From: an uncultured bacterium | Lineage (GTDB): Bacteria; Acidobacteriota; Aminicenantia; UBA2199 | Assembly: GCA_965603365.1 (NCBI GenBank) | Contig: CBFDCR010000004.1 | Location: 21,260 to 85,259 of the forward strand | Direction of reading: 5' to 3' | DNA length: 64,000 bases | In this document: positions 1 to 64,000 of the stretch, one piece after another | Position numbering within the stretch: the first letter of the stretch is position 1 | Layout of the letters: each line of letters begins with the position of its first letter | The notes under the pieces: model-generated | What the model was told of the DNA's origin: nothing | Databases searched by the model: none | Seen by the model: only the letters and a program-made list of their open reading frames with translations | Made by a program: the position numbers and the translations under genes

Positions 1-47
1 CGCCATGTGAATACATACTGGTCACGGAGGTTATAAGGAGGTAGCAC

Positions 48-797
48 ATGAAGGACAACCTGTTTAAAAGCCTGATTTCCGACAGACAGCGATCCAAAAA
101 ATGGCTGCTGTTCCCCTTCTCCGCACTGTTCCATGCCCTGGTCATCGCCGCCGTCGTGGTGGCCCCCCTGATGGATGCCAAAAGCTCCTTTCCGGACCTG
201 AAAGTAATCGGTGTTATGTTGGCCGCCCCGCCCGTACCTACTCCGCCTCCGCCGCCGGCCGGCCCACCCGCAGGTAAGACATCGAAGCGACCCGTCAAGA
301 CGAAAGACGACGCGGCCAAACCTGAACCCCCACCCAGACCCACCAACAGCGGATTGGTGGCGCCGGTGGAGGTTCCCGATGTCATCGAAGACGAAGACAT
401 CGGGGATTTTGGTTTCCCCGACGGCGTTGTAGGCGGCGTGCCCGGCGGGGTCGAAGGCGGCGTGCCCGGCGGGGTGCTGGGCGGTTTACTGACAGATACA
501 GCCCAGGCGAACAACTTCCCGGTGACCCGGGTTCAGCAGCCCAGATTGATCAGACAGGTAGACCCGCAGTACCCGCAATCTGCCTTGATGGCCCGAATTC
601 ACGGCGTAGTCATCATCGAAGCGGTTACAGATATCTACGGCAGAGTCAGGACAACCAGAGTCATCTCGGGCCATCCGCTGCTCAAGAATGCAGCCGTGGA
701 AGCGGTGAGTAAATGGATCTATGAACCCTACATCGTCAACGGCATCCCCAAACCGGTGGTCTTCACCGTCACCGTAAACTTCCGGCTCCACCAGTAA
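48..797 (+). CDS. TonB family energy-transducer protein (N-terminal membrane anchor, Pro-rich spacer, C-terminal TonB domain)
   Basis: N-terminal hydrophobic helix FPFSALFHALVIAAVVVAPL, PPVPTPPPPPAGPP proline tract, C-terminal ~90 aa with TonB-like ...QYPQSALMARIHGVVIIEAVTDIYGRV...NGIPKPVVFTVTVNF motif pattern. Confidence 0.7.
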   Translation: MKDNLFKSLISDRQRSKKWLLFPFSALFHALVIAAVVVAPLMDAKSSFPDLKVIGVMLAAPPVPTPPPPPAGPPAGKTSKRPVKTKDDAAKPEPPPRPTNSGLVAPVEVPDVIEDEDIGDFGFPDGVVGGVPGGVEGGVPGGVLGGLLTDTAQANNFPVTRVQQPRLIRQVDPQYPQSALMARIHGVVIIEAVTDIYGRVRTTRVISGHPLLKNAAVEAVSKWIYEPYIVNGIPKPVVFTVTVNFRLHQ

Positions 798-844
798 TCG
801 CAACCTCCTCACCCCTCACCTCACCGCCATCCCTCCTTACCAAC

Positions 845-880
845 AGGGGCGATCCTTTGTGATCGCCCCTCTTCTTTTCC
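845..880 (+). terminator. Rho-independent terminator-like hairpin downstream of the tonB-like gene
   Basis: GGGGCGATC-cttugt-GATCGCCCC perfect 9-bp stem followed by tcttcttttcc T-rich tract. Confidence 0.55.
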
Positions 881-944
881 ACCCATTTTCTTCACCTACC
901 ATATATTTCATCACTAAATAATTTTTTTGTTTTGGTTGGATATG

Positions 945-953
945 TGATATAAT
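945..953 (+). promoter_or_regulatory. extended -10 element (TGaTATAAT) upstream of the epimerase gene
   Basis: TGATATAAT at 945-953 in an AT-rich intergenic region; no good -35 at 17-bp spacing. Confidence 0.3.
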
Positions 954-967
954 TTCTGTTAACATTT

Positions 968-2059
968 ATGGGTAGGAACGTGACCAGAGAAAAAAAAGTA
1001 TTGATTACCGGTATTGCCGGGTTTATCGGTTTTCACCTGGCTAAAAGATTATTGTCCCTGGATTTCGAGATCGTCGGCATCGATAATCTCAATCCTTATT
1101 ACGACCCCCGGCTCAAACAGGATCGGTTGAAGGAACTGGGATTTTCTTCAAAGCAAATCGATGTCGTGTCCGGGAATGAGCCTATCCGTTTAAAGGCCAG
1201 AGAGGAGCTAACTTTCTATAAAGTGGACCTGGGTGACCGGGAAAAATTTGCGAAGATTTTCGAGGCGGAAAAACCGGATTATGTGGTGCACCTGGCGGCC
1301 CAGGCAGGGGTGCGGTATTCGCTGGAAAATCCCTATACCTATATCCAGAGTAATATTGCCGGTTTTCTGAATGTGCTGGAGAACTGCCGGCATCTGCCTG
1401 TAAAGCACCTGGTATTTGCCTCCTCTTCGTCGGTATACGGATCGAACGAACGGATGCCCTTCTCGGAACATCACAACGTGGACCACCCCATATCGTTGTA
1501 TGCGGCCACCAAAAAATCCAGCGAGCTGATGGCCCACACCTATGCCCATCTCTACCACATACCCTGCACCGGCCTGAGATTTTTTACGGTCTACGGACCC
1601 TGGGGGCGACCCGATATGGCCACATTTATCTTCACCCACAAAATCTTCAACAATATCCCCATCGAGGTGTACAACCACGGCAACATGGAGCGGGATTTCA
1701 CCTATATCGACGACATCGTCGAGGGGGTTTACCGGGTCATGCTGAAAATACCCGGAGGCAACGACAAATGGGACGGCCTGGTACCGGACCCGGCTTCGTC
1801 AAAGGCTCCTTATCTTCTATTTAATATCGGCAACCACCGGCCGGTGAATTTGAAGGATTTCATCGCCGTGATCGAGCAAAAACTGTCGATGAAAGCCAGC
1901 ATAAAATTCCTGCCCATGCAAAAAGGGGACGTGCTGTCTACTTACGCGGATATCGACGCCCTGTATCAACACGTGGGTTATAAACCGGTCACCCCTATCG
2001 AACAGGGGATCTCCAGATTTGTGGACTGGTATCTGGGCTATTACGGCAATCGGAAATAA
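968..2059 (+). CDS. NAD-dependent nucleotide-sugar epimerase/dehydratase (UDP-glucuronate 4-epimerase-like SDR)
   Basis: Rossmann motif VLITGIAGFIGFHL, catalytic YAATKKSSE (YxxxK), extended-SDR layout; alternative GTG start at 980 (MTREKKVLITG). Confidence 0.8.
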   Translation: MGRNVTREKKVLITGIAGFIGFHLAKRLLSLDFEIVGIDNLNPYYDPRLKQDRLKELGFSSKQIDVVSGNEPIRLKAREELTFYKVDLGDREKFAKIFEAEKPDYVVHLAAQAGVRYSLENPYTYIQSNIAGFLNVLENCRHLPVKHLVFASSSSVYGSNERMPFSEHHNVDHPISLYAATKKSSELMAHTYAHLYHIPCTGLRFFTVYGPWGRPDMATFIFTHKIFNNIPIEVYNHGNMERDFTYIDDIVEGVYRVMLKIPGGNDKWDGLVPDPASSKAPYLLFNIGNHRPVNLKDFIAVIEQKLSMKASIKFLPMQKGDVLSTYADIDALYQHVGYKPVTPIEQGISRFVDWYLGYYGNRK

Positions 2060-2071
2060 AAGGAAACGACC

Positions 2072-3451
2072 ATGGCATTTAAGAAAAACATATTGTGCAT
2101 CGGCGCCGGATACGTCGGCGGCCCCACCATGTCGGTGATCGCGCTCAAATGCCCCGAATACAGAATCGAGGTGGTGGACATCAATCCCGAGAGAATCCGG
2201 CAGTGGAATTCCGATAAACTCCCGATTTTTGAACCGGGACTCGACGAAATCGTCAAACAGTGCCGGGGTAAGAACCTCTTCTTCTCCACCGACATCAATA
2301 AAGGTATCCGGCAGGCGGCTATCATTTTTGTCTCCGTAAACACCCCCACCAAGACCTTTGGCGAGGGTGCGGGCATGGCTTCGGATATGCGCTACTGGGA
2401 ACGAACCGCCCATCAAATCCTGGAAAATGCCGACAGCGATAAAATCATCGTGGAGAAGAGTACCCTGCCGGTGAGAACCGCCGAGGCCATGGAAAGAATA
2501 CTCAAAGCCGGTACAGGCGATATTCACTTCGAAGTGGTGTCCAACCCGGAGTTCCTGGCCGAGGGCACGGCCATCAACGATCTGCTCTACAGCGACCGGG
2601 TGCTCATCGGTTCCCATCAAAGCGAAGAGGGCATTGCCGCTGCCCGGCAAATTGTAGAAATCTATACCCACTGGCTGCCCCGGGATAAAATCATTACCAC
2701 CAATTTATGGTCGTCGGAACTCTCCAAACTGGTGGCCAATGCCTTCCTGGCCCAGCGGATCTCGTCGATCAATGCCGTGTCCGCCCTGTGTGAACAGACG
2801 GATGCCGATGTCTCGGAGATCGCCTATGCAGTGGGCACCGATTCCAGGATCGGCTCAAAATTCTTGAATGCCAGTATCGGGTTTGGCGGCTCCTGCTTTA
2901 AAAAGGACATCCTCAACCTGGTTTACATCGCCCGGAGTTACCACTTAAACGAAGTGGCGGACTACTGGGAAATGGTGGTCCGGTTGAATGAATACCAGAA
3001 GGCCCAGTTTGTGCGAAAAATCGTCCGGGCCATGTTCAATACGGTGGCGGAAAAGAAAATCGCCCTGTTTGGCTTTGCCTTCAAGGCCAACACCGGCGAT
3101 ACCAGGGAATCGCCGGCCATCACCATCGCCAAAAAGCTGCTGGAAGAGAAGGCCAAAATCGCCATAACCGATCCCAGGGCCCTGGACAATGCCCGGGTGG
3201 ATCTGCGGGGAATCGATGCCCATGTGCAGTACGAAATCGACCCTTACAAGGCTGCCGAAGGGGCCTGCGGCATCGCCGTGGTTACCGAGTGGGAGGCATT
3301 CAAGGACCTCGATTACCGGAAGATATTCCAGTCCATGCAAAAACCGGCCTTTATCTTCGACGGCAGAAGTATCCTGGACCACCAAAAACTGTATCAAATC
3401 GGTTTTAACGTTTATCCTCTGGGTCGCGCAGCCATGACCCATTTTAAATAA
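2072..3451 (+). CDS. ugd: UDP-glucose 6-dehydrogenase
   Basis: N-terminal NAD-binding CIGAGYVGGPT, catalytic-Cys region GFGGSCFKKDILNL, ~460 aa typical length. Confidence 0.85.
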   Translation: MAFKKNILCIGAGYVGGPTMSVIALKCPEYRIEVVDINPERIRQWNSDKLPIFEPGLDEIVKQCRGKNLFFSTDINKGIRQAAIIFVSVNTPTKTFGEGAGMASDMRYWERTAHQILENADSDKIIVEKSTLPVRTAEAMERILKAGTGDIHFEVVSNPEFLAEGTAINDLLYSDRVLIGSHQSEEGIAAARQIVEIYTHWLPRDKIITTNLWSSELSKLVANAFLAQRISSINAVSALCEQTDADVSEIAYAVGTDSRIGSKFLNASIGFGGSCFKKDILNLVYIARSYHLNEVADYWEMVVRLNEYQKAQFVRKIVRAMFNTVAEKKIALFGFAFKANTGDTRESPAITIAKKLLEEKAKIAITDPRALDNARVDLRGIDAHVQYEIDPYKAAEGACGIAVVTEWEAFKDLDYRKIFQSMQKPAFIFDGRSILDHQKLYQIGFNVYPLGRAAMTHFK

Positions 3452-3462
3452 GGAGAGAGCAG

Positions 3463-5295
3463 ATGTGCGGCATTATCAGTTACTGCGGCAGTAAGCCGGC
3501 CATACCGATATTAATGGACGGTTTGAAGCGTTTAGAGTACCGGGGATATGACTCGGCAGGCTTCGCCGTCATCCAGGGGGGCCAAACCGTATTGGTCAAA
3601 ACCGTGGGCAAAGTGTCTAAGCTGGACGAGAAGAGAGCGGGTCTTAGAATTGAATCCACTTTCGGTATTGCCCACACCCGCTGGGCCACCCACGGCAAGC
3701 CCTCGGAACAGAACTCTCACCCCCACACCGACTGCACCAATAAAATCAGCCTGGTCCACAACGGCATCATCGAGAATTACCTGGAGATCAAAGAGGATCT
3801 GCTGCAAAAGAATCATGTCTTCACCTCAGAAACCGATACCGAAGTGGTCGCCCACCTCATCGAAGAGAACTTCAGCGGTGACCTGGAAGTCGCCGTGCTC
3901 AAATCGGTCAAGAGACTGGTGGGCACGTTTGGCATCGCCATCATGCACGCCGATATCGACCATCAAATCATCATCGCCAAACGGGGCAGCCCCATTATCA
4001 TCGGCATCGGCGACGGGGAATACTTCGCGGCTTCCGACTCCAACGCCATCTCTCCCTATACCAACAAGATGATCTACTTAAGCGACGACGAGATGGCGGT
4101 CCTGAACTCGAACGAATACTACATCAAAAACATGAGAAACGAGATCCTGGAGAAGAAAATAGAAATATTGGACGAAGAGACCATCAAGGTGGACAAAAAG
4201 GGATTCGATCACTACATGTTGAAGGAGATCTACGAACAGCCCGAGAGTATCGAAAACGCCTTCCGGGGCAGGTTGATCGAAAGTGAAGGAGTATCCAAGC
4301 TGGGAGGCCTGGAACCGGTACTGGACCGGTTAAAAAACATCAAAAAATTGATCGTCGTCTCCTGCGGTACCAGTTACTATGCCGGACTGCTGGGCCGATA
4401 TATCTTCGAGACCCTGACGGAATTGAATGTAGAAGCCGAACTGGCCTCCGAATTTCGCTACCGAAGACTCCACCTCGACGAACACGTAGCGGTGCTGGCA
4501 CTCTCCCAATCGGGTGAAACCGCCGATACCCTGGCCGCCATCAAAGAGGCCAAGCGAAAAGGCGCGCTGCTGCTGGGCATCGTGAATGTGGTGGGCTCGG
4601 CCATCGCCCAGATCACCGATTCCGGTGTTTATAACCACGCCGGGCCCGAAATCGGCGTGGCCTCCACCAAGATCTATACCTCCCAACTGGTGATTCTCAC
4701 CCTGATGGCCCTCCTCATCGGCCGCTACCAGAGTATCTCTTATATCGAAGGCAGCGGCATCATCAATGCCATCACCAGGCTGCCCGACCAGGTGAAGGAC
4801 ATTTTAACCAAGGAAAACATCGAGCACATCAAAAAAGTCGCCCTGAAATACACCCGGTACCGGGATTTTCTCTACATCGGCCGGCTCTACAACTATCCCA
4901 CCGCCATGGAGGGCGCGCTGAAACTCAAGGAGATCTCCTACATCCATGCCGAGGGCTATCCCGCCGGCGAGATGAAGCACGGCCCCATCTCGTTGATCGA
5001 TGGAGATTTCCCCACCGTGGCCATCGCCCCGGACGACCTGACCATAGACAAAATGATCAGCAATATCCAGGAGATAAAGGCCCGGGACGGTAAGATCATC
5101 TCCGTCACCAATGAGGGTGCCAAAAAGATCATCGAAATGTCCGACGACGTGCTGATCGTGCCCCGCACCATCGATATCCTGCAGCCGGTGCTCAACGTCA
5201 TCCCCCTGCAATTGTTTGCCTATTATATTGCCAGAGAGCGGGGCTGCGACATCGATAAACCCCGGAACCTGGCCAAGTCGGTCACCGTAGAGTAA
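3463..5295 (+). CDS. glmS: glutamine--fructose-6-phosphate aminotransferase (isomerizing)
   Basis: N-terminal MCGI (Cys2 Ntn amidotransferase), two SIS domains, canonical C-terminal ...KSVTVE; RBS AAGGAGAG upstream. Confidence 0.95.
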   Translation: MCGIISYCGSKPAIPILMDGLKRLEYRGYDSAGFAVIQGGQTVLVKTVGKVSKLDEKRAGLRIESTFGIAHTRWATHGKPSEQNSHPHTDCTNKISLVHNGIIENYLEIKEDLLQKNHVFTSETDTEVVAHLIEENFSGDLEVAVLKSVKRLVGTFGIAIMHADIDHQIIIAKRGSPIIIGIGDGEYFAASDSNAISPYTNKMIYLSDDEMAVLNSNEYYIKNMRNEILEKKIEILDEETIKVDKKGFDHYMLKEIYEQPESIENAFRGRLIESEGVSKLGGLEPVLDRLKNIKKLIVVSCGTSYYAGLLGRYIFETLTELNVEAELASEFRYRRLHLDEHVAVLALSQSGETADTLAAIKEAKRKGALLLGIVNVVGSAIAQITDSGVYNHAGPEIGVASTKIYTSQLVILTLMALLIGRYQSISYIEGSGIINAITRLPDQVKDILTKENIEHIKKVALKYTRYRDFLYIGRLYNYPTAMEGALKLKEISYIHAEGYPAGEMKHGPISLIDGDFPTVAIAPDDLTIDKMISNIQEIKARDGKIISVTNEGAKKIIEMSDDVLIVPRTIDILQPVLNVIPLQLFAYYIARERGCDIDKPRNLAKSVTVE

Positions 5296-5308
5296 AAAAA
5301 TTGGCCTG

Positions 5309-5965
5309 ATGGAAGATCGGGATAGTGGAATGTTGACCATTAAAAACAAACTGTCGGACCGGCTCAAGGTGGGGGTCAACATCTACCGGGATATCCAACT
5401 CACGGATCCGGCAGCATTGGCGGCCTTCATCGACGATGAGATCATAAAAATCAAAGAGAGCCATTTACGAGAGCTGCCCCCGGGATTTGCCTTTTCCCGC
5501 CAGTTGTACCGGGATTTTCATATCGACCCCACCAAAACCCGCCCCTCATCCGAAGCCCTGTGGCGCCGCCTCAAAAACAAGGACGACTTCCCCCGGGTCA
5601 ACCCCTTCGTAGACCTCACCAACCTCCTCTCCCTGAAATTCCAGGTCTGCTTCGGCCTCTACGATATCGACCGGCTCGGCAGTGACATCACCATCGACGT
5701 GGGCGGTGAATCGGATTTCTACGAAGGCATCCGCAAAGACACCATCCACCTAAACGGCAAGATTACCCTCAAAGATCACCACGGCCCCTTCGGCAACCCC
5801 TCGGCCGACTCCCCCCGCACCGCCGTCACCGAAACCACCCAAAACATCCTCCAGACCCTCTTCCTCCACCCCCTCGACCCCCAGGCCCCAAACCTCACCC
5901 ACCAGGCCCACAATACTTTCAGCCAATTCTTCCATATCACCCATTCCCAAACCCGACTGCTTTAG
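5309..5965 (+). CDS. B3/B4 tRNA-binding domain protein (PheT B3/4-like)
   Basis: DLTNLLSLKFQVCFGLYDIDRL...GESDFYEGIRKD pattern of the B3_4 domain; unusual low-complexity C-terminal ~45 aa may be over-extension; alternative start M8 (5330). Confidence 0.55.
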   Translation: MEDRDSGMLTIKNKLSDRLKVGVNIYRDIQLTDPAALAAFIDDEIIKIKESHLRELPPGFAFSRQLYRDFHIDPTKTRPSSEALWRRLKNKDDFPRVNPFVDLTNLLSLKFQVCFGLYDIDRLGSDITIDVGGESDFYEGIRKDTIHLNGKITLKDHHGPFGNPSADSPRTAVTETTQNILQTLFLHPLDPQAPNLTHQAHNTFSQFFHITHSQTRLL

Positions 5966-6006
5966 GGATTTTCGATCCTTCTCTCCTCCATAATCTTTCC
6001 AGTTAC

Positions 6007-6279
6007 TATGGGGGTCATTTGGTCGGGGATGGGGATGATTTCTGCGCTTATGGGAATGGTTTTGTCCGTTATGGGGACGGTTTTGCCGCTTATGGGAATG
6101 GTTTTGCCGGGTATGTGGACCGTTTCGGAGGGTATGGGAATGGTTTTTCCCCTTATGGGGATGATTTTTCCGGCTATGGGGATGGTTTCGCCCGTTATGG
6201 GAATGATTTTGCCCGCTATGTGAATGGTTTTGCCGGGTATGGGAATGGTTTTGCCGCTTATGGGAGTGATTTTTCCGCA
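6007..6279. repeat. 21-bp tandem repeat array A (13 units, consensus ~TATGGGAATGGTTTTGCCGCT)
   Basis: TATGGG motif recurs at 6007, 6028, 6049, 6070, 6091, 6112, 6133, 6154, 6175, 6196, 6217, 6238 and 6259 with an exact 21-bp period; lies in the convergent intergenic region between the B3/4 gene and the 6316-7374 gene. Confidence 0.9.
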
Positions 6280-6315
6280 CTCCCGGGGGCGGGCTGGGGA
6301 AGTGGTGACAGGGGA

Positions 6316-7374
6316 TTAATACACGGTGAGGTTGAATTGGGGGAGGAGTTGTTGGAGGACGTAGAGGCGGTGGTACCAGGCGGCACGGATAAATCGGCAG
6401 GCATCGGATTCCCGGGCAAACGATCGGTCCGCTTCGATGTATTTGAGCCGGGCCACCTCCCAGTGGTATTTGTCATAATTGACACCGATATCGATGCGAC
6501 TGGGGGGAAACAGCTCGCCATCCCGGATGGCCTGCTTCCACCGCTTCACCCGCTCCGCCTTGTCTTCAGATTCAAAGCCGATGATCGCCTTTACCGGGGC
6601 CTCAATATCCGGCCACTGCCGGCGGGTCCTGTCGTCGGCATACTTCCTGGCCTTCTCGGCAAATTGGCCGAAAAAGCGGTGCAGTTCCCTGGCACCCTCC
6701 AGGAAATCGCCGGCATTGTTCCTCGTCACCTTGCCGCCCGACAGCGCCGCCGACTCCGGCTCATACTCCCAGCTCAGGAAAGGGGTATCCGGGTAACTGT
6801 CCACCGAGCCGTGTCCCACCGGCACCAACTCGGCAAACACACCGGCATACTTTTCCAGTTTGGCGGCAATATTCTGCAATACCGTGGTGTTGACCACATT
6901 GTGGGTCGTGATGGTGCGATTCTTCACCTTATTCCAACCGTGGGAGATGCCCACAAAGCCGTAATGGGCAAAGGTGTCGGCAAACACGTGGGCCACCACC
7001 CCGATGAGATGGGGCCAGAGGGGCCGATTCTTTTCAGCCAGGGTATCGGTGAGCATCTGCTGGGCCGGTCGGCTGTTTTTGCGGCAGGCCATACGCTCCA
7101 CGAAACTGCCGTCCGTCGGTTCATTGCCGGGCAGGAAGTGAAAGGGCACCCACACCTTCCACTGGTCCCCGGCCATGGCATTCTGGAAGTCCAGGGGCTT
7201 GTGGCTGGTCATGGTGGGCACGATGGCAAAATCCCTGGAAATCTCGACCTCATCGTCTTCGGTGGCATCATCGACATATTGGGAACAGTAGGCGATGATC
7301 CGGGCCGCCTTATCCTGGATACCGGCAGCCCGGGCCAACGCATACACCCCATAAAAATGCATATCAATCTGCAT
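6316..7374 (-). CDS. hypothetical protein, His/Asp-rich; possibly a metal-dependent hydrolase of the Zn-PLC/P1-nuclease-like fold (weak)
   Basis: Long ORF with host-like GC and a strong GGAGG RBS 6 nt upstream of ATG 7374. H near the N-terminus (MHFYGVYALARAAG), HVFADTFAH (H-x3-D-x3-H) and several other conserved-looking His/Asp/Glu. Fold assignment is from memory only. Confidence 0.55.
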   Translation of the reverse strand: MQIDMHFYGVYALARAAGIQDKAARIIAYCSQYVDDATEDDEVEISRDFAIVPTMTSHKPLDFQNAMAGDQWKVWVPFHFLPGNEPTDGSFVERMACRKNSRPAQQMLTDTLAEKNRPLWPHLIGVVAHVFADTFAHYGFVGISHGWNKVKNRTITTHNVVNTTVLQNIAAKLEKYAGVFAELVPVGHGSVDSYPDTPFLSWEYEPESAALSGGKVTRNNAGDFLEGARELHRFFGQFAEKARKYADDRTRRQWPDIEAPVKAIIGFESEDKAERVKRWKQAIRDGELFPPSRIDIGVNYDKYHWEVARLKYIEADRSFARESDACRFIRAAWYHRLYVLQQLLPQFNLTVY

Positions 7375-7402
7375 ATTGTCCCTCCTCGTTATATTTTTTT
7401 AT

Positions 7403-8953
7403 TCATTTATTTTTTATTTTATTATGCGCTTCGGATAACGCCTCATACCAGATAAGACCTTCGGGGACGGATTTCCGTTCTTTATCAACACCTATAATAT
7501 TTATTCCCTCTTCTAACTCCAATCGCAGTTTATTCCTGTATTCAATCATTAATTCATCGGTATCCAGGCCCTTATGTTCACCAGTATAATGAAAGATAAA
7601 AATTTGTTTGTTCTCATCTTCTATAAGTGATCTAAACATACCGTTAATATGACCATCATCGGTATTAAATCCATACCCAATGACACAAATCACATCAGAT
7701 TTCCTGAATTCATCGTATAATTTAACATATCTTTCTGACATTCTTACGGAAGTCAAAGGTTTGATGCCGCTTTGAGTAAACAAAAAGGGAACCGTTATAT
7801 GATCGCCCTTTGTTAATTTCTCAACCTTTACAATCTTATTTAAATATGGATCATAGAAATCCCTAACAGATCCGTTCAGAAAAAATACATCTCTTTTAGT
7901 AACCTCTTCAATAAAGGTATTGTAATTTGTAGTCCCAATGGTTTTAATATCAAACAGGAATTTATCCTCCAAAACGTCATGATAATAACCTGGTCCCGCT
8001 TTACATCGTTCTATATATTTTTTAGCTATTTCGTAAATATAACGCCTGACAGTATGCAAAAAGATGGCAATTTTACAAAACTTTGCCCAATCAGTCTTGG
8101 GACTGTACAAATATCTCCAGTAGCTATCGATCAAAGATTGATAATCTAATGCCTTTGCATAGAGATCCTCTAAAATCATCTTCCCGAATTGGATGATAAT
8201 GTTTTCATCAGACCCTGTTGGGAAATTAATGAAACTCTCTGACACGATATAATCCAAACCTTCCAAACCCGTACGCCTGTAATCCAGAGAGAAGATACTT
8301 TCAAACTCATCAAAAACATCAATCCCAGGTGGCGTTTTAGCGAAGACTCCATCATTCAATCGGTGAATTAAGGCTTCTCCACAGGAACCGATTAACAATT
8401 CCAATACAGCTTTGACTATTTTCTTGACCTCAACCCTGAATTGTTTACTAATCCCTGAAGTTTCGAGAATATTCAACAATGCAGAAAAATAACTGCTACC
8501 GAAAATTTTATTATAATCACCTAAGCTTGTAGATAAGGCAATTAACTGTGTGTATAATTTTGAACCAAACTTTATATGGGTAATATTTTCAAAGCTTTCC
8601 TTTACTTTGTTCCCTCTCTCACTAAAACTATTCGCATGCCCCTTTACATTTCTATCAAAATCATTTAAATAATTCAAAATAACATCCCGTTTGTTTTCGA
8701 GACTGCCTTTTACTAAAGATTCTAAATGAGATTTCCCGAATGCTGAAACAGGTTTCTTTAAATATCCCAAAGGTAGCCAGTGGGATGCATAAATAGAACC
8801 CTCGGCTACCATTTTTCGTTTTTCATTAAAATCATTTTTATCTCCACTAACATCCATTCTAAATATTTCCAATGCAAATTTTCCACCGGACGGAAGCCCA
8901 TAAGACATCTCCGCCCCTGCGCCGAAAAAAAGGGCCAATGTTGGTCTTTCCAT
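7403..8953 (-). CDS. SIR2-like domain protein (SIR2_2 / 'DSR-like' NADase family), 516 aa
   Basis: N-terminal LALFFGAGAEMSYGLPSGGKFALEIF matches the GAGxS...GLP motif at the start of SIR2_2 domains. Later VICVIGYGFNTDDGHINGMF matches the C-terminal IGYSF.D motif. Low GC (~40%), GAGGAG RBS, 21-bp gap from the upstream membrane-protein gene. Confidence 0.75.
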   Translation of the reverse strand: MERPTLALFFGAGAEMSYGLPSGGKFALEIFRMDVSGDKNDFNEKRKMVAEGSIYASHWLPLGYLKKPVSAFGKSHLESLVKGSLENKRDVILNYLNDFDRNVKGHANSFSERGNKVKESFENITHIKFGSKLYTQLIALSTSLGDYNKIFGSSYFSALLNILETSGISKQFRVEVKKIVKAVLELLIGSCGEALIHRLNDGVFAKTPPGIDVFDEFESIFSLDYRRTGLEGLDYIVSESFINFPTGSDENIIIQFGKMILEDLYAKALDYQSLIDSYWRYLYSPKTDWAKFCKIAIFLHTVRRYIYEIAKKYIERCKAGPGYYHDVLEDKFLFDIKTIGTTNYNTFIEEVTKRDVFFLNGSVRDFYDPYLNKIVKVEKLTKGDHITVPFLFTQSGIKPLTSVRMSERYVKLYDEFRKSDVICVIGYGFNTDDGHINGMFRSLIEDENKQIFIFHYTGEHKGLDTDELMIEYRNKLRLELEEGINIIGVDKERKSVPEGLIWYEALSEAHNKIKNK

Positions 8954-8974
8954 TTTATCCTCCCTCTCCTCTTT

Positions 8975-9700
8975 TTATTTATTATTTGCGTTCTCATTTG
9001 TGTTTTTATTTTTCTCGTTACTTAATTTGTCGGTTCTCCCCTCATCGACCTTATTCTTAAACAACGAGTTAAATATCTCATTTAATTTATCAATGGCCTG
9101 TTTGGAAAACATCCCGGATAAAGCGGCAAATCCCATTACACTGAAAGGCCGTAGTGTTGAGACTTCGGTTTGAATGACGAGAAGACTTCCTTTTATGATC
9201 ATAAAAACAATAAGCGCCAGTACCGAACCGATGGGGAGACGCAGCCAATACCACCAGTACCAACTGGGGTGGAATTTACGATTACCGATAAAATCCGAAA
9301 AAGAAGTAGCTGCATGGATATAGCTGCCCAGGGCACCGGCTATCAACACCAATAGTAACAGACGCAATTCATGGGAAATTTCTAAACCCAACAAAAGCGT
9401 CTTTTTCGACCAATTGTCCTGATCACTTTTCCCTTCTACCGATTGCGTCTCCAGGCTGTCGGTTCTGGCTTCGGCCTGGATATCTGGGGACGCCACTGCC
9501 GGTGGTTTCGACGATGTGGGAGGTTCCACCTTTAAGGGCCAGAATTCAATGATAAAAAGAATCATAATAAAGGGTACGATTATTAAAAAAGCGCCCAGGA
9601 AAAAGCGCTTGCATCCGGTATCCTTTGATTTCAGTGGCGGCTCAGCAGGCTGCTGCTTCTCCAAACCCGAGTTTTTCCCTTCTCTAGTTTCCTCAGTCAT
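8975..9700 (-). CDS. small polytopic membrane protein (3-4 predicted TM helices), first gene of the SIR2 cassette
   Basis: Hydrophobic spans FFLGAFLIIVPFIMILFIIEFW, LRLLLLVLIAGALGSYIHAATSF, WYWLRLPIGSVLALIVFMIIKGSLLV, FSVMGFAALSGMF; charged N-terminus and Asn/Lys-rich C-terminal tail; GAGGAG RBS. Confidence 0.65.
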   Translation of the reverse strand: MTEETREGKNSGLEKQQPAEPPLKSKDTGCKRFFLGAFLIIVPFIMILFIIEFWPLKVEPPTSSKPPAVASPDIQAEARTDSLETQSVEGKSDQDNWSKKTLLLGLEISHELRLLLLVLIAGALGSYIHAATSFSDFIGNRKFHPSWYWWYWLRLPIGSVLALIVFMIIKGSLLVIQTEVSTLRPFSVMGFAALSGMFSKQAIDKLNEIFNSLFKNKVDEGRTDKLSNEKNKNTNENANNK

Positions 9701-9978
9701 ATTTACTCTCCTCTTATATTTTTTTATTCCTTATAAATTTTTTTGCCTTTAATCTCTATCTTTTTGTTAAAGATAAAATAAGTTGGGGAAAAAGTCAATA
9801 GTGGGGTGAGGTTTTTTTATTTTTTTTAGAGTTCCCCTCTCACAGGTTCTGCCATATTTGAGCGTCCGTACTATAAGCGGCAGCAACCTGGCAAAGCTAA
9901 AACACTAATTTAAACTTTAGCTAAGGCACTTAAAGTTTAAGATGCCATAGTAGATGTTAGACCCGTTTATATCGATTA

Positions 9979-10674
9979 TTACTGGATTTCGTAGAATACC
10001 ATCGAGGTATACTGGCCAAAAACCAGGGAAAGAAAGCACTGGTGATTGAGACTCCAGATCAGAGAGATTCCCGGGATTTCATTGGCATAGACCTCTGCTT
10101 TAATATCGTTTAAGACGTCCAGAATTTCCTCTGTGTCCTGGAGCATCTCATGGTAAATCCCTCGAACATCGCCACTCTTCAAGTATCTTCTGACATCCCA
10201 GAATAAGGAAAAGATTAATCCATTATCAATACGAAATTTACCATAATTGAAAGTTTCCAACTCTGCAATCACCTCGGGATTGTAAGGGGTCACTTCGGCA
10301 AGTTGTGTTAAGTCGATATAAGCCAGCCTGGCATTCTCCATATGAACGATAGCCGTATCGATCAGGTTTTGCAATTCGTTAAAATCCGTGCCGTTCAAAT
10401 CACTGATCTCTATTCTGTTGAGAAAATCAATTATAACGGAATGGGATTTTAAAAAATGGCCTGCACCTTCAACCACGTACAGGTTGATGGAAGAACCGGT
10501 ATTATCGGCCTGAATCCCCCCCTGGAAAGCCATGGGCGACCAATTGGCTTTGAGGGAAGCCAAGCCATTCACATGTAACAACAGAACAGCAACAAGCAAC
10601 ACAGAAATTTTTAAGCAAAAGCATTTTTTTATGTCCATTAGATCCTCCATTTTTCTATTTAAATATATAAACAT
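9979..10674 (-). CDS. secreted hypothetical protein, tandem paralog 1
   Basis: Signal peptide (LKISVLLVAVLLLHVNGLA) and ~50% identity to the adjacent 10740-11405 product, with shared blocks FNYGKFR.D.GL.FSLFWDVRRYLK.GDVRG.Y..ML.DTE.ILD and C-terminal QYTSMVFYEI. Confidence 0.6.
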   Translation of the reverse strand: MFIYLNRKMEDLMDIKKCFCLKISVLLVAVLLLHVNGLASLKANWSPMAFQGGIQADNTGSSINLYVVEGAGHFLKSHSVIIDFLNRIEISDLNGTDFNELQNLIDTAIVHMENARLAYIDLTQLAEVTPYNPEVIAELETFNYGKFRIDNGLIFSLFWDVRRYLKSGDVRGIYHEMLQDTEEILDVLNDIKAEVYANEIPGISLIWSLNHQCFLSLVFGQYTSMVFYEIQ

Positions 10675-10739
10675 TGGGTCTTATAATGCGCTTCTAAAAT
10701 ATTTCATTATTTAATATTTCGCAAATAGGGTTCCAGGTT

Positions 10740-11405
10740 TCAGAGATTCTGAACAATCTCGTAGAATACCATAGAGGTATACTGGTTAAAAATGAGGGAG
10801 AGGAAACATCGATGATTCAGATCCCAGATTTGCGATATTTCCGGCATCTGGCAGGCATCCACCGCTGCCTGAAGATTGTACAAAATGTCTAAAATGTCCT
10901 CGGTATCATGGAGCATCTTACGGTATAATCCCCGGACATCGCCGCGCTTCAAGTATCTTCTGACATCCCAGAATAAGGAAAAGTTTAAACCACTATCCCC
11001 ACGGAATTTTCCATAATTGAAAGTAAACAATTCTCTTATTACCTCCTGGTTGTAGGGAGTAATATCGGCTAAGTACGTTAAGTCATCGTAAGCAGCCCTG
11101 GCACCTTCCATATAAAAGATAGCATTACCGATCGACTCCTGGAATTCGCCGTAATCTGGATCATTCTCGTCATACAACTCGATTTTGTGGAGAAAGTAAA
11201 GGATTTCAGAATGGAATTTCAGAAAATACGCTCCCCCCTCGGTAACATAGTAACTAATGGTGTGACCGGGATTCGGTGCCCCGATATCATCAAAAGCGGC
11301 GGGTGACCAATTGGAAACAAGCCGAGCCAGGGCATGCGACTGAAATAACATAAAGACAAAAACAAACAACATAGTCTTAAAAAAGCAACCTCTTTTTATG
11401 TCCAT
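10740..11405 (-). CDS. secreted hypothetical protein, tandem paralog 2
   Basis: Signal peptide MLFVFVFMLFQSHALA; paralogous to 9979-10674. Confidence 0.6.
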   Translation of the reverse strand: MDIKRGCFFKTMLFVFVFMLFQSHALARLVSNWSPAAFDDIGAPNPGHTISYYVTEGGAYFLKFHSEILYFLHKIELYDENDPDYGEFQESIGNAIFYMEGARAAYDDLTYLADITPYNQEVIRELFTFNYGKFRGDSGLNFSLFWDVRRYLKRGDVRGLYRKMLHDTEDILDILYNLQAAVDACQMPEISQIWDLNHRCFLSLIFNQYTSMVFYEIVQNL

Positions 11406-11435
11406 TGGGTCCTCCTATTTTTTAATCCTCTTAAT

Positions 11436-11495
11436 TTATATTATACATAATAAACAAGAATTTTCAAATCCAGATGACAACCCCTTTTTATTCAT
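11436..11495 (-). other. candidate 19-codon small ORF MNKKGLSSGFENSCLLCII with an AGGAG RBS (speculative peptide gene)
   Basis: ATG 8 nt downstream of AGGAG; two Cys in a C-terminal C..C; sits between the fused ABC gene and the secreted paralogs in the rSAM island. Confidence 0.2.
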
Positions 11496-11673
11496 AGCTG
11501 CTACTCCTATTTTTTTTCATGTGTTTCCTCACTAAAGTCACTTCTACCGCTGTGCTGAATTTTATGATCCCTAAACGGTCTAAACTTAAAACTCTTACTT
11601 TATTTAATAGGAGCGAGCATCGTTATTTTCTACGAAATCCAATGTATACATTACGAAATAGAAAAAAAAGGTT

Positions 11674-13707
11674 TCATTCTCCATTGGCGAAGTATTGAAA
11701 ATAAACTTGATTCAGGTTCATTTGTCTCAACTCCGAATCTTTAACATCAAATAGAAGCTGCCCTCCCTTCATGATACCGATTCGGTCGCCGATCTCCGGT
11801 GCCAGCAGCACGTCGTTGCTGAGATACAATATTCCTTTGCCAGATTCCTTCAGTCTACGAATATTCCTGGTGAATTCAATGATAAATTCAACCGGCATAC
11901 CACTGGCAAAATCATCAAAAATATAATATTTACTGTTTTTCATTTTAGCAGCGGCAAACACGGCCTGCCGTTTCTCACTCTCCTGTGCCGCGCCAAAATA
12001 CTTTTTCTTGATGTTGTCGATCCCCAGTAAAATAGAAATCTCATCCGCTTCATTCTTATCGATTCCCGTAAGCCGCCGCATCAGATTCAGAAAATCTCCC
12101 ACTTTAATATTGCCGGGCCATTCAGCGGTTTTACCCACAAAAACAAAGTCACCATTCTGCTGATCATCGGCCATAATCTTGAACTTCTCCTGTATTTGAT
12201 CCCAATTTTTGAACTCCTTCACCGCCCCTGAATAGAGCACATACAATTGATCCCCGACGCCGCCGATTGCCGAAAGCAGTACGTAAGATTCGCCCTTTCT
12301 TACTCTCAAGTTTAGTTTACCGGTGGGAGGCAATTTTTTCATAAAGGTGGAAGAATCGAACCTGACCATTTTGAACAGGAACCTTTTGCAGCACAGGTAG
12401 GACACGATTAAAAGTATAACACAGAGTAATATCGTAAGGGATACCCCTGTCCACGCATAATCCGGCAGCCGACTGCCGGCGTAGAAAATATTCTCATCTC
12501 CCTCTATAAAAGACTCAACGTTTTCTGGATGCTCGGTATAATAACTCTTTTCGATAAAAAACTTGACAAACCTCTTCTTCAGAGCATGTACATAGTGATA
12601 AAAATCAATAAAGTTCTTGTATCCCCGGCTGCTCACCTCGTTGTGCACGGACTGGTAAAAGGTGGCAGGAAAGAAGGAAGCGAGGCGGTGATAAAATCTC
12701 ACATTGTCATTCATCTCCTCGATCATTCCTTTCTCCATCTTATTGATCTCTACAAATTCATTCCGTAAATAACTCTCAATCGCGCCCTTTGCTTCCTCCG
12801 ACATCTTCTCTCCCAATGGGAGGGTACCGTATTTCTTATTGCTTTCTTGCTCAAAACTCATGAGAGTCTTTAATTTTTTCAACTCCAGTTGGTAATTCAA
12901 AGTGATGTTCCCCGCCCGCTTGGAAACCAACTTGCTTATAATCCCGGGCAGCAAAAACACCGAAACAAACCACAATACCATGAGGGTGACCACACCGACG
13001 GCTTTTGATTTCAGGCTGCCGACCGCCGTTCCCAGGATGTAGAAAAAGAGCAGCATCAACAACATGACTGCGGAATATTTCAACAAATAGATGTAGTCGG
13101 GGCCACCCAGAGGTATCCCATTGGCTACCAACAGCACAGAGCCGGCAACTATCAAAAAGAGAAAGAAGAACAACATTATCAGGATTCTGGAAGCCAGTAT
13201 AGAGCAAAAGATCGGTTTGAAACCGGAAAAGCCGGACAAAAATCTCAAATAATCCCGGTAGCGAAATGAGCTGTAGCCAAAATAGAGGGCCATCAAACTC
13301 CCGAACAGCAGGATTATCCCGGAAAAATCTTTAAAGTTATCCTTTTTTTCGGAAAATAAATTCTTGCCTTTAATGGAGTTGTAGATTTTTAAAATTTCGC
13401 CGGAATCCACCTGGGAAGTAATTTCAGCCGCCACACCGGAATTTGTAAAGAATACACTCAAGGGAGAAGGGATGAACAGCAAACGAAACCCATAGCTTCC
13501 GTACTGCCGGTAATGCGTGTATTGTCCCACTTTTACCTTTTCGATTTCCTGAAACTTAACCTTACTATCGGCGATATCTTTGTAGTCTTGAATGCCCTCT
13601 TGCACAAAATAGAGGCACAACAATAAGAGCAACATCAGGGCAACGATCACTTTAGCGGAAAACAGCCGCTTAAACTCTGCCACAAAGAATGCACAAAAAT
13701 CTTTCAT
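11674..13707 (-). CDS. fused ABC-2-type permease / degenerate ABC ATPase-like protein (677 aa)
   Basis: N-terminal half has ~6 hydrophobic helices with the large first extracytoplasmic loop typical of ABC-2 permeases. The C-terminal ~220 aa has an ABC-ATPase-like tail (ILYLSNDVLLAPEIGDRIGIMKGGQL, like the D-loop/H-loop region) but no canonical Walker A GxxGxGKS/T (LLSAIGGVGDQ instead). Confidence 0.55.
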   Translation of the reverse strand: MKDFCAFFVAEFKRLFSAKVIVALMLLLLLCLYFVQEGIQDYKDIADSKVKFQEIEKVKVGQYTHYRQYGSYGFRLLFIPSPLSVFFTNSGVAAEITSQVDSGEILKIYNSIKGKNLFSEKKDNFKDFSGIILLFGSLMALYFGYSSFRYRDYLRFLSGFSGFKPIFCSILASRILIMLFFFLFLIVAGSVLLVANGIPLGGPDYIYLLKYSAVMLLMLLFFYILGTAVGSLKSKAVGVVTLMVLWFVSVFLLPGIISKLVSKRAGNITLNYQLELKKLKTLMSFEQESNKKYGTLPLGEKMSEEAKGAIESYLRNEFVEINKMEKGMIEEMNDNVRFYHRLASFFPATFYQSVHNEVSSRGYKNFIDFYHYVHALKKRFVKFFIEKSYYTEHPENVESFIEGDENIFYAGSRLPDYAWTGVSLTILLCVILLIVSYLCCKRFLFKMVRFDSSTFMKKLPPTGKLNLRVRKGESYVLLSAIGGVGDQLYVLYSGAVKEFKNWDQIQEKFKIMADDQQNGDFVFVGKTAEWPGNIKVGDFLNLMRRLTGIDKNEADEISILLGIDNIKKKYFGAAQESEKRQAVFAAAKMKNSKYYIFDDFASGMPVEFIIEFTRNIRRLKESGKGILYLSNDVLLAPEIGDRIGIMKGGQLLFDVKDSELRQMNLNQVYFQYFANGE

Positions 13708-13781
13708 TGTCTTCTTTCCCCCCCAGTTCTGCCAGATTCCGCAAACAACATACAGATCTTCTTCCTGCTATCTATTTCCAT
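13704..13781 (-). other. candidate 25-codon small ORF (MEIDSRKKICMLFAESGRTGGERRQ) overlapping the transporter start by ATGA (speculative)
   Basis: TGA stop overlaps the ATG of the 11674-13707 gene (CAATGAAAG); weak SD; no convincing precursor-peptide features. Confidence 0.12.
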
Positions 13782-13893
13782 ATTCACTCATATATTTTAC
13801 AAACATTAGAGCCACCGGTCAATAAAAAACTAACTTTTTGCTGTATCCTGGCTTTCTGGCCATAAAAAGTTCATTTGCCGACATTTTACACAT

Positions 13894-15204
13894 TTATGCA
13901 GAGCTAACTGCCCTCAGATTAGACTTCGGTGCCAGTACAGACATAGACAGAGGAGCCCTATGCCTCTCTTCATAGGGATTGTAATGGCACCATGGTTTTC
14001 TACAAAAATGATTTCCGTTTGAGCCATAACAAACCGGCTGGCAAGCATGGCATACATACCGATACTCGCAATCTTTACAAACCTCAATCTGATCCAGGGA
14101 GAGCCTCCAGAACCTTTGAAGCTTTTTCCCCCAGATAATATCTTTTAAAGAGTTTTCCCGAACGTTGCCGCAGGACTCATTTCTTTGCATAATGCAGGGG
14201 AATACATCGCCAGTGCTGGTTATGTCAACCTTTCCCCGCCAGCATGCATTCCCTCTAAACCTCCAGAGAAAAGTACCTTTATTGACCGGGAAAAATACGG
14301 CATCTTTCTCCTTCTGTTCGGAAATAAATTTATCGGGAACCAGTTCACTATCGATGGAACCCCCGGAGGGTCGAAGGATTCCATACTGGGGATCCTCCAT
14401 ACCCAATTCCTTCAGAAAAGCCATTGTTTCATCAACAACATCCTGGTTATGCTTCATCACCAATATACAGTAACGAACATTAACTCCTTTTTTTTCTAAC
14501 TTTCGACAATTCGCCAGCAGCCTGGTATGAGATCCCTTCACCCTGGTTATCTGATCATGAATTTCAGGTCGTTTTGAATAGATGGAAGTGGACACACTGA
14601 TTCCAAATTCTACGATTTGATCCACCCATTCATCCTTGAGAATATTAAGATTCGAAAAGAGTTGAATATCCTTATAATCGCATTTCCTTGCCCTCTCGGC
14701 AATCGAGAACAGATCTTCACCATACAATAGAGGCTCACCACCGATGAATTGCAACGCCTGGCAACCCAGTCCCGCCGCCTCGTATATAACCCTCATCCAC
14801 TCTCCCTTTTTAAGTCGTCTTCCTGCCGTCCCAGGAGGATTATTCTGAGAATAGCAATGCCGACATCTCTGGTTGCAGTCTTCCCGGAGCTCCAACCAGA
14901 TAAAATCAAGTTTATCATGAGATGAGGACAGGGGACGTTTTTCAACTTCTTTAGGGCCAGAATAAAAGTTTCCCAGGTCCTCTGAATCCAACCTATTTAG
15001 ATAAGCCAGGGCATCGGTAAAACCGATATCAGGAATCCGGGACGAAACCCTGGAAATCTTCTCTCCCTTTTCGCAGGCTTCGATCAACTTCACCGCAATG
15101 GGGTCGATAGAATGAACCGATCCATTCATTAGATTATACACTGCACCACCCCTGGCTCCCTTGACCAGGTAGCAATCATCTTTCAAGAAAAAATACACAC
15201 CCAC
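13894..15204 (-). CDS. radical SAM / SPASM-domain peptide-modifying enzyme with an N-terminal RRE(PqqD)-like segment
   Basis: CNQRCRHC (Cx3Cx2C) at ~residue 110. C-terminal Cys-rich auxiliary-cluster region (CWRGK...FPCIMQRNESCGN...CKDCEYRYVCHAC...). N-terminal YLVKGARGGAVYNLMNGSVHSIDPIAVKLIEACEKGEKI resembles RiPP recognition elements. Confidence 0.8.
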   Translation of the reverse strand: MGVYFFLKDDCYLVKGARGGAVYNLMNGSVHSIDPIAVKLIEACEKGEKISRVSSRIPDIGFTDALAYLNRLDSEDLGNFYSGPKEVEKRPLSSSHDKLDFIWLELREDCNQRCRHCYSQNNPPGTAGRRLKKGEWMRVIYEAAGLGCQALQFIGGEPLLYGEDLFSIAERARKCDYKDIQLFSNLNILKDEWVDQIVEFGISVSTSIYSKRPEIHDQITRVKGSHTRLLANCRKLEKKGVNVRYCILVMKHNQDVVDETMAFLKELGMEDPQYGILRPSGGSIDSELVPDKFISEQKEKDAVFFPVNKGTFLWRFRGNACWRGKVDITSTGDVFPCIMQRNESCGNVRENSLKDIIWGKKLQRFWRLSLDQIEVCKDCEYRYVCHACQPVCYGSNGNHFCRKPWCHYNPYEERHRAPLSMSVLAPKSNLRAVSSA

Positions 15205-15243
15205 ATCCTCCTACAGGACGAAAGGGGCTCTTTCACTTTTACG

Positions 15244-15687
15244 TTAACCCAATTGCCGGGCCCCTACCCTTAAATTCATCTGCGCCCCATCTATATGGTC
15301 AAAATGATTTATCCCTACACCAAGCTCTTCTTGAAAAGCCAGAGATTTATGAAAAAAACCGTTTAGCTGAACCGATACCGACCTTAGTTCCCCTGTCAAA
15401 TGTTTGAACTCGTTCTCATTTATATATCCGAGGTATAAAGCACAATTCAAACTGTCCTTGACTTTCTCACATAGTCTGATGGCCTTCTTTAAAAAAATGT
15501 ACTTCCTGGAACTATTTCTCTTCTCAAAAGCTTCGCTAATTTCGATATTGAGGGATATGGCTGCCTTTCGAATATGCCGCCGCAGATGATTACCTTTTAA
15601 AAATCTCTCTTTGGTGGTTATGTTATATATTTTTTTGGCGATATTCAACCCCTCGGCCCACAATATAAGATGCTTTTGTCTCCCCAT
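15244..15687 (-). CDS. four-helix-bundle protein (23S rRNA intervening-sequence protein family, TIGR02436-like)
   Basis: LWAEGLNIAKKIYNITTK...HLRRHIRKAAISLNIEISEAF.KRNSSRKYIFLKKAIRLCEKVKDSL..ALYLGYINENEFKHL matches the family's characteristic helix pattern; the C-terminal ~30 aa extension may be read-through. Confidence 0.75.
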   Translation of the reverse strand: MGRQKHLILWAEGLNIAKKIYNITTKERFLKGNHLRRHIRKAAISLNIEISEAFEKRNSSRKYIFLKKAIRLCEKVKDSLNCALYLGYINENEFKHLTGELRSVSVQLNGFFHKSLAFQEELGVGINHFDHIDGAQMNLRVGARQLG

Positions 15688-16000
15688 TTGATTTATTCTT
15701 GTTCTCTAACACGCTTAAGATAAGCTTCCGCCACTGGTCCTCCTTTTTCTGCATGGTCACTATTAACCACAGCAAGTTTCCGTTTTTTGTGTAAATTATT
15801 CTTTGAATTTATAATACAGCATTTTCCATGCCAAACGTATAATAACTCTGAAACCGTCTATTAACAAGCATTTTTGGGAATTTGAATTGTTCATTTCAAT
15901 TTAATTTTCAATATTTACGTAAATTTTTTTTACACTCCAACTTAGAAAAAGGACGGGAAACTATCTCATAATAAGGAACTCCAGAAAAAACACACCGAAG

Positions 16001-16082
16001 TGTAAAGAACCTTTACACCCCCCCATTATCTTTAAGATTCTATGGCTAAAGGGTATGCCAAAGGAGAAAAGATGTAAAGAAT
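16001..16082. promoter_or_regulatory. two copies of a 19-20-bp partially palindromic element (GTGTAAAGAACCTTTACACC / ATGTAAAGAATTTTTACACC) upstream of tatA
   Basis: GTGTAAAG-aac-CTTTACAC is a perfect 8-bp dyad at 16001-16020. A near-identical copy lies at 16063-16082 (centres ~62 bp apart), about 40 bp upstream of a consensus -35. Confidence 0.5.
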
Positions 16083-16123
16083 TTTTACACCTTCCGCCAA
16101 TATCGCTCGCCCAGATAAAGACT

Positions 16124-16152
16124 TGACATCATTACAGTAAACGGCTAAAATG
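16124..16152 (+). promoter_or_regulatory. sigma70-type promoter TTGACA-17-TAAAAT for tatA
   Basis: TTGACA 16124-16129, 17-nt spacer, TAAAAT 16147-16152, AAGGAG RBS and ATG 16179 downstream. Confidence 0.6.
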
Positions 16153-16178
16153 CAGCTTAAGGATAATAAGGAGAAAAT

Positions 16179-16370
16179 ATGTTTGGAAGCCTTGGCATAT
16201 GGGAAATATTATTGATATTGCTCATCGTGGCGTTGCTGTTTGGCGGAAAAAAACTCCCGGACCTGGGAAGAGGACTGGGAGAAGGAATTAAAAATTTCAA
16301 GAACTCACTGACCAAAGATAAAGATAAACAGGAAGATCAGAGCATTTCAGCGAATGAGAAGAATAATTGA
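16179..16370 (+). CDS. tatA: twin-arginine translocase subunit TatA/E
   Basis: [41 protein letters not shown] is the canonical TatA TM helix plus amphipathic-helix signature. Confidence 0.85.
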
Positions 16371-17421
16371 AGAGCTCATTAGACAGCGAAAGGAAAAACA
16401 GGAAAGACTAAAAAAGACATTAGAGCGACTCGCTGATTTAATCGAGAAAAAAGGACTCCTGAATAGACAAAAGGGTAAAATAAGGCAGGCCCTGTCGACC
16501 TTAAATACCGATCTGAATGAACTCATCACCCTCCAGGACAAAGAGTGGGACGCCTATTCCAACAACCATGCCACCATGGTATTTAAATCTTTACACTGGA
16601 AGATCGAGAAACTGGAAGCGGAATACGCCAATGTCAGAAGCCTGTTGGCGAACTTTATCCAACTGGAAAAATCTTTGCAGAATTTGATCGAATCGATAGA
16701 CAAAAAAACAGATACACAGCCATTGACACGACTCAAAGAGATCCGGAGCCGGTTATCCGTCTATCAATATTCCGACTTTGAACAGCGCTTCAGGGGTAAT
16801 GAAGAGGAAATCAAGGAAAAGCTAAAACAGTATCTGCCGATCTTTTCAAACCACGACTTTATTCTTGACATCGGCTGCGGCAGAGGCGAATTTGTGGAAT
16901 TGCTGACGGAACAGGGTAAAACCGTTGAAGGTATAGATATTTCCGAATCGATGCTGAAGATCGCCGAAGAAAAAGGCCTGCGCTGCCGAAAACATGATGC
17001 CTTAGCCTTCCTGAAAGATCGGGATGCCCAATCCCTGGGGGGAATCTTTTCGGCCCAGGTCATCGAACATTTCCAACCGGAATACCTGAGGGACATCGTC
17101 ATCGAATCTTTCAGAGTGCTAAAAAACGATTCACCGATACTGCTGGAGACCATCAATCCCCTATGCCTGTTTGCTTTGAGCAACATTTACTTCCTGGATA
17201 CCACTCACCAGAAACCCCTTCACCCCGAATACATGAGATATCTACTGGAGAGTTCGGGTTTCTCGCAGGTAGAAGTCCTCTACCCCGGGGCGCTGGCGGA
17301 CGAGCAGTTGGAAGAAATAGCACCGGAGCATCCCCTGGCCAGGGCGTTTAATACAAATGTCGATAAATTAAACCATCTCCTGTTTTCATCCCCCATCTAC
17401 GCCATTAAAGGAGTCAGGTAG
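16354..17421 (+). CDS. class I SAM-dependent methyltransferase with N-terminal coiled-coil region
   Basis: [15 protein letters not shown] (motif I GxGxG) and a downstream acidic motif II; the N-terminal ~150 aa are heptad-like and charged; overlaps the tatA stop by 17 nt. Confidence 0.7.
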
Positions 17422-17442
17422 GAGACGGCCCGCCAAAATCCC

Positions 17443-19233
17443 ATGAAAAATATCAGGAATTTTTCCATTATCGCCCATATCGACCACGGTAAAACCACCC
17501 TATCCGACCGACTGCTGGAAATCACCCACGCAGTATCAAAGCGAGAAATGCAGCAGCAGGTTCTGGATTCCATGGAGCTGGAAAGGGAGCGGGGCATCAC
17601 CATAAAATCCCATTTCGTACGGTTGAAATATCGGCACAGCGACGGCCAGGAATACATTCTGAACCTGATCGATACCCCCGGTCATATCGACTTCAATTAT
17701 GAAGTCTCCCGATCTCTGGCCGCCTGCGAAGGGGCCTTGCTGGTCATCGACTCCACCCAGGGGGTCGAGGCCCAGACCGTGGCCAACACCTATCTGGCCA
17801 TGGAAAACGACCTGGTATTGATCCCGGTGATGAACAAAATCGACCTGCCCAACAACGAACTGGAAAAATCTCTCGACCAGATGGAGAACATCATCGGCAT
17901 TGGCCGGGAAGAGGCCCTGAAAGTCAGCGCCAAAACCGGTCAACACGTGGATCAAATTATTCCCGCCATCATCCAGCGGATACCGCCTCCCCAGGGAGAC
18001 CCTCAAAAACCATTGAAAGGGCTGGTTTTCGATTCCTGGTTCGATTCCTACCGGGGGGTCATCATCCTGGTTAGAATCATCGACGGCATATTAAAAAGAG
18101 GGGGCAGAATAAAATTTCTCTCCAACAATGCCGAATACGAAGTCAACGAACTGGGGGTTCACACCCCCAAACCCATGCCCCTGAATCAATTGTCTGCCGG
18201 AAAAGTGGGCTACATCATCGGCAGCATCAAAAACATCGCCGAAGTTAAAATTGGCGATACCATTACTCTGGCCAGGGAGCACCGGGTCACGCCGCTGCCG
18301 GGTTTTAAAGAACCACAGCCCATGGTCTTTGCCGGGTTTTACCCCGGCGAAGGCACCAGTCATGAGGAATTACGGGAAGCCTTTGAGAAGCTCACCCTCA
18401 ACGATTCTTCCCTAACCTATGAACCCGAAACTTCGCCGGCCTTGGGCATCGGTTTCCGCTGCGGATTCCTGGGGCTCCTGCACAAGGAGATCATCCAGGA
18501 ACGGCTGGAACGGGAGTACAACCTCACCATTGTGACCACTGCCCCATCGGTGAGATACCGGGTGACCACAAGCAAAGGAGATATCTTCGAAATCGAATCC
18601 CCCGCCCAACTGCCGCCGCCGCAAAATCTCCAGAAAATTGAAGAACCCTATATCGAAGCCATTTTCCTCACCCCCGAAAAATATCTGGGCAATATACTAA
18701 AATTACTCCAGAGCCGCCGGGGGATCCACAAGAAGATGGATTTTATCAGCGCCCAGACCATCTATTTAACCTACGATCTTCCCTTAGCAGAGGTTCTGTA
18801 CGACTTCTTTAACAAACTCAAATCGATTTCCCAGGGCTATGCCTCCTTCGATTACGAATTCAAAGCCTTCCGGGAATCTCCCCTGGATAAACTGGATATA
18901 TTGATCAACCAACAGCCGGTGGATGCCTTCTCTTTAATCGTCCACAAGGATAAAGCCTACGCCATCGGCAACCAGTTGACCTCCAAAATGAAGGCGCTGA
19001 TTCCCCGGCAGTTGTTCGAGGTGGTCATCCAGGCGGCCATCGGCAAACGGGTGATTGCCAGGACCGTGGTCAAGGCGCTGCGAAAGAATGTGCTGGCCAA
19101 ATGCTACGGCGGGGATGTGACCCGGAAGATGAAACTCCTGGAAAAGCAGAAAAAGGGCAAAAAACGGATGAAACGGATCGGCAAGGTGGATATCCCCCAG
19201 GAGGCTTTCCTGGCCGCCCTCGACCTCGAATAA
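17443..19233 (+). CDS. lepA: elongation factor 4 (LepA)
   Basis: G-domain [27 protein letters not shown]; LepA-specific C-terminal domain; ~596 aa. Confidence 0.95.
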
Positions 19234-19242
19234 AGAATACGA

Positions 19243-19450
19243 GAAAAAAGTACCGGTACGCGGGAGATGAGTACCGGGACTTAAAGGATGTGTACCGGTA
19301 CTCGAATCATATGTACCGGTACACGAAGGGTGAGTACCGGGACACAAGGGATGGGGAGCGGTACACAGAGGGTGTGTACCGGGACACGAAAAAAAAGTAC
19401 CGGTACTCAAAGGACGAGTACCGGTACTCGGAAGGTGAGTTTCGTGAAGC
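19243..19450. repeat. 21-bp tandem repeat array B (~10 units, consensus ~GAGTACCGGGACACGAAGGGT, with palindromic core GTACCGGTAC)
   Basis: GTACC recurs at 19250, 19271, 19292, 19313, 19334, 19376, 19397 and 19418 at an exact 21-bp period, with degenerate units at 19355 and 19439; lies in the convergent region between lepA and hutI. Confidence 0.85.
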
Positions 19451-19461
19451 GGTTGAAGTAT

Positions 19462-20742
19462 TTATTTGTCATAGACCAGTTGATGGTTTTTGACCACCAC
19501 TTCGCCTGATTTAATGACCGTGTGGATGGGGTTGATGCCTAAGTGGTAGGCTAAGTAGCTGTAGTCGGGGATGTCCATGAGCAGGACATCCATCCTCTTG
19601 CCGGGGGCAAAGGAGCCGACCCGGCGGTGGCGATCCACCGCATAGGCGGCATTGATGGTGACGGTGTTGATGGCCTCCTCGATGGTGAGGCCCATCTGGA
19701 AGATGCCTAAGTGGAAGATAAACAACTGGGAGGAGATCATGGAACTGCCGGGATTAAAATCACTGCCCAGGGCCACGATGCCGTTTTGCTCGATCACCCG
19801 GCGGATGGGGGCGTATGCCTTCATCTTCAAGAAGAAGGAGACCCCCGGCAGGAACACGCAGGCGGTATCGGAAGCAGAGATGGCCTCGATCTCCTCGGCG
19901 GTCATGGCGATGAGGTGCTCGGCGGATACCGCCTTTTTTTTGACCGCCAGCAGCGCGGCCCGGTTGGAGGTGAACTCGTCGGCATGGATCTTGAGCTTAA
20001 AACCCTGCTTCTGGGCCTCATCGAGGAAGTAGGCCGCCTCGTCGTAGGAGAAATAGCCCTCTTCGCAGAAGATATCGACAAATTCGGCCAGCTCCCGTTT
20101 CCTGACCTCCGGCATGACCTGCCGCACCAGGAACTCCAGGAACTCCCGGTTGCGGCCCCGGTAGTCATCGGGAATCTCGTGGGCCCCCATGAAGGTGGGA
20201 ACGACCGCCACCGGGTGAAAGGCATTGACCGCCTGAATGACTTCCAACTGTTTGATCTCGGTCTCCATGTCCAGGCCGTAGCCGCTCTTGGCTTCGCAGG
20301 TGGTGGTGCCGGAGAGCAGGATGTGATCCAGCCGATTTTCGCTGGCCTTGACCAATTCATCGATATCGACCTGCCGGGTCTGGCGCACCGTGCCCCGGAT
20401 GCCGCCGCCTTTGCGGGCAATCTCCTGGTAACCGACCCCCTGAAGTTTCTGGCGAAACTCGTCCTGGCGGGTACCGGCAAAGGGGAGGTGGGTGTGGGGG
20501 TCTACAAATCCGGGAAAGGCGACAAAATCGGAGCCGTCGATGACCACCGCTCCTTCAGCTAAGGTACAACTCTTTTGAAAATCCTCTTCAAAACCGATAA
20601 AGGTAATGTTTTCGCCGCTGGCCCCCAGCCAGACGTTGTGGGAGACCTTGATGGCGTTCAATTCACTGCCCCGCACCACCTGGTCGTCGGCGGGGCTGAC
20701 CAACTCTTTAATATTTTTAATTAAGGTAGTAATTTCAATCAT
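19462..20742 (-). CDS. hutI: imidazolonepropionase
   Basis: Amidohydrolase motifs GFVDPHTHLPFAGTR, ...GYQEIARKGGGIRGTV..TR typical of HutI, and an HADE metal-binding region. Confidence 0.8.
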   Translation of the reverse strand: MIEITTLIKNIKELVSPADDQVVRGSELNAIKVSHNVWLGASGENITFIGFEEDFQKSCTLAEGAVVIDGSDFVAFPGFVDPHTHLPFAGTRQDEFRQKLQGVGYQEIARKGGGIRGTVRQTRQVDIDELVKASENRLDHILLSGTTTCEAKSGYGLDMETEIKQLEVIQAVNAFHPVAVVPTFMGAHEIPDDYRGRNREFLEFLVRQVMPEVRKRELAEFVDIFCEEGYFSYDEAAYFLDEAQKQGFKLKIHADEFTSNRAALLAVKKKAVSAEHLIAMTAEEIEAISASDTACVFLPGVSFFLKMKAYAPIRRVIEQNGIVALGSDFNPGSSMISSQLFIFHLGIFQMGLTIEEAINTVTINAAYAVDRHRRVGSFAPGKRMDVLLMDIPDYSYLAYHLGINPIHTVIKSGEVVVKNHQLVYDK

Positions 20743-21998
20743 TTTTTCCCCGTCACTTTTGGCCGCTGAAATACCGGCACGTCCAGGTAATCGTCAAAAT
20801 CATCGGGATTGGTGGACATACTCGGTAAATTGCTCTCGTTGATATAGTCGAATTTATCCGACAGGTTGACCGAGTTTTCCCGGGGTTTAAAGGATAATCT
20901 CTCCTGCTGCTCCACATTCCGGGGTTTGAAATTGTCGGCCCGGGGGGGCGTCGGCGTACGAGGAACGGCGTTATTACTTTTTACCTGGGCGGCCGTTTTA
21001 TAAGCCGGTTGAGATCTCTCGCCTTCCTCACCGAAGCCGGTGGCAATCACCGTCACCCTTAATACATCACCCAGGCTCTCGTCATCCACAATACCAAATT
21101 TAACTTTAGCATCGGCAGCGGCATTCTCCCGGATAATTTCGGAAATCACACCGATCTCTTTTAAACTCAAGCTGGTCGAAGCGGTGATGTTGTACAACAC
21201 ACCGGTGGCGCCCTTAATGGCCACATTATCCAGGAGCGGCGACGTCAGGGCTTTACGGGTGGCCTCGTCGGCCCGATTCTCCCCTTTGGCTTCGCCTGTA
21301 CCCATCAGGGTGCGCCCCTTTTCGGACATGACGGCCCGGACATCGGCGAAATCGACGTTTTGATACCCCGGATTATTGATGATATCGGAAATACCCCGGA
21401 CAGCCTTCAGTAAAATTTCATCGACCTTCTTGTAGGCCTCTTTGTAGGAAAGATCCGCATCCTCCAACTCGAACAATTTCTGATTGGGGATCACAATCAG
21501 GGCATCCACACTCTTCATCAGATTTTGAATGCCCTCCTCGGCCACCGCCATGCGGCTGTTCCCCTCAAAAAAGAAGGGCCTGGTCACCACCGCCACGGTG
21601 AGGATGCCCATGGAGGAGGAGTGATTGGCAATCACCTGGGAGGCGCCGGTACCGGTACCGCCGCCCATACCGGCGGTGACGAATACCATGTTGGCACCCT
21701 CCAGCACATCGATAATGGCCTCGGTGCTCTCAAGCGCCGCCTGCATGCCGATTTCGGCATTGGACCCGGCCCCTAAACCACGGGTAATTTTTTCACCGAT
21801 TTGCAGGCTCATAGCCGGAGATTTGATATTGGAAAGATCCTGGACATCGGTATTGATGGCCACAAAATCGACGCCCCTCAACCCTTCCTCGATCATACGG
21901 TTAATGGCATTTCCGCCGGCACCGCCGACTCCCAGAACCCGCAGCACCGCACCTATTCGTTCTTCGTCTGCATACGTTATTTTGATATCGTTCGCCAT
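20739..21998 (-). CDS. ftsZ: cell division GTPase FtsZ
   Basis: [13 protein letters not shown], tubulin signature [18 protein letters not shown]-terminal variable linker; ATGA overlap with hutI. Confidence 0.95.
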
Positions 21999-22007
21999 GT
22001 CGTCTCC

Positions 22008-23228
22008 CTAAAAGCCCAATTGTTTCTTTATTTTTTGAAAAAACCCCAGGGATTGGTTCTTGATAACCCCCCGATCTTTCATATCCAGCAGCCCGTATCT
22101 CAAGAGACCGGTAGAGGTGGCAAAATCGGGGGTATTGACCTTATCGATCAGGCCGCCGTAATCCCGGGGCCGTCCGATCCGCACCGGGGCGGAAAATATG
22201 TCGTCGGCAATCTCAATCAGGCCGTCCAGTACGGCGGACCCGCCGGTGACGACGATGCCGGCATTGATGGCATTCTCCAGGCCCTCGGACTCGATCTTTT
22301 CTTTTACCATTTCGAAAATCTCCTCGGCCCGTGGTTTCAATATATCCGATAGTAACGTCACCGAAATCAACCGCCGCTTTTTACCCCCCACGCTGGGGAT
22401 CTCAATATTCTGATTTTTCCAGTTGGGATCGGTCCCGCAGCCGTATTTCCGTTTGATTTGCTCGGCCTTATCGATAGGGGTGCGGGTGCCGATGGCCAGA
22501 TCATTGGTAAAATTATCGCCCCCCACGCCCACGGTGGCGGAATAACTCAACGCCCCCTTCTCATACACCGCCAGGTCGGTAGTACCGCCGCCGATGTCGA
22601 TCAAGGCCACCCCCAGCTCTCTCTCATCGGCAGTCAAAACGGATTCCGCAGTGGCGATATGGGACAGCACCATCTTGATCACATCGATCCTGGCCTTCTT
22701 CAAACAGATGAGCAAATTTTTGGTGGAGGTCATGGCCGCGGTGACGATGTGAATGTAGACCTCGAGGTTTGAGCCGATCATACCGATGGGATTCTTAATA
22801 CCTTCCTGGGTATCCACAATAAACTCCTGGGTCAACACATGAAGGATATCTTTGTCGTTGGGCAGCATGATGCTGCTGCCGTGGGTGACGGCCCGGTCCA
22901 CATCCTCCTTGGTGATCTCACGATTTCTGCCGCTGATGTTGATGCTGCCTTTGGCATTGACCGACTGAATATGGCTGCCGGAAATGTTTACATAGGCCGA
23001 TTCTATCTCCACACCGGCGGTCAATTCCGCCTCCTTTACCGAGCGCCTGATATCTTCTACTGTCCGGTGCATATCGACGATTACACCTTTTCGGAGGCCC
23101 TTCGATTCGGTGATGCCGTAACCGATGATTTCGAGCTCGTCGGTCTCGTCTTCGGTTTTCACCTGCCCGATCAGGGTACAAATTTTTTTTGTCCCGATAT
23201 CTATGCCTACCAGATAATTGTCCTTCAT
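22008..23228 (-). CDS. ftsA: cell division protein FtsA
   Basis: Actin-fold motifs [15 protein letters not shown] and [15 protein letters not shown]; the likely start is [13 protein letters not shown] (23228) rather than the ORF-track start 23276, which overlaps ftsQ. Confidence 0.9.
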
Positions 23229-23229
23229 T

Positions 23230-24027
23230 TTAATGTCTTGCCTCCTCTTCAAATTCAAGGTAAAATCTATCCTCAAACCTCAGATCCACACATTTTATCT
23301 TTTGGGCAGCCAACGGTATCTTTTTCCTCAACTCCAGATAGTGCACGATTCGATCCACAAAATGGCCTTCTCCGGGATAAAAAAACTCATCGATGCCCTT
23401 TAATTTGACCAGCACCTTGTGAGGTTTCTGGAAACCGATATAGTCAATAGAACTGCGAATCCGACGCATTTCCGGTAAATAGGGTATAATACTTTCCAAC
23501 TGCTCCGGCAGGACCTTACGGATGGTAATCAATCCATCGACTCGTGACGGGGTGGTATAGAGAAACGTCCCTTCGTCGTCCATAATGCGGCAGCCGTTCT
23601 TTCCCTGGATCTGAAACACCGGTTCCCTCAATTTAAAGCAAATTTCTATGGTGGAGGGAAGATGCTTACTCAACACTACATCCTTGACTTCAGTCAATGT
23701 CAGGAGTTCCCGCCGCAGATCATCAAAATTGAAACTCAAGATATTGCCGCCGTAATGCTGGACGATGCGCCGCACTTTCTGGGCACCCATTTTGGGGGAG
23801 TTGGCCAGGTGAAAAGACTTTATGTTTAGTTTTTCCCAGGTTAACAGAAAGCGGGCGGATTTGTAGATGAGGAATGTCAGGCTAACCAGGATCGAAAAAA
23901 TAAAGAATAGATGAATCCCTTTTATCTTAATGCTTTTTATTTTCTTTTGCCGACTCAGGGAGCGATTGTTGCGTTTTCTGAGAAAATCGGCCTCGGTGAC
24001 GATACCCACCCTGGATAGTTCTCTCAT
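23230..24027 (-). CDS. ftsQ: cell division protein FtsQ/DivIB (POTRA domain)
   Basis: Single N-terminal TM helix (IHLFFIFSILVSLTFLIY), POTRA-like region, position between murC and ftsA. Confidence 0.7.
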   Translation of the reverse strand: MRELSRVGIVTEADFLRKRNNRSLSRQKKIKSIKIKGIHLFFIFSILVSLTFLIYKSARFLLTWEKLNIKSFHLANSPKMGAQKVRRIVQHYGGNILSFNFDDLRRELLTLTEVKDVVLSKHLPSTIEICFKLREPVFQIQGKNGCRIMDDEGTFLYTTPSRVDGLITIRKVLPEQLESIIPYLPEMRRIRSSIDYIGFQKPHKVLVKLKGIDEFFYPGEGHFVDRIVHYLELRKKIPLAAQKIKCVDLRFEDRFYLEFEEEARH

Positions 24028-25430
24028 CTGCGACTTCCTGCCTTCCGGCCGGCCATCTTCTCCAGCACCTCGGCAAACCGGTGAGCGGTGCGGGTTAAGT
24101 CTCCGGCCGATAAGAACAAGAAGGCATCGCCTTTTTGCATTTCCTGCCGGAGACAGCCAATAATATCCTCGAGTTCTTCTATATAGCGCACATCTTGTAG
24201 ACCCTCTCCCCTGATCTTTTCGGCCAGAATTTTACCATCCACATTCTCGATCTCCTTCTGATTGGCGGCATAGATTCTGGCCACGATCAGGCGATCCACC
24301 CCCTGAAAGGCGGAGGCAAACTTCTCCATCAGTATCTGCAGCCGGCTAAACCGGTGGGGCTGAAAGATGGCCACGATCCGTTTGAAATCTCCCAGTTTGA
24401 GGGTATCGACGGTGGTCTTGATTTCACTGGGATGGTGGGCGTAATCGTCGACCACCAGATAGTCCGGCGAGTAAAACAACACCTGGAATCGCCTCTCCGG
24501 CAGATAAAATTTCTTTAAACCCTCCTGGATGACCGGCATATCGATGCCGATCTCCACCGCCGCGGTAATGGCGGCTAAGGCATTGTAGATGTTGTGAATG
24601 CCGCCCACATTCAGCTCCATCCGGCCGCGGTATTCGCCCAGGATGAACAGATCGAAGGCGGTCCCAAATAGGGAATTTTTTATGTTTTCCACCCGGATAT
24701 CGGTGTCCGCCGACAGGCTGTAGGTCAGCACCCGCTTGTTCAGGTGGGGCAGGATCTGTCGAGAATGTGAACAATCGTAGTTGAGAATCACCGATCCATA
24801 GAAGGGAACCTTATTACCGAATTGCAGAAATGACTCCCGCAAACGATCCATATTCTGATAGTAATCCAGATGGTCGTCTTCGATATTGGTGATGACCGCA
24901 ATGGTGGGAAATAGACTCAAGAAACTGCCGTCCGATTCATCGGCTTCGGCAATCAGGTAGGCCGATTTCCCCAGCTTGGCTCCGCTTTCGCCGGTCTTCA
25001 ACTTACCGCCCACCACAAAGGTGGGATCCTTGCTGGCATGGCTGAGAATCGTGGCGATCATCGAAGTGGTGGTGGTTTTACCGTGGGTCCCGGCCACTGC
25101 TACCGAGAATTTCACCCGCATTAATTCTGCCAGCATCTCGGCCCGGGGAATCACCGGGATCTTCCGCTTGAGTGCCTCTTTGACCTCCACATTGTCCGGG
25201 GTAACGGCACTGGAATAGACCAGGGTCTCGGCGTCAGCGACATTGTCCTTCCGGTGTCCCAGGAAAACGTCGATCCCCATGCTCCTCAACCGGTTGATGG
25301 TGTCACCCTCGGCAATATCGGAGCCGGATACGACAAATCCCATGTTGTGTAAGACTTCGGCGATGCCCGACATACCGGCGCCGCCGATGCCGACAAAATG
25401 AATCTTTCTCACTCGACTGTATTCAATCAT
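24024..25430 (-). CDS. murC: UDP-N-acetylmuramate--L-alanine ligase
   Basis: IHFVGIGGAGMSGIAEVL, AGTHGKTTTTSMIA (Mur ligase P-loop), ~468 aa. Confidence 0.9.
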   Translation of the reverse strand: MIEYSRVRKIHFVGIGGAGMSGIAEVLHNMGFVVSGSDIAEGDTINRLRSMGIDVFLGHRKDNVADAETLVYSSAVTPDNVEVKEALKRKIPVIPRAEMLAELMRVKFSVAVAGTHGKTTTTSMIATILSHASKDPTFVVGGKLKTGESGAKLGKSAYLIAEADESDGSFLSLFPTIAVITNIEDDHLDYYQNMDRLRESFLQFGNKVPFYGSVILNYDCSHSRQILPHLNKRVLTYSLSADTDIRVENIKNSLFGTAFDLFILGEYRGRMELNVGGIHNIYNALAAITAAVEIGIDMPVIQEGLKKFYLPERRFQVLFYSPDYLVVDDYAHHPSEIKTTVDTLKLGDFKRIVAIFQPHRFSRLQILMEKFASAFQGVDRLIVARIYAANQKEIENVDGKILAEKIRGEGLQDVRYIEELEDIIGCLRQEMQKGDAFLFLSAGDLTRTAHRFAEVLEKMAGRKAGSRR

Positions 25431-26550
25431 TTAAAAGCACCGTTTTCCTGTGTCGGGACACGTTGATGATGATCCCGGTAACGATCAAGCTGGAAACCAG
25501 GGAACTGCCGCCGATGGATATAAAAGGCAGGGGAATACCGGTGGTGGGGAAAATCCCCAGGGTGACGGAAATGTTGATCATGGCCTGGCACACAACCAGA
25601 AAAGTGAGGCCGATGACCAGCAGATAGGTGTGGCGGTTTCCCGAATGTTTGGCAATAACAACGCCCCTGGCCAAAAAAATCATAAACAGCATGATGACAA
25701 AGAGAGCGCCGATGAGTCCCACCTCCTCGCCGATGATGGAATAGATAAAATCGGTATAGGCGTAGGGCAAAAAAAAGAGTTTCTGGGTCGACTTTCCCAA
25801 CCCCTGCCCGAAGATACCGCCGGAGCCCACCGCATTCAGCGACTGCATCACCTGGAAATTAAAGGTGGCGCCATACTTGTCGGGGTTAAAAAAGGCCACA
25901 ATGCGATTCATCTTATCGGGACTGAGCTTGATGATCAAATAGAAAAGGGGTATCAGACCGGCCAGGGATGCGGCAAAGTACCTGATCTTTAACCCGGCGA
26001 TAAACAGCACCACCATGGTGATGAACAGGATCAAGAAGAAATTCCCGTAATCCGGCTCTTTCAAGATCAATATTTCAATTAAGAACACCGGTATCAAGAT
26101 TAGCGCCAATTTTTTTAGATTATTCACCTCTTCATCTTTTCTGCCCAGCATATAGGATAAATACAACACCGCCGCAATCTTGGCAAACTCCGACGGCTGC
26201 AGCGAAAAACCGGCAAACCGAATCCAGCGGTAACTGTTATTGATTTTACCGCCGAAAAAGACCAGCACCAGGGCGGCCGTACTTAAAATTAAGACCAGCC
26301 AGACCATTTTCTGATCCAGATAAATGGGCTGCCTCAAGGTGACGATGATTAAAAAAATAATGAAACCGACACTCAGCCACATCACCTGCCTCTTTAAAAA
26401 ATAGAAGCTGTCCCCGAAGTTCTCCTTGGCCATGATCATGGTGGAACTGTAAACCATAATGAGGCCAAACAGTAACAAGCAGATCACCGCGATCAGCAAG
26501 AACTTGTCGATGCCGATGTTCTTAACCATTGGCCACCCCACTCCGGGCAC
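25423..26550 (-). CDS. ftsW: SEDS-family peptidoglycan polymerase FtsW
   Basis: ~10 TM helices, conserved FtsW/RodA blocks (..PSEFAKI.., ..GLPLPFISIGGSSL..); the start may be MVKNIG (26529). Confidence 0.85.
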   Translation of the reverse strand: MPGVGWPMVKNIGIDKFLLIAVICLLLFGLIMVYSSTMIMAKENFGDSFYFLKRQVMWLSVGFIIFLIIVTLRQPIYLDQKMVWLVLILSTAALVLVFFGGKINNSYRWIRFAGFSLQPSEFAKIAAVLYLSYMLGRKDEEVNNLKKLALILIPVFLIEILILKEPDYGNFFLILFITMVVLFIAGLKIRYFAASLAGLIPLFYLIIKLSPDKMNRIVAFFNPDKYGATFNFQVMQSLNAVGSGGIFGQGLGKSTQKLFFLPYAYTDFIYSIIGEEVGLIGALFVIMLFMIFLARGVVIAKHSGNRHTYLLVIGLTFLVVCQAMINISVTLGIFPTTGIPLPFISIGGSSLVSSLIVTGIIINVSRHRKTVLLND

Positions 26551-27937
26551 CCAAATGTTGCCTCTTCAGCGACAAAAAGGCCTCCCTGAACACTTCGCCC
26601 CGGTGCTCGAAACTGTGAAACATGTCGAAGCTGGCACATCCGGGCGACAGCAGCACCACGCCGCCGTTCTCTCTGGATTGCAGCAGTTGGTACCCACACT
26701 TGACCGCTTCGTTAAGATCGGGGACGAATTCACATCGATCCCTGACATGGGAAAGCTGCTCATAAATGGCAGTGGCAGCCTGTCCCATCAGCAAGACCTT
26801 ATTTACCCTTTCAGTTACAGCCTTTTCCAGCAAGGAAAAGTCGCCGCCCTTATCCTTGCCGCCTAAGATGACGACCAGATCTCCGCTGAAGCTGTTCAAT
26901 GATTTTAAGGCGGCATCCACGTTGGTGGCCTTGGAATCGTTGATAAATTCGACCTTACCGATACCGCCCAACGATTCCATCCGATGGGGCAGCCCCTTGA
27001 AGGTCTCCAGAGCCGCCTCGATTTCATGGGTCCCTAAGCCCATCAACCGGACAGCAGTCACGGCGGCCAGTACATTTTCGGCATTGTGAATGCCCCTCAG
27101 CGGATTACGTCTCAGGGAGATACGATCGGTTTTCCCCGCCCACTTGAGATCGGCCGCGTCGTCTTTGATGAAGGCCCGCTGCGCCGCCCACTCCAACTCT
27201 TCATCAATGGAAAACCAGATGCGCCGACCCATTCCCGGCAGAGTAAAATTCCCCAGCAGCGGGGCATCGTGATGGTTTAGAATCTGGTAGTCGGAGTCCG
27301 TTTGATTTTTAAAGATATTGAACTTGGCCACAAAATAATCGTCCTTTGCCGGATAACGATCCAGATGGTCGGAGGTTACATTTAATAGTACGGCGATATG
27401 GGGTCTGAAATCAAAGATCTCCTCCAACTGGAAACTGGATACCTCCAGCACCACGATGGAGTCGACGGCGATCCGATTTACCTCCGAAATAACGGGATTG
27501 CCGATGTTGCCCGCCAGCAAACTATTACGGCCGCTGCTGGTTAGAAAATGGTGGATCAGGCTGACGGTGGTCGATTTTCCGTTGGTGCCGGTCACGGCAA
27601 CCAGCGGGGCATTGATAAATTGGCTGGCAAATTCGATCTCCGAAATCAAGCGGATTCCCTTTTTCCGAAGGGGAGAAAATCGAGGAGTACGGGCATTCAC
27701 CCCGGGACTCATGATGATCAAATCCATCTCCCCAAGGCGGTTAAAATCCTCCGATCCGACCAAAAACGTCACCCCCCGCTTTTTGTAATCCTCGATCTCC
27801 TGCGCCTCAATCCGGGGGTTATCATCGTACAGGTATAAATGTCCCGCCTGTTTCTCGATCAACAAAAATTCCAGCAGAGCCTTGCCGGTCTTGCCGAAAC
27901 CCACCACAGCCACCTTACCTTCACTACCCTCAGTCAT
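26522..27937 (-). CDS. murD: UDP-N-acetylmuramoylalanine--D-glutamate ligase
   Basis: KVAVVGFGKTGKALLEFL, VAVTGTNGKSTTVSLI; the ORF-track start 27970 overlaps murF, so MTEGSEGK (27937) is more likely. Confidence 0.9.
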   Translation of the reverse strand: MTEGSEGKVAVVGFGKTGKALLEFLLIEKQAGHLYLYDDNPRIEAQEIEDYKKRGVTFLVGSEDFNRLGEMDLIIMSPGVNARTPRFSPLRKKGIRLISEIEFASQFINAPLVAVTGTNGKSTTVSLIHHFLTSSGRNSLLAGNIGNPVISEVNRIAVDSIVVLEVSSFQLEEIFDFRPHIAVLLNVTSDHLDRYPAKDDYFVAKFNIFKNQTDSDYQILNHHDAPLLGNFTLPGMGRRIWFSIDEELEWAAQRAFIKDDAADLKWAGKTDRISLRRNPLRGIHNAENVLAAVTAVRLMGLGTHEIEAALETFKGLPHRMESLGGIGKVEFINDSKATNVDAALKSLNSFSGDLVVILGGKDKGGDFSLLEKAVTERVNKVLLMGQAATAIYEQLSHVRDRCEFVPDLNEAVKCGYQLLQSRENGGVVLLSPGCASFDMFHSFEHRGEVFREAFLSLKRQHLGARSGVANG

Positions 27938-29336
27938 TGAAAAGCTCCTGCAAAGTCCGTTCCAGGGCAATTCCCCGGGACGCCTTGAGCAGCATCACAC
28001 TGCCCGCCCCGGCAATCCCTTTTAAAAATCGTCCCGCTTCGGTAGAATCGCCGCACATCTTAACCTTTTGCCCGGCGTAACCGGTATGCTGCGCACCCTC
28101 GGCTATCTTTTCTGCCCGCCGGCCAACTGTTACCAGGAAATCAAAATGCAGGCCCGAAAAAAAAGTACCCACATCAAAGTGAAAATCCTCTTCCCCCTCA
28201 CCCAGTTCCAGCATATCCCCCAGCACCGCAATCTTCTTCCCCTTCCAATCAAGAAATTCCTGATCCACCCAGTCGAGCGCCTTCTTCAAAGCTTCGGGGT
28301 TTGAATTGTACGTCTCGTCGATGATGGTGAAGCCATTTTTCCGGTAGATTTCGCCTCGACGGGCCAGGGATTTTACGTCTGCCAGGGCCTGCTGGATCTC
28401 GAAGTGCTTCATCCCCAGGTGCTGGCAAACCACCACTGCAGCAAATAGATTTTCGGATAGGACCCGGTTGACGACATGGGTGCTGAATTCGGTTTTAATG
28501 CCGTAAAATTCCATCACCAACCGGGTACCCTCCTTTTCGCGAACAACCTCCTTTAAAATAATATCGTTGTGGGCAGGACTTTTACCGAAAAAAACCTTGC
28601 GACCTCTTTTGGGGGCCACCGCTTGCCTGAGGGGTTGGGAGTCGCCATTGATGAAACCCACATCGTCGGCAGCCAGATGATTCAAAATTTCCGATTTGGC
28701 CGCGGCAATATTGTCCAGGTTTTTGAGAAATTCCAGGTGTACCGGATAGACATTGAGGATGACCGCCACATCTGGGCGCAAGATGTCGGCCAGGAGATCG
28801 ATTTCGCCGATGCCGGGATCACTCATGGCCAGTTCAAACACCGCAGCCTCCTCTTCACCGGTCATCTTCAACAGGGAAAAGGGCAGCCCGATGCAGTTAT
28901 TCCAGTTCTCATGGGAGCGATGGGTTCTATATTTGTGGGACAGCAGTTGATAGATGAATTCCTTGGTAGTCGTCTTGCCGGCGCTGCCGGTTACCCCGAT
29001 ATACTTTGTCTTTCTGAATTTATTTCGAACATGGACGGCCAGTTGCTGAGCGGCCGCCAGGGGGTCGTCCACCCGGATGAGCGGTAGAGTCAAACCAGCA
29101 GTATTAAAATCTTTTGCAACCACCGCCCCCACCTCTTTTTTCTTGTCTAAATCCCTGACAAAACGATGGCCATCATTGTCCCGGGTTTTTAAAGCAAAAA
29201 ATAACGTCCCTTCCGAACGGATCAACCGGGTATCGAAATGAAAATCGGAAAACAGCAGATTTTGACGATTTTCGGGAATATTCTCCAGGCTGCCCCGGGT
29301 CACCCCGGCAATTTCCCGAATCCCCAATCTCGGCAC
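27930..29336 (-). CDS. murF: UDP-N-acetylmuramoyl-tripeptide--D-alanyl-D-alanine ligase
   Basis: IGVTGSAGKTTTKEFI P-loop, MurF-type N-terminal domain. Confidence 0.85.
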   Translation of the reverse strand: MPRLGIREIAGVTRGSLENIPENRQNLLFSDFHFDTRLIRSEGTLFFALKTRDNDGHRFVRDLDKKKEVGAVVAKDFNTAGLTLPLIRVDDPLAAAQQLAVHVRNKFRKTKYIGVTGSAGKTTTKEFIYQLLSHKYRTHRSHENWNNCIGLPFSLLKMTGEEEAAVFELAMSDPGIGEIDLLADILRPDVAVILNVYPVHLEFLKNLDNIAAAKSEILNHLAADDVGFINGDSQPLRQAVAPKRGRKVFFGKSPAHNDIILKEVVREKEGTRLVMEFYGIKTEFSTHVVNRVLSENLFAAVVVCQHLGMKHFEIQQALADVKSLARRGEIYRKNGFTIIDETYNSNPEALKKALDWVDQEFLDWKGKKIAVLGDMLELGEGEEDFHFDVGTFFSGLHFDFLVTVGRRAEKIAEGAQHTGYAGQKVKMCGDSTEAGRFLKGIAGAGSVMLLKASRGIALERTLQELFND

Positions 29337-29337
29337 C

Positions 29338-30864
29338 TTAGACCTCCCTCTCGACAGCCGGTTTCCCTTTCAAAATCCGCTCTACCACTTCAAAATCATC
29401 AAAACGGATGGTGCGGTCGGCAAATATTTGATAATCTTCATGGCCCTTGCCGGCAATCACCACCAGATCATCCTTACAGGCCATTTTCAGCGCCCTCCTG
29501 ATGGCCGTTTCCCGGTCCACCTCGACGATATATTGACGAAATCCCAGCTCAAAACCCTCGACAATATCTTCGATAATGTCCGCCGGTTCCTCCTGCCTGG
29601 GATTATCGCTGGTCACCACCACCAGATCGGCATTCACCGAGGCTATTTCCCCCATCCTGGGCCTCTTGGTCGTATCCCGGGAACCGCCGGCACCGAACAC
29701 CAGGATGATTCTGCCGCTTACGACCTCCCTTAAAGACTTCAGCAAATTCTCCAGGGCATTGTCGGTATGGGCATAATCGATCATGACGGAAAAATCGTTT
29801 TGATAAACAAAATCCAGCCGCCCCTTCACCGGTTTAAAATCCCCGACTGCCCCGGAGATATCTTCAAACGAGATCCCTTGAATCAGGGCCGAACTGACCG
29901 CCGCCAGGATATTCAACACATTCACCCGGCCCACCAGTGGGCTCTTGATCGCCAATTCGCCTTTCGGCGTCTTTAAGGTGGCCTCGATGCCCTTCAACGA
30001 GAGGTTGTAATGGAGGGGTCTCACATCGGCGGCGGTGGAAAAGCCGAAGGTGAGATATTTACTCTCCAGCGCCTCAAAAATTTCCCCGGAGCTCGGATCA
30101 TCAATATTGATGACCGCCCAATCGTCAACGGACAACTTTTGAAAGAGCCTCAGTTTGGACTCAAAATAATCCGCCATGGTCTGATGGAAATCCAGGTGGT
30201 CACCGGAAAAGGAGGTAAATATACCCTGGGAAAAGCGGATGTTATCCACCCGCTGTAACTTTAATGCCACCGACGATACCTCCATTACCAGTTGGCGGCA
30301 GCCCGCCGACCGGGCCTCCGACATAAACGCCATGATTTCCGGTGCCTCCGGGGTGGTGAGAGCGGTTTTCCTGAAAAAGCTCCCCTTCTCATCACCCGGG
30401 CAATTCAGCCGGCTCATCCCCAGGGTGCCGATCAGACCGCTGCCCCCTTGACGGCTCAAGATGGCGGCAACTAACGAGGCAACGGTGGTCTTGCCATTGG
30501 TACCGGTTACGCCGATGACCGTCATATCCTGGCCGGGGTGATCGTAAAATTCCGCCGACATCTTTGAAAGGGCCTGCCGATCATTCATGACCTGAACCCA
30601 ACAGACATCTTCGAATACCGGCAGCGGCGGGGCCTGGGAAACAATCACCGCGGCACCTCTCTTGATGGCCGCCTCCACATAGTTCAGGCCATCCACCCTG
30701 AAGCCCTTGATGGCCACGAAGCAGTACCCCTCTTCTACTTTGCGGGAATCGTGGCTAATTCCCGATATCTCGATGTCCAGACTTCCCCGCTGGCGGATGA
30801 TCGCCACCTCCTTTAACAATGTCTTCAACGTCTTCACATGCGCACCCTTATATCCTGATCTCAT
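29338..30864 (-). CDS. murE: UDP-N-acetylmuramoyl-L-alanyl-D-glutamate--2,6-diaminopimelate ligase
   Basis: VIGVTGTNGKTTVASLV, MurE-characteristic DNPR motif (TSDNPRQEEP). Confidence 0.9.
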   Translation of the reverse strand: MRSGYKGAHVKTLKTLLKEVAIIRQRGSLDIEISGISHDSRKVEEGYCFVAIKGFRVDGLNYVEAAIKRGAAVIVSQAPPLPVFEDVCWVQVMNDRQALSKMSAEFYDHPGQDMTVIGVTGTNGKTTVASLVAAILSRQGGSGLIGTLGMSRLNCPGDEKGSFFRKTALTTPEAPEIMAFMSEARSAGCRQLVMEVSSVALKLQRVDNIRFSQGIFTSFSGDHLDFHQTMADYFESKLRLFQKLSVDDWAVINIDDPSSGEIFEALESKYLTFGFSTAADVRPLHYNLSLKGIEATLKTPKGELAIKSPLVGRVNVLNILAAVSSALIQGISFEDISGAVGDFKPVKGRLDFVYQNDFSVMIDYAHTDNALENLLKSLREVVSGRIILVFGAGGSRDTTKRPRMGEIASVNADLVVVTSDNPRQEEPADIIEDIVEGFELGFRQYIVEVDRETAIRRALKMACKDDLVVIAGKGHEDYQIFADRTIRFDDFEVVERILKGKPAVEREV

Positions 30865-32572
30865 TCCGGCTGTCCGACACGGGGAATACCTTGAGATACA
30901 CCATCAATTTTTCGACAATGGCCCGGAACACCGGGGCCGCCACATCGCCGCCGTAATACTGCTTCCCCGGCTCATCAATCATGACGTATAGGGTAACCAG
31001 CGGACGGTCTGCCGGGAAAAAGCCGCCGAAGGAGGAGACATACTTCTCAATATACTGCCCATTTTTAACCTTCTGGGCCGTACCGGTCTTGCCGGCGATA
31101 TCAATACCATCGATTTTCGTTTTCCGGCCGGTGCCGTGGTTTACGACCTCCGTCATGATGGCGGTCAACCGGCGGGCAGTGGTGGAAGACAAAATTTTAA
31201 TCCGATCCCCCGGAGGTACGGCAACGCCTTCGATCTCCTTTAAAATATGGGGGGTCACCAGGTAGCCGCCCGAAGCGATTACATTGAAAGCCCGGATCAT
31301 CTGTATCGGCGTTACCGAGATTTCGTAGCCGTGGGCCAGGTAGGCCAGGGAGACATCACTCCATCTATCCAGGGGATTCAGGATTCCTTTCTCCTCTGCC
31401 GGCAGTCGGATGCCGCTCTTGAGTCCAAAGCCAAAGTTTTTGATGGATTCATAATACCGTTTTTTCCCCAGCCGCATGGCAATGCGGGCCGCCCCCACAT
31501 TGCTGGATTTGATGATGATCTCTTCAAAAGTTAACCTGTCAAAGGGATGGATATCCGTGATTTTCCGGTCTTTGACCCGGAGCTCACCGTGATAACAATC
31601 AAAGACCTGGTGTGGGTAACAAACTTTGTTCTCCAGGGCCGAAGCCGCTAAGATGACCTTGAAAGTGGATCCCGGGTCATACAAAAATGAGACGGCTTTA
31701 TTCTTTAATACCTTATAAGGGGTATATTGAATGCGCTCGGGTCTGTAATAGGGATAACTAGCCATGGCCAGGATGGCACCGTTTCGAGAATCCATCACAA
31801 TAACGGTTCCCCCTTTGGCCTGGAATCTGCGAACGCCCCTTTCCAGTTCCCTTTCCACAAAGTACTGGACGGAAGAATCAATGGTCAAATACACATCCTT
31901 GCCGGAGACCGGATGGCTCAGGTACTCCAGGTCGAATATCTTGAGTCGAGCATCTAACAACACTTTTACCCGGCCGCCCTTGCCCTTGATCTGGGAATCC
32001 AGCCCATACTCGATGCCCTCTAAACCCTGTTCATCAACACCCACACCACCGAGAATGTGGGCAGCCCTCGTTTTTTGGGGATAACTTCTCTTGTACTCAT
32101 CCACAAAACCGAGGATGGTTTTATCTTTCAGGCCCCCTCTGAGTTGCTCCAATGTACGGTATTCGGCATCCGTCAACTTCCTCTTGACCCAGATAAACCG
32201 TTCTCCCCGCTTGATGCGGCGGGCAATCTCCAGTTTCATTTTGCTGTCCAGTCCGACCCTTTTTTTGATTCGTTGGAATACCCCTGCCGCCTTATTTATA
32301 TTCCGGGCATTTAAGAAGCCCGATCTGGTCTTCACCGAGATGGCCAGCACTTCGTCCCGACAGTCATAGATCGTCCCCCGCTTAGGGTGCAGGGAAAATA
32401 TCCGTTTACTCTGGGCATTCACCCGGGATAAGTATTTATCGTAGTTGAAAATCTGGATTCTCACCAGGGTGAAGACAATAAACAGAACCCAGGCAAAAAA
32501 TATCACAAACAAGATAAAGGCCCGGTTCCGTTCATTGCTATTGATTTTCATTTTGGTCATCCTGGTTTTCAA
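30848..32572 (-). CDS. ftsI: penicillin-binding protein, transpeptidase (FtsI/PBP3-like)
   Basis: N-terminal TM anchor, dimerisation domain, transpeptidase SxxK (STFK), SxN and KTGT motifs. Confidence 0.85.
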   Translation of the reverse strand: MKTRMTKMKINSNERNRAFILFVIFFAWVLFIVFTLVRIQIFNYDKYLSRVNAQSKRIFSLHPKRGTIYDCRDEVLAISVKTRSGFLNARNINKAAGVFQRIKKRVGLDSKMKLEIARRIKRGERFIWVKRKLTDAEYRTLEQLRGGLKDKTILGFVDEYKRSYPQKTRAAHILGGVGVDEQGLEGIEYGLDSQIKGKGGRVKVLLDARLKIFDLEYLSHPVSGKDVYLTIDSSVQYFVERELERGVRRFQAKGGTVIVMDSRNGAILAMASYPYYRPERIQYTPYKVLKNKAVSFLYDPGSTFKVILAASALENKVCYPHQVFDCYHGELRVKDRKITDIHPFDRLTFEEIIIKSSNVGAARIAMRLGKKRYYESIKNFGFGLKSGIRLPAEEKGILNPLDRWSDVSLAYLAHGYEISVTPIQMIRAFNVIASGGYLVTPHILKEIEGVAVPPGDRIKILSSTTARRLTAIMTEVVNHGTGRKTKIDGIDIAGKTGTAQKVKNGQYIEKYVSSFGGFFPADRPLVTLYVMIDEPGKQYYGGDVAAPVFRAIVEKLMVYLKVFPVSDSRNEIRI

Positions 32573-32855
32573 AAACTTTGATGAATTGGTGGGGTTCGGG
32601 ATACTGATAACCTAATTCACGCATCACGATTCTTTCCACCCTATCCAAATTTAACAGACTGGCTCGACGGGCTTTCAACCTGTCAATTTCCTCCTTCAAC
32701 TTTTTTTCTTGCGCCATTAAATCCTGCATCCGATAGCCAAAATCGATATTTTTTAGATTGAGGCTGGAATAGGTAAAGAGCAATACGAATACCAAAAAGG
32801 TGATCAGCAAAAAGATACCGCTGATCGGTTTTTTCGACTTTTTCTTCACCTTCAT
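32538..32855 (-). CDS. ftsL: cell division protein FtsL-like (septum formation initiator family)
   Basis: Small bitopic protein: TM helix IFLLITFLVFVLLFTYSSL followed by a coiled coil (EKKLKEEIDRLKAR); position between mraZ and ftsI. Confidence 0.6.
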   Translation of the reverse strand: MKVKKKSKKPISGIFLLITFLVFVLLFTYSSLNLKNIDFGYRMQDLMAQEKKLKEEIDRLKARRASLLNLDRVERIVMRELGYQYPEPHQFIKVFENQDDQNENQ

Positions 32856-32859
32856 CTCC

Positions 32860-33354
32860 TTACTCCTGACCTTTCAATGAAGTAATTTCGTTTAAGATCC
32901 TCGATACCTTTTGCAGTTTCTCTTTGCCAAAGGGTTCACCCAATTCCTTTAATCTGAAATTCTCCTCGTTCCAGATCACCAGGTGGTTGGCCTTGCCCAT
33001 AACTCTGACCACTTCATCCAGTTGCCCCTCTTTTCTTAGAGCCGGCGGCACCAGTACCCTGCCCTTTGAGTCCAGTTCCGCTTCGGTTCCCCAATAACTC
33101 AAACGATTTACATAGGCATCCACATCGGGGTCCAGAATACCGGCATTCTCGATCTGGAACTCCACCTTTTCCCAGACCTTCATGGGATAGATTATCACAT
33201 GGTCGCCTTCCAGGGACGTAACATAGAGTTCTCGTCCATAACCGGCGTTAAAAACCGATAGAAATTTGGCGGGGATTTTAATTCTTCCCCTGTCATCGAT
33301 CTTCGCTTCGTAACTGCCTCTAAAACGCTGCGCTGTAGTCCCACTTTGTCCCAT
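32860..33354 (-). CDS. mraZ: transcriptional regulator MraZ
   Basis: Two DxxxR repeats (IDDRGRIKIP and DSKGRVLVP). The start is taken as MGQSG (33354) because the ORF-track start 33396 lies inside the promoter. Confidence 0.8.
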   Translation of the reverse strand: MGQSGTTAQRFRGSYEAKIDDRGRIKIPAKFLSVFNAGYGRELYVTSLEGDHVIIYPMKVWEKVEFQIENAGILDPDVDAYVNRLSYWGTEAELDSKGRVLVPPALRKEGQLDEVVRVMGKANHLVIWNEENFRLKELGEPFGKEKLQKVSRILNEITSLKGQE

Positions 33355-33364
33355 TTTGTCCCAC
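33338..33364 (-). promoter_or_regulatory. three direct GTGGGAC repeats at 10-bp period (MraZ-binding-repeat-like operator) overlapping the mraZ start
   Basis: Minus-strand reading: GTGGGAC-aaa-ATGGGAC-aaa-GTGGGAC (plus 33338-44, 33348-54, 33358-64); the middle repeat contains the mraZ ATG. Confidence 0.6.
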
Positions 33365-33366
33365 AA

Positions 33367-33395
33367 TATATTATATAATATATTATAAAATGTCA
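33367..33395 (-). promoter_or_regulatory. sigma70-type promoter TTGACA-17-TAATAT for the mraZ/dcw operon
   Basis: Minus-strand TTGACA (plus 33390-95), 17-nt spacer, TAATAT (plus 33367-72); implies a near-leaderless mraZ mRNA. Confidence 0.5.
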
Positions 33396-33436
33396 AGAAA
33401 TTCTAAATAAAAAATAATTTTTCTGCAAAAAAATGC

Positions 33437-33465
33437 TTGACACCCCAGATATAGTGCACTAAAAT
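33437..33465 (+). promoter_or_regulatory. sigma70-type promoter TTGACA-17-TAAAAT for nrdJ
   Basis: TTGACA 33437-42, 17-nt spacer, TAAAAT 33460-65; GAGGAG RBS 33485-90; TTG start 33498. Confidence 0.6.
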
Positions 33466-33497
33466 ATCATGGCAACTAAATAACCGAGGAGTACAAA

Positions 33498-35579
33498 TTG
33501 GAAGGTTTTAGTGAGAATGCCTTAAAGATACTTCGGGCACGCTATTTTAAGAAAAATGAAAAAGGTAAATTGCTCGAAAAAAAACCTTCGGATCTCTTCC
33601 GAAGGGTAGCCAGATATGTGGCCGGTTTCGAGAAAAGCGATCAAGATAAAAAGTTGTGGGAGAAAAAATATTTCGATGCCATGATGCGCAAAGATTTTAT
33701 ACCCAACTCCCCCACCCTGACTGGAGCCGACAGGGGATTATGCCTGTCCGCCTGTTTTGTGTTGCCCATCGAGGATTCCCTTGACGCCATATTTGAAACC
33801 GTCAAAAACGCCGCCCTGGTTCACAAGGAAGGCGGCGGCACCGGCTTTGATTTTTCCAGAATCAGACCCCAGGGCAGCTTTGTCCGAAAGACCCAGGGCA
33901 TCGCCTCCGGCCCTGTCTCGTTCTTAAAAGTCATCGATTCCGGCACCGAGGCGGTGAAGCAGGGGGGCACCCGCAGGGGGGCCAACATGGGGGTTCTCCG
34001 GGTGGACCATCCGGACATTAAAGACTTTATTTCCATGAAACTGGATGGCAAGACCGCCCAGAATTTTAATATTTCGGTGGCCGTGACCGACACATTTATA
34101 AAAGCCTTTAAAGAAGAAGCCACATACGATTTAATCAATCCCATGAATGGTGAAGTGGTGGGGCAGCAGGATGCCCGGGAAATATTCGATATAATTGTCG
34201 AAGCCGCCTGGCAAAACGGTGATCCGGGTCTGATCTTTATCGACCGGGTCAATGCCCTGAATCCCACCAGGGATCAAGGGCCCATCGGCGCCACCAACCC
34301 CTGCGGCGAGCAGCCTCTCCATCCCAACGAAGCCTGCAATCTGGGATCCATCAACATTGCCAATTTTTTCGATCCCAAAGGCAAGGATAGCTTTGACTGG
34401 CAAAGATTCCGGGAGACCATCGATATGGGGGTCCGCTTCTTAGACGATGTGATCGATGCCAATCTCTATCCCCTGCCGGAGATTAAGGCCATGGCCATGG
34501 CCAATCGTCGAATCGGTCTGGGGGTGATGGGATTTGCCGACCTGCTCATCAAGATGAAAATCAAGTACGACACCGAAGAGGCCCGGGAAGTGGGACGAAA
34601 GATCGCTAAATTTTTAAAGGAGCAAGCGATCAAGGCCTCAGAACGACTGGCGGAAGAGCGGGGTTCCTTCCCCAACATCGACCAATCGATCTACAAGGGC
34701 AAGAAAATGCGCAATGCCGCCGTGCTGACCATTGCTCCCACCGGCACCATATCACGCATTGCCGGTTGTTCCTCCAGTATCGAACCGGTATTCTCTTTTA
34801 GAGTCATCTCCAGAATTCTCGACGGCGAGATCAAGGACGTCCATCCCCTATATCAGGAGTGGGCCGACCGGAATCCCGGCGCCGAGCCGCCCGAATACTT
34901 CATCACCGCCGGAGACATCTCACCGGCCGACCATCTAAAAATGCAGGAGGCATTTCAGGAATATGTGGACAGCGCGGTGTCCAAAACCATCAATTTCCCC
35001 AACAAAGCCAACCGCGACGATATCGCCGGCGCCTATAAAATGGCCTTTGATATGAATATCAAAGGGATCACCGTTTACCGGGACGGCTGTCGGGCGGTAC
35101 AGGTGTTGAACAATGAAAACAACGTTTCACCCCGCCCGCTGGAACGGCCCGACACCATCCCCTCATACACCCACAAGATCTCCACCGGCCTGGGCAACCT
35201 ATATATCACGGTGACCTATTTTAACGAGAAGCCCTTCGAGGTCTTCTGCTCAATCGGCAAGAGCGGCTATTCGACCATGGCCGATGCCGAAGCCATCGGT
35301 CGGCTCTGTTCCCTGGCTCTAAGGAGCGGTATCCCGGCTACCGAGGTAGCCAGCCAACTGAAGGGCATCGGCGGTTCCGAACCCACCTTCCACAACGGCA
35401 GCCTGATCCATTCCATCCCCGATGCCATCGCCCAGGTGCTGGAAAACCATACCGGTAAGGTCAATTTCAAAAGACAGGACTTAAATACCATATCATGTCC
35501 CGTGTGCGGTGCCTCCCTGCCGGATGAGAAGTGTCCCACCTGCCCCAACTGCGCCTGGTCCCGCTGCAGCAGCACCTGA
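33498..35579 (+). CDS. nrdJ: adenosylcobalamin-dependent ribonucleotide reductase (class II, NrdJ)
   Basis: Class II RNR blocks: ...SACFVLPIEDSLD..., NPCGEQPL (catalytic Cys region), C-terminal Cys pairs CPVCG...CPTCPNC; TTG start. Confidence 0.9.
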   Translation: MEGFSENALKILRARYFKKNEKGKLLEKKPSDLFRRVARYVAGFEKSDQDKKLWEKKYFDAMMRKDFIPNSPTLTGADRGLCLSACFVLPIEDSLDAIFETVKNAALVHKEGGGTGFDFSRIRPQGSFVRKTQGIASGPVSFLKVIDSGTEAVKQGGTRRGANMGVLRVDHPDIKDFISMKLDGKTAQNFNISVAVTDTFIKAFKEEATYDLINPMNGEVVGQQDAREIFDIIVEAAWQNGDPGLIFIDRVNALNPTRDQGPIGATNPCGEQPLHPNEACNLGSINIANFFDPKGKDSFDWQRFRETIDMGVRFLDDVIDANLYPLPEIKAMAMANRRIGLGVMGFADLLIKMKIKYDTEEAREVGRKIAKFLKEQAIKASERLAEERGSFPNIDQSIYKGKKMRNAAVLTIAPTGTISRIAGCSSSIEPVFSFRVISRILDGEIKDVHPLYQEWADRNPGAEPPEYFITAGDISPADHLKMQEAFQEYVDSAVSKTINFPNKANRDDIAGAYKMAFDMNIKGITVYRDGCRAVQVLNNENNVSPRPLERPDTIPSYTHKISTGLGNLYITVTYFNEKPFEVFCSIGKSGYSTMADAEAIGRLCSLALRSGIPATEVASQLKGIGGSEPTFHNGSLIHSIPDAIAQVLENHTGKVNFKRQDLNTISCPVCGASLPDEKCPTCPNCAWSRCSST

Positions 35580-35617
35580 GGAGAAAAGTGGGAAAAAATG
35601 GGAAGCTAAGGAGAATA

Positions 35618-36894
35618 CATTGAAAGATAGAGTGGGTGTGATCGGCCTGGGTTACGTAGGATTGCCGTTGATCCGGGAGTTTTTGGCCAAAAACTTCTTT
35701 GTGACCGGCTTCGACATCGATAAAGACAAAATCGATAAATTACAAAAGGGTGAAAGCTACCTGCGTCACATACCGTCGGCAACGATCCGCACCTGGGCCG
35801 ATTCGGATCGATTCGTCGCCACTACCGATTTTACCAGGCTGAAAGAGGTGGATTCGATCTTGATTTGCGTCCCCACCCCCCTGGACGAATACAAGGAACC
35901 GGATCTCTCCTTTGTAGTACGCACCACCGAAACGGTAGCCAAAAATCTGCGAAAAGGCCACCTGGTCATTCTGGAGAGCACCACCTACCCCGGTACCACC
36001 GAGGAGGTAGTACTGCCAATCCTGGAAAAAACCGGCCTAAAAGCAGGGCAAGACTTTCACCTGGCCTACTCACCGGAGCGCGAAGACCCGGGCAACAAGG
36101 AATTTACCACCGGCAAAATCCCCAAGATCGTGGGCGGATATTCTGAAAAGTGTATGGAAAGGGCCGTCTCCCTGTATGACCATATCGTTCAAACAGTGCC
36201 GGTATCAAATCTCCGGGTGGCGGAAGCGGCCAAGATTCTGGAAAACACCTACCGGGCCGTCAACATCGCCCTGGTTAACGAACTGAAAATGTTGTTTGAG
36301 CGCATGGGCATTAATGTTTGGGAAGTGATTGAAGCGGCCAAAACCAAACCCTTCGGGTTTCAGGCCTTTTATCCAGGCCCCGGTCTGGGGGGACACTGTA
36401 TCCCTATCGACCCCTTCTACCTGACCTGGAAAGCCAAAGAATACGACTTCAGTACCCGCTTCATTGAACTGGCAGGAGAGATCAATACAAACCAGCCTTA
36501 TTACGTGATACAAAAGGTGTCGGAGGCTCTGAATCACTTTCGGAAACCCCTGAAGGGCAGTAAGATCTTAATTATCGGCATGGCCTACAAGAAGGATGTG
36601 GACGACATGCGGGAGAGCCCCTCCCTTAAAATTTACGATCTGTTGACCGAAAAGGGAGCTGAGGTGGATTATTACGATCCCTATGTGCCGGAGACCGGCC
36701 CCCACCGCCGCTACCCCGAGGTGCAGCTCAAATCCATCGACTATTCCCCCCAGATGATCGAAACCTTTGATCTCATCCTTCTGTTAACGGATCACACCCA
36801 TCTCCCTTACGACGAAATTTTTGAGCATGCCCACGCCATTGTCGACACCCGCAACGCCTTCCCCCAAAAATCCGACAAAATCTTCAAAGCCTAA
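35618..36894 (+). CDS. UDP-N-acetyl-D-glucosamine/mannosamine 6-dehydrogenase family protein (WbpA/Cap5O-like)
   Basis: VGVIGLGYVGLPL Rossmann motif, catalytic GLGGHCIPIDP; the start is reassigned to TTG 35618 (AAGGAG RBS 35608-13), since the ORF-track start 35509 overlaps nrdJ. Confidence 0.8.
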
Positions 36895-37010
36895 ACCCCC
36901 AAATAAAACAATCAAAGACACTCGGAAATTACTGAAATTACTTCCTGTCGAAAAACTGGTGCCCGAAAATTTGCCCGTTCCTTTTTACGGCCCTCAAATA
37001 TTTTTGTCCA

Positions 37011-37220
37011 GGGGTTGGGAACAATTTTTTAGGCATTGGCAATGATTTTTTAGGCGTTGTGAATCGTTTCCGAGGCGTTGTGGATGATTTTTTAGGCATT
37101 GTGGATCGTTTCGGAGGGGTTGGTAACGGTTATTTAGGGGTTGTCAATCACTTCTTAGCAGTTGGGAACCGTTTTTTAGTGCCCGGGAATGAGTTCTTAG
37201 GCAACGTGTGTCCTTAAATG
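37011..37220. repeat. 21-bp tandem repeat array C (10 units, consensus ~GGCGTTGTGAATGATTTTTTA)
   Basis: Units begin at 37011, 37032, 37053, 37074, 37095, 37116, 37137, 37158, 37179 and 37200. The plus frame encodes GVGNNFL/GIGNDFL/GVVNRFR... heptads but has no start codon. Confidence 0.85.
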
Positions 37221-37476
37221 AACGAATGGTAAGCGTTAAGGAGTGTTTTTTTGCTGACCGGTAAACGAGAAATAAATTGAACTCTTCCTCCTGAAAATTT
37301 AATATGGCTATATCAATCTTAAACGCAGGCTGAAGATAAAAAAAAATTTTCCCCTTTGCAATTAACGCTATCCTGTATTATAATCTTACTTAGAACGGAA
37401 ATTTAGAAAATTCATTTTTCACAGGTAACAAAAAAATGATCGAAACAAATAAGTATTCATTCATAAAGGAGGCAAG

Positions 37477-38565
37477 ATGATTTTCGGCATTCCCAAGGAA
37501 TTATCCCAGTTTAAAGATATCCCCGAATGCAGGGTCGGCCTGTCGCCCATGGGGGTGAAAGAATTGGTAGTGGCCGGTTCTCAGGTCTATATTGAAAGCA
37601 AGGCCGGTGAATTGGCTGGCTTTACCGACGCCAATTATGAAAAAGCCGGAGGCATGATCGTTTACTCCAAAGAGGAAGCCTACCGCAGAGCCGATATCGT
37701 ATTAAAGGTGCGGAGCCCCCAGCCGGAAGAATATTCATTTATCAAAGATGGCCAGATCATCCTGGGATTTATGCACCTGGTCACCGCCCCGAAAGAATTC
37801 ATCCAAACGGTGAAAGATAAACAAGTCACTCTGATTGGCTATGAGATCATCCAGAAGGAAGATGGCCGGCTGCCAATCGTGATCCCCATGAGTGAGATGG
37901 CCGGCAAACTGGCGGTTCAAATCGCCGCTAGATTATTGGAGTCCGGTCATAATGGCCGCGGCATTTTACTCGGTGGTATACCGGGGATTCCCCCGGCCGA
38001 AGTGGTCATTATCGGTGCCGGAACATTGGGCGCCAACGCGGCCAAAAGTTTTGCCGGGATCGGTGCCAACGTTTACATCCTGGATGTCGACCGCGATAAG
38101 CTGGACGAGTTGGCCAGCCAGACTCAAAACATGAAAATTACCACCATGTTTGCCATCCGGCACAACCTTGAAAAACTGGTGAAATTTGCCGATGTGCTCA
38201 TCGGTGCGGTATCCGTCACCAGAAAAAAATCGCCGATACTGGTCACCAGGGAGATGGTGGAATCGATGCGCCGGGGTGCGGTGATTATGGATTTCTCCAT
38301 TGACCAGGGAGGTTGTGTGGAAACCTCTAAAATATCCCCCAGCGGAAAATTCGTTTACAGTGTCAACGACGTCATCCATTTCTGCATGCCCAATGCCACC
38401 ACCCTGGTGGCCAGAACCGCCACCCATGCCCTGACGTCTGGAGCCAGCCCTTATCTGCGAATCATTACCGAGTTGGGCTTTGAACGGGCCCTGCGGGGAA
38501 ATCGAGATCTTGCCAGAGGAATTTATGCCGAAAAAGGAGAGATTATCAAAGAATTTTTAACATGA
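37477..38565 (+). CDS. ald: alanine dehydrogenase
   Basis: AlaDH/PNT N-terminal domain (GIPKE...RVGLSP.GVKEL), NAD-binding VVIIGAGTLGANAAK, ~362 aa. Confidence 0.8.
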   Translation: MIFGIPKELSQFKDIPECRVGLSPMGVKELVVAGSQVYIESKAGELAGFTDANYEKAGGMIVYSKEEAYRRADIVLKVRSPQPEEYSFIKDGQIILGFMHLVTAPKEFIQTVKDKQVTLIGYEIIQKEDGRLPIVIPMSEMAGKLAVQIAARLLESGHNGRGILLGGIPGIPPAEVVIIGAGTLGANAAKSFAGIGANVYILDVDRDKLDELASQTQNMKITTMFAIRHNLEKLVKFADVLIGAVSVTRKKSPILVTREMVESMRRGAVIMDFSIDQGGCVETSKISPSGKFVYSVNDVIHFCMPNATTLVARTATHALTSGASPYLRIITELGFERALRGNRDLARGIYAEKGEIIKEFLT

Positions 38566-38582
38566 GCTAAGGAGTTTACAAT

Positions 38583-39878
38583 ATGAGTTGGTATGATGAT
38601 TATAAAAAGAAATGCTGTTCATTAGATGAAGCGGTTGCAGAGATCAAGAACAACGAGCGGGTCTATATCAGCGGTAATGCCGCCACCCCATTCAAACTGT
38701 TGGAAGCCCTGGCCCGGCGAAAAGACGAATTGCGAAATGTGGAAGTACTGCATGTCCTGCTGCTGGGAGACGACCCACTGGCAAAACCCGAGATGGAGGG
38801 CCATTTCCGGCATCACTCGCTCTTTGTGGGACCGGCAGACCGCGCGGCTATAAATGAAGGACGGGCCGACTATTATCCGGTATTTCTTTACGAAATTCCA
38901 GACCTTTTTTATTCTGGTCAACTCCCCCTGGATGCAGCCCTACTGCATGTGTCTCCACCGGATGAACACGGCTTTATGAGCTTCGGGGTTGAGTGCCTGG
39001 CCTCAAAAGCGGCGGCCGAATGCGCCAGTAGTGTTATCGCCATGGTGAACGATAGAATGCCCCGGACATTGGGAGATTCCTTCATCCATGTCTCCCGAAT
39101 CCACAAACTGGTCGAACTTTCCGAGAAAATACCAGAGTTAACCATCCCGCCATTTACGGAGATCGAAAAAAAGATCGGACGTTATATCGCCGACCTGGTG
39201 GAGGATGGCTCCACCTTGCAACTGGGCATCGGCGGTATCCCCAATGCCGCCTTGAAGGCAATGTTTGATAAAAAAGACCTGGGCATACATACCGAGATGG
39301 TTTCCGACAGTATTGTGGAGGCTATCGAGGCGGGGGTAATCACCGGTGCCAAAAAGACCCTGCACACCGGTAAGTGCATCGCCACCTTCTATTTAGGCAC
39401 CAAAAAGTTGTATGAGTTCATCCACAATAATCCCAACTTCGAGACCCACCCTACCAACTACACCAACCACCCGTTTACTGTGGGTCAGAATGCAAAGATG
39501 GTGGCCATCAACTCCGCCATTGAAGTGGACTTGACCGGCCAGGTCTGTTCCGATTCTATCGGTACCAGAATTTACTCGGGATTCGGCGGCCAGGTGGATT
39601 TCATTCGAGGGGCCGCCCAGTCAAAAGGCGGCAAACCGATCATCGCCCTGCCCTCCACTGCCAGAGGAGATGAAATTTCCAAGATTGTGCCCACACTGAA
39701 AGTAGGTGCCGGCGTGGTGACCACCCGGGCAGATGTCCACTACGTGGTGACCGAATATGGGGTAGCCAACCTTCACGGCAGAAATCTCCGTCAGCGGGCC
39801 CGGGAACTGATCAACATTGCCCATCCAAAATTTCGCTCCATGCTGGAAGAAGATGCCAAAAAGAGGAAGTTATTGTAA
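38583..39878 (+). CDS. acetyl-CoA hydrolase/transferase family protein (4-hydroxybutyrate/succinyl-CoA:acetate CoA-transferase-like)
   Basis: Two-domain AcetylCoA_hydro/hyd_C layout: YISGNAATPFKLLEAL..., GIGGIPNAALKA, catalytic-Glu region ...SGFGGQVDFIRGA. Confidence 0.8.
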   Translation: MSWYDDYKKKCCSLDEAVAEIKNNERVYISGNAATPFKLLEALARRKDELRNVEVLHVLLLGDDPLAKPEMEGHFRHHSLFVGPADRAAINEGRADYYPVFLYEIPDLFYSGQLPLDAALLHVSPPDEHGFMSFGVECLASKAAAECASSVIAMVNDRMPRTLGDSFIHVSRIHKLVELSEKIPELTIPPFTEIEKKIGRYIADLVEDGSTLQLGIGGIPNAALKAMFDKKDLGIHTEMVSDSIVEAIEAGVITGAKKTLHTGKCIATFYLGTKKLYEFIHNNPNFETHPTNYTNHPFTVGQNAKMVAINSAIEVDLTGQVCSDSIGTRIYSGFGGQVDFIRGAAQSKGGKPIIALPSTARGDEISKIVPTLKVGAGVVTTRADVHYVVTEYGVANLHGRNLRQRARELINIAHPKFRSMLEEDAKKRKLL

Positions 39879-40016
39879 TAAAATGGCTCACCAATTGACA
39901 TCCATTTTTTTCTATGATATTGTGATCATTCCTCATTTCTTAAGTATTCGAATATTTAAATGAGCATATATGTCGACAAAACCAAAATTAAGCCATAAGG
40001 AGACATAAAAAATATA

Positions 40017-41234
40017 ATGAGCATTAGCCTGATTGGAAGAACGATTAAGGAATCGGTCACCCTCAAGCTGAATGAGACGGCAGCAATCCTGAGAGCTAAG
40101 GGTGAACCGCTGATTCATTTGGGAGGCGGTGAACCCAAGACCAGAGCGCCCATCGATGCCATCACCAGTGCCGCGGCATTGCTGAATTCCGGTGAGCTTC
40201 GTTACGCTCCGGCAGACGGGATTCCCGCTCTAAAACAGGCCATTATCCGCTACACCGAAGAATATTACAACCGCAAGGCGGAACCGGAAAATGTGATCGC
40301 CTCCGGGGGCGCCAAGCAGGCCATCATGGTGGCTCTGCAGGCCATACTGGACCCCCAGGATGAAGTCATTTTCCCGGCACCCTATTGGGTCAGTTACCCC
40401 GAGATGGTAAAACTTTGCGGTGCAGTTCCGGTGCCGGTTTATTCCGAAGACGGTACCTTTTATCCCCGGCTGCTGGATATCGAGAGGCATTATACCTCCT
40501 ATACCAAGGCAGTGATCATTAATAGCCCCAATAACCCCACCGGTGCCCTATACCCGGAACAGTTTATTGCCGAAATCGTGGATTTCTGTGAAAAGAAGGG
40601 ACTCTACCTGATCATGGATGATATCTATCACCGCCTGGTTTTTGGCGGCAAGAGGTGGGTGAATTGTTGGGAACACGCCAAAGACAAATCGGAAAACTCC
40701 AGACTAATCATCGTAAACGGGGTGTCCAAGCAGTATGCCATGACCGGCTTCCGCATCGGCTGGGCCATCGCCAGCAAAAAATTAATCGAAGTGATGCGCA
40801 ACATTCAAGGACATCAGACCTCTGGGCCATCCGTACTGCTGCAGCGGGCGGCCGTGGGGGCGATCAACGGCGTTCAATCTTGCGTGAATAGTTTACGTTT
40901 GACGTTGGAGAACAACTGCAAGGTGATGATGGAGCAGTTAAACGCCTTCGACGGGGTCAATTCTACCAAACCGGACGGTACCTTCTATGTGTTTGCCGAC
41001 TTCAATGTGTATGGAAAAGACTCGACGAAATTGGCCTTCTTCTTGCTGGACAAAGTCCGTGTTATCACCGTACCGGGTGTCGAATTCGGTCTGGATGGCT
41101 ACCTGCGGCTCTCCACCTGCGGCTCCATCAAAGATATCACCGGAGGCATCGAACGGATGAAATGGGCACTGGATCCCAATTCGCCCAATGAATTGTACAT
41201 TGGAGAACGTAAATTAGTGAGGGATTGGATATGA
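40017..41234 (+). CDS. pyridoxal-phosphate-dependent aminotransferase, class I (aspartate aminotransferase-like)
   Basis: NSPNNPTGALY, PLP-lysine motif VNGVSKQYAMTGFRIGW. Confidence 0.85.
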   Translation: MSISLIGRTIKESVTLKLNETAAILRAKGEPLIHLGGGEPKTRAPIDAITSAAALLNSGELRYAPADGIPALKQAIIRYTEEYYNRKAEPENVIASGGAKQAIMVALQAILDPQDEVIFPAPYWVSYPEMVKLCGAVPVPVYSEDGTFYPRLLDIERHYTSYTKAVIINSPNNPTGALYPEQFIAEIVDFCEKKGLYLIMDDIYHRLVFGGKRWVNCWEHAKDKSENSRLIIVNGVSKQYAMTGFRIGWAIASKKLIEVMRNIQGHQTSGPSVLLQRAAVGAINGVQSCVNSLRLTLENNCKVMMEQLNAFDGVNSTKPDGTFYVFADFNVYGKDSTKLAFFLLDKVRVITVPGVEFGLDGYLRLSTCGSIKDITGGIERMKWALDPNSPNELYIGERKLVRDWI

Positions 41235-42889
41235 CAAAATACCTTGAATTTGAAACACCGGCATTAAAGCATGCCACCGAGTTGGCAAGCGATTATAAAC
41301 TGGCGAATCACGGGCTGGTTCACCTGGATTTCGTATTCTGGAACCTTCCGGAATCCGCATTGTACGAAGAGGCGGTTTTTCGGGGTGAAGGCAAAATCGT
41401 ACACGGTGGTCCCTTCCTGGTAAATACCGGAAAATGGACGGCCCGGGCCGCCAACGAAAAATATTTTGTGCGGGAACCGTCTACCGAAGATAAAATCGAC
41501 TGGGGGGAATACAACCGTCCCATGAGTCTGGAGAAGTTCAACGGTATCCAGGGCCGGCTTCAGGCCTTTCTGCAAGGTGAAGAACTGTTTGTCCAGGATG
41601 TCTATGTAGGCGCCGACCCCAACTACCGCATGCCCATCCGCATCATCACCGACAAAGCCTGGCAGAGTCTGTTTGCCCGCAACATGTTCATCACCACCAA
41701 CAATCGTGATGAATTGAAGCGTTTCGTTCCGGAATTCACCCTGGTCGCCTCCCCCTCTTTCAAGGTGGACCCCAGGATCGACGGCACCAACAGCGAGACC
41801 GCCATCGTCATCGATTTTTCTAAGCGTTTGGCAATCGTGGCCAATTCCAGCTACGGCGGTGAGATCAAAAAGTCCATTTTCACCGTCATGAACTACCTGA
41901 TGCCCCTCCAGGATGTGATGTCCATGCACTGTTCTGCCAACGTCGGCGAAAAGGATGATGTGGCCCTGTTCTTCGGTCTCAGCGGCACCGGCAAGACCAC
42001 CCTCTCCGCCGACCCCACCCGGAAACTGATTGGAGACGACGAACACGGCTGGAGCGACGAAGGGGTATTTAACTATGAGGGCGGCTGTTATGCCAAGGTG
42101 ATCCGCCTGTCGGCAGAGAACGAGCCGGAGATCTATGCCTGTACCCGCCGGTTCGGTACGATTTTAGAAAATGTCGTATTCGACCCTGGCTCCCGAAAAA
42201 TCGATCTGGACGACGACCATTTTACCGAAAACACCCGGGCCTCCTATCCATTAGAATTCATCCCCAATGCCATGGAAGAAAAAATGGCCCGATCACAGCC
42301 CAAAAATATCGTCTTCCTGACCTGCGATGCCCAAGGGGTTATGCCTCCCATTGCCCGGCTGGACATGAACCAGGCGATTTACCACTTCGTCAGCGGCTAC
42401 ACTTCAAAAATCGCCGGCACCGAGATCGGTCTGGGCATCGAGCCGGAAATCACTTTCAGCGCCTGTTTCGGCGCCCCCTTCATGGTACACCATCCTTACC
42501 GCTACGCCGACCTGCTGCGACAGAAGGCCGAAAAAGTGGGGGCCAACGTCTGGCTGGTCAATACCGGCTGGGTGGGCGGCAAGTTTGGCGTGGGCAAACG
42601 CATCAGTATCCGCCACACCCGCAACATGCTGAACGCCGCCTTAGAGGGCAAACTGGACAACATCGAGTACCGCCAGGATAAACTCTTCGGCTTTGAAGTC
42701 CCCCGTACCTGCCCCGACGTACCGGAAGATGTATTTATCCCGGAGAATGCCTGGGGCAACAAAAACGAATACTGGCAAAAATACGATGCCCTGGTGTCCA
42801 GATACATCGAGAACTTCAAGATCTACGCCGCCGGTTGCCCCGAAGAGGTACTCGCCGCCGGTCCCAAACGCCTGCGGAATGTAAAATAA
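41231..42889 (+). CDS. pckA: phosphoenolpyruvate carboxykinase (ATP)
   Basis: Kinase-1a FFGLSGTGKTTLSAD, ...LIGDDEHGW..., ~550 aa; ATG 41231 overlaps the aspC-like stop as ATGA. Confidence 0.9.
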   Translation: MTKYLEFETPALKHATELASDYKLANHGLVHLDFVFWNLPESALYEEAVFRGEGKIVHGGPFLVNTGKWTARAANEKYFVREPSTEDKIDWGEYNRPMSLEKFNGIQGRLQAFLQGEELFVQDVYVGADPNYRMPIRIITDKAWQSLFARNMFITTNNRDELKRFVPEFTLVASPSFKVDPRIDGTNSETAIVIDFSKRLAIVANSSYGGEIKKSIFTVMNYLMPLQDVMSMHCSANVGEKDDVALFFGLSGTGKTTLSADPTRKLIGDDEHGWSDEGVFNYEGGCYAKVIRLSAENEPEIYACTRRFGTILENVVFDPGSRKIDLDDDHFTENTRASYPLEFIPNAMEEKMARSQPKNIVFLTCDAQGVMPPIARLDMNQAIYHFVSGYTSKIAGTEIGLGIEPEITFSACFGAPFMVHHPYRYADLLRQKAEKVGANVWLVNTGWVGGKFGVGKRISIRHTRNMLNAALEGKLDNIEYRQDKLFGFEVPRTCPDVPEDVFIPENAWGNKNEYWQKYDALVSRYIENFKIYAAGCPEEVLAAGPKRLRNVK

Positions 42890-42936
42890 TAGATAAACGT
42901 ATAAAATAAAACACTTAACTTAGTAGGAGGGTAAAT

Positions 42937-44133
42937 ATGAACGTTAATTCTATCGAAGAGGCTAAGGCCCACTTTGCCCAACTGGCGGAAGATCAGTTGA
43001 AACGGATCGAGGAGATGAAGAAGGCCAAAGACTGGATCGACTACAAGACCCTGAAACCGATCATCATCGGCATTATCGGCGGCGACGGCATCGGCCCTTA
43101 TATTGCCGAAGAGGCCCGACGGATTCTTGAATTTCTATTAAAAGATGAAGAGAAATCAGGAAGAGTGGAACTCCGCAACATCGAGGGTTTGACCATCGAA
43201 AACAGGGCCGAACAAAACCAGCCCATCCCCGACGATGTGCTGGCGGAGATCAAGAAGTGCCACGTCACCCTGAAAGGCCCGACCACCACTCCCCGAAAAG
43301 GCGATCCCTGGCCCAACATCGAGAGCGCCAACGTGGCCATGCGTAAGAAGCTGGACCTGTTTGCCAATGTCCGGCCCGTCCGGGTTCCCCAGGACGGAAT
43401 CGACTGGATATTTTTCCGAGAAAATACCGAGGGCGCCTATGCCTTAGGAGACCAGGGCGTGGCCATCGGCGACGATCTGACTATGGACTTCAAGGTTATT
43501 ACCAGCCAGGGGGCCGACAGAATCATTAGACTGGCTTTCGAATATGCCCGAAAAAATAACATAAACAGAGTCACGCTGGTGACCAAGGCCAACGTGATCA
43601 AGACCACCGACGGCAGGTTTCTCGATACCGGTTACAAAATTGCCGAAGAGTACCCGGAGATCGAGTGCGACGACTGGTATATCGATATTATGACCGCCAA
43701 ACTGGTGGACCCCAAGCGCCGCACCCAGTTTAAAGTACTTATTTTGCCCAATCTCTACGGTGACATCCTGACCGACGAAGCCGCCGAATTTCAGGGCGGT
43801 GTGGGTACCGCCGGCAGCGCCAATATCGGCAAACAGTATGCCATGTTTGAGGCCATCCACGGCTCTGCCCCCCGAATGGTGAAAGAAGGCAGAGCCCAAT
43901 ACGCCGATCCCTGCAGTATGATCCGGGCCGCTGCTTTGCTCTTAAATCACATCGGTTTTGGCAAACAAGGCAAAAAACTGGAGATGGCCCTCGACATATG
44001 CGGACAATACGAGAAGAAGTTGACGATTACCGGCAGGTCCGACGGAGCCACCGGCAAGGAGTATGCCGGGTACTTAATGGAAACCATCGAACTGCCCGAC
44101 CTGGAAGAGAAGTGGCAGAGCTATCAGCCTTGA
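42937..44133 (+). CDS. isocitrate/isopropylmalate dehydrogenase family protein (probably NAD(P)-dependent isocitrate dehydrogenase)
   Basis: IIGIIGGDGIGPYI; signature NLYGDILTDEAAEFQGGVGTAGSANIG; sits in a TCA/anaplerotic gene context. Confidence 0.75.
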   Translation: MNVNSIEEAKAHFAQLAEDQLKRIEEMKKAKDWIDYKTLKPIIIGIIGGDGIGPYIAEEARRILEFLLKDEEKSGRVELRNIEGLTIENRAEQNQPIPDDVLAEIKKCHVTLKGPTTTPRKGDPWPNIESANVAMRKKLDLFANVRPVRVPQDGIDWIFFRENTEGAYALGDQGVAIGDDLTMDFKVITSQGADRIIRLAFEYARKNNINRVTLVTKANVIKTTDGRFLDTGYKIAEEYPEIECDDWYIDIMTAKLVDPKRRTQFKVLILPNLYGDILTDEAAEFQGGVGTAGSANIGKQYAMFEAIHGSAPRMVKEGRAQYADPCSMIRAAALLLNHIGFGKQGKKLEMALDICGQYEKKLTITGRSDGATGKEYAGYLMETIELPDLEEKWQSYQP

Positions 44134-44231
44134 ATTGAGTGATCAAAAAAAAATAAAAATTCCCTTCGACGTTTACTTGCAAGTGTGGTAAAATAGGAAT
44201 TAAATCAAATCATTAAGCGAGGTAAAACAAA

Positions 44232-46484
<2,253 letters not shown>

Positions 46485-46493
46485 GAAATACGT

Positions 46494-46560
46494 GGTCCAG
46501 GGTCCCGGTGGTCCGGTGATCACCGGGCCACCTGGACCCTTTACTTCTTTTTACATATTG
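46494..46560 (+). terminator. Rho-independent terminator (long GC-rich hairpin with GGTGATCACC centre, then T-rich tail)
   Basis: ~21-bp imperfect stem GGTCCAGGGTCCCGGTGGTCCGGTGA / TCACCGGGCCACCTGGACCC followed by tttacttctttttacat. Confidence 0.6.
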
Positions 46561-46582
46561 ATTCTAAAAAAATGGAGGTGTT

Positions 46583-48502
46583 ATGATGGGACTCACATTA
46601 ACCGAAAAAATATTAAAAAGCCACCTGGTGGAAGGCGAAATGATCAAGGGCCAGGAGATCGCCGTCCGCATCGACCAGACCCTGACCCAGGACGCCACCG
46701 GCACCATGGCCTACCTGCAATTCGAGGCCATCGGCCTTCCCCGGGTCCGGACCGAACTCTCCGTCAGCTATGTAGATCACAATACCCTGCAGGGTGACTT
46801 TCGCAACGCCGATGATCACAAATTTTTACAGTCGGTGGCCGCCAGATACGGCGTTTACTTCTCCCGGCCCGGCAACGGTATCTGCCATCAACTGCATTTA
46901 GAGCGCTGTGCCCGGCCTGGCAAAACCCTGCTGGGCAGCGACAGCCACACCCCGTCGGGCGGCGGTGTAGGCATGATCGCCATGGGCGCCGGCGGTCTCG
47001 ACGTGGCCGCAGCCATGGCCGGCGAGCCCTTCAGGATCAAGACCCCCAGGGTGGTCAGTGTCCACCTCACCGGCAGCCTGCCCCCCTATGTCTCCGCCAA
47101 GGATATCATCTTAGAGGTACTCCGGCGCATCGACGTCAAAGGCGCGGTGGGCAAGGTGCTGGAATACACCGGCCCCGGCGTTACGACCCTTAGTGTACCG
47201 GAGCGGGGCACCATTACCAACATGGGCACCGAGACCGGCGCCACCACCTCGGTCTTCCCTTCAGACCACATCACCCGAGCCTTCCTGGAAGCCCAGGCCC
47301 GGGGCGACCAGTGGGTCGAACTGCTGGCCGATGAGGACGCCCGGTATGACGAGGTCATCGACATCGACCTCGGCCAACTGGAACCCTTAGCCGCCGCACC
47401 CCACAGCCCCGGAAATGTCAAGACCATCCGGGAACTGGAGGGCAGCCGGGTCGATCAGGTCTGTATCGGCTCCTGTACCAACTCCTCGCTGCGGGATCTC
47501 AAGACCGTGGCCCAGATGCTCAAAGGCAAGACCATCGCCCCCAGCCTCTCCCTCACCATCTCCCCCGGCTCCCGCCAGGTCTGGGACCACCTCATCGAAA
47601 GCGGCGAGATGCAGTACATCGTGGACGCCGGCGCCAGGATCCTGGAGAATGCCTGCGGCCCCTGCATCGGCATGGGCCAGGCCCCCAACACCGGCGCCGT
47701 ATCGGTGCGCACCTTTAACCGCAACTTCGAAGGCCGCTCCGGCACCCCATCGGCCCAGGTCTACCTCGTCTCCCCTGAAACCGCAGCCGCCACCGCCTTA
47801 GCCGGGGAGTTCAAGGACCCCCGAAAGAGCGAAGGCACACTGAAGCTCGACATGCCGGAAACATTCCTCATCAACGACAACATGATCATCCCCCCACCCG
47901 AAGACGGCAGCGGCGTGGAGATCATCCGGGGACCCAACATCAAGCCCCTGCCCAGGTTCGACCCCCTGCCCCACACCCTGGAGGGCGAAGTACTCCTCAA
48001 CGTGGGCGACAATATCACCACCGACCACATCATGCCCGCCGGGGCCAAGATCCTACCCCTGCGTTCCAACATCCCGGAGATCGCCAAACACGTGTTTGAA
48101 CAGGTGGACGAACAGTTTTACCACCGGGCCATGAAGGCCGGCGGCGGCTTTATCGTGGGAGCCGAAAACTACGGTCAGGGTTCATCCCGCGAACACGCAG
48201 CCTTAGCCCCCAAGCACCTCCAGGTTAAGGCAGTGGTGGTCAAATCATTCGCCCGCATCCACTTAGCCAACCTCATCAACTTCGGCATCGTGCCCCTGAC
48301 CTTCAAGAACCCCGCCGATTACGATAAGATCGCCCGGGGCGACCGACTCTCCATCGACGTCAGCAATCTCCAGGGCACCGTCACCCTGAAGAATATCAGC
48401 AAAAACCAGACCTACGAGCTGGAACACAGCCTCTCCGACCGGGATATCATGCTGCTTAAGGCCGGCGGCAAACTCCCCTACCTCAAGCAGCAGCACAGTT
48501 AA
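46583..48502 (+). CDS. aconitase-family hydratase (aconitate hydratase / LeuCD-fusion type)
   Basis: Aconitase catalytic domain (Fe-S ligand region GSCTNSS..., CGPCIGMGQAP) fused to a swivel domain; 639 aa. Confidence 0.8.
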   Translation: MMGLTLTEKILKSHLVEGEMIKGQEIAVRIDQTLTQDATGTMAYLQFEAIGLPRVRTELSVSYVDHNTLQGDFRNADDHKFLQSVAARYGVYFSRPGNGICHQLHLERCARPGKTLLGSDSHTPSGGGVGMIAMGAGGLDVAAAMAGEPFRIKTPRVVSVHLTGSLPPYVSAKDIILEVLRRIDVKGAVGKVLEYTGPGVTTLSVPERGTITNMGTETGATTSVFPSDHITRAFLEAQARGDQWVELLADEDARYDEVIDIDLGQLEPLAAAPHSPGNVKTIRELEGSRVDQVCIGSCTNSSLRDLKTVAQMLKGKTIAPSLSLTISPGSRQVWDHLIESGEMQYIVDAGARILENACGPCIGMGQAPNTGAVSVRTFNRNFEGRSGTPSAQVYLVSPETAAATALAGEFKDPRKSEGTLKLDMPETFLINDNMIIPPPEDGSGVEIIRGPNIKPLPRFDPLPHTLEGEVLLNVGDNITTDHIMPAGAKILPLRSNIPEIAKHVFEQVDEQFYHRAMKAGGGFIVGAENYGQGSSREHAALAPKHLQVKAVVVKSFARIHLANLINFGIVPLTFKNPADYDKIARGDRLSIDVSNLQGTVTLKNISKNQTYELEHSLSDRDIMLLKAGGKLPYLKQQHS

Positions 48503-48616
48503 ATATTACCCCATTCAAGAACAGAGATTTTGACGGAGCCCTTGAGCAGACATGATGGAGGGGATTGTTTTGCGGGCGATTTTGGAGTATACTTGACATT
48601 TATTCGGAGGCAATCA

Positions 48617-50091
48617 TGGATTCTTTAGAAAAAACATTACAGGAATTGGCACAGAAAGTGGCAGCCAACAACCTCTGGCGGCAGCGGCGCTGCTTCAACC
48701 TCATTCCCTCGGAAAATACGCCCTCACTGCTGGTAAAGCTCTGTGAGATCAGCGACCCCTCCGGCAGGTATGCCGAGCACAAGACCGCCTTGAAAAAGGA
48801 ACGGCAAGAACTGGAGGGAAGCGGTGCCCTCAAGGGAAACCAGATCTACTATTACCAGGGCATCGATTTTATCTTTGAGGTGGAAGAGCGCCTGAAGGAA
48901 GAGTTTGGTAAATATATCTCCGCCTCGGAGGTGGAGGCCCGGACAATCAGCGGCCAGATGGCCAACGAGGTGGTATTTAAGGCCATGGTCAAATTTTTAG
49001 CCGCCGGCAAAGGGGACTTCCCCCCCCTCACCAACACCGGTCGTCTGGCCACGGCCATGAACAACCATCTCAACTACGGCGGTCACCTGAGTGCCCAGCC
49101 CTTCGGCGCCCTCTTCAACTTCGTGGAGGGCGATGTGGTCAATTTTCCCTTAGTTGAGAACAACCCCTACAAAACCGATGTAAATAAAATGCTGGAACTG
49201 GTGGATCAACACCGGCCGCCCCTCATTGTATTCGGCAAGAGCATGTTCCTCCACCCCGAACCGGTCAAGCCGCTCCGGGAGTTTATCAACGGCAGCGACG
49301 GTTACAACCCGGTGGTGATGTTCGACGCCGCCCATGTCCTGGGTATCCTGGGGCCCCATTTCCAGGACCCCTTAGCCGAAGGCGCCGACGTGGTGACCGG
49401 CTCTACCCACAAGACCTTCTTCGGCCCGCAGCGGGGTATCATCGCCGCCAACATGCCCAAGGGAAGCCCGATGCGGAAGCTCTGGTTGGAGATCAATTCC
49501 CGGGCCTTCCCCGGCTCCACCAGCAACCACCACCTGGGCACCTTGCTGGCCCTGCTGGTGGCCACCATCGAAATCAATCATTTCAAAGGCGAATACCAGA
49601 AGCAGGTGGTGGCCAATGCCAGGGCCTTTGCCAGCGCCTGCGCCGACCACGGCATCCCGGTCGAGGGTGGTGAAGAGGATGGCTATACCAGCACCCACCA
49701 GGTGGTGATCCGGGTAGCAAAGTTTGGCGACGCCAAGGATATTGCTTATCGGCTGGAGGAGAACAACGTCGTCACCAACTACCAGGCCCTGCCGGATGAC
49801 GAAACCTTTTACCATCCCAGCGGCATCCGCATGGGCGTCCCGGAGATGACCCGCTTCGGCATGAAGGAGCCGGATTTCGACCACCTGGCCCAACTGATGG
49901 CAGACATCATCATCCGCAGCAAGAATGTAGGTGACGAAGTGGCCGAGTACCGCCAGCAGTTCCAGACCATGCACTACTGCCTGAGCCTGGATGAGACCCT
50001 TAAAATTGCCCCCGCCATCTTCGAGAGCCTGTTCCCCAGCGCCGATTACTTCCAGGGTGTAACCCGGGCCCTAAACCAATTCAAATCCTGA
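48617..50091 (+). CDS. serine hydroxymethyltransferase-family (fold-type I PLP) protein, divergent/long form
   Basis: LIPSENTPS (cf. LIASENF) and PLP-Lys region TGSTHKTFFGPQRGII (cf. TTTTHKTLRGPRGG); the start is set at ATG 48617 (GGAGG RBS) rather than the ORF-track start 48565. Confidence 0.65.
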
Positions 50092-50399
50092 CCTTCAGAC
50101 CACCGGCGTGAAAAACCGGACCAGGTAGAAATCTTCGGCATCGCAGATTTAATATCCTGCTCTTCGAGGAATAAGTCGACGGCAATTTTTAAATTCTTTC
50201 TGGCCCCATCGATGGTACTGCTTTTTTGCTTGCCTTTGGCTGCCGCAGTAAATGCAGATTCTCCCGTGCCCTGCCCCATCTATTTTTTACATCTTTCAGC
50301 TATTCCTGAGAAATTTGAAAGAAATAAGAAACTCTGTGGATAGCCAATAAATGTTTAGAAACTTTAAAAATTTAGGGGCATTCGAATATTTGCTGTCTG

Positions 50400-50777
50400 C
50401 TATAAATGCTCGATGATCTCATCGATTAACTCCGAAATGTCCGGCAAAACAGCTTTAATGGGTTCTCCGCCCTTTGGATGTTTGTGTTCTTTAAATCCTG
50501 GATCGGGCTTATGGGCGGCATTGTCATAACGAAAGATGCAATTGCCCTCCCGATCCTGGTAATGATATGCATAACTGACTCTTTCGATTCCAAATCTACC
50601 ATCAAGGTATTCCTTTACTTGTAATTCTGAGCCGTTGATTAAGATAATTCTGACATTGATAATTGCCTGTTTGTTGGGCCTTATTTCTTCGTTAATTTCG
50701 ATAGTTTCCGCATAGCCATAATCTTCAAGCCTTTCAAGATGTGAGCGAAGAGAGTGAAAATAATCATGAAGAAACAT
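50400..50777 (-). CDS. hypothetical protein, downstream gene of a two-gene toxin-antitoxin-like pair
   Basis: 125 aa; overlaps the upstream 98-aa ORF by 14 nt; low GC; family not recognised with confidence. Confidence 0.45.
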   Translation of the reverse strand: MFLHDYFHSLRSHLERLEDYGYAETIEINEEIRPNKQAIINVRIILINGSELQVKEYLDGRFGIERVSYAYHYQDREGNCIFRYDNAAHKPDPGFKEHKHPKGGEPIKAVLPDISELIDEIIEHL

Positions 50778-51060
50778 GTTGGATGCTTTTTAGGGTTGTC
50801 AGTCGTTCATTTAGTTTGCTGAAGAGGTGGTATTCACCGGCCCATTCTACATACTCCATGTCCTTATCCTCTAAGTCTTCGGCAGTCCACTCTTTTATAA
50901 ACCTTTTTGAGGAAATATTGTATTTCTGCTCAAACTTCTTGAGTCGTCTCAAGGCAATATCTAAACTGTGCTGCACCCTTAAAGTTTCTAATTCAATGGC
51001 CTCTCTTAACACTTTTGATGCCTCTTGCGGCCGATTGGTTCTAAGCAAAATTTGCGCCAT
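50764..51060 (-). CDS. hypothetical small helical protein, upstream gene of a TA-like pair
   Basis: 98 aa, overlaps the downstream gene; predicted helical. Confidence 0.4.
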   Translation of the reverse strand: MAQILLRTNRPQEASKVLREAIELETLRVQHSLDIALRRLKKFEQKYNISSKRFIKEWTAEDLEDKDMEYVEWAGEYHLFSKLNERLTTLKSIQHVSS

Positions 51061-51154
51061 GACTGCCTCCAGTATAACATCGAATTCAGACAGTAGTATA
51101 TTATAATAAATTCAAGCTTATTTCAACCGCTCTTCCCGGCAATTTAGAACAGAT

Positions 51155-51235
51155 TTTTTGCCTGGCACCGCAACACACGAAACCCGAAGTAGCTGCCCCT
51201 GAAATTGGGGTAGAAGTCGTAGAAGCGGGTAAACA
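51155..51235 (-). repeat. ~80-bp remnant of an FGE/SUMF1-domain gene 3' end (copy 1; direct repeat of 52240-52315)
   Basis: The minus strand encodes ...RFYDFYPNFRGSYFGFRVLRC*, parallel to the C-terminus ...CYFVPHFWNDYAFGFRVVRCRL* of the 52239-52610 pseudogene; both share a core CACAACACGAAACCCGAAG. Confidence 0.6.
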
Positions 51236-51344
51236 AATAGGGGACATACAAATAATTGACATTAAAGATTAGTTATTGACAAAAGATGGATTTGCATCTA
51301 TATTATTATTGAATAAATTAGATGCACTATTGGAGGTTTATCGG

Positions 51345-51593
51345 GTGATTGCGATAGAATTTGAAACAGAATCAAAGGCCGGTATGATTAAAATCCCGGA
51401 GGAGTATCAAAAAATGATGGGGGGAAAGGTAAAAATCATCATGTTGAAAGAGGCAGAAAATGTTGACTCCCGGAAAAAAGACCAGATTTCCAACATAAAA
51501 CAATGTTTGAGGGAGATTCGAGAGAAAAACATATTTGCCCACATCAAAAATCCGGTAGAATGGCAGCGAAATCTTAGAGATGAGTGGCAGTAA
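51345..51593 (+). CDS. vapB: AbrB/MazE-fold antitoxin (VapB-like)
   Basis: GTG start 51345 with a GGAGG RBS; SpoVT/AbrB-like MIKIPEEYQKMMGGKVKIIMLKE; overlaps the vapC start by 14 nt. Confidence 0.6.
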   Translation: MIAIEFETESKAGMIKIPEEYQKMMGGKVKIIMLKEAENVDSRKKDQISNIKQCLREIREKNIFAHIKNPVEWQRNLRDEWQ

Positions 51594-52002
51594 AGTTTTA
51601 ATCGACAGCAATATCATCATTTACCTTTCAAAAGGAGTGCTGGAAATAGAAGAAATCGCCAATCACTATGATGAACTCTGTATCTCAATTATCACCTATA
51701 TGGAAGTATTGGGTTTCCAATTTCCGGATCAAGACGAATTAGAAACGACAAAAAACTTATTGAATCATTTTAAAATTATCTATATCAATAGGGAAATAGC
51801 CGAGAATGTAATTTCAGTTAGACAAAAGAAGACAATAAAACTGCCTGATGCGATCATCCTGGCAACCGCAATATTTTTAGAAGGTGATCTATGCACCAGA
51901 AATGAAAGTGATTTTTTAAACATTTCGGAAAACATAAGAATCGTGAATCCCTTCAAACAACCAAAAACATTGACAGACACAAAAACAGACGCATCCAGTT
52001 GA
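51580..52002 (+). CDS. vapC: PIN-domain ribonuclease toxin VapC
   Basis: LIDSNIIIY (Asp-1), ...YMEVL..., DAIILATA, TRNESDF acidic quartet. Confidence 0.85.
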   Translation: MSGSKVLIDSNIIIYLSKGVLEIEEIANHYDELCISIITYMEVLGFQFPDQDELETTKNLLNHFKIIYINREIAENVISVRQKKTIKLPDAIILATAIFLEGDLCTRNESDFLNISENIRIVNPFKQPKTLTDTKTDASS

Positions 52003-52108
52003 AATAAATTGGACAAAATAATAAGGGACACACCACATTATCCCTACACTATCTCTGCCCCACTACAAACAACCGGCGTAAAAAAAAATACATATTTTTA
52101 TCAATGTA

Positions 52109-52131
52109 CGGGCGTTTTAATAAAACGCCCC
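52109..52131. terminator. bidirectional terminator-like hairpin GGGCGTTTTA-AT-AAAACGCCC
   Basis: Perfect 10-bp inverted repeat between vapC and the FGE remnant; A/T tracts on both sides but not immediately adjacent. Confidence 0.35.
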
Positions 52132-52238
52132 AGGAATAGGGCCAAAGGGATCAGGACGCCGCTGGATGTTGACGTCGGCACAACTGCGGCGGGTCCAGAG
52201 TTTCAGATGGACAGAGTAACAGAGTACCAGCGGAGACC

Positions 52239-52610
52239 CTACAACCGGCACCGCACAACACGAAACCCGAAGGCGTAGTCGTTCCAGAAATGAGGGACGA
52301 AGTAGCAGCGGGCGGAACAACGGAGGTTGACTTCATCGTAGATCCACGAGCCGCCGCGCAGCGCACGGGCATCTTCATCTTTATCATCCCAATTCTCCAT
52401 CCACTCCCAGACATTGCCGGCCATGTCCATTAAGCCCTCCGGGTAGCGGCCCTCCGGCGTGGTGGCGTCCACGTTTTGACCGTAATTGGCCAGGCTGGGG
52501 TTGGGTTCGCCCTTATCCTTTGGCCAGACGTGCCTCTCTGCCGGCTGCCTCGGCAACGATATCTTCGGCACGGTCCCTGTTGGCCCGATCCCAGGTCTCC
52601 TTGTCCGCAT
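52239..52610 (-). pseudogene. truncated formylglycine-generating-enzyme (FGE/SUMF1) domain remnant
   Basis: C-terminal FGE motifs GNVWEWMENW, LRGGSW, RCSARCYF, GFRVVR. The N-terminal half of the domain is absent, with a stop immediately upstream of the first Met, and the LPTEAEWE region is degenerate. Confidence 0.65.
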
Positions 52611-52934
52611 CCCTTATGGCCTGGAAGGCATCCGGCCGATCAATGCCTGCAACCGGTCGTCCGACTTATGGGTCTCCTTGACCAGTTGCAGGGCCGCCCA
52701 CACTGTCCAAACACTCTTTCTGCCCAACGACTTTTTCCTCATAACGATTCCCCTACACGATTCTTTTATTTATTGCCCAAGCCTAAACTAAATTTTAGGC
52801 GAAACCACCGCCAGATGTCAAGACAAATAAACAAATAAACCCAATTTACCGCAGGATGTTGAGCCAAAAGGGGGGAAGAGGGAACAAACGGGGCAGGCGG
52901 GAATTTTGGGGCAGGGAAACGGAGGGGATGGCGG

Positions 52935-54320
52935 TTAATTGACCGGTAGGCCTATCTGGCGGAGCGGAGTATGGGGCGGCGTGATTAGCGAGTTCTGTAA
53001 CTTTTCTATAAGAGACTCGAGGGGATGGGCGGACATCAACAGGAAGAGGCTGGCGGCGTGGTTCTTAAAGTCTTTTAGAAACACCTCTTTGACCGGTCTT
53101 TTGGTGGGAGATTTGAGGCGCAGGGGATTGATATAACGGTTATCTTTCTGAAGTCCGTAGTGGAGGTGGGGCCCCGTGGTCCTGCCGGTACTGCCCACAT
53201 AGCCGATGACCTGGGCCTGCTGCACCCGCACGCCCGGCGTGACGCCCCCTTTGATGCCGGTAAGGTGATAATAGTGACTAACATAGCCGTTGCTGTGCCG
53301 CAGGATGATGTGCCTTCCCTTGACAGGACCATAACCCGTCTTTCTCACCACCCCGCTGGCGGTGGCCCGCACCTTCGTGCCCACCGGCGCCCCTAAATCG
53401 ACACCATAGTGACGGGCGGAAAACCCCCGGACCGGGTGCCGCCGCAAACCATACCCGGAGGTCACCTGCATGAAGGGCAGAGGACAACGCAGAAACATCT
53501 TTCTGACCGAGCGGCCGTCGGGATGGTAATAGGCGACCCGGCCCTCCGGGTCGGTATAGCGCACCACCCGGATGGGCTTACCCCTATTCACAAATTCCGC
53601 AGCCAGTATGTTGCCATACCGGAAAAACAGGCCCCGTAAATATTTCTTTTCCACCAGCACCATAAAGGAGTCGTCTTCCCATATATCCCGGTTAAAATCG
53701 ATATCGTACTCGTAAAGAGAGGCCAGGAGTTCGGCCAGCTCCGGGTGTTCCCCGGCCGCGGTGACGGCCTCAAACAGGGAAAGGCGAATCTGCCCCTTAA
53801 CCACTGCCAATTCCGTTCGGTAGGGAATCTTTACAATCTGCCCGGCAAATCCCCCCTCATGCTCCCGCACCAGGAGATATTGATCCGCATCGATTTCATA
53901 GGTAAATTCCTTAATCTTGCCGTCCTCAATCGTCAGCGCGTACTCCTGACCTGCCCGGATCTTCCGTAAGTTGTAGATCGGCTTAATATTGGTGACCAGT
54001 AAAAAAGCCTTCCTATAATCGATACCCTCCCGCTGTAATACCGACATAATCGTATCGCCCCGTTGAAACGGCCCGCCGATTTTAACAACAGTCGGCTGTT
54101 CTTCCTGCTTTGGCCCACTCTCTTTCCGGGGTAATTCATTTGGGGTCTTTACCTGTCTATCTATCGCCTCCCCCGGGCCGATAAACGAAACAAACCATAC
54201 CACCGCCGCTGTCAGCAGCAGGGAAATGCCGCCCAAAAACAATATGGCTTCTTTCTTCTCTAAAAAGAGCCGCCGCAACGAATGCATAAAACGCATGCAA
54301 TATTTTAAACCATATGGCAT
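52935..54320 (-). CDS. M23-family metallopeptidase (LytM/NlpD-like) with N-terminal membrane anchor
   Basis: HYGVDLGAPVGTKVRATASG...HLHYGL M23 signature (HxxxD...HxH); N-terminal TM helix. Confidence 0.85.
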   Translation of the reverse strand: MPYGLKYCMRFMHSLRRLFLEKKEAILFLGGISLLLTAAVVWFVSFIGPGEAIDRQVKTPNELPRKESGPKQEEQPTVVKIGGPFQRGDTIMSVLQREGIDYRKAFLLVTNIKPIYNLRKIRAGQEYALTIEDGKIKEFTYEIDADQYLLVREHEGGFAGQIVKIPYRTELAVVKGQIRLSLFEAVTAAGEHPELAELLASLYEYDIDFNRDIWEDDSFMVLVEKKYLRGLFFRYGNILAAEFVNRGKPIRVVRYTDPEGRVAYYHPDGRSVRKMFLRCPLPFMQVTSGYGLRRHPVRGFSARHYGVDLGAPVGTKVRATASGVVRKTGYGPVKGRHIILRHSNGYVSHYYHLTGIKGGVTPGVRVQQAQVIGYVGSTGRTTGPHLHYGLQKDNRYINPLRLKSPTKRPVKEVFLKDFKNHAASLFLLMSAHPLESLIEKLQNSLITPPHTPLRQIGLPVN

Positions 54321-54345
54321 CTACATGCAAGTGTATAAAATTTCT

Positions 54346-54741
54346 TCATTCCTCCAACAATTCAAAATGGGGAAGATCGTGAAAATTTTGATCTTTGAGA
54401 TCCATATCTCCATCCCAGTCCGCTCCACATCGAATAGGAATATCCATCATAGCGGCAATCCCCCTGACAATACCCACAAACATATAGAATCGGTTGTGAT
54501 CATACCAATCAAGGGGATATGGTACTACATCGGCAGCCAGGGAAGGCGTTTTGTTGTGTTTACTGTTGGGGAATTTTAATTTTGAATGGCCCTTGTGATA
54601 AGCCTCGTCCTGCTCCTCCTGTCCCCTGTGACCACATATCACACTGCAATCATAATGCTTAATCACTTCATTAAATAGTTTTTGCAGTTTCTTATGACAT
54701 GTCTCCAAATTTTTTTTTGATCTCTCTCCAAATTTATACAT
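54346..54741 (-). CDS. peptidase M15A-like (VanY/L-alanyl-D-glutamate peptidase-like) cell-wall hydrolase
   Basis: GHRGQEEQDEAYHKGHSKLKFPNSKHNKTPSLAADVVP (SxHxxGxAxD zinc motif) and C-terminal DLPHFEL; low GC. Confidence 0.65.
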   Translation of the reverse strand: MYKFGERSKKNLETCHKKLQKLFNEVIKHYDCSVICGHRGQEEQDEAYHKGHSKLKFPNSKHNKTPSLAADVVPYPLDWYDHNRFYMFVGIVRGIAAMMDIPIRCGADWDGDMDLKDQNFHDLPHFELLEE

Positions 54742-55341
54742 TTTTACCTCCTATGTTTGCTTTTATCAAATATTTATCATTAATCATTTTTGTCCTTATC
54801 TTCCACATAGCGGCTTCAATTGAAATTATATCCTAAAAAAAACTATTTTTCCAGAAAATAATTCCCCCCTCTTCCCCGACAGAAACAACCTTAGCAGAAA
54901 ACGCATAAAACTCACGGGCCGTTTACAGACATGAAGACTTTTCAGAGATTTGCCGACAACTTGAAGTATCTGCGCAGAGAGGTAATGGCCGCTGCCGGAT
55001 TGGCAGGATATAGAACCGTTTCTTTACAAGAAGAGTTGTATCGGCTGGCTCTACGACGAACTCACCCGGAAATAGTTGGGAATTAACAAAAACAGGTCTT
55101 ATAACAGGTTCCCCTCTAATCCTGAAAAAATCAAGAAAAATACCGCGAATCTATTGAAATATCTCCATATTTCTTTTAGAATATCTTTTCAGTAGTTTAG
55201 AATTTGTAAAAGAGTGATGATGGACAATAAAAAGCTAAATGAGTGGATTGAAATTATAAAGAGAACAAGTATGCATGAAAGGCGGACCATTGAAGGTAAA
55301 ATTGAATCTTAAATCTGGTTTTCGAGGGAGAGAAATTAATA

Positions 55342-56697
55342 ATGGCGATAGAGCTAAATGATTATTTAGTAAATAGCTGGACCCATAAAAGGGAACTAAA
55401 CGACAAAATAAAACTTACTATTCTGGCTGCCGGTTTAGGAAAGAGAATGGATCCGCTCACCGCTTACCACCTTCCTAAGCCTATGTTTCCTATTGGGGGC
55501 AGTGTACCTATGACAGAAATTTGGGTTAGAAGAGCTGTGAAATCCGGCATTACCGATATCTCCATGAATTTATGCGTGCTTAGTAATACTATTAAGAATC
55601 ATTTTAAAAACGGGGCCAGGTTTGGCGCCCATATAAATTATGTAGAAGAAGATATTCCATCCGGAACTCTTGGAGGCGTTTGCAAACAAGCATTGGGAAA
55701 TAAAGCCAGGCAAGCCTTTGAAAACGAAAGGATGCCTGAAATAGAGGCATTTAAGGGGACAACGATCATTGCGCCCAGCGGTGATATTATCACCAATTTT
55801 GAATCTGAATTGTTAGAGGAAATGTATGAGATTCATAAAAAAAAGGGATCTGCATTTACTATGGTCCTGACCCCTATTCCCTGGGAAAAAAGAGGTGAAT
55901 TCGGAACAGTAGAGCTTGAATCCCCTGGAAATTTAAAAGGTGCTATCTCAAAATCAGGAAAAATCGTAAATTTCAGGGAAAAAGATCCTGATTCTCCCAG
56001 CAATTTAAACAATGCATCTATTTATATGATAGAAATGGACTTATTAAAAGCTCTTGACCCCCTTCGCACCCCGGCAAATCTCCAGAGCCGGGAGCCATTT
56101 TACGATTTTGGTAAACATGTTTTCCCGGCAATGTTAAACCGGCTTAAATATGTACAGTTGCCAAAAGACTTTTTATTGTGGGGCATCCAGTATGATGGAT
56201 TATGGTTTGACGTGGGTAGAAAACGGGATTACCTGAATGTGAATAAATCCTTCCTGGATGGAGATTTCGATCTGGAAATCCCTTACGAAAAACTACCCTG
56301 GGGATACCTGGGCACCAATGTAGCCATCGACTTTTCTAAGGTTACCATTATCCCGCCGGTAATCATTGGTAACGACTGTATTATCGCACCAGAGACAAGA
56401 ATTGGACCATACGCGATTATCGGGGACGGCTGGACAATAGAACGAAAAGCCTGCATCAGCAACTCCGTTTTATGGAAACGCTATGCGTATTTTCCCAATA
56501 AGGGAGATCAAATATCGGTTAATGAAAGAAAAGTGGATGACATGCACCAGGTACGGAGAGGCGTGACGATCGATGAATGTATTATCGTGGGCGGAACGAT
56601 TGAAAGTGATTTGCGGGAAAAAACGGTAGATGTCCTCCAGGACGGCCAAACAGAAATCATTCCCATCGACTGGATACCCAACGAAACAAGAGCTTAA
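55342..56697 (+). CDS. sugar-phosphate nucleotidyltransferase with C-terminal left-handed beta-helix (NDP-sugar pyrophosphorylase family)
   Basis: ILAAGLGKRMDPLT...PKPMFPIGG (G-x-G-x-R nucleotidyltransferase motif); C-terminal hexapeptide repeats VIIGNDCIIAPETRIGPYAIIGDGWTI; low GC. Confidence 0.75.
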   Translation: MAIELNDYLVNSWTHKRELNDKIKLTILAAGLGKRMDPLTAYHLPKPMFPIGGSVPMTEIWVRRAVKSGITDISMNLCVLSNTIKNHFKNGARFGAHINYVEEDIPSGTLGGVCKQALGNKARQAFENERMPEIEAFKGTTIIAPSGDIITNFESELLEEMYEIHKKKGSAFTMVLTPIPWEKRGEFGTVELESPGNLKGAISKSGKIVNFREKDPDSPSNLNNASIYMIEMDLLKALDPLRTPANLQSREPFYDFGKHVFPAMLNRLKYVQLPKDFLLWGIQYDGLWFDVGRKRDYLNVNKSFLDGDFDLEIPYEKLPWGYLGTNVAIDFSKVTIIPPVIIGNDCIIAPETRIGPYAIIGDGWTIERKACISNSVLWKRYAYFPNKGDQISVNERKVDDMHQVRRGVTIDECIIVGGTIESDLREKTVDVLQDGQTEIIPIDWIPNETRA

Positions 56698-56766
56698 ATG
56701 AAAGACAATTTAAAAAAAATAAAATTCTCGTGAATTATTACATTTTTGATAAGGGGAGTGTTTATC

Positions 56767-57693
56767 CTATTTGTTTACCTGGAAGGTGGTGTCGCCTTGC
56801 TCGAAGTAGCCGATGATCTGGTTGATGGCGGCAATGCCGGCATTGATGTTGGCCTCTGCGGTCTGGGCCCCCATCTTCTTGGGAGTGAAATAGGAGCGGC
56901 CCGGGTAGTTGGATTCGATCTCTTCCCGGCAGTCGGGGGCAACGTCGGCAATGTACTTAAAATCCTGTCTTTGGGCAAACATCTTTAACAGGGAGCCCTC
57001 ACAGATAATCTCCTTTCTGGCCGGGTTGACCAGTACCGGGTTTTCCGGCATCTTCGACATCAGGTCGTAGTTGATGGAGCCTTTGGTCTCATCGTTGGCG
57101 GGAATGTGCAGCGAAACATACTGGCAGGTCTCAAAAAGCTCCTCCACCAAGTCGACGCAGGTAACCCCGGCCTCCTCGATGACTGCTCGGTCGATATAGG
57201 GATCGAAGGCATACACCTCCATGCCGAAGCCTCCGGCGATGCGGGCCACCTGTTTGCCCACGTTGCCGAAGGCATGGAGTCCCAACTTTTTGCCCTTCAA
57301 TTCGGTGCCCGGTTTGCCGTTAAAACAGCCCCTGGCCAGGTAGACCATCATGCCCAGGGCCAGTTCGGCCACGGCATTGGCGTTCTGACCCGGGGTATTC
57401 ATCACCACCACACCATTGTGGCTGGCCGTCTCCAGGTCGATGTTGTCGTAGCCCGCCCCGGCCCGCACCACGATCTTCAGATTTTGGGCGGCCTCCAGTA
57501 CCTCTTTGTCCACCTGATCGCTGCGCACGATCAAGGCATCGGCATCGGCCACCGCCTTGACCAGATCGGCCTGCCCGGCATACTTTTCCAGCAAGACCAT
57601 TTCATAGTCGGCCCTGTCGATGATCTCTTTAATATTATCCACCGCCTTTTTGGCGAACGGTTTAACGGTTGCTACCAATACTTTTTTGGCCAT
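56767..57693 (-). CDS. D-isomer-specific 2-hydroxyacid dehydrogenase (phosphoglycerate dehydrogenase-like)
   Basis: GLHAFGNVGKQVARIAGGFGMEV NAD-binding motif; catalytic R/E/H layout of the family. Confidence 0.8.
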   Translation of the reverse strand: MAKKVLVATVKPFAKKAVDNIKEIIDRADYEMVLLEKYAGQADLVKAVADADALIVRSDQVDKEVLEAAQNLKIVVRAGAGYDNIDLETASHNGVVVMNTPGQNANAVAELALGMMVYLARGCFNGKPGTELKGKKLGLHAFGNVGKQVARIAGGFGMEVYAFDPYIDRAVIEEAGVTCVDLVEELFETCQYVSLHIPANDETKGSINYDLMSKMPENPVLVNPARKEIICEGSLLKMFAQRQDFKYIADVAPDCREEIESNYPGRSYFTPKKMGAQTAEANINAGIAAINQIIGYFEQGDTTFQVNK

Positions 57694-57806
57694 GTGTCAC
57701 CCCTGTTGTTATAATTAAAAATATATTCATATGTGATTTTAGCATGGGGCAGACAAAAGTCAACACTCCATACAAAAAATTTTCAGGAACAGTTAACCGG
57801 AATTCT

Positions 57807-59939
57807 TCAGCGGATATTTAGACGTTTTAGCGAATGGTAAAATGTGCCGGCAAAAAGGTCATCCCCATTAACAGTCAGGCAGCTAACAGGAACCGCCAGA
57901 TCTCCAACCTGTTCCCAGCCGGTGCCGATAAGGCGATAGACTGCGCCGCTGTTGGGTAGAGGTCCATGGGTGATGCCCAAATACAGACAGCCGGTTTCGG
58001 GATCCATCGTAATGCCTTCGCCATTATAGTAATCCCAATTCAGTTGTGGGGGCAGCCCCTCTGACATTGGAAACCAGTTCTCGCCCCGGTCCGTACTTTT
58101 ATAAACAGGTGATGGGGCAGGAAATTCGGGGTTTTCTGATTGAACACCGATATAAACAATATCAGGCTCAAAAAGATCACCAAAAATCGGTCCTAAATGA
58201 CTGTTGGCAGGGTTATTCCAGGTCCTCATCCAGGTTTCACCGCCATCGCTGCTCCGATAAAATCCATACCCCTGACCGGCGGACACACAGGCATAAACGA
58301 TTTCAGGGTCTAGCGGATCTAAAGCCAGTTCCAGTTCAGAAGCGATGATGGAGCTAAAGTTGAGGCCCTCAAGCCTGGCCCACGATGTACCATGATCGAC
58401 GCTTTTATAGATCCTGGCCTGTCCCTGGCCATATGGTGTTGAGCCGCTGATGGCAACGTAAATTTCCCCCGCTCCGTGAACCACATCGGTTACCTGGACG
58501 TAAGCGGTATCGGGAAGCAGATGACTGATATCTTCCCAGTAATATGCGCCATCGCCGCTTCTAAAGAGTCCCTGCTCCGGCTGCAAATTGTAATTGGCCC
58601 CGGCATAAATAGTATTGGCATCGTGGGGATCAATGGCCAATGAGGTTACCCACAGATTCTTTAACCCTTCGAGGCGTCCCTGCCATTGGGAGCCCGATAC
58701 TCTTTTGAATACGCCGCTGTGACTGCCGGAGGCATAGATGACATCAGGTCGAAGTGGATCAGCCACAATGTCGGATATGGGAATACCGGTAATGCCCAGG
58801 TTTTTTTCTTTCCAGGAATCACCCTTGTCTACGCTCTTGTAAACGCCATTGTATTCGTTGCCGTAATAACAGGCGGCATATACACATCTATCCTGGTCTA
58901 CCAGCACATCCCGGATGTATCCCTTTTCAAGACCTATATTTCTCAATTCCCACCATTCGCCCGCATCGATGCTCCGGTACAAATTCCTGAAATCACCATG
59001 GACACTATGATAGCCCCCTGCATAAACAATATTCGTATCTTCCGGATCGATTGCGATTGAAACGACGTAGTCTCCTTTATGGCCGGCATCGTATTGGAAC
59101 CAGTAATCTCCGCCATCCTTTGTTTTATAAATCTGGGGCTGCTCATAGAGGTGAAAACCGGCATACAGGATCTTTGGATTCCCGGGCTCCATCGCGATGT
59201 CCCGGGGCGTGCCGGGAAGACCATTACCGATTTGTGTCCAGGTCTGTCCGCCGTCATTACTCCTATGTACGAGGTCGCCGGAAACATAGAACGTATAGTG
59301 GGTAAGACCCGGTGCGATTTCAATATCGGTGGCGCTGCGATAGCCGTAAGACTCTACCGGCGTCCAATGCTGGCCATTATCCCCGCTCTTAAAGAGGCCG
59401 TGTGTTCTACTCCACTCCATTCCAGCCTGACCATAATATACAAAACCGCTGGCCGGATCGACCACGAGGCAGTAGGCGGTAGTGAGCGGTATAGCCGAGG
59501 CGATAAATTCCCAGGTGTCCCCCGAATCGGTGGAACGCCAGACCCCGCCCGGCACCTGGCTTACGGCATAGACCAGTTCCGGGTGATGGGGATCGACGGC
59601 CATATCCTTTATCCAGAGGGGCATTTCCTCTCCGAGACCATAATTAACCTGCTTCCAGCTTTCCCCGCCATCGATGGTGCGATATATCCCACTTCCATAG
59701 GTGCCTAAAAATAATCTGCCCGGGTTTTGAGGGTCCACCGCCAGGCAGACGCCGTCACAGCCCCAGGGGCCTTCAGCCTGCCAATACTCATCTTTAATGT
59801 CCGATTCCCTGTCACTTTTTTCCTGGGGTAAACGAATCACTGCGGCATTTGACCACACAATTGTTAGAATAAAAATGACTCCGATTAAACCGGTAAAAAA
59901 GATTTTTTTCTTCATGTTGCCTCCTTTTTTTATTACCAT
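57807..59939 (-). CDS. secreted BNR/Asp-box (sortilin/Ycf48-like) beta-propeller repeat protein
   Basis: Signal peptide; many S.DGG.TW / S.D.G.TW repeats (TIDGGESWKQ, STDSGDTWEF, SGDNGQHWTP, SNDGGQTWTQ, TKDGGDYW, SVDKGDSW, SVDHGTSW, SSDGGETW, STDRGENW). Confidence 0.75.
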   Translation of the reverse strand: MVIKKGGNMKKKIFFTGLIGVIFILTIVWSNAAVIRLPQEKSDRESDIKDEYWQAEGPWGCDGVCLAVDPQNPGRLFLGTYGSGIYRTIDGGESWKQVNYGLGEEMPLWIKDMAVDPHHPELVYAVSQVPGGVWRSTDSGDTWEFIASAIPLTTAYCLVVDPASGFVYYGQAGMEWSRTHGLFKSGDNGQHWTPVESYGYRSATDIEIAPGLTHYTFYVSGDLVHRSNDGGQTWTQIGNGLPGTPRDIAMEPGNPKILYAGFHLYEQPQIYKTKDGGDYWFQYDAGHKGDYVVSIAIDPEDTNIVYAGGYHSVHGDFRNLYRSIDAGEWWELRNIGLEKGYIRDVLVDQDRCVYAACYYGNEYNGVYKSVDKGDSWKEKNLGITGIPISDIVADPLRPDVIYASGSHSGVFKRVSGSQWQGRLEGLKNLWVTSLAIDPHDANTIYAGANYNLQPEQGLFRSGDGAYYWEDISHLLPDTAYVQVTDVVHGAGEIYVAISGSTPYGQGQARIYKSVDHGTSWARLEGLNFSSIIASELELALDPLDPEIVYACVSAGQGYGFYRSSDGGETWMRTWNNPANSHLGPIFGDLFEPDIVYIGVQSENPEFPAPSPVYKSTDRGENWFPMSEGLPPQLNWDYYNGEGITMDPETGCLYLGITHGPLPNSGAVYRLIGTGWEQVGDLAVPVSCLTVNGDDLFAGTFYHSLKRLNIR

Positions 59940-60019
59940 TAATAAAATCCTCTGATTAAAATATTATATTAATTTAACAAGAATTTCAAGCCCCCAAAAT
60001 GGTGTCGAGGAGTTATCCC

Positions 60020-60380
60020 GAAATTTTAAATAGGATTAAAAATCTTTGCCTGGCCTCAATCGCCAGGCTGTCTCATTAATTTTCCGGGCTGCCGTCTCCG
60101 TCCCCGGTTCTCCTCCCTTTTAACCCCAATGACGACTTGAGGGTGATGGAGGCCTCCTTAACGATGTTAATGATAACCCGAATGAAACGGCTGATTACTC
60201 CCACTTCCTCTGTCCTGCTTCCCGCTATTTCTCTTAATTCTTTGGGCTTAACACTATCTTTTTTCTCTCTCTCTTTAAAAGTAGACATTGTATATCCTCC
60301 ATTTTATCACTTTATCTTATAAGTTAAAGTGAAACGGATTAGGGCCAGGCAAAAATCTTTAATCCTATTTAAAATTTCGG
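60020..60380. repeat. ~285-bp element bracketed by 38-bp near-perfect inverted repeats (MITE- or inverton-like)
   Basis: CCGAAATTTTAAATAGGATTAAAAATCTTTGCCTGGCC (60020-60057) versus GGCCAGGCAAAAATCTTTAATCCTATTTAAAATTTCGG (60343-60380) match as a reverse complement at 36/38 positions. Confidence 0.8.
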
Positions 60381-60468
60381 GGTAACTCCTGGGAAGGAAA
60401 TTTCTTCTTGACTTTTGAACCTAAAACTCTTAATATGAAAACAGATTTCCAGATAAGGAGAAAAAAGG

Positions 60469-61131
60469 ATGAAGCGAGTCTTAATCTTTACAACGATATT
60501 GATACTGTTTTTTTCTTTCTCCACTTTATTGGCGGCAAAGAAGAAGACCTATTATGTAAATATTTTACTGGATAAGGTGACCCGGGAATCGCTGTTGACA
60601 GAAGAGTCCCAGGTGCCAACCGGGCAATCGTACCGCGATGATTTGATTCAGATCACCTGGAAGCCGGAACCCAAAAAAATCGAATTCGAACTCAAGAATC
60701 ATTCGGATAAGCCCATTTCTATTATCTGGCAGGATAGTTATTTCATCGGCCGGGACAACGTTCAGCAGAAGATTGTTCCTGCCAACGTTAAACCGGACGA
60801 TATGCAAAAGCTGCTCCCGCCCCTGGAGATTCCCGCCGGGGGAGAGATCGCCGACTGGTTTTTCCCCGAGCGATATTACTCAAAGGAAAGCAAGCTGGAG
60901 GCCCGGCGGGATCTATCCGGTCGGATGACCCACTCGTTTACCGTCAGCGAATGGGTCAAAAAGCCCCTCTACACGAAAAAAGAGAAATTAAAAAAACCGG
61001 CTGACTTTGATTTTGCCGTTTATAAGACCGACCTGGAAAAGAATACTTTCGAGGTCTTTTTATTGATAAGGTCGGGCTTAGATAATTATGAATATCATTT
61101 CTTTTTCAAGCCCGACGTAAAAGAAAAATAG
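60469..61131 (+). CDS. secreted/lipo- hypothetical protein
   Basis: Signal peptide MKRVLIFTTILILFFSFSTLLAA; AGGAG RBS; no recognisable domain. Confidence 0.55.
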   Translation: MKRVLIFTTILILFFSFSTLLAAKKKTYYVNILLDKVTRESLLTEESQVPTGQSYRDDLIQITWKPEPKKIEFELKNHSDKPISIIWQDSYFIGRDNVQQKIVPANVKPDDMQKLLPPLEIPAGGEIADWFFPERYYSKESKLEARRDLSGRMTHSFTVSEWVKKPLYTKKEKLKKPADFDFAVYKTDLEKNTFEVFLLIRSGLDNYEYHFFFKPDVKEK

Positions 61132-61227
61132 AGACAATTTAGAGTACTCCTGATATCTTCCATTCTGACCTCATCATTCCGTATATATCATATTTAGCTT
61201 AAAAATTTAACAAAAAAAGGAGTACCT

Positions 61228-64000
61228 ATGTCACTAAGGAGATCTGTCTTTACAAGTCTTTTGATTTTAGTATTGGCCCTTGCCCTGATGGCCCAGGAAC
61301 AGACGGGTAATGTAATGGGTAAGGTGGTACTGGGAGACGGCACCGGTATCCCGGGAGTAAAAATCGCGGCGAAAGGCTCCGCTCTGGTGGGCAAACTGGA
61401 GACGGTCTCCCGAAAAAACGGCGATTTTAAGCTGTTTAATCTGCCCTCGGGAATCTACGACATTACGTTTAGCTGCGAGGGCTTTAAGACCGTTAAGAGA
61501 GAAAAAATCAATGTGGAATTGGGCAGGATGTACAGGCTTCGGGTCGCCATGGAGCCCGGTCTCATCCGGGAAGAAATTGTCATTTCAGGGGATTCCCCGG
61601 CCCTCGATGTTCGCAGTACTGCCACAAGCGTCGTTATCCCCAAAAAAAACTTTGAAAAATTACCCAGGGACCGTGATTTTACCTCCATCGTGGGCCTGGC
61701 ACCGGGGGTGAACCAGGAGCACGCCTTTGACGGCGGCCTTTCGATCGACGGTGCCAGCAGCGCAGAAAATGTATTTTACATAGACGGGGTCGATACCACC
61801 ACCCTGTTTGAGGGTATCTCCGGCCAGAATGTGAACTTTGATTTTATCGAGGAGATCCAGGTGAAGACAACCGGCATTTCGGCAGAATACAGCGGCTCGA
61901 TGGGAGGGGTAATCAATGTCATTACCCGCAGCGGCGGCAACGAATTTCACGGTTCGGCCTCCCTCTATTTCGACGGCAGCAGCCTGGGCGCCGATCCGAT
62001 ACCCACGCTGCGGATCGACCCCTATGACGACAGCAAGGCCGAATATGTAACGTTCCCCGAAGACAACTGGAACCGATTCGAGGTGGGGCTCGGTGTGGGG
62101 GGCTATATTATTAAAGATAAATTATGGTTTTTTGCCAGCCTGATGCCAAAGTTTACCACCAGTAAAAGGGATGCACTTTTTTTACTGGATGAAACGTACA
62201 ATGCCCGGTTCAGTCGCAGCGACAGCGATGTGGCCGGTTCTCTAAAGTTAACCGGCAGGCTGGCCAATCGTCTCACCATCTCCTTGAGCGGCACCCTGGA
62301 CAATCAAAAGTGGGAAGGTGAATTGCCCCCCTTAGATGGTTCCGGTGATCCCACCGTAAAATGGGCCCGGAATGGTTTTGAGTATCCCGGTCTCACCTTG
62401 AGCGGCAGCCTGTACTATACCCTGGGCAACAACCTGAGGCTGAACGTGACCGGCGGGTACTGGAAGGTGAATACCCACCAACTAATGGGGCCCAAAGGTC
62501 CCCGTTACGTTCACATCCGCTCCAACATCGATGTGCCGGGGGCCACCACCATCGTGCCCAGGTACTTTTCCAATTACAGCGCCAACGACGGTTACCAGGT
62601 CAGCCAGAACTTCAATTACCGCCTCACCGGCAGCGCAGATTTAACGTACTATTTCAATCTCGGCGGCGAGCACGAATTGAAACTGGGCTTCCAGTACGTC
62701 AAAATCGGCGTAGATATTGACGAGGGCTATCCGTTCAATTACAACCGCTTCTACTGGGGCGATGATTTCTTCCATTTCCAGGGGTATCTTGTGGACACCA
62801 CCCTGGGTTATGTGGAGGTCAGGTGGCCGTATGGAACCGTGGCCGATGTGGGTAGTACCCGTAACGCCTTCTATATCCAGGATAACTGGGCCATTGGCAA
62901 ACGATTGACCCTGAATGCCGGTGTCCGTTTTGAGACCGAGGATATCCCCTCTTTTTCTGACCTGCCGGAATACAGCGATTCGCCGGTTCACTTTGAACTC
63001 GGGGATAAAATTGCCCCTCGATTGGGTTTTGTCTACGATGTGTTCGGCAATTCCGATCTGAAGATTTTCGGCAGCTACGGCATCTATTATGATGCCATGA
63101 AATTGCAGATGGCCATTGTCAACTACGGCGGGTTCAAGTGGGTCTCCACCTTTTACGATCTAACCAATCCCGACTGGGAAAATTTTTTCCACCTCGACTC
63201 CCATCCAATGGATTATTACCACGGCGGTGAATATCTTTACCATTGGAATTGGCGCATCCCCAATTTTGAAACCACCCAACCGGACCTAAAGCCCTTCAGC
63301 AAATATGAATACACCTTTGGCATTCAGAAACGACTGTCGGCAGACATTGTGCTGGGCGCCAGATTCCTGCACAGTGCCCTGCTCAACGCCATCGATGACG
63401 TCGGTATTCGCGGCCTGTACGGCACGATGTATTACAACGGCAATCCCGGTTCCGAATGGATACAGCAAAAGTTTGCCGAGGCAAAGGCAGCCGGGTTACT
63501 CCCCCCGGATGCCCAATCCACTAAGGCGGAACGCAATTATACGTCGGTTCAGGTGTATCTTGATAAAAAATTCAACCACAACTGGTTGGCCGGCATCTCC
63601 CTGACCTGGAGCCGTCTTAAAGGGAATTATGCGGGACTGGCCAGTTCCGACGATCCCGGCCTTATCACGCCCAATATGGGCGGCTATTTTGACGCCTGGT
63701 TCCTGAACTATGACCAGTATGGTCAGGTCTCTTCGGGTCTGCTGCCTACCGACCGCCCCCTCCAGTTTAAGCTCTACGGTGCCTATTCGTTTGACTGGGG
63801 ACTCACCGTTGGTGTGAGTGGTTACGGCATGAGCGGAACGCCGGTCTCCACCACGGTGAATGTGAATTACAGCGACTGGTATCCGCGGGGCAGGGGTGAC
63901 CTGGGCCGGACACCCTTCCTGTGGGGAGCCGACCTCTATGCCGAATACAACCTGAAATTGAGCGATAAATATACACTGCAGTTCAATATCAATGTCTCCA
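61228..64000 (+). CDS. TonB-dependent outer-membrane receptor with N-terminal carboxypeptidase-regulatory-like domain (partial, 3' end beyond window)
   Basis: AGGAG RBS and ATG 61228; signal peptide; CarbopepD_reg-like N-terminus (GKVVLGDGTGIPGVKIA...SGIYDITFSCEGFK); TonB plug-like blocks; open through the window end (>920 codons). Confidence 0.8.
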   Translation, partial: MSLRRSVFTSLLILVLALALMAQEQTGNVMGKVVLGDGTGIPGVKIAAKGSALVGKLETVSRKNGDFKLFNLPSGIYDITFSCEGFKTVKREKINVELGRMYRLRVAMEPGLIREEIVISGDSPALDVRSTATSVVIPKKNFEKLPRDRDFTSIVGLAPGVNQEHAFDGGLSIDGASSAENVFYIDGVDTTTLFEGISGQNVNFDFIEEIQVKTTGISAEYSGSMGGVINVITRSGGNEFHGSASLYFDGSSLGADPIPTLRIDPYDDSKAEYVTFPEDNWNRFEVGLGVGGYIIKDKLWFFASLMPKFTTSKRDALFLLDETYNARFSRSDSDVAGSLKLTGRLANRLTISLSGTLDNQKWEGELPPLDGSGDPTVKWARNGFEYPGLTLSGSLYYTLGNNLRLNVTGGYWKVNTHQLMGPKGPRYVHIRSNIDVPGATTIVPRYFSNYSANDGYQVSQNFNYRLTGSADLTYYFNLGGEHELKLGFQYVKIGVDIDEGYPFNYNRFYWGDDFFHFQGYLVDTTLGYVEVRWPYGTVADVGSTRNAFYIQDNWAIGKRLTLNAGVRFETEDIPSFSDLPEYSDSPVHFELGDKIAPRLGFVYDVFGNSDLKIFGSYGIYYDAMKLQMAIVNYGGFKWVSTFYDLTNPDWENFFHLDSHPMDYYHGGEYLYHWNWRIPNFETTQPDLKPFSKYEYTFGIQKRLSADIVLGARFLHSALLNAIDDVGIRGLYGTMYYNGNPGSEWIQQKFAEAKAAGLLPPDAQSTKAERNYTSVQVYLDKKFNHNWLAGISLTWSRLKGNYAGLASSDDPGLITPNMGGYFDAWFLNYDQYGQVSSGLLPTDRPLQFKLYGAYSFDWGLTVGVSGYGMSGTPVSTTVNVNYSDWYPRGRGDLGRTPFLWGADLYAEYNLKLSDKYTLQFNINVS

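Follow-up and report, generated by a model that had tools for sequence, protein, structure and literature searches.

Several classes of repeated DNA resemble the arrays described here, each in a different respect. The iterons of Rep_3 plasmids are head-to-tail repeats with an asymmetric conserved core and a variable spacer, set about two helical turns apart, a period that lets monomers bind one face of the DNA; other examples are those of F, R6K and P1 incA. The Xis and Cox sites of phages such as lambda, P2 and L5 are likewise helix-phased direct repeats with an asymmetric site of about 13 bp, and they nucleate a winged-helix protein filament that bends DNA. REP/BIME elements are lineage-specific, dispersed and strictly intergenic, and often lie after gene 3' ends or in convergent gaps. 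They bind gyrase and IHF, and some of them stabilise or terminate transcripts. Bacterial VNTRs and Jeffreys-type minisatellites show whole-unit differences between strains, several loci that share a core, and sites prone to recombination. At the RNA level, CsrB/RsmZ present GGA motifs at intervals of about 20 nt. The arrays of 21-bp units reported here, of which a literature search found no description, share some of these traits with each class.

The DNA analyzed is a stretch of 64,000 nucleotides from an uncultured Aminicenantes bacterium (hereafter the window), which carries the dcw/ftsZ cluster and three tandem arrays. Its assignment to Candidatus Aminicenantes agrees with the relatives of its LepA. 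Array A (6007..6279, plus strand) consists of 13 units of 21 bp with the consensus TATGGGAATGGTTTTGCCGCT, in which a core (TGGGAATGGTTTT) is joined to a variable 8-bp linker. Array B (19250..19438, plus strand) has 9 units of 21 bp and a degenerate tenth reaching 19459, each unit being made of the 10-bp palindrome GTACCGGKAC and an 11-bp variable, purine-rich segment (NCRAAGGRTGA). Array C (37011..37213, plus strand) has 9 units of 21 bp (to 37199) with the consensus GGCGTTGTGAATGATTTTTTA, the core TGKGAAYGATTTT as in A, a TTAGGC-type linker and a partial 42-bp alternation, and it ends in a 14-bp partial unit (GGCAACGTGTGTCC, to 37213). When the sequence is laid out at 21 bases per line, all three arrays keep an exact 21-bp register with zero indels.

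Tandem Repeats Finder returned a period of 21 for array A (6029-6278, 11.9 copies, score 221) and for array B (19249-19440, 9.1 copies), and periods of 21 and 42 for array C (37024-37149). Motif counts in the window were well above expectation: 15 matches versus 3.5 expected for the array A unit core, 10 versus 0.9 for the array B palindrome (GTACCGGTAC), and 17 versus 0.6 for the degenerate A/C core (TGKGRAYNRTTTY), with 16 of the 17 falling within A and C. As a control, arrays of at least 3.5 copies were rare in 1.3 Mb of unrelated bacterial loci (n = 10) and showed no favored period. A LepA search of genome contigs gave matches that were only 53-57% identical and came from other phyla, and these loci served as controls. 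The three arrays noticed in the first-pass annotation are thus real and above chance. Its limits were right for A and essentially right, if slightly generous, for B (19243-19450) and for C (ten units, to 37220). The sole match to the core motif outside the arrays (TGGGAATGATTTC, 56653-56665, minus strand, inside the ORF 55342-56697) is probably due to chance.

The genes flanking the arrays had also been described correctly. Array A separates a B3_4-domain gene (plus strand) from a DUF6765 gene (6316..7374, minus strand), to the 3' end of which it is attached even where the other flank is replaced. Array B lies between lepA (plus strand) and an amidohydrolase gene (minus strand), and array C between the genes for UDP-glucose dehydrogenase and alanine dehydrogenase (both plus strand). 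The last unit of array A provides the left arm and loop of a hairpin, GGGAGTG-N9-CACTCCC (6262..6284), which is located about 32 nt beyond the DUF6765 stop codon and is present in all three strains and appears in a predicted RNA fold; since it has no U-tract, we do not call it a terminator. A CRISPR array was also considered and rejected, because CRISPR arrays combine repeats of at least 23 bp with unique spacers of similar length and the units here consist of a 13-bp core and an 8-bp linker with no unique spacers.

Comparison among strains was informative about the nature of the arrays. It involved near-identical strains (L081-L084 and L087-L089; 99% DNA identity and 0-1% differences at 4-fold sites) and a more distant relative (L085 and L086; about 92% identical, with about 10% differences at 4-fold degenerate sites). 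Array A has 13 units in the window, 11 in L081-L083 and 5 in L085. Array B has 9 units in the window, 10 in L081-L084 and 2 in L085 and L086, and array C has 9 units in the window and 2 in L087/L088. Every array thus differs between close strains, always by whole units and with junctions at places where two units share sequence, which bears out the earlier suggestion of a minisatellite with unit-number variation. Each extra unit of the longer alleles has a sequence of its own, which makes the strain differences look as if longer arrays had suffered deletions, and not like fresh duplications. Assembly collapse is an unlikely cause of these alleles, since the arrays contain no exact repeat of assembler k-mer length and the assemblies agree; identical alleles were recovered in independent assemblies.

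With head-to-tail 21-bp units (9-13 of them) and unit-number polymorphism at the same locus, A, B and C are non-coding hypervariable minisatellites of an Aminicenantes chromosome, gaining and losing whole 21-bp units. If they are only that, they would still provide high-resolution strain markers for an uncultured phylum. They do not resemble typical bacterial VNTRs in every respect. Units of typical VNTRs are near-identical and their period varies by locus, whereas here the units diverge by 25-30% and the period is fixed at 21 bp. Moreover, Aminicenantes lineages that differ greatly in G+C content have the conserved core in common. In the units shared between strains, divergence was 6/105 for array A and 0/42 for array B, compared to 4-5% at the 4-fold sites of adjacent genes. 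As this is close to the local neutral rate, constraint over that time span is modest or undetectable.

Arrays A and C are members of one dispersed repeat family found across Aminicenantes lineages, which we denote A/C/D/E/J. In the family unit an asymmetric core of 13 bp, TGKGAAYGRTTTY, is conserved, and the 8 bp after it form an array-specific linker; among the consensus units of 11 arrays, the cores agree and the linkers differ. The window's own species cluster has at least two more members, D (L224) and E (L225), which are located elsewhere in the genomes; the first units of array E are C-like and the later ones A-like. When metagenome contigs were scanned for the pattern (at least 120 matches), the core of A and C was recovered in long and diverged arrays, each of 13-22 units, on contigs of 0.37-0.43 G+C. 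At least eight core-family arrays are on such lower-GC Aminicenantes contigs, which encode proteins named Candidatus Aminicenantes. The earlier view that A, B and C make up one family therefore holds for the 21-bp period and fails for the sequence, because array B shares the period only and is a different element.

Between lineages of 0.50 and about 0.40 G+C the core has been kept and the linkers have been replaced. Variants private to a single unit number 4.0 per position in the core and 7.9 in the linker, a twofold difference (P = 3e-4). They are scarcest in the AAYGRTTT portion of the core, and the TGKG portion shows no deficit. Much of the apparent conservation could, however, be inherited through unit duplication. 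Many core-family arrays have a 42-bp super-period in addition to the 21-bp one. Despite unit divergence of 25-30%, about 150 units printed in register showed a single frame-shifting indel (L169).

The first-pass annotation had reported that A and C share a core and translate into similar heptads in one frame, which is correct. Because the period equals seven codons, and because one plus frame is open across A and C, these arrays might encode heptad-repeat proteins (YGNGFAA / GVVNDFL), or have done so until recently; gene callers do predict small ORFs on such arrays. We consider this scarcely credible. Positional entropy lacks a 3-base periodicity in A, B, C and 114 related units, and in those 114 units the GN.F frame contains 7 stops, where column shuffles predict 8.1. 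The frame lacks a start codon and an N-terminal domain, and in array A it runs antisense into the DUF6765 gene. Among 5.8 billion proteins, only three singleton hypothetical ORFs (106-159 aa) resemble the array A translation; two of them were traceable, to L224 and L225, where each is an ORF predicted on another array. Pfam gave no match to the translation, and nothing was found when proteins were searched with the second open frame of a J-type array. Alleles of two units exist, and the palindromic array B finds no explanation in heptads. The proposal that the arrays are decayed remnants of a GN.F heptad gene family is therefore abandoned, given the flat codon entropy, the expected number of stops and the lack of an intact family in the proteins searched.

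Array B has a different origin. It is an element separate from A and C, a tandem amplification of the predicted intrinsic-terminator hairpin of the convergent amidohydrolase gene. The terminator-like site (19385..19429, minus strand) has a 15-pair stem and a T-run (minus strand 19429-19395), and is built from the final two units of B together with the A-run before them, 33 nt past the amidohydrolase stop codon. Judged by its sequence, array B thus has what is expected of an intrinsic terminator, namely a G+C-rich hairpin and a T-run just after a stop codon. The 2-unit allele of L085/L086 corresponds exactly to this terminator-like part. As GTACCGGTAC reads identically on both strands, the two arms of the terminator also repeat each other directly at a distance of 21 bp, an arrangement in which slippage could readily start. 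No array was present at the lepA locus of relatives whose LepA is 85-86% identical, and a different gene lay downstream there.

Of the three arrays, B alone is structured when folded as RNA (z = -7.2 for the plus strand and -10.5 for the minus strand), which is due to its 10-bp palindrome. It is also the array closest to REP/BIME elements. REPs, however, are imperfect palindromes of about 35 bp in alternating orientation, in contrast to the strictly head-to-tail 21-bp units seen here, and A and C have neither the dyad symmetry nor the fold of a REP stem-loop.

Another reading is that the arrays act as RNA. Transcribed repeats could expose a GGA/GGAUG-like motif every 21 nt on the plus strand and thereby titrate an RNA-binding protein or a small RNA, while the hairpins of array B would stabilize or terminate transcripts. 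The plus strands are GU-rich, and GGA occurs in 11 of the 13 units of A and in about half of the B and C units. Array B units may place AAGGAUG-like sequences, in purine-rich loops of 11 nt, on top of hairpins, as in CsrB/RsmZ. Read along the minus strand, the first two B units form the terminator-like hairpin with its T-run, and T-runs follow several arrays in core orientation. We nonetheless regard an RNA function as unlikely. A and C fold no better than shuffled sequences on either strand (z from -0.1 to +1.0). The recurrent T-to-G change in the B palindrome is uncompensated in its pairing partner. Half of the related J-type units have no GGA, and the orientation of the arrays relative to neighboring genes is random. 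No Rfam model matched over the arrays, either at the gathering threshold or at E <= 5, and no promoter-like sites were seen beside A or B, so that, unlike CsrB/RsmZ, the arrays have no match to a covariance model and are not framed by a promoter and terminator of their own. Their copy number is also hypervariable, whereas sponge RNAs are not known to range from 2 to 10 sites among strains.

Two helical turns is the sole feature common to all the arrays, including B. Period 21 is found again on Aminicenantes contigs in arrays outside the family that are built of unrelated units, namely L129a (14 units), L160b, L167a and L167b. One array that resembles A (L162, 435-1145, 34 units, GGGGATGGTTTTCCATGGTTT, G+C 0.52) drifts between 20- and 21-bp units, so the strict period is not universal. 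In another contig (L222, 7320-7734), from a relative with 85% LepA identity, a 63-bp (3 x 21) repeat of 6.6 copies and 89% identity fills a called gene of 144 aa that has no Pfam hit; this one may be a genuine coding repeat.

According to a dinucleotide wedge model, A, C, L167 and L113 should be strongly curved in phase, and the predicted bending disappears when the period is shortened to 18-20 bp. The same model gives a straight path for B, L129a and other arrays, so curvature cannot account for all 21-bp arrays.

Taken together, the explanation that we favor, though only tentatively, is that these are non-coding hypervariable minisatellites and that those of the A/C type serve as phased binding sites and/or as curved DNA, with B as a separate case. 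We infer that the two-turn register of the A/C-type arrays is maintained by a function at the DNA level. The 21-bp register would place all cores on one side of the helix, where they might provide a platform for cooperative binding by a putative lineage-specific DNA-binding protein, and/or an intrinsically curved segment, in a manner analogous to plasmid iterons or to the tandem Xis/Cox sites of phages. Unit number would shift through misaligned recombination or replication slippage between similar units, and the arrays would occupy intergenic gaps that also take strain-specific insertions. The notion of phased protein-binding sites, already put forward in the first-pass annotation, is therefore plausible on account of the two-turn period, the conserved core with its free linker and the predicted curvature of A and C. 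As to a candidate binder, no gene family recurs beside the arrays. In addition, the core occurs only inside arrays and not as solitary sites, unlike the sites of an ordinary regulator, and alleles of as few as 2 units are tolerated. Inspected by eye, no array fits CRP-, Fur- or Zur-like sites or the phasing of a sigma-70 promoter, and a G-quadruplex was dismissed because its loops would be 18 nt long.

Almost as likely as phased binding or curved DNA, and thus a real possibility, is that this is a family of functionless or selfish minisatellites. Slippage or unequal exchange would create such arrays, occasional duplication of array fragments would spread them, deletion of units would slowly remove them, and the shared core would reflect descent or a copying bias instead of a host function. 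Much of the strain comparison is consistent with this: unit number is highly polymorphic down to 2-unit alleles, and shared units are substituted at near the local neutral rate. No partner gene goes with the arrays, and the motif is absent outside them. The lepA locus has no array in relatives with 85-86% LepA identity, B can simply be derived from a terminator with arms 21 bp apart, and the period of the related L162 array drifts. On the other hand, the absence of function would leave unexplained why arrays of unrelated units have the 21-bp period in common, why indels are nearly absent among such diverged units, why the core persists at 0.50 and about 0.40 G+C while linkers are replaced, and why private variants are half as frequent in it. 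Furthermore, the strain differences look like deletions of unique units, and with no restoring force old arrays should presumably be gone by now.

A bolder version of a DNA-level function is a dedicated Aminicenantes system, in which a lineage-specific protein would polymerize on the 13-bp core, or on any 21-bp lattice, to form curved nucleoprotein segments, the arrays being the cis half of a chromatin or defense function. We offer it as a speculation with a small chance of being right. If true, the segments could be barriers or supercoil sinks between transcription units, or else landing pads or decoys at the borders of defense islands that titrate, for instance, plasmid or phage replication initiators. 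A fixed period over unrelated units, together with a core kept across G+C contents, suggests a trans-acting factor or a DNA-shape constraint undescribed for bacteria.

Titration of a replication initiator was also considered by itself, with the arrays as chromosomal iteron-like or DnaA-box-like decoys for the initiator of the host or of an invading plasmid or phage. The format is that of iterons: direct repeats of a size within the 17-22 bp of iterons, spaced about two turns apart, in which the core is conserved and the spacer varies. The arrays also adjoin defense-type genes. BLAST of the arrays against plasmids gave one match, to the 2.5-kb Enterococcus faecalis plasmid NZ_CP117502.1. There, four 22-bp iterons (TTTATAGGCATGGTTTTGTCTG; L226, 715-800) precede a Rep_3 (WH1+WH2) initiator gene, and 18/21 bases are shared with the A unit at 6049. 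This is probably a coincidence; because alignment of repeats against repeats inflates significance, the match is within chance and we treat it as an analogy and not as homology. Iterons have an initiator gene and a replicon next to them, whereas these arrays are chromosomal, have housekeeping flanks and have no rep gene beside any of them. Iterons also number 3-9 units, compared to 9-22 in the arrays described here, which occur several per 64 kb and are hypervariable among strains. Arrays B, C and a J-type array had no plasmid matches, and none of the arrays matched phage records or viral contigs; the 21-bp repeats that scans of viral contigs did bring up were all short, perfect and unrelated, and no array of the B type was among them.

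The complement of the DnaA box has the consensus TGTGNAWAA, and DnaA oligomers use a spacing of 11 bp. Some C and J units hold TGTGAATGA or TGTGGATGA, one mismatch away from that consensus. A DnaA-box reading of TGTGAATGA was set aside, since the TGTG of the box is broken in most A units and the arrays have a spacing of 21 bp instead of 11 bp. Overall, we find an initiator decoy quite improbable.

A conserved leader, trailer or terminal repeat was sought around the arrays, as was a recurrent neighbor gene, and none was found; the two GAF histidine kinases that occur next to arrays are unrelated. The core is randomly oriented with respect to flanking genes, and the gaps are convergent, tandem and divergent. 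Neighbors are often accessory genes, such as restriction-modification and toxin-antitoxin genes, DUF4143 ATPases and HTH proteins. One intergenic zone of 1.7 kb on an Aminicenantes contig (L167, 6527-8202) contains a 33-bp repeat, two different arrays of 21-bp hairpin units and an 18-unit core-family array. Among them lies what, judged by eye from translations, is a DUF433-like and PIN-like toxin-antitoxin pair, and the zone adjoins a DUF4143-type AAA ATPase (assigned by eye; the L126 homolog matched Pfam DUF4143).

Rearrangements were seen at the edges of two arrays of the window. In L081-L083 the left flank of array A has been replaced by a GAF histidine kinase gene, and the array is still joined to DUF6765. 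In L087/L088, which are 98-99% identical to the window, a 6.5-kb island with ResIII helicase/nuclease and N6_N4_Mtase genes lies exactly at the 3' edge of array C. It is inserted between window positions 37213 and 37214 and occupies approximately 3267-9736 of L087. The right end of this island repeats a motif of about 28 bp (AATTTGCC..CCTTTTTACG) that lies immediately before array C in the window (about 36960-36995). Array E, in turn, adjoins a restriction-modification pair. The idea that the arrays are recombination hotspots, raised when they were first noticed, thus has circumstantial support from the rearranged left flank of A and the island at the edge of C. The arrays flag intergenic sites of island entry, with restriction-modification genes at C, a restriction-modification pair by E and a SIR2-like gene near A. 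Their position next to island insertion points recalls the setting of Xis/Cox sites, yet the arrays persist where the island is absent. Xis/Cox sites, moreover, number 2-6, are spaced about 10-11 bp apart and lie inside attP, whereas no integrase or attachment-site architecture was seen here.

Further differences between strains are found around array A. The tract comprising the array and DUF6765 (5990-7355) is 92% identical to L081/L082, as compared to 99.3% over the next 19 kb, and DUF6765 is split into two ORFs in L081/L082. The low identity and the split gene suggest either a recombination tract or a decaying gene. Next to it, a strain-specific insertion (7415-9735), missing in L081/L082 and in L085, contains a weakly SIR2_2-like gene (7403-8953) and a 241-aa ORF (8975-9700). 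This is probably a defense-type island, about 1 kb from array A. It falls within a low-GC stretch of the window (about 8-16 kb), whose G+C content is 0.41, versus about 0.51 elsewhere. A radical SAM/SPASM gene (13894-15204; region 13841-15238) is absent from the 92% relative L085 and present in both the window and L081. Finally, two minus-strand ORFs without a Pfam hit (9979-10674 and 10740-11405, encoding 231 and 221 aa) are adjacent paralogues that share about 76-77% DNA identity.

Follow-up and report, generated by a model that had tools for sequence, protein, structure and literature searches.

The DNA that we analysed, a stretch of 64,000 nucleotides (the window), contains a two-gene cassette that encodes a 241-aa transmembrane (TM) protein and a 516-aa SIR2-like protein and that looks like a horizontally acquired, strain-specific module in an Aminicenantes/Acidobacteriota-like sediment bacterium. 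SIR2 NADases are among the commonest effectors in bacterial immunity, and to our knowledge every characterised SIR2 system has a TIR, HerA, pAgo, or STAND partner or a fused sensor. With about even confidence, we propose that the cassette is an undescribed, probably chimeric, membrane-coupled SIR2 defence module.

As the initial annotation had described, three minus-strand ORFs lie in this region with gaps of 21 and 28 bp, the latter between the SIR2-like gene and gene 3, and a ribosome-binding site (RBS) of the GAGGAG type precedes each of them (Table 1). Many homologs were found for each of the three, indicating that these are real genes, and the 21-bp spacer between the TM and SIR2-like genes contains no terminator. 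Gene 3 encodes a full-length match to DUF6765 (Pfam PF20551; 293.7 bits, threshold 26.6), a name for which our literature search returned nothing relevant. GC and GC3 were 0.352 and 0.33 for the SIR2-like gene, 0.438 and 0.49 for the TM gene, and 0.583 and 0.75 for the DUF6765 gene; the last GC3 is like that of the host, and the values of both cassette genes are far below it. The gap in GC3 between the TM and SIR2-like genes suggests that they have separate origins. Flanks of ~56% GC had been described on both sides of the low-GC genes, which held on the DUF6765 side but not upstream, where low GC (0.35-0.45) runs on to ~17 kb and is common to the sister strains.

Table 1. Features of the cassette and its insertion site
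Feature	Positions	Strand	Basis
TM gene (gene 1 of the cassette), 241-aa membrane protein	8975..9700	-	ORF call
SIR2-like gene (gene 2 of the cassette), 516-aa SIR2-fold protein	7403..8953	-	ORF call
DUF6765 gene (gene 3), 352 aa, resident, outside the cassette	6316..7374	-	Pfam and sister contigs
TM/SIR2-like spacer, 21 bp, with RBS AAGAGGAGAGGGAGGA	8954..8974	-	sequence itself
Direct repeat, upstream copy AATAAAAAAATATAAGAGGAGAGTAAATATG, RBS and start codon of the TM gene	9698..9728	-	
Direct repeat, downstream copy AATAAAAAAATATAACGAGGAGGGACAATATG, RBS and start codon of the DUF6765 gene	7372..7403	-	
Native region upstream of DUF6765, resident, not cassette	9729..9978	-	aligns with the DUF6765 upstream region of L172 and L176

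Four sister-strain contigs (L172, L174, L175, and L176) lack exactly the TM and SIR2-like genes and carry the DUF6765 gene at the same site. The insert measures 2,325 bp as repeat-to-repeat spacing and is bounded by a ~31-bp direct repeat, the downstream copy of which starts at the final base of the SIR2-like stop codon; in L172 and L176, the empty site has one homologous copy. Because both genes are missing together from the four contigs and one repeat pair surrounds them, they behave as one inserted unit, in agreement with the initial view of the two as a module. The extent first given to that module has to be revised, as the sister contigs place the inserted cassette at ~7375-9728 instead of 6316-9978. 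Most of 9729-9978 is resident DNA, so the greater part of the upstream region 9701-9978 does not belong to the cassette as had been supposed, and gene 3, found at its site in four cassette-free contigs, is not a member. The idea of the DUF6765 gene as a co-opted metallohydrolase partner was thereby ruled out by the empty sites. Since the insertion point lies precisely where the promoter/RBS of DUF6765 meets the start codon, the cassette is predicted to be expressed from the DUF6765 promoter, and the DUF6765 gene downstream is probably co-transcribed with it. A promoter-like TTGACT-17-TATCTT, a consensus match from a promoter scan, lies upstream of the cassette at 9798-9770.

The SIR2 identity of the 516-aa protein came only from fold comparison, by which it is a true SIR2-fold protein. 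It has the sirtuin-type Rossmann fold with a Gly-rich NAD-binding loop (GAGxS-like), and a ~300-aa helical insert (about 31-330) divides the Rossmann core into residues 4-30 and about 333-500. Instead of the uncharacterised C-terminal half of ~250 aa that had been expected, the additional region thus lies in the middle of the protein. The motifs LALFFGAGAEMSYGLPSGG and VICVIGYGFNTDDGHINGMF, first noticed as landmarks of a SIR2_2-type domain, are present. The SIR2 part of that assignment was borne out by the fold, but Pfam SIR2_2 (PF13289) scored 20.5 bits (E 5.5e-4), under its gathering threshold of 24.5 bits, and a precomputed PF13289 match exists for a few relatives (P0104, P0108, P0116, P0117, and P0120). 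Among all PDB sequences, the profile of the 516-aa family matched only ribosomal proteins; these matches were spurious, and we discarded them.

Across 66 representatives of the 516-aa family, the nucleotide-binding loops are invariant. The Asn of the SIR2 TQN/TTN motif, which contacts the nicotinamide ribose, is conserved within GTTNYN, with N343 and Y344 in 66/66 representatives. The general-base His of the SIR2 ‘HG’ motif corresponds to H116 in Sir2Tm and H152 in ThsA. At this position the 516-aa protein has Asn360, its LNG aligning to xHG of canonical SIR2_2 proteins, and Asn is found in 65/66 of the diverse representatives, with His in P0375 only; a catalytic His suggested earlier as a target for point mutation is thus replaced at the canonical position. 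Because the canonical His is missing, NADase activity of the 516-aa protein is uncertain. We considered H435 of the family-specific DDGHIN motif as a substitute catalytic His and downgraded it, as it is kept in only 54/66 representatives. D433, N437, Q394, and K398 are near-invariant.

The 516-aa family comprises 781 clusters at 50% identity, with representatives of 480-560 aa that have no extra domain. Its members are stand-alone cargo of defence islands, often inside type I restriction-modification (R-M) operons: HsdS is encoded immediately upstream in ~18/79 genome loci, and HsdM, HsdR, RhuM, or PD-(D/E)XK genes lie beside these HsdS-linked members. Other copies occur in P4-like islands, near PLD-helicase/HNH, serine recombinase, or MComp1/SMC genes, and on plasmids, one of them directly after an orphan hsdS. 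No TM partner was found in 84 loci of the family and no HerA in 79. As its members stand alone everywhere else, the family seems able to do without a TM partner, and gene 2 belongs with these stand-alone SIR2-fold proteins of ~510 aa, an uncharacterised family whose members move as defence-island cargo. Viral contigs yielded one locus of the 516-aa family and none of the TM family, which argues that these are not phage genes.

AlphaFold predicted three long TM helices and a short helical hairpin for the 241-aa protein (pLDDT 71.6 overall, 85-93 on helices), consistent with the polytopic membrane protein recognised at the outset. TM1 (residues 28-53), a Pro/Ser-rich linker of ~45 residues, and a conserved core (110-214) can be distinguished. 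The family contains at least 189 homologs (best E 2e-66) and 14 invariant residues (G125, S126, H129, T132, S133, G139, W147, R154, G158, G196, F198, S199, Q201, and K205), all kept in the 241-aa protein; conserved polar residues within the helices are S126, H129, T132, S133, and R154. Fusions to IPT/TIG or CBS domains are frequent in the family, and some loci adjoin peptidoglycan hydrolases. PADLOC models did not match the TM protein. Pfam YLATT (YEATS-Like-Associating Three TM; PF20303) shares the three-TM layout and a weak similarity of residues 112-208 to profile positions 3-93, but the score was under threshold (14.9 bits, E 0.025, cut-off 26.7), only 3/44 TM-family members reached E<=0.05, and the cassette has no YEATS-like partner. 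We found nothing relevant on ‘YLATT’ in the literature.

A SIR2_2 gene was present in 25/87 TM-family loci (16/67 after dereplication), and in 15 loci it lay at most 300 bp away on the same strand; 893 kb of control DNA contained no such SIR2_2 ORF. These partners span ThsA-like, ‘GNG’, and pAgo-type SIR2-TPR clades, an nSTAND1-WD40 NTPase often accompanies the pairs, and PD-T4-6-like kinases are also among the TM-linked genes. We detected an nSTAND1::TM fusion as well, and L111 has both the fusion and a separate TM gene. Metagenomes from soil and sediment contained neighbourhoods of TM and SIR2_2 genes, with or without nSTAND1-WD40 (L088, L090, L107, L111, L113, L125, and others), and no description of such neighbourhoods was found in the literature searched. 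Gene 1 belongs to this uncharacterised 3-4-TM family, which in our reading serves several SIR2_2 clades as their ‘constant’ membrane component. About three quarters of the dereplicated TM loci have no SIR2 gene, many of them on short contigs. The contig of the closest TM homolog (P0122, L085) is too short to reveal a partner, and its partial upstream ORF encodes a Lys-rich coiled coil with no recognisable SIR2. An apparent 941-aa TM fusion in L169 was an ORF-calling artefact of high GC.

The cassette resembles these metagenome modules in having the TM core (GALGSYIH...GNR...W.WWY.LRP...GMFSKQA.DKL), at 36-54% identity and with the same 14 invariant residues, and a directly adjoining SIR2-superfamily gene on the same strand, here the SIR2-fold gene 21 bp downstream. 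It differs in the partner: in the metagenome modules this is a SIR2_2 protein of 283-429 aa with the canonical HG motif, or else a fusion of SIR2 and TPR, and an nSTAND1-WD40 NTPase and a PD-T4-6-like kinase are frequent neighbours, whereas the 516-aa partner is His-less and has no NTPase beside it. In the nearest TM homologs, which form two-gene modules between housekeeping genes and without a STAND gene, the SIR2_2 gene comes before the TM gene, the reverse of the cassette order. A close relationship of the 516-aa family to the TM-associated SIR2_2 proteins was rejected on hhalign probabilities of 11% for the full length and 38% for the C-terminal half. HMM searches in both directions found the exact pair of TM and 516-aa families in 0 of ~170 loci; at the family level the pair is thus not syntenic elsewhere, the outcome that the initial annotation had set against its own proposal. 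The expected pairing of TM and SIR2 genes in defence islands survives in a broader form, as a TM family recurrently beside SIR2_2 genes, and not for these exact families.

No described SIR2 system matched the cassette, as had been anticipated. PADLOC SIR2 models reached E~1e-3 at best against the 516-aa protein, NCBIfam SIR2_antiphage (NF042942) gave 17.6 bits (cut-off 500), and the PADLOC and NCBIfam defence HMMs assigned neither cassette protein to any system. Among neighbouring ORFs (5.3-17.4 kb) we detected no TIR, HerA, pAgo, SLOG, or STAND. In Thoeris, ThsA binds its ligand through a SLOG (or Macro/TM) domain, and a ThsB with a TIR domain is encoded next to it; the cassette has neither SLOG nor TIR, and PADLOC ThsA models do not match. 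DSR1/DSR2 are large (~1000 aa) and have SIR2 at the N terminus and the sensor at the C terminus, whereas the cassette protein has 516 aa and no PADLOC Dsr match. SIR2-HerA (Nezha) is set apart by the lack of HerA in the window region and an NF042942 score below cut-off, SPARSA/short pAgo by the lack of an APAZ/pAgo partner, and Avs5 by the lack of a fused STAND NTPase. The split of the SIR2 fold by the helical insert and the change of His to Asn further distinguish the cassette protein from ThsA, DSR1/DSR2, SIR2-HerA/Nezha, and Avs5. Literature searches for SIR2 with transmembrane proteins or with type I R-M embedding returned no description of a TM and 516-family pair. The ~440-aa single protein ‘sole-Sir2’, an NADase in anti-T2/T4 defence, differs by description in that its DSR2-like SIR2 is C-terminal and that of the 516-aa protein is split (bioRxiv 10.1101/2024.12.27.630466). 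[quoted passage not shown] EACC1, however, is a single-TM domain with caspase-type proteins and has no sequence relationship to the TM family, and that paper makes no mention of SIR2.

In the model that we favour, the SIR2-fold protein would bind NAD+ via its conserved GAGxE and TTNY loops, and its ~300-aa helical insert would sense an infection cue. The protein might then consume NAD+ or transfer its ADP-ribose by chemistry that we propose to be non-canonical, given the Asn in place of the general-base His. The TM protein, which is probably oligomeric, would anchor this activity in the inner membrane or turn it into membrane damage, and the outcome would be growth arrest or abortive infection. 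Only tentatively do we advance a wider, joint proposal, that the TM family is the membrane component of unrecognised SIR2 immune modules and also that the His-less family has non-canonical chemistry. Such modules would swap both their SIR2 partner (ThsA-like, GNG-type, pAgo-type-TPR, or the His-less 516-aa family) and their sensor (nSTAND1-WD40, TPR, or helical insert), and the His-less chemistry could be, for example, ADP-ribosyl transfer or production of a signal that gates the membrane protein. If true, the recurrence of one TM family next to four or more unrelated SIR2 clades would point to membrane-coupled SIR2 immunity, and a compact mobile SIR2-fold family of type I R-M operons and plasmids with Asn for the universal catalytic His would question the view that all defence-island SIR2 proteins are NAD+ hydrolases.

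It is very unlikely, in our assessment, that the cassette serves a purpose other than phage defence, such as membrane-linked NAD+/ADP-ribose signalling, stress, addiction (toxin-antitoxin-like), or inter-bacterial conflict. The failure of defence HMMs to match the cassette proteins would fit such a purpose, as would the IPT/TIG and CBS fusions and peptidoglycan hydrolase neighbours of the TM family and the original description of nSTAND1 systems as general ‘conflict/apoptosis’ systems (PMC8195603), but ThsA-like and pAgo-type SIR2 domains, as well as PD-T4-6-like kinases, are among the TM-linked partners. Members of the 516-aa family, moreover, lie inside type I R-M operons, within P4-like islands, and, next to hsdS, on plasmids, a classic anti-phage signature. 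We also think it improbable that the SIR2-like protein is inactive as an NADase and acts as a nucleotide-binding sensor or regulator, with the membrane protein as the effector (a pore or depolariser). Its family usually lacks a TM partner and must then have its own output, other TM partners are HG-containing and expected to be active, and the four near-invariant residues named above could support catalysis. These points weigh against the loss of the general base in 65/66 representatives with nucleotide-binding loops invariant, the lack of an obvious substitute base (H435), the conserved polar residues in the TM-family helices, and the frequency of TM effectors in signalling defence systems (CBASS, Pycsar, and type II Thoeris).

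Two independent single-gene elements may instead lie side by side by chance, with a SIR2-like protein that works alone and a TM gene that is an orphan or separate, which we judge somewhat unlikely. The insertion site is a variable recombination hotspot with three alleles and other indels, GC3 is not alike in the TM and SIR2-like genes, no conserved partner turned up in the 84 loci of the 516-aa family, and stand-alone SIR2 defence proteins such as ‘sole-Sir2’ exist (bioRxiv 10.1101/2024.12.27.630466). Yet the strong and specific preference of the TM family for SIR2 neighbours (16/67 dereplicated loci against 0 in 893 kb) makes it unlikely that the TM gene met one more SIR2 by chance, and the joint absence in four sister contigs, the single repeat pair enclosing both genes, and the terminator-free 21-bp spacer argue for the membrane-coupled module. 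For that module, the clean insertion and the matching empty sites define an exact minimal construct of about 2.4 kb.

The three minus-strand ORFs that the initial annotation had grouped as a low-GC cassette are present exactly where it placed them, with gaps of 21 bp (TM/SIR2-like) and 28 bp (SIR2-like/DUF6765), and the peptide motifs that it quoted are found in the 516-aa protein. A GAGGAG-type ribosome-binding site lies ahead of all three genes. GC content is 0.438 for the TM gene, 0.352 for the SIR2-like gene, and 0.583 for the third gene, with GC3 values of 0.49, 0.33, and 0.75, respectively. The accompanying description of flanks at about 56% GC was half right, since upstream of the cassette the low-GC tract runs on to about 17 kb. 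The third gene encodes a full-length DUF6765 protein (293.7 bits).

Features of the window and of one comparison locus
Feature	Coordinates	Strand	Remarks
TM gene, 241 aa	8975-9700	minus	ORF call
SIR2-like gene, 516 aa	7403-8953	minus	ORF call
DUF6765 gene, 352 aa	6316-7374	minus	ORF call
Direct repeat, two copies	9728-9698 and 7403-7372	minus	2,325 bp apart
Promoter-like TTGACT-17-TATCTT	9798-9770		resident region upstream of TM gene; consensus match only
Tandem array 1, intergenic	6029-6278		21-bp period, about 12 copies of ATGGGAATGGTTTTGCCGCTT
Tandem array 2, intergenic	19249-19440		21-bp period, about 9 copies of GATGAGTACCGGTACACAAAG
Two paralogous secreted proteins, 221/231 aa	9979-11405
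Permease-ATPase fusion, 677 aa	11674-13707
Second indel	13841-15238		radical-SAM/SPASM gene at 13894-15204
Four-helix-bundle 23S-IVP protein	15244-15687
Fusion protein in TM-family locus L111, 652 aa	9878-11836 of L111		nSTAND1 NTPase (residues 10-371) and C-terminal TM-family domain (378-651)

DUF6765 relatives at 90% identity or more were found on other long contigs. In sister-strain contigs L172 and L176 (89-95% nucleotide identity to the window), the gene order is LepA, methyltransferase, TatA, IVP protein, 677-aa, 221-aa, and 219-aa proteins, DUF6765, B3_4, and GlmS, with only about 270 bp where the window has the TM and SIR2-like genes. This empty site has one A-rich/RBS/ATG segment, which the window has twice, as the direct repeat. 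Contigs L174 and L175 represent the closest strain: LepA is 100% identical, and 7.6 kb on the right of the site match at 99.55%. They are without window positions 7356-9784. Their DUF6765 is divergent (92%) and broken into ORFs of 96 and 212 aa; an extra GAF-HATPase kinase gene and two small genes follow it, so that these contigs are a mosaic relative to window positions 5990-7355 (92% across DUF6765) and 9785-17379 (99.55%). The cassette is thus a discrete insertion, with the TM and SIR2-like genes gained or lost together. Because L172/L176, L174/L175, and the window differ here, the insertion site has three alleles and is a hotspot of recombination between strains. DUF6765, proposed as a possible cassette member, is instead resident DNA that is kept in sister contigs without the cassette, and the same comparison assigns the supposed shared upstream region to resident DNA as well. 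A promoter-like element in this resident region would drive TM, SIR2-like, and DUF6765 genes. From LepA, which shows 82-84% identity to named MAGs, the host is judged to be Aminicenantes/Acidobacteriota-like.

The 516-aa protein scored below the Pfam SIR2_2 threshold (20.5 versus 24.5 bits), generic PADLOC SIR2 models reached only E~1e-3, NCBIfam SIR2_antiphage gave 17.6 bits against a cutoff of 500, and the family profile had no match among PDB sequences. Its Rossmann fold is split: residues 4-30 supply strand 1 with the GAGAE loop, residues at about 333-500 supply the remaining core, and some 300 residues, all of them helical, are inserted between the two. What had been taken for an uncharacterized C-terminal half is, by this split fold, a central insert. 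Canonical SIR2_2 proteins recovered in our searches have the motif series GAG...TTNYD...xHG...GYSxxD, and the 516-aa family has GAGAE...GTTNYN...LNG...GYGFNxDDGHING, in which the LNG strand aligns with xHG. We examined conservation in 66 mutually divergent family representatives from a 1.84-billion-protein library. The catalytic-His position is Asn in 65 of these and His in one (P0375), which reads YLHGS where the others read LNGS, confirming the positional equivalence of LNG and xHG; P0375 may represent either the ancestral state or a reversion. N343, Y344, G361, Q394, and G426 are invariant (66/66), D433 is present in 65/66, and H435 in only 54/66. In sirtuins, the His of the HG motif serves as general base, and the NADase activities of ThsA and DSR2 require it. 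Since the binding motifs are kept and the general-base His is replaced, NAD+ binding by the 516-aa protein is likely, and plain NAD+ hydrolysis is not assured.

Homologs of the 516-aa protein make up a compact family: clustering at 90% identity gives at least 888 clusters, and clustering at 50% identity, with E ≤ 1e-3, gives 781. Nearly all members measure 480-560 aa, and they occur in Bacillota, Gammaproteobacteria, Bacteroidota, Verrucomicrobiota, and others. Across 79 reference-genome and 5 metagenome loci, their neighbors are heterogeneous yet typical of defense regions. HsdS is encoded directly upstream in about 18 loci, accompanied by HsdM, HsdR, YgjP, RhuM, or a PD-(D/E)XK nuclease; the family gene is therefore embedded in type I R-M operons, where it repeatedly occupies the slot between hsdS and hsdR (L016, L048, L051, L052, L054, L056, L058, L059, L068, L073, L078, and other loci), often joined by a RhuM or PD-(D/E)XK gene. 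Enterobacterial copies adjoin P4-like DUF3987 and YagK genes, and the closest homologs of the window protein adjoin either PLD-helicase/NUDIX/HNH genes or a serine recombinase with MComp1/SMC genes. Eleven plasmids carry a family gene annotated just as hypothetical protein; in the 11-kb Lactococcus plasmid pAH1-5 (L177), it directly follows an orphan hsdS. With these neighborhood and plasmid contexts, the 516-aa family behaves as a single-gene, mobile, defense-island element. No ORF resembling the window TM protein or DUF6765 was detected in the 84 loci (phmmer, E ≤ 10; family HMM, E ≤ 1).

In the 241-aa protein, TM1 (residues 28-53) is followed by a Pro/Ser-rich, disordered linker; the conserved core (110-214) consists of two long helices and a short hairpin (185-214) that is too short for a full membrane span. 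No PADLOC model matched the protein, and the Pfam YLATT match was weak (14.9 versus 26.7 bits), with E ≤ 0.05 in 3 of 44 relatives. At least 189 homologs were found, chiefly in soil and sediment metagenomes, often with C-terminal IPT/TIG or CBS domains. IPT/TIG domains are usually outside the cell and CBS domains inside, so these fusions give conflicting hints on TM topology. TIG-fused members without a SIR2 neighbor (L105, L116, L142, L147, and L159; L114, L126, and L139) often adjoin peptidoglycan hydrolases (Peptidase_M15_4, or Amidase_2 with PG_binding_1), which suggests a different, envelope-related context for this subfamily.

We observed a SIR2_2 ORF in 25 of 87 TM-family loci, in 15 of them within 300 bp and on the same strand, and the proportion is 12/26 when only loci flanked by at least 8 kb are counted. 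As a control, the same three SIR2 models found 0 ORFs in 893 kb of defense-rich 516-aa-family loci. Dereplicated at 90% identity, the TM loci form 67 clusters, of which 16 have a SIR2_2 neighbor and 9 an nSTAND1 NTPase. The SIR2 partners fall in different clades. ThsA-like short SIR2_2 proteins (PADLOC ThsA1, E 6e-19) occur in loci that also encode an nSTAND1-WD40 protein (~1150-1300 aa) and, frequently, a PD-T4-6-like kinase. A ~300-aa "GNG" SIR2_2 lies immediately upstream of the TM gene in L092-L094 and L113, whose TM proteins are the closest to that of the window and whose two-gene modules sit between housekeeping genes. A pAgo-type SIR2-TPR fusion lies downstream in L125 and L129 (PADLOC Aga_SIR2, E 2.5e-59). 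In L111, a TM-family domain is fused to an nSTAND1 NTPase in place of the WD40 repeats of its relatives; the neighbors of this fusion are a short SIR2_2 gene and another gene of the TM family. None of the 87 loci contains a 516-aa-family member. Ser/Thr kinase-TPR ORFs of ~800 aa lie upstream of the TM gene in L090, L127, L138, L148, and L154; their products match PADLOC PD-T4-6 (E down to 6e-90) and recur beside TM/nSTAND1-WD40/SIR2_2 modules.

The core of the original proposal, a TM-SIR2 module outside described SIR2 systems, survives in modified form, supported by co-insertion and the TM-SIR2 association and tempered by the singleton status of the exact pair. We hold with moderate confidence that the cassette is a functionally coupled, membrane-associated SIR2 defense module. 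Co-insertion and the 21-bp spacing support coupling, and the TM family specifically and repeatedly adjoins SIR2 proteins of several clades, which makes it unlikely that it met one more SIR2 by chance. Against coupling, the 516-aa family is self-sufficient elsewhere, the exact pair was found once, and the two genes differ in GC3. This difference suggests that the cassette is a chimera of recent origin, with a SIR2 gene like those of low-GC Firmicutes and a TM gene from a family common in Acidobacteriota. We consider it less likely that the two genes are simply independent neighbors. In a coupled module, the SIR2-like protein would bind NAD+ and might sense through its helical insert, with the TM protein as a putative oligomeric anchor or pore. 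We give smaller weight to a SIR2-like protein acting only as sensor with the TM protein as effector, and likewise to a non-defense role for the cassette.

Neither SIR2-based immunity nor the use of TM effectors is new. Three elements, none of which turned up in PADLOC, NCBIfam, Pfam, or the searched literature, appear undescribed: the association of the TM family with SIR2 proteins; the 516-aa family, which lacks the His, bears an insert, and lies within type I R-M operons; and the combination of both families in the window. Although the exact pair occurs in one strain only among the loci compared, the family-level patterns keep the finding above the ordinary.

The low-GC tract upstream of the cassette encodes the two secreted paralogs, the permease-ATPase fusion, a radical-SAM/SPASM enzyme, and the four-helix-bundle protein, which together resemble a RiPP-like or export cluster of low GC content. 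The radical-SAM/SPASM maturase is absent in L172 and present in L174 and L175. The two 21-bp-period arrays bracket the variable region, with copy numbers unlike those of L172.

Follow-up and report, generated by a model that had tools for sequence, protein, structure and literature searches.

An AT-rich, single-strand 8.3-kb region is probably a mosaic of an ancestral gene block, a lone radical SAM insertion and a SIR2-like two-gene insertion

Does a run of low-GC genes that all lie on one strand represent a single acquired island with a joint function, or have genes of separate histories come to lie side by side? The question was raised by a preliminary description of the 64-kb window (the whole stretch of DNA that was analysed), which took the region for a RiPP-like locus or one composite acquired system. 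Our analysis favored, with a probability of about 80%, a mosaic of three units that each have their own history. An ancestral block between TatA/LepA and GlmS, which would be vertically inherited, fast-evolving and AT-shifted, holds a four-helix-bundle (4HB) gene, the gene of a 677-aa protein and two secreted paralogs (P1 and P2); the other two units are a lone radical SAM (rSAM) insertion and an insertion of a SIR2-like gene together with a TM protein gene (SIR2/TM). A uniform strand together with a dip in GC can thus imitate an island when old fast-evolving genes adjoin two small recent insertions.

The ORF listing of the window confirmed the single-strand block, with seven ORFs filling 7403-15687, all on the minus strand (Table 1), and the genes, the strand and the GC dip were all genuine. 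GC was 0.33-0.45 over 7.5-16 kb (500-nt windows), and this region formed the longest low-GC run of the 64-kb window (19 consecutive 1-kb windows below 0.46). The flanking core genes had been described as higher in GC, which held for the left flank (DUF6765 0.58, B3_4 0.56, GlmS 0.54) but not for the right, where low GC runs on to about 17 kb through the plus-strand core genes TatA (0.40) and methyltransferase (0.46), so the dip and the single-strand block are not coextensive. GC3 was uneven within the region (0.33 in SIR2, 0.46 in rSAM and 0.44-0.55 in the remaining block genes) and was 0.68-0.75 in housekeeping genes. Five other, shorter low-GC patches occur elsewhere in the window, which means that low GC alone is no mark of foreign DNA here. 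No tRNA was present within the 64 kb, and searches for integrase/transposase domains, IS ends and Rfam elements found none. The 7400-15700 unit as a whole had no terminal repeats; the sole insertion-linked repeat was a 19-25 nt direct repeat around SIR2/TM, and the only long repeat in the region was the P1/P2 paralogy (repeat D2, 76%). All genes were under purifying selection (dN/dS 0.06-0.32). Promoter calls were consensus matches scored out of 12, and their total (28) was not above that of shuffles (21.4 ± 3.5).

Table 1 Features of the region and its left border (positions in the window)
Feature	Position	Strand	Details
DUF6765 protein	6316..7374	-	352 aa; PF20551 3e-87; GC 0.58
Direct repeat, downstream copy	7382..7407	.	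Forms RBS of DUF6765
Two-gene insertion SIR2/TM	7413..9707	-	Lowest GC of region
SIR2-like protein	7403-8953	-	516 aa; GC3 0.33
TM protein	8975-9700	-	241 aa; small multi-TM, no family match
Direct repeat, upstream copy	9708..9732	.	Brackets SIR2/TM; RBS region AATAAAAAAATATAA-GAGGAG; family D5, spacing 2325
P2, tandem paralog of P1	9979..10638	-	Likely 219 aa; ORF could reach 10674
P1	10740..11405	-	221 aa; signal peptide and up-down four-helix bundle with small helical insert; uncharacterised family
Promoter-like site TTGAAA-N16-TATAAT	11440..11467	-	11/12 match, best of region; upstream of P1
677-aa membrane protein	11674..13707	-	ABC-2-type permease fused to catalytically degenerate NBD (residues ~447-677)
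25-codon ORF MEIDSRKKICMLFAESGRTGGERRQ	13704..13781	-	In leader of 677-aa gene; stop overlaps its ATG
Promoter-like element TTGACC-N17-TAAAAT	13794..13822	-	10/12 match; before 677-aa gene, just downstream of rSAM insertion
rSAM/SPASM single-gene insertion	13850..15238	-	ORF 13894-15204, 436 aa; GTG start; own AGGAGG RBS
147-aa cytoplasmic four-helix-bundle protein	15244..15687	-	23S rRNA IVS protein family (23S_rRNA_IVP); heads ancestral block in this lineage

Comparison of haplotypes separated the parts of the region. Two loci with 91-95% nucleotide identity (L001 and L002) lacked both insertions, and the junctions, at window positions ~13850/15238 and ~7413/9707, were clean; L011 had the rSAM gene (100% amino acid identity) and no SIR2/TM. 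In the outgroups L016 and L017, whose GlmS (84-85%) and LepA (86%) resemble those of the window lineage at the amino acid level, the matching LepA/GlmS-flanked site carries a 141-aa 4HB gene, the 677 gene 33-45 nt away from it and two paralogs, and has no rSAM, SIR2, TM or DUF6765. Because the 4HB-677-P-P block is syntenic at this site in relatives with about 85% identical housekeeping proteins, it is ancestral there, and because it alone occupies the site in L016 and L017, rSAM and SIR2/TM would be later, independent gains. Of the horizontal acquisition proposed earlier, the part that stood is that rSAM and SIR2/TM are recent accessory DNA, missing from the 91-95% relatives, but the core block is ancestral. 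That the whole 8.3 kb arrived as a single composite accessory system would suit the uniform strand and the contiguous GC trough, but it is hardly credible: three haplotypes separate its parts (both insertions in the window, rSAM only in L011, neither in L001 and L002), the core block is not only syntenic but also AT-shifted in the L016/L017 relatives, the trough reaches the core genes TatA and methyltransferase, GC3 differs strongly by part (0.33, 0.46 and about 0.5), and neither mobility genes nor a tRNA nor terminal repeats mark the whole unit. An ancestral presence of rSAM and SIR2/TM, followed by deletion in L001 and L002 (of SIR2/TM also in L011), is improbable as well. Deletion, like insertion, could be mediated by the short direct repeat that brackets SIR2/TM, but L016 and L017 lack both units, the scenario needs no fewer than three independent losses, the GC3 of SIR2 is far from that of the rest of the locus, and the closest homologs of the rSAM, with 50% identity, sit in other contexts. 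Parsimony with the two outgroup loci therefore argues for gain instead of loss.

The mosaic reading leaves the rSAM gene as a unit of its own, and its domain call in the preliminary description (rSAM, SPASM and an RRE-like N-terminus) was right, with the RRE-like N-terminus as a putative domain. The protein matched Radical_SAM (PF04055, 61 bits, 1.8e-16) and SPASM (PF13186, 38.8 bits with a cutoff of 21.5, 1.2e-9), its CX3CX2C motif is CNQRCRHC, and C110/C114/C117 and seven SPASM cysteines (C321, C337, C376, C379, C385, C388 and C406) were invariant in the homolog alignment. The N-terminal ~95 aa are conserved and putatively RRE-like, PF05402 matching several homologs and not the window protein. 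It aligned over its full length to CteB (5wgg, residues 22-385), and the best-scoring solved structure was SkfB. No curated NCBIfam rSAM subfamily was reached at its trusted cutoff, the best scores being those of AhbD (92.4 bits, cutoff 500), StsB (91.9, cutoff 625) and TIGR04193 (75.3, cutoff 175). An anaerobic sulfatase-maturating enzyme (anSME) was rejected: TIGR03942 gave 49.4 bits against a cutoff of 349, the PDB anSME match covered only the core residues 108-209, and the locus has no sulfatase. The gene is intact and falls in an RRE-bearing peptide-maturase clade; that it is of the peptide-maturase kind had been proposed.

With the sactisynthase/ranthipeptide-type enzymes CteB, SkfB and StsB the window rSAM shares the CX3CX2C motif and the seven-Cys SPASM domain, and its N-terminus may be an RRE-like domain as well; its homologs, like maturases of this type, adjoin Cys-rich precursors, and StsB was its best NCBIfam peptide-maturase match. 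Unlike that family, it has no neighbouring precursor, protease or exporter. The nearest homologs were only about 50% identical and lay in other contexts. In the contexts of the clade (L004-L010 and L021) the rSAM gene is followed by precursors, and a TPR/HExxH protein and an ABC exporter of the classical kind mostly accompany them. Precursors of 37-70 aa with an ML(E/D)LxKV(S/T) leader adjoined the rSAM homolog in 4 of the 5 distinct contexts. As a by-product, these contexts outline an apparently uncurated rSAM RiPP clade, which is marked by this leader, by cores rich in Cys, aromatic residues and Pro, and by the TPR/HExxH partner and ABC exporter.

No such partner was found around the window gene. 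The cognate precursor HMM had its best window match at E ~1, and controls gave 1e-21 to 1e-24; with the leader HMMs included, the best window match was still E ~1 and the controls were 1e-15 to 1e-24, and motif and tblastn searches of the 64 kb were also negative. The TPR/HExxH partner and the ABC_membrane/ABC_tran exporter of the homolog clusters had no tblastn match (E ≤ 0.01) in the 64-kb window, and the ORF listing bore out the earlier remark that no ORF of at least 60 aa resembles a precursor. Two shorter ORFs had been put forward as precursors, and both also occur in haplotypes without rSAM. The one at 13704-13781 was found in the rSAM-less L001, with a positional counterpart in L003, and is unlike the cognate leader. 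The one at 11436-11495 (MNKKGLSSGFENSCLLCII) occurs in L001 with a Cys-to-Tyr change, is absent from L003, L016 and L017, and overlaps the promoter-like site upstream of P1. It is very improbable, then, that a RiPP locus operates in place, with the rSAM maturing a short or unannotated island peptide and the 677-aa ABC protein exporting it. Such a locus would fit the intact rSAM with its RRE-like N-terminus and SPASM domain, the intergenic short ORFs with one or two Cys, and the ABC-like protein next to the rSAM. But L001 kept both candidate ORFs and the 677 gene without any rSAM, the 677 gene is also found in L016 and L017, the candidates do not resemble the clade leader (HMM E about 1, controls 1e-21), one of them overlaps a promoter-like site, and the NBD of the 677-aa protein is catalytically dead, the cognate clusters using another exporter type (ABC_membrane + ABC_tran). 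The locus is no cryptic RiPP cluster, which removes a false lead, and therefore product mining there would fail.

A protein substrate was the other proposal, namely that the rSAM modifies the secreted P1 and P2. The genes are close together in the window and in L011, and the close P1/P2 set has a highly conserved C-terminal QYTSMVFYEI and one conserved Cys. However, the co-occurrence check found no rSAM at 9 of the 11 paralog loci and neither a paralog nor a 677 gene in any of the 5 distinct rSAM-homolog contexts, the lack of co-occurrence that had been named beforehand as refuting the idea. In addition, rSAM+ and rSAM- haplotypes are alike at conserved P1/P2 positions with no systematic difference, the rSAM is followed by a separate promoter-like site, and P1 and P2 have Sec signal peptides, with no leader of the kind recognised by the RRE clade. 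We regard this proposal, too, as having very little chance of being correct.

We consider instead that a 1.4-kb rSAM insertion came to lie after the 4HB gene and ahead of the 677 promoter, where it probably rides on the 4HB transcript. It would have arrived without precursor, TPR/HExxH partner or exporter and would be an orphan that either does nothing or works in trans on a precursor encoded at another place in the genome. Action in trans, with precursor(s), protease and exporter encoded in the genome beyond the 64-kb window, is rather unlikely. Split RiPP clusters exist, the gene is intact with all catalytic and auxiliary-cluster Cys retained and is 100% conserved between two strains, and it has its own RBS and a position to ride on the 4HB transcript. 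Against this, the precursor was immediately downstream in 4/5 homolog contexts, the insertion stops 44 nt past the stop codon, a gene that is 100% identical in the window and L011 carries no signal of selection, and with nearest relatives only about 50% identical, nothing points to a resident cluster of this type in the lineage.

What is truly conserved is the pairing of the secreted ~220-aa four-helix-bundle protein with the ABC-2 permease/pseudo-ATPase. All 11 paralog-family loci with enough contig (window, L001-L003, L011 and L013-L018) had a 677-family neighbour, either fused or split (437 + 230 aa); these loci were drawn from few, probably related (Aminicenantes-like) lineages, as against 808 clusters at 50% identity in the whole secreted family, which has no Pfam model. 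One further locus, L012, had a 677-family gene without an adjoining paralog, and the 677 family was seen mainly in Aminicenantes-like bacteria. The call of two signal-peptide paralogs was confirmed, with an identity of 58% instead of about 50%. The length given for P1 stood, but the 231 aa given for P2 from position 10674 did not: its start is most likely 10638, as in its orthologues P0004 and P0007, which begin MDIKK, giving 219 aa. The number of copies of the secreted partner varied from 1 to 3 among loci, with allele exchange.

The 677-aa protein is indeed an ABC-2 permease fused to an ATPase without Walker A, as first described, and the loss is family-wide. Hydropathy and positive-inside topology predicted about 6 TM (5-6 hydrophobic segments) and two extracytoplasmic domains of ~90 and ~164 aa, and PF12679 was matched by 19/29 family members (best E 1e-13), the window protein reaching 18.9 bits with a cutoff of 27.2. 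The NBD-like domain aligned to the NBDs of ArtP, ABCA3 and BceA, and no member (0/29) matched PF00005. The Walker A GxxGxGK[ST] has become SAIGGVGD in the window, with a glycine-rich loop in 0/29 members and the Lys kept in 14; the LSGGQ position reads AAQESE and the signature motif is lost family-wide; the catalytic Glu is Asp in 26 of the 29, and the H-loop has N/T/S/C, never His. No separate ATPase gene was found near the 677-family gene in any locus, and the candidate promoter at 13794..13822 was conserved in L001 and L011.

With its match to ABC2_membrane_2 (PF12679, NosY/GldF-type), the permease resembles those of ABC-2 (type V fold) exporters such as NosDFY and GldAFG and of LanFEG-type immunity transporters; the closest NBDs are of the DrrA/LanF/BceA/ABCA type, and as in NosDFY- and GldAFG-type systems the permease is encoded with a secreted partner protein. 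In contrast to these systems, the 677-aa protein is fused in TMD-to-NBD order and has lost Walker A, signature, catalytic Glu and H-loop His, and the four-helix-bundle partner has no similarity to NosD or GldG. The pair would form the functional core of the ancestral block: the secreted protein(s) may dock on the two extracytoplasmic domains of the permease and give an envelope complex that is not powered by its own ATP hydrolysis. As long as no separate ATPase is recruited, the role of this complex would be that of a scaffold, receptor or gate and not that of a pump. We tentatively suggest, as a possibility below even odds, that secreted bundle and permease/pseudo-NBD form an unrecognised, fairly widespread two-component envelope module in which an ABC scaffold that has lost ATP hydrolysis for good serves a new purpose; it might, for instance, receive or anchor a fast-evolving extracytoplasmic protein, or work in immunity or sensing. 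That the secreted partner varies in copy number and exchanges alleles hints at a role in biotic conflict. This conserved, unstudied gene pair is now defined and offers a clean case for what ABC scaffolds do after ATP hydrolysis stops.

The secreted bundle family is unrelated to the 147-aa protein that heads the block. The latter had been assigned to the IVS family, and PF05635 (53.1 bits, cutoff 33.8) and TIGR02436 (44.1 bits, cutoff 24) agreed, the matches that it shares with 23S rRNA intervening-sequence proteins and DGR Avd-like bundles; unlike the former, its gene does not lie within an rRNA IVS. A diversity-generating retroelement was rejected, with no RT domain among the locus proteins and no TR/VR repeat pair. 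In L001, L011, L016 and L017 an orthologue immediately precedes the 677-family gene; L013, L014 and L018 have none.

At the other end of the region, the 2.3-kb, very AT-rich SIR2/TM pair would have inserted at the short repeat before DUF6765, and the bracketing direct repeat is single-copy in L001. The DUF6765 gene is present in L001 and L002, split in L011 and absent from L016 and L017; only in the close haplotypes does it adjoin the block, and it does not belong to the conserved pair. The SIR2-like protein scored 20.5 bits with SIR2_2 (cutoff 24.5, E 5.5e-4) and 17.6 with SIR2_antiphage (cutoff 500), and PADLOC gave weak SIR2 hits (E about 1e-3) and matched no known SIR2 system architecture. 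Those weak matches and the strain-variable, AT-rich two-gene cassette recall SIR2 anti-phage systems (Thoeris ThsA, DSR1/2 and SIR2-HerA), from which the pair differs in scores far under the family cutoffs and in its partner, a family-less small multi-TM protein. L011 holds different cargo at the same spot, which therefore behaves like a variable hotspot.

The segment 7403-15687 was filled by seven ORFs, all on the minus strand. Their domains had been called correctly in the preliminary description, as Pfam and NCBIfam upheld, and the sequence features described for 7400-15700 were real, except that the two tandem secreted paralogs (P1 and P2), given as about 50% identical, were measured at 58%, and that 10638 is the more probable P2 start, matching the orthologue starts. 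GC of the region was 0.33-0.45, the longest low-GC run of the window. This dip, which had been taken as the mark of an island, was real but varied from gene to gene and did not share the limits of the gene block: GC3 was 0.33 for SIR2, 0.46 for the radical-SAM (rSAM) gene and 0.44-0.55 for the other block genes, and the plus-strand core genes TatA (GC 0.40) and methyltransferase (0.46) also lay within it. Five more low-GC patches were seen in the window (~32-33, 36.5-37.5, 50-52, 54-56.5, and 59.5-61 kb), with 1-kb GC of 0.37-0.45 vs a window average of 0.50.

Coordinates of the block genes and of comparison loci carrying the rSAM RiPP clade
Feature	Length	Position	Strand
SIR2-like protein	516 aa	7403-8953	minus
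Multi-TM protein	241 aa		minus
P2 paralog		9979-10638/10674	minus
P1 paralog		10740-11405	minus
677-aa membrane protein			minus
rSAM/SPASM enzyme	436 aa		minus
23S-rRNA-IVS-family four-helix-bundle (4HB) protein	147 aa		minus
rSAM RiPP clade locus		L004:6001-10640	
rSAM RiPP clade locus		L007:5117-9600	
rSAM RiPP clade locus		L010:4582-7534	
rSAM RiPP clade locus		L021:3158-6717	

Close-relative contigs were found by a search with P1. One of them, L001, was 91-95% identical to the window across 19 kb and matched it in its flanks, LepA-MTase-TatA to one side and B3_4-GlmS to the other; between these flanks it held only 4HB-677-P1-P2-DUF6765. The alignment broke cleanly at two places, ~13850-15238 and ~7413-9707. 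The first segment was the rSAM ORF alone, preceded by an RBS of its own and followed by 44 nt. The second consisted of the TM and SIR2 genes and lay between two copies (9708-9732 and 7382-7407) of a 19-25 nt direct repeat, which includes the DUF6765 RBS and is found in one copy in L001. In another close strain, L011, the rSAM was present (protein 100% identical) and SIR2/TM was absent, and the cargo beyond DUF6765 was different, with a GAF/HATPase_c protein similar to PADLOC PDC-M43B. The locus behaves like a variable hotspot on its DUF6765 side. In L011:11093-15955, DUF6765 was probably a pseudogene, in two parts of 99 + 212 aa; beyond it came the 820-aa GAF + HATPase_c protein (PADLOC PDC-M43B, E 4e-16), along with two small proteins. 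A 21-nt tandem repeat (6029-6278, about 12 copies, 74% matches) between B3_4 and DUF6765 gave long spurious repeat-ORFs on both strands; this intergenic region was shorter in L001.

The order of events was read from two more distant relatives, the GTDB MAGs L016 (labelled Aminicenantes) and L017, whose GlmS and LepA were 84-86% identical to those of the window. The same chromosomal site held a 141-aa 4HB, a 677/679-aa protein and two paralogs in these genomes, with only 33-45 nt between 4HB and 677, and none of rSAM, SIR2, TM, and DUF6765 was at that site. Because the block occurs there without rSAM, SIR2, and TM, parsimony suggests that 4HB-677-P-P is ancestral at the site and that rSAM and SIR2/TM were two later, independent gains. 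The block was AT-shifted against its neighbours in the L016/L017 genomes also (about 0.39 vs 0.46), and its identity was 55% for 677, about 43% for the paralogs and 44% for 4HB, vs 85% for housekeeping genes. Between the window and L001, purifying selection was seen on all genes (dN/dS 0.06-0.32). Around the island, searches for tRNA genes, Rfam elements, an integrase and IS-like ends found none. The region is a mosaic, not one island or RiPP cluster, and consists of an ancestral, AT-shifted block of 4HB, permease-pseudoATPase and secreted paralogs, a solo rSAM maturase insertion, and, inserted separately at a variable spot, SIR2/TM. The presence/absence data contradict all three readings offered before: that the whole 8.3 kb is one composite system acquired together, that it is a RiPP locus, and that the rSAM modifies the secreted paralogs.

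The rSAM gene itself was intact, with CX3CX2C and all seven SPASM cysteines in invariant alignment columns and a conserved N-terminal region of ~95 residues. It reached no curated NCBIfam subfamily cutoff. The best solved-structure matches were SkfB, anSME, and CteB, and several homologs had a PqqD match. Since CteB matched over the full length with the RRE region included, anSME matched in the core region only and PqqD was found in homologs, the enzyme is, judging from homology, a peptide maturase and not an anSME, which agrees with the class proposed at first. Leaving aside the copy in L011, no homolog was closer than about 50% identity. In four of the five independent homolog contexts examined (L004-6, L007-9, L010, and L021), one or two short ORFs lay directly downstream of the rSAM and shared the leader ML(E/D)LxKV(S/T). 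These precursors were 37-70 aa long, and their cores were rich in Cys, aromatic residues and Pro, with HIC-x-PC... or C(N/D)P repeats. The usual further members were a 330-340-aa TPR protein with HExxH, which weakly matched Peptidase_MA_2, and a classical ABC_membrane/ABC_tran exporter. The L007 cluster was a full set, with the rSAM, two precursors, HExxH and ABC genes. The comparison loci apparently represent an uncurated RRE-rSAM-SPASM RiPP clade, which scored below cutoff with every NCBIfam model; nothing specific was found in the literature on this clade or on an Aminicenantes RiPP. L020:1-6278 held an rSAM homolog (48% identity) without a recognisable precursor, possibly another orphan context; a further rSAM gene and a SIR2_2 + FGE-sulfatase fusion were encoded nearby.

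The precursor HMM recovered all controls (E 1e-21 to 1e-24), and its best match in the 64-kb window had an E of about 1 and was out of frame within the rSAM gene. The partner proteins of the homolog clusters gave no tblastn match in the window. Two short ORFs had been put forward as precursors, and both were rejected on their presence in L001, which has no rSAM. The one at 11436-11495 (MNKKGLSSGFENSCLLCII) occurs there with one Cys changed to Tyr and overlaps the region's best promoter-like site; the one at 13704-13781 on the minus strand (MEIDSRKKICMLFAESGRTGGERRQ) sits in the 677 leader, and its stop overlaps the 677 start codon. The latter could be a regulatory uORF, or its conservation could just reflect the RBS. 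A positional counterpart, MRTDNRNEGCMPVIGPFGTRGKK, was seen at ~300-375 of the relative L003 (67% nt identity). With no cognate precursor or partner in the window and both candidates found in the rSAM-less L001, the rSAM is an orphan here, and it is either inert or may act in trans on something beyond the window.

The secreted family adjoined the 677 family in all 11 loci with enough contig (the sample grew no larger, as a tighter-alignment metagenome scan and a genome scan gave only two loci each), including distant loci of about 40% identity in which the gene order was reversed. The paralog family had looked very rare in a word-indexed homolog search (8 clusters), and this was overturned by an exhaustive HMM search (808 clusters). 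L012 carried a 677-family locus without a paralog: in L012:7001-13275, from the same metagenome as L001, a 696-aa family member (57% identity) was preceded by an RHH protein and followed, in the paralog's place, by a 1384-aa protein without Pfam matches. As a permease, the 677-aa protein belongs to ABC2_membrane_2 (match in 19/29 family members). Two extracytoplasmic domains are predicted for it, at residues ~36-125 and ~258-421, and the cytoplasmic domain at its C-terminus, residues ~447-677, aligned along a whole ABC NBD. This domain lacked the P-loop and LSGGQ signature; the catalytic Glu was lost, with Asp at its position in 26/29, and the H-loop His occurred in 0/29. The pseudo-NBD was a separate 230-aa gene in two loci, L014 and L018, and no separate ATPase gene was seen next to any locus.

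The predicted structure of the paralog had a pLDDT of 74.6 at first and then 93.6. Its fold search returned nothing beyond generic four-helix bundles (de novo designs, b562, Borrelia FbpC, and PsbQ), a profile search of PDB sequences had no significant match, and neither search gave a functional lead. No relation of the secreted family to the cytoplasmic 4HB was found by hhalign. We infer that the secreted bundle proteins may dock on the outer domains of the permease, and the resulting envelope complex would not be powered by ATP hydrolysis of its own. P1 and L001:10001-10666 were 74% identical, with a dS of 0.48 and a dN of 0.14, while the dS of neighbouring genes was about 0.2-0.25. Diversifying selection was rejected: with dN/dS at 0.29 and dS doubled, allele replacement or recombination is more likely than positive selection. 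A role at the surface or in conflict would be compatible with the variable paralog copy number (1-3), the fast divergence and the doubled dS of this P1 allele. Two things of modest interest remain: a conserved, uncharacterised pair whose ABC ATPase is dead across the family, and, in the comparison loci, the apparently uncurated RiPP clade.

A diversity-generating retroelement (DGR), considered for the Avd-like 4HB, was rejected, as there was no reverse transcriptase and no TR/VR pair. No SIR2 structure was among the PDB sequences matched by the SIR2-like protein. This protein has a GAG motif at residues 11-13, but its Pfam SIR2_2 match was limited to residues 338-461, so that an insertion of some 230 aa is implied, and the position expected for a catalytic His appears to read LNGS.

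Follow-up and report, generated by a model that had tools for sequence, protein, structure and literature searches.

The long inverted repeat that lies between two divergent operons in the window (the whole 64,000-nucleotide stretch of DNA that was analysed) probably arose from two small-gene cassettes arranged head to head, one of which would have lost its gene by internal deletion. The cassette on the minus strand appears intact, with a leader, the ribosome-binding site GGAGGA, an ORF of 70 codons, a terminator-like hairpin, and a conserved 33-nt end. Its counterpart on the plus strand would have lost about 245 nt, from the ribosome-binding site to the 5' half of the terminator, leaving a leader fused to the 3' flank with the deletion junction at 60336. 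With this conserved 3' flank at the end of each cassette, the surviving gene would now be enclosed by a 54-nt inverted repeat. The surviving gene itself would be transcribed leftwards and stop at the hairpin.

A repeat at this locus had been described from the letters alone as a pair of 38-bp arms, and it is confirmed as real and far beyond chance, with no match of the 38-mer in 100 shuffled sequences. The right arm of this 38-mer lies where it had been placed (60343-60380, minus strand) and carries the 2 mismatches that were reported, while the left arm is at 60018-60055 (plus strand, no mismatches) and not at 60020-60057, an offset of 2 nt. After extension, the arms measure 54 nt each and are 91% complementary, with a 24-nt core over which they are identical. 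They stand 275 nt apart in a structure of 383 bp, which falls within the 553-bp gap separating the BNR gene on the minus strand from the 220-aa gene on the plus strand (Table 1). A second, short mirror-image pair sits on either side of the central palindrome CTTATAAG. The interior had been called AT-rich, which holds in a mild sense only: its GC content is 43%, compared to 50% for the whole window and 35-37% for the arms.

Table 1. Coordinates of the features at the inverted repeat and of promoters near related arms (window positions unless a locus is named).
Feature	Position	Strand	Remarks
BNR/sortilin-Vps10-like secreted protein gene	57807..59915	-	outside the cassette
Sigma70-like promoter TTGAAA-17-TAATAT of the BNR gene	59961..59989	-	-35 begins 18 nt outside the left arm
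Left arm	60008..60061	.	3' flank of the intact cassette: terminator loop, 3' half-stem, T-run, conserved 33-nt end ...TTTAATCCTATTTAAAATTTCGGGATAACTCCT (minus-strand reading)
Terminator-like hairpin GCCTGGC-GATTGAG-GCCAGGC, then AAAGATTTTT	60048..60068	-	begins 8 nt past the stop codon
70-aa small-protein gene MSTFKEREKKDSVKPKELREIAGSRTEEVGVISRFIRVIINIVKEASITLKSSLGLKGRRTGDGDGSPEN	60076..60288	-	member of a lineage-restricted family
Shine-Dalgarno sequence GGAGGA	60295..60300	-	6 nt before the ATG (60288-60286); kept in the family alignment
Central palindrome CTTATAAG	60316..60323	.	symmetry axis between real leader (-) and ghost leader (+)
Ghost leader CTTATAAGTTAAAGTGA(AAC)	60316..60335	+	16/17 match to the real leader CTTATAAGATAAAGTGA
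Right arm	60337..60390	.	same 3' flank on the plus strand: GATTAG-GGCCAGGC-AAAAATCTTT-AATCC...GGGGTAACTCCT
Sigma70-like promoter TTGACT-17-TAATAT of the 220-aa/TonB-receptor operon	60408..60436	+	17 nt outside the right arm
220-aa gene, no Pfam/NCBIfam match	60469..61131	+	outside the cassette
CarboxypepD_reg-Plug-barrel TonB-dependent receptor gene	61228 to window end	+	follows the 220-aa gene
Arm flanks with a promoter 13-19 nt beyond the arm	window (both sides); L004 5308-5384; L005 762-838; L018 4161-4237		

The flanking genes are as the sequence-only reading had described them, encoding a BNR/sortilin-like protein on one side and a 220-aa protein followed by a CarboxypepD_reg-Plug-barrel TonB-dependent receptor on the other. 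The start of the BNR gene had been placed at 59939; likelier is the ATG at 59915, which lies behind AAGGAGG and opens a typical signal peptide (MKKKIFFTGLIGVIFIL...). Public assemblies call this gene from the ATG at 59939. The 220-aa protein found no significant match in the Pfam, NCBIfam, PHROGs, and PADLOC libraries. Elsewhere in the window, an accessory islet with toxin-antitoxin-like genes (50400-52002) lies between central-metabolism genes and an M23 peptidase gene; it includes a PIN-domain gene (51580-52002), annotated as such via the corresponding 140-aa gene in a related locus (L001).

Two short ORFs are present between the arms, one of 70 aa on the minus strand and one of 61 aa on the plus strand. 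Both had been noticed and set down as dubious, and for the 70-aa ORF this doubt does not stand in the face of 23 family proteins and purifying selection. Among the full-length copies (the window, L004, L015, and L017), dN/dS is 0.13-0.23, and third codon positions hold an excess of changes (e.g., 8/5/19). The 70-aa ORF is thus, as judged from its pattern of substitutions, a genuine and conserved protein gene under purifying selection, and what had been taken for a short non-coding core is this gene. Selection looks relaxed in the shortened copies (L005, L018, and L019) when these are compared among themselves. The 3' half of the terminator-like hairpin and its T-run fall within the left arm, and the surviving gene presumably forms an independent translation unit that ends at this hairpin. 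A sigma70-type scan of the minus strand from 60289 to 60468 returned no convincing promoter for the 70-aa gene, which at other loci may be read from upstream.

The 70-aa protein has no significant match in Pfam, NCBIfam, PHROGs, or PADLOC. AlphaFold2 predicts, with low confidence (mean pLDDT 56), one amphipathic helix (residues 29-54) between charged termini, of which the N-terminal one is basic and the tail rich in Gly and Asp; no transmembrane-like stretch was found. A fold search with this model was dropped, its mean pLDDT being too poor.

A search of 5.8 billion protein clusters yielded a family of 23 proteins of 40-107 aa, comprising the protein's own cluster and 22 relatives, with FKKREK...VGVF.RFIRVIINIVKDASITLKSALGLKGRKTGDGDGS as the conserved blocks of the alignment. 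A profile search of 1.84 billion representatives returned 8 matches only, so the family appears confined to a narrow lineage; the only long match among them (P0069) was rejected as a chance resemblance to a repeat protein. Neither the family-protein pattern nor an exact 23-mer of the arm matched any of 185,579 species genomes, and a conserved 21-mer of the ORF had no exact match in IMG/VR viral contigs. An exact 21-mer of the arm matched metagenome contigs 9 times, each time in unrelated AT-rich coding sequence.

Copies of the cassette occupy unrelated genomic contexts. Two of them share one 74-kb contig, L004 adjoining cupin and peptidase C1 genes and L005 preceding a sugar-nucleotide operon. 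L015 and L016 have an MT-A70 methylase gene on one side and RadC/TonB genes on the other, and L015 includes a second, partial copy. L017 adjoins a type ISP restriction enzyme gene, and L018 and L019 are found in yet other contexts. L023 and L024 directly follow an excisionase-like gene and a tyrosine integrase gene. The organism of the window probably carries at least 3 copies, since one ENA assembly yielded both L016 and the window-like locus L001, and one JGI sample both L024 and the window-like locus L002. In L023, the excisionase-like helix-turn-helix gene and the 351-aa integrase gene (425-1712) stand immediately upstream of a cassette in the order 21-nt array, ORF, and full arm, on a contig that begins about 420 nt before the excisionase-like gene.

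Several side observations concern the makeup of these loci. Deletions in the family fall at short direct repeats, TTCGGGG at the 3' end of the ORF pairing with TTCGGGG in the arm (L005 around 735-762, L017 around 495-518). At some loci, the gene of a 158-aa, all-helical protein (L015 3028-3504) precedes the array and the small ORF, and L019 holds a decayed copy of it (2955-3257). The sequence AGGATGCCTC is common to the small ORF and this upstream gene, and their fusion is seen as the 68-aa protein P0023. The 158-aa protein belongs to a separate family of hypothetical proteins that also occurs in cyanobacteria and Anaerolineae. Its model is confident and all-helical (pLDDT 88); it found no fold match in the PDB at E < 0.9, no sequence match in the PDB, and no significant match in Pfam, NCBIfam, PHROGs, or PADLOC.

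Arrays with a 21-nt period lie directly upstream of the small ORF at 4 loci (L015 3560-3951; L017 1-256; L019 3319-3944; L023 1800-2056), each with its own palindrome (GCAGTTnnnAACTGC, TCTGACGTCAGA, GTTATAAC, and ACGTCAnnnnTGACGT), and neighbouring units can carry complementary changes (GTCAA..TTGAC vs GTCAC..GTGAC). We rejected these arrays as part of the cassette, as the window has 3 arrays of the same kind at a distance from any cassette. The first of these (19249-19440), between lepA (stop codon at 19233) and a convergent amidohydrolase gene that ends at 19462, has about 9 tandem units, mostly a 10-nt near-palindrome GTACCGG[T/G]AC (one being GGAGCGGTAC) followed by a variable 11-nt spacer; it forms one open frame of YRYxxxE heptads that has no obvious start codon. 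The second (6029-6278) lies inside an ORF (6019-7455) and encodes YGNGFAx heptads, and the third (37024-37190) is intergenic (36895-37476) with one frame of GVGNxFL heptads; the unit sequences of these two are alike (G[G/T]GAATG[G/A]TTTT). Taken over the window and the cassette loci, the 21-nt arrays look like a lineage-wide feature.

The two arms of the window acquire their meaning from the 3' flanks of the other copies. The terminal 13 nt of the family's 3' flank are GGGGTAACTCCTG, and this motif is found (with up to 2 mismatches) 3' of the ORF in L004, L005, L015b, L017, L018, and L023/L024. In L023, the 54-nt arm is complete and departs from the left arm of the window at 4 positions, and the outer 33 nt of the flank in L004 are identical to the right arm of the window. 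Across four arms, these outer 33 nt show 0-3 differences, compared to a synonymous divergence (pS) of 0.19-0.45 in the adjoining ORFs; at a pS of 0.38, no more than 1 difference in 33 nt would be expected with a probability of 3e-6. Because the 33-nt end diverges far less than synonymous sites across copies, the arm is best seen as a constrained, family-wide 3' end and not as a peculiarity of this locus. A full second arm is present in window-type loci only (the window, L001, and L002). L004 and L023/L024 have one full arm, on the 3' side only, and L005, L015b, L017, and L018 keep just the terminal motif on that side. In L019, an exact inverted copy of GGGGTAACTCCTG lies at 2651-2663, 1.35 kb upstream of the ORF.

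Nucleotide homology with L021, an ortholog locus without cassette, begins at window position 60390/60391, which is exactly the outer edge of the right arm. In 5 of 8 cases, the arm end is followed after 13-19 nt by an outward-facing sigma70-like promoter (17-nt spacer), an arrangement present in 2% of random 77-nt windows and 8.6% of AT-rich ones. Among the other arms, L015b has TTGACA-17-TAAAAA, just under the criteria of the scan, and the two promoterless arms face convergent genes. Our best guess is that the conserved outer 33 nt are a putative cis-acting cassette boundary or recombination site, a reading that we favour because they coincide with a synteny breakpoint, always stand at the cassette edge, and in one copy lie beside an integrase gene. 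A regulatory or insulating role is also possible and would fit with how often (5 of 8 arms) a -35 hexamer follows the arm at a distance of 13-19 nt. The comparison with L021 suggests that a promoter of this sort is part of the host gene, as it is present there without an arm, which weakens the regulatory reading. By informal inspection, none of the following fits the arm: an inward or outward sigma70, sigma54, or ECF promoter, an UP element, a dif site, or a Tn3-type end.

What points to a second cassette is the sequence inward of the right arm. From 60316, the plus strand reads CTTATAAGTTAAAGTGA-AAC-GGATTAGGGCCAGGCAAAAATCTTTAATCC...GGGGTAACTCCTG, a near-copy of the real leader ("ghost leader") that joins the terminator loop directly at 60336. 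In an alignment with the real cassette, 68 of 76 plus-strand bases (60316-60391) are matched by its start or its end, across a single gap of about 244-245 nt. This gap runs from the ribosome-binding site through the ORF and takes in the 5' half of the hairpin, and the remainder matches from the terminator loop to the end of the cassette. The ghost leader has AACGGA, the family consensus, at the place where the window's own leader has AATGGA. The arms of the window differ from each other at 5 of 54 positions and from the arm of L023 at 4-5 of 54. As they are no closer to each other than to L023, the duplication does not appear to be recent.

Two old paralogous cassettes and a later deletion in one of them would be the simplest reading of this locus, for which we infer the deletion history and observe directly the anatomy, the dispersal of the family, the coding selection, the constraint on the arm, and the positions of the promoters. 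A recent fold-back duplication or the terminal repeats of a transposon would fit the details of ghost leader and arms less well. The head-to-head history draws on one alignment, with a ghost leader of 17 nt, because the full two-arm arrangement occurs at one type of locus; the inverted GGGGTAACTCCTG upstream in L019 could instead point to complete elements with terminal inverted repeats. A search for a decayed cassette upstream of the L021 ortholog gave P = 0.026 in 1 of 6 tests, which is not significant after correction, and the relic was rejected. L021 5850-5897 is weakly collinear with window 60300-60354, the region of leader, ghost leader, and half-stem.

The position of the promoters bears on a different reading of the locus, in which the segment between the arms is invertible (as an inverton or by a homologous-recombination flip) and reorients the small gene or a promoter relative to the flanking operons. 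Long inverted repeats between divergent operons for surface or secreted proteins speak for this reading, the 24-nt identical core of the arms could support rare recombination, and a Logan contig of run ERR1811634 (L003) ends inside the right arm. We nevertheless consider it very improbable. The promoter prediction on both strands that had been proposed for the segment found no sigma70-like site within 60062-60336 (consensus scan, sigma70-type only), and the promoters of both operons are outside the arms. Because the BNR gene and the TonB-receptor operon each have a predicted promoter of their own beyond an arm, the repeat is not expected to act as an on/off switch for either. The operon promoter is moreover conserved in a relative that lacks the arm: at L020/L021, an 86%-identical 220-aa protein stands behind the same operon promoter next to a different upstream neighbour, with no cassette or arm.

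The assemblies likewise argue against inversion. The segment has the same orientation in the window, L001 (ENA), L002 (JGI), and the partial L003 (Logan), the last three of which differ from the window by a handful of point substitutions that include one within the right arm. Given these independent substitutions (5 of 54 positions between the arms, one more in L001/L002), the arms do not seem to be homogenised, which counts against inversion. The earlier statement that no recombinase gene is nearby agrees with our results: none was found among the scanned ORFs of the window, which lie outside 26.5-33.4 kb (the continuation of a minus-strand run of cell-division/Mur genes) and include cell-division and central-metabolism genes, and a tblastn search of the window with the tyrosine integrase of L023 gave no match. 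An enzyme encoded elsewhere in the genome might still act in trans. By our own reading, the Logan contig does not end where a crossover in the arm core would create a branch. Position 1 of this contig falls in the right arm, at window position 60349, although the sequence continues without a break in the ENA assembly of that run; the contig end could be a strain variant or a drop in coverage.

Another alternative, which we regard as unlikely though with more to recommend it than inversion, is that the window copy is a MITE-like, non-autonomous element, derived by internal deletion from a larger element with terminal inverted repeats and still mobilisable in trans. In the full element, inverted GGGGTAACTCCTG ends would enclose the 158-aa gene, an array of 21-nt repeats, and the small gene. 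The suspicion of a repeat or mobile element was borne out to the extent that this is a dispersed, multi-copy family with a conserved terminal sequence and many internal-deletion variants, and the terminal sequence is conserved well beyond the neutral rate. Further in favour of such an element are the inverted 13-nt motif of L019, which lies upstream of the decayed 158-aa gene, the array, and the ORF (chance expectation around 0.003 by our own estimate, with all loci searched), the coincidence of the arm end with the point where homology to the ortholog locus breaks off, and the location of copies among toxin-antitoxin, restriction-modification, RadC, and integrase genes.

Of the MITE proposal itself, the long terminal inverted repeats hold (54 nt, 91%); a target-site duplication, a non-coding core, and two-armed copies elsewhere do not. 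The proposed check for flanking duplications was negative, with no direct repeat of 2-10 nt at any plausible end (...ATGGTGTCG / arm...arm / GGGAAGGAA) and GGTGTCG and GGGAAGG as the flanks of the arms. The arm occurs on the 3' side only in L004 and L023/L024, with just the terminal motif in L005, L015b, L017, and L018, and the interior is a selected protein gene and not transposase debris. No transposase is associated with the family at the related loci, and no partner element with matching ends and a transposase was seen in about 200 kb of these loci. A ghost leader beside the right arm would also be unexpected for a simple terminal repeat.

We give least credence to the idea that the region is a structured RNA or a long hairpin acting at the level of RNA or single-stranded DNA, which had been kept as an alternative and is largely refuted. 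The predicted fold of the 411-nt region is strong (-63.6 kcal/mol, z = -6.5 vs shuffles), but it is a trivial consequence of the 54-nt repeat, which the z-score merely restates. Rfam returned no match for the region at E <= 1 and nothing of relevance for five related loci, where a spurious miRNA-precursor match on a palindromic array was the only one. Substitutions in the interior are codon-periodic and not pair-covarying, and the long stem is not conserved, as the other copies have no second arm.

The locus is mostly explained as a structural relic, and its residual novelty lies in the uncharacterised cassette and the conserved end. It also carries a caution for annotation: long inverted repeats around a short core between surface-protein operons would here be labelled an inverton or a MITE by predictors that consider the repeat only, though the repeat is probably neither and appears as a by-product of the arrangement and decay of a small gene family. 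The non-coding end diverges far below the synonymous rate, lies at a synteny breakpoint, and is usually followed by a host promoter 13-19 nt further on, a combination suggestive of a cis-acting site, so far unrecognised, with a role in recombination, insulation, or regulation. More speculatively, and in our estimate rather improbably, the 70-aa gene and the 33-nt end might together form the smallest unit of a selfish or mobile cassette, as yet undescribed, of an uncultured sediment bacterium; site-specific recombination at GGGGTAACTCCTG would move it, or it would act as an addiction-type module. A tyrosine integrase as in L023 would be the candidate enzyme and the cassette would tend to land just upstream of promoters, and the two-armed copy of the window would then be an excisable or invertible form.

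The locus resembles several known systems in part. MITEs such as the Correia elements of Neisseria and the Tn3-derived TIMEs share with it an intergenic unit of about 380 bp, long terminal inverted repeats, a dispersed family with internal-deletion variants, and a position often just upstream of promoters. What sets it apart from MITEs is that no target-site duplication flanks it, that elsewhere in the family a full arm is found at one end only, that its core is a gene under purifying selection, and that no matching transposase was found. Invertons and invertible promoters, such as fimS and the promoters of Bacteroides capsule and SusC/D-like genes (PMC11602134), similarly have inverted repeats that flank a few hundred bp between surface-protein operons. 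The locus differs from these in having no internal sigma70-like promoter, no nearby recombinase in the scanned ORFs, and one orientation in all assemblies, as well as in its operon promoters outside the repeats and in its 54-nt arms, which are the 3' flank of a gene family.

The type I toxin-antitoxin repeat families of E. coli (LDR/ldr-rdl, QUAD/ibs-sib, and hok/sok) provide a closer parallel in several respects. Like these, the cassette is an intergenic repeat of a few hundred bp with a small ORF and a strong ribosome-binding site, occurs in several copies per genome of which some are inactivated by deletion, and has an untranslated flank that is more conserved than synonymous sites. In contrast to type I toxins, the 70-aa product is charged and has no transmembrane segment, its one predicted helix being amphipathic. 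Neither the scan nor inspection by eye revealed a sigma70-like site in the arm facing inward, as the promoter of an antisense RNA would, and there is no sequence relationship to the known families. In integrons, genes are carried as ORF-attC cassettes, and in the pdif modules of Acinetobacter inverted XerC/D sites flank a gene with no recombinase nearby. The cassette resembles both in that its small ORF has a conserved non-coding site behind it, where the cassette ends. It differs in that inspection of the arm by eye revealed no attC-like internal palindrome or 11-6-11 dif-like site, that no integron integrase is present, and that only L023 (with L024) lies next to a tyrosine integrase gene. 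Although it shows none of the testable hallmarks of these systems, the locus would by analogy seem to stand closer to small-gene repeat families or site-delimited cassettes than to a MITE or an inverton.
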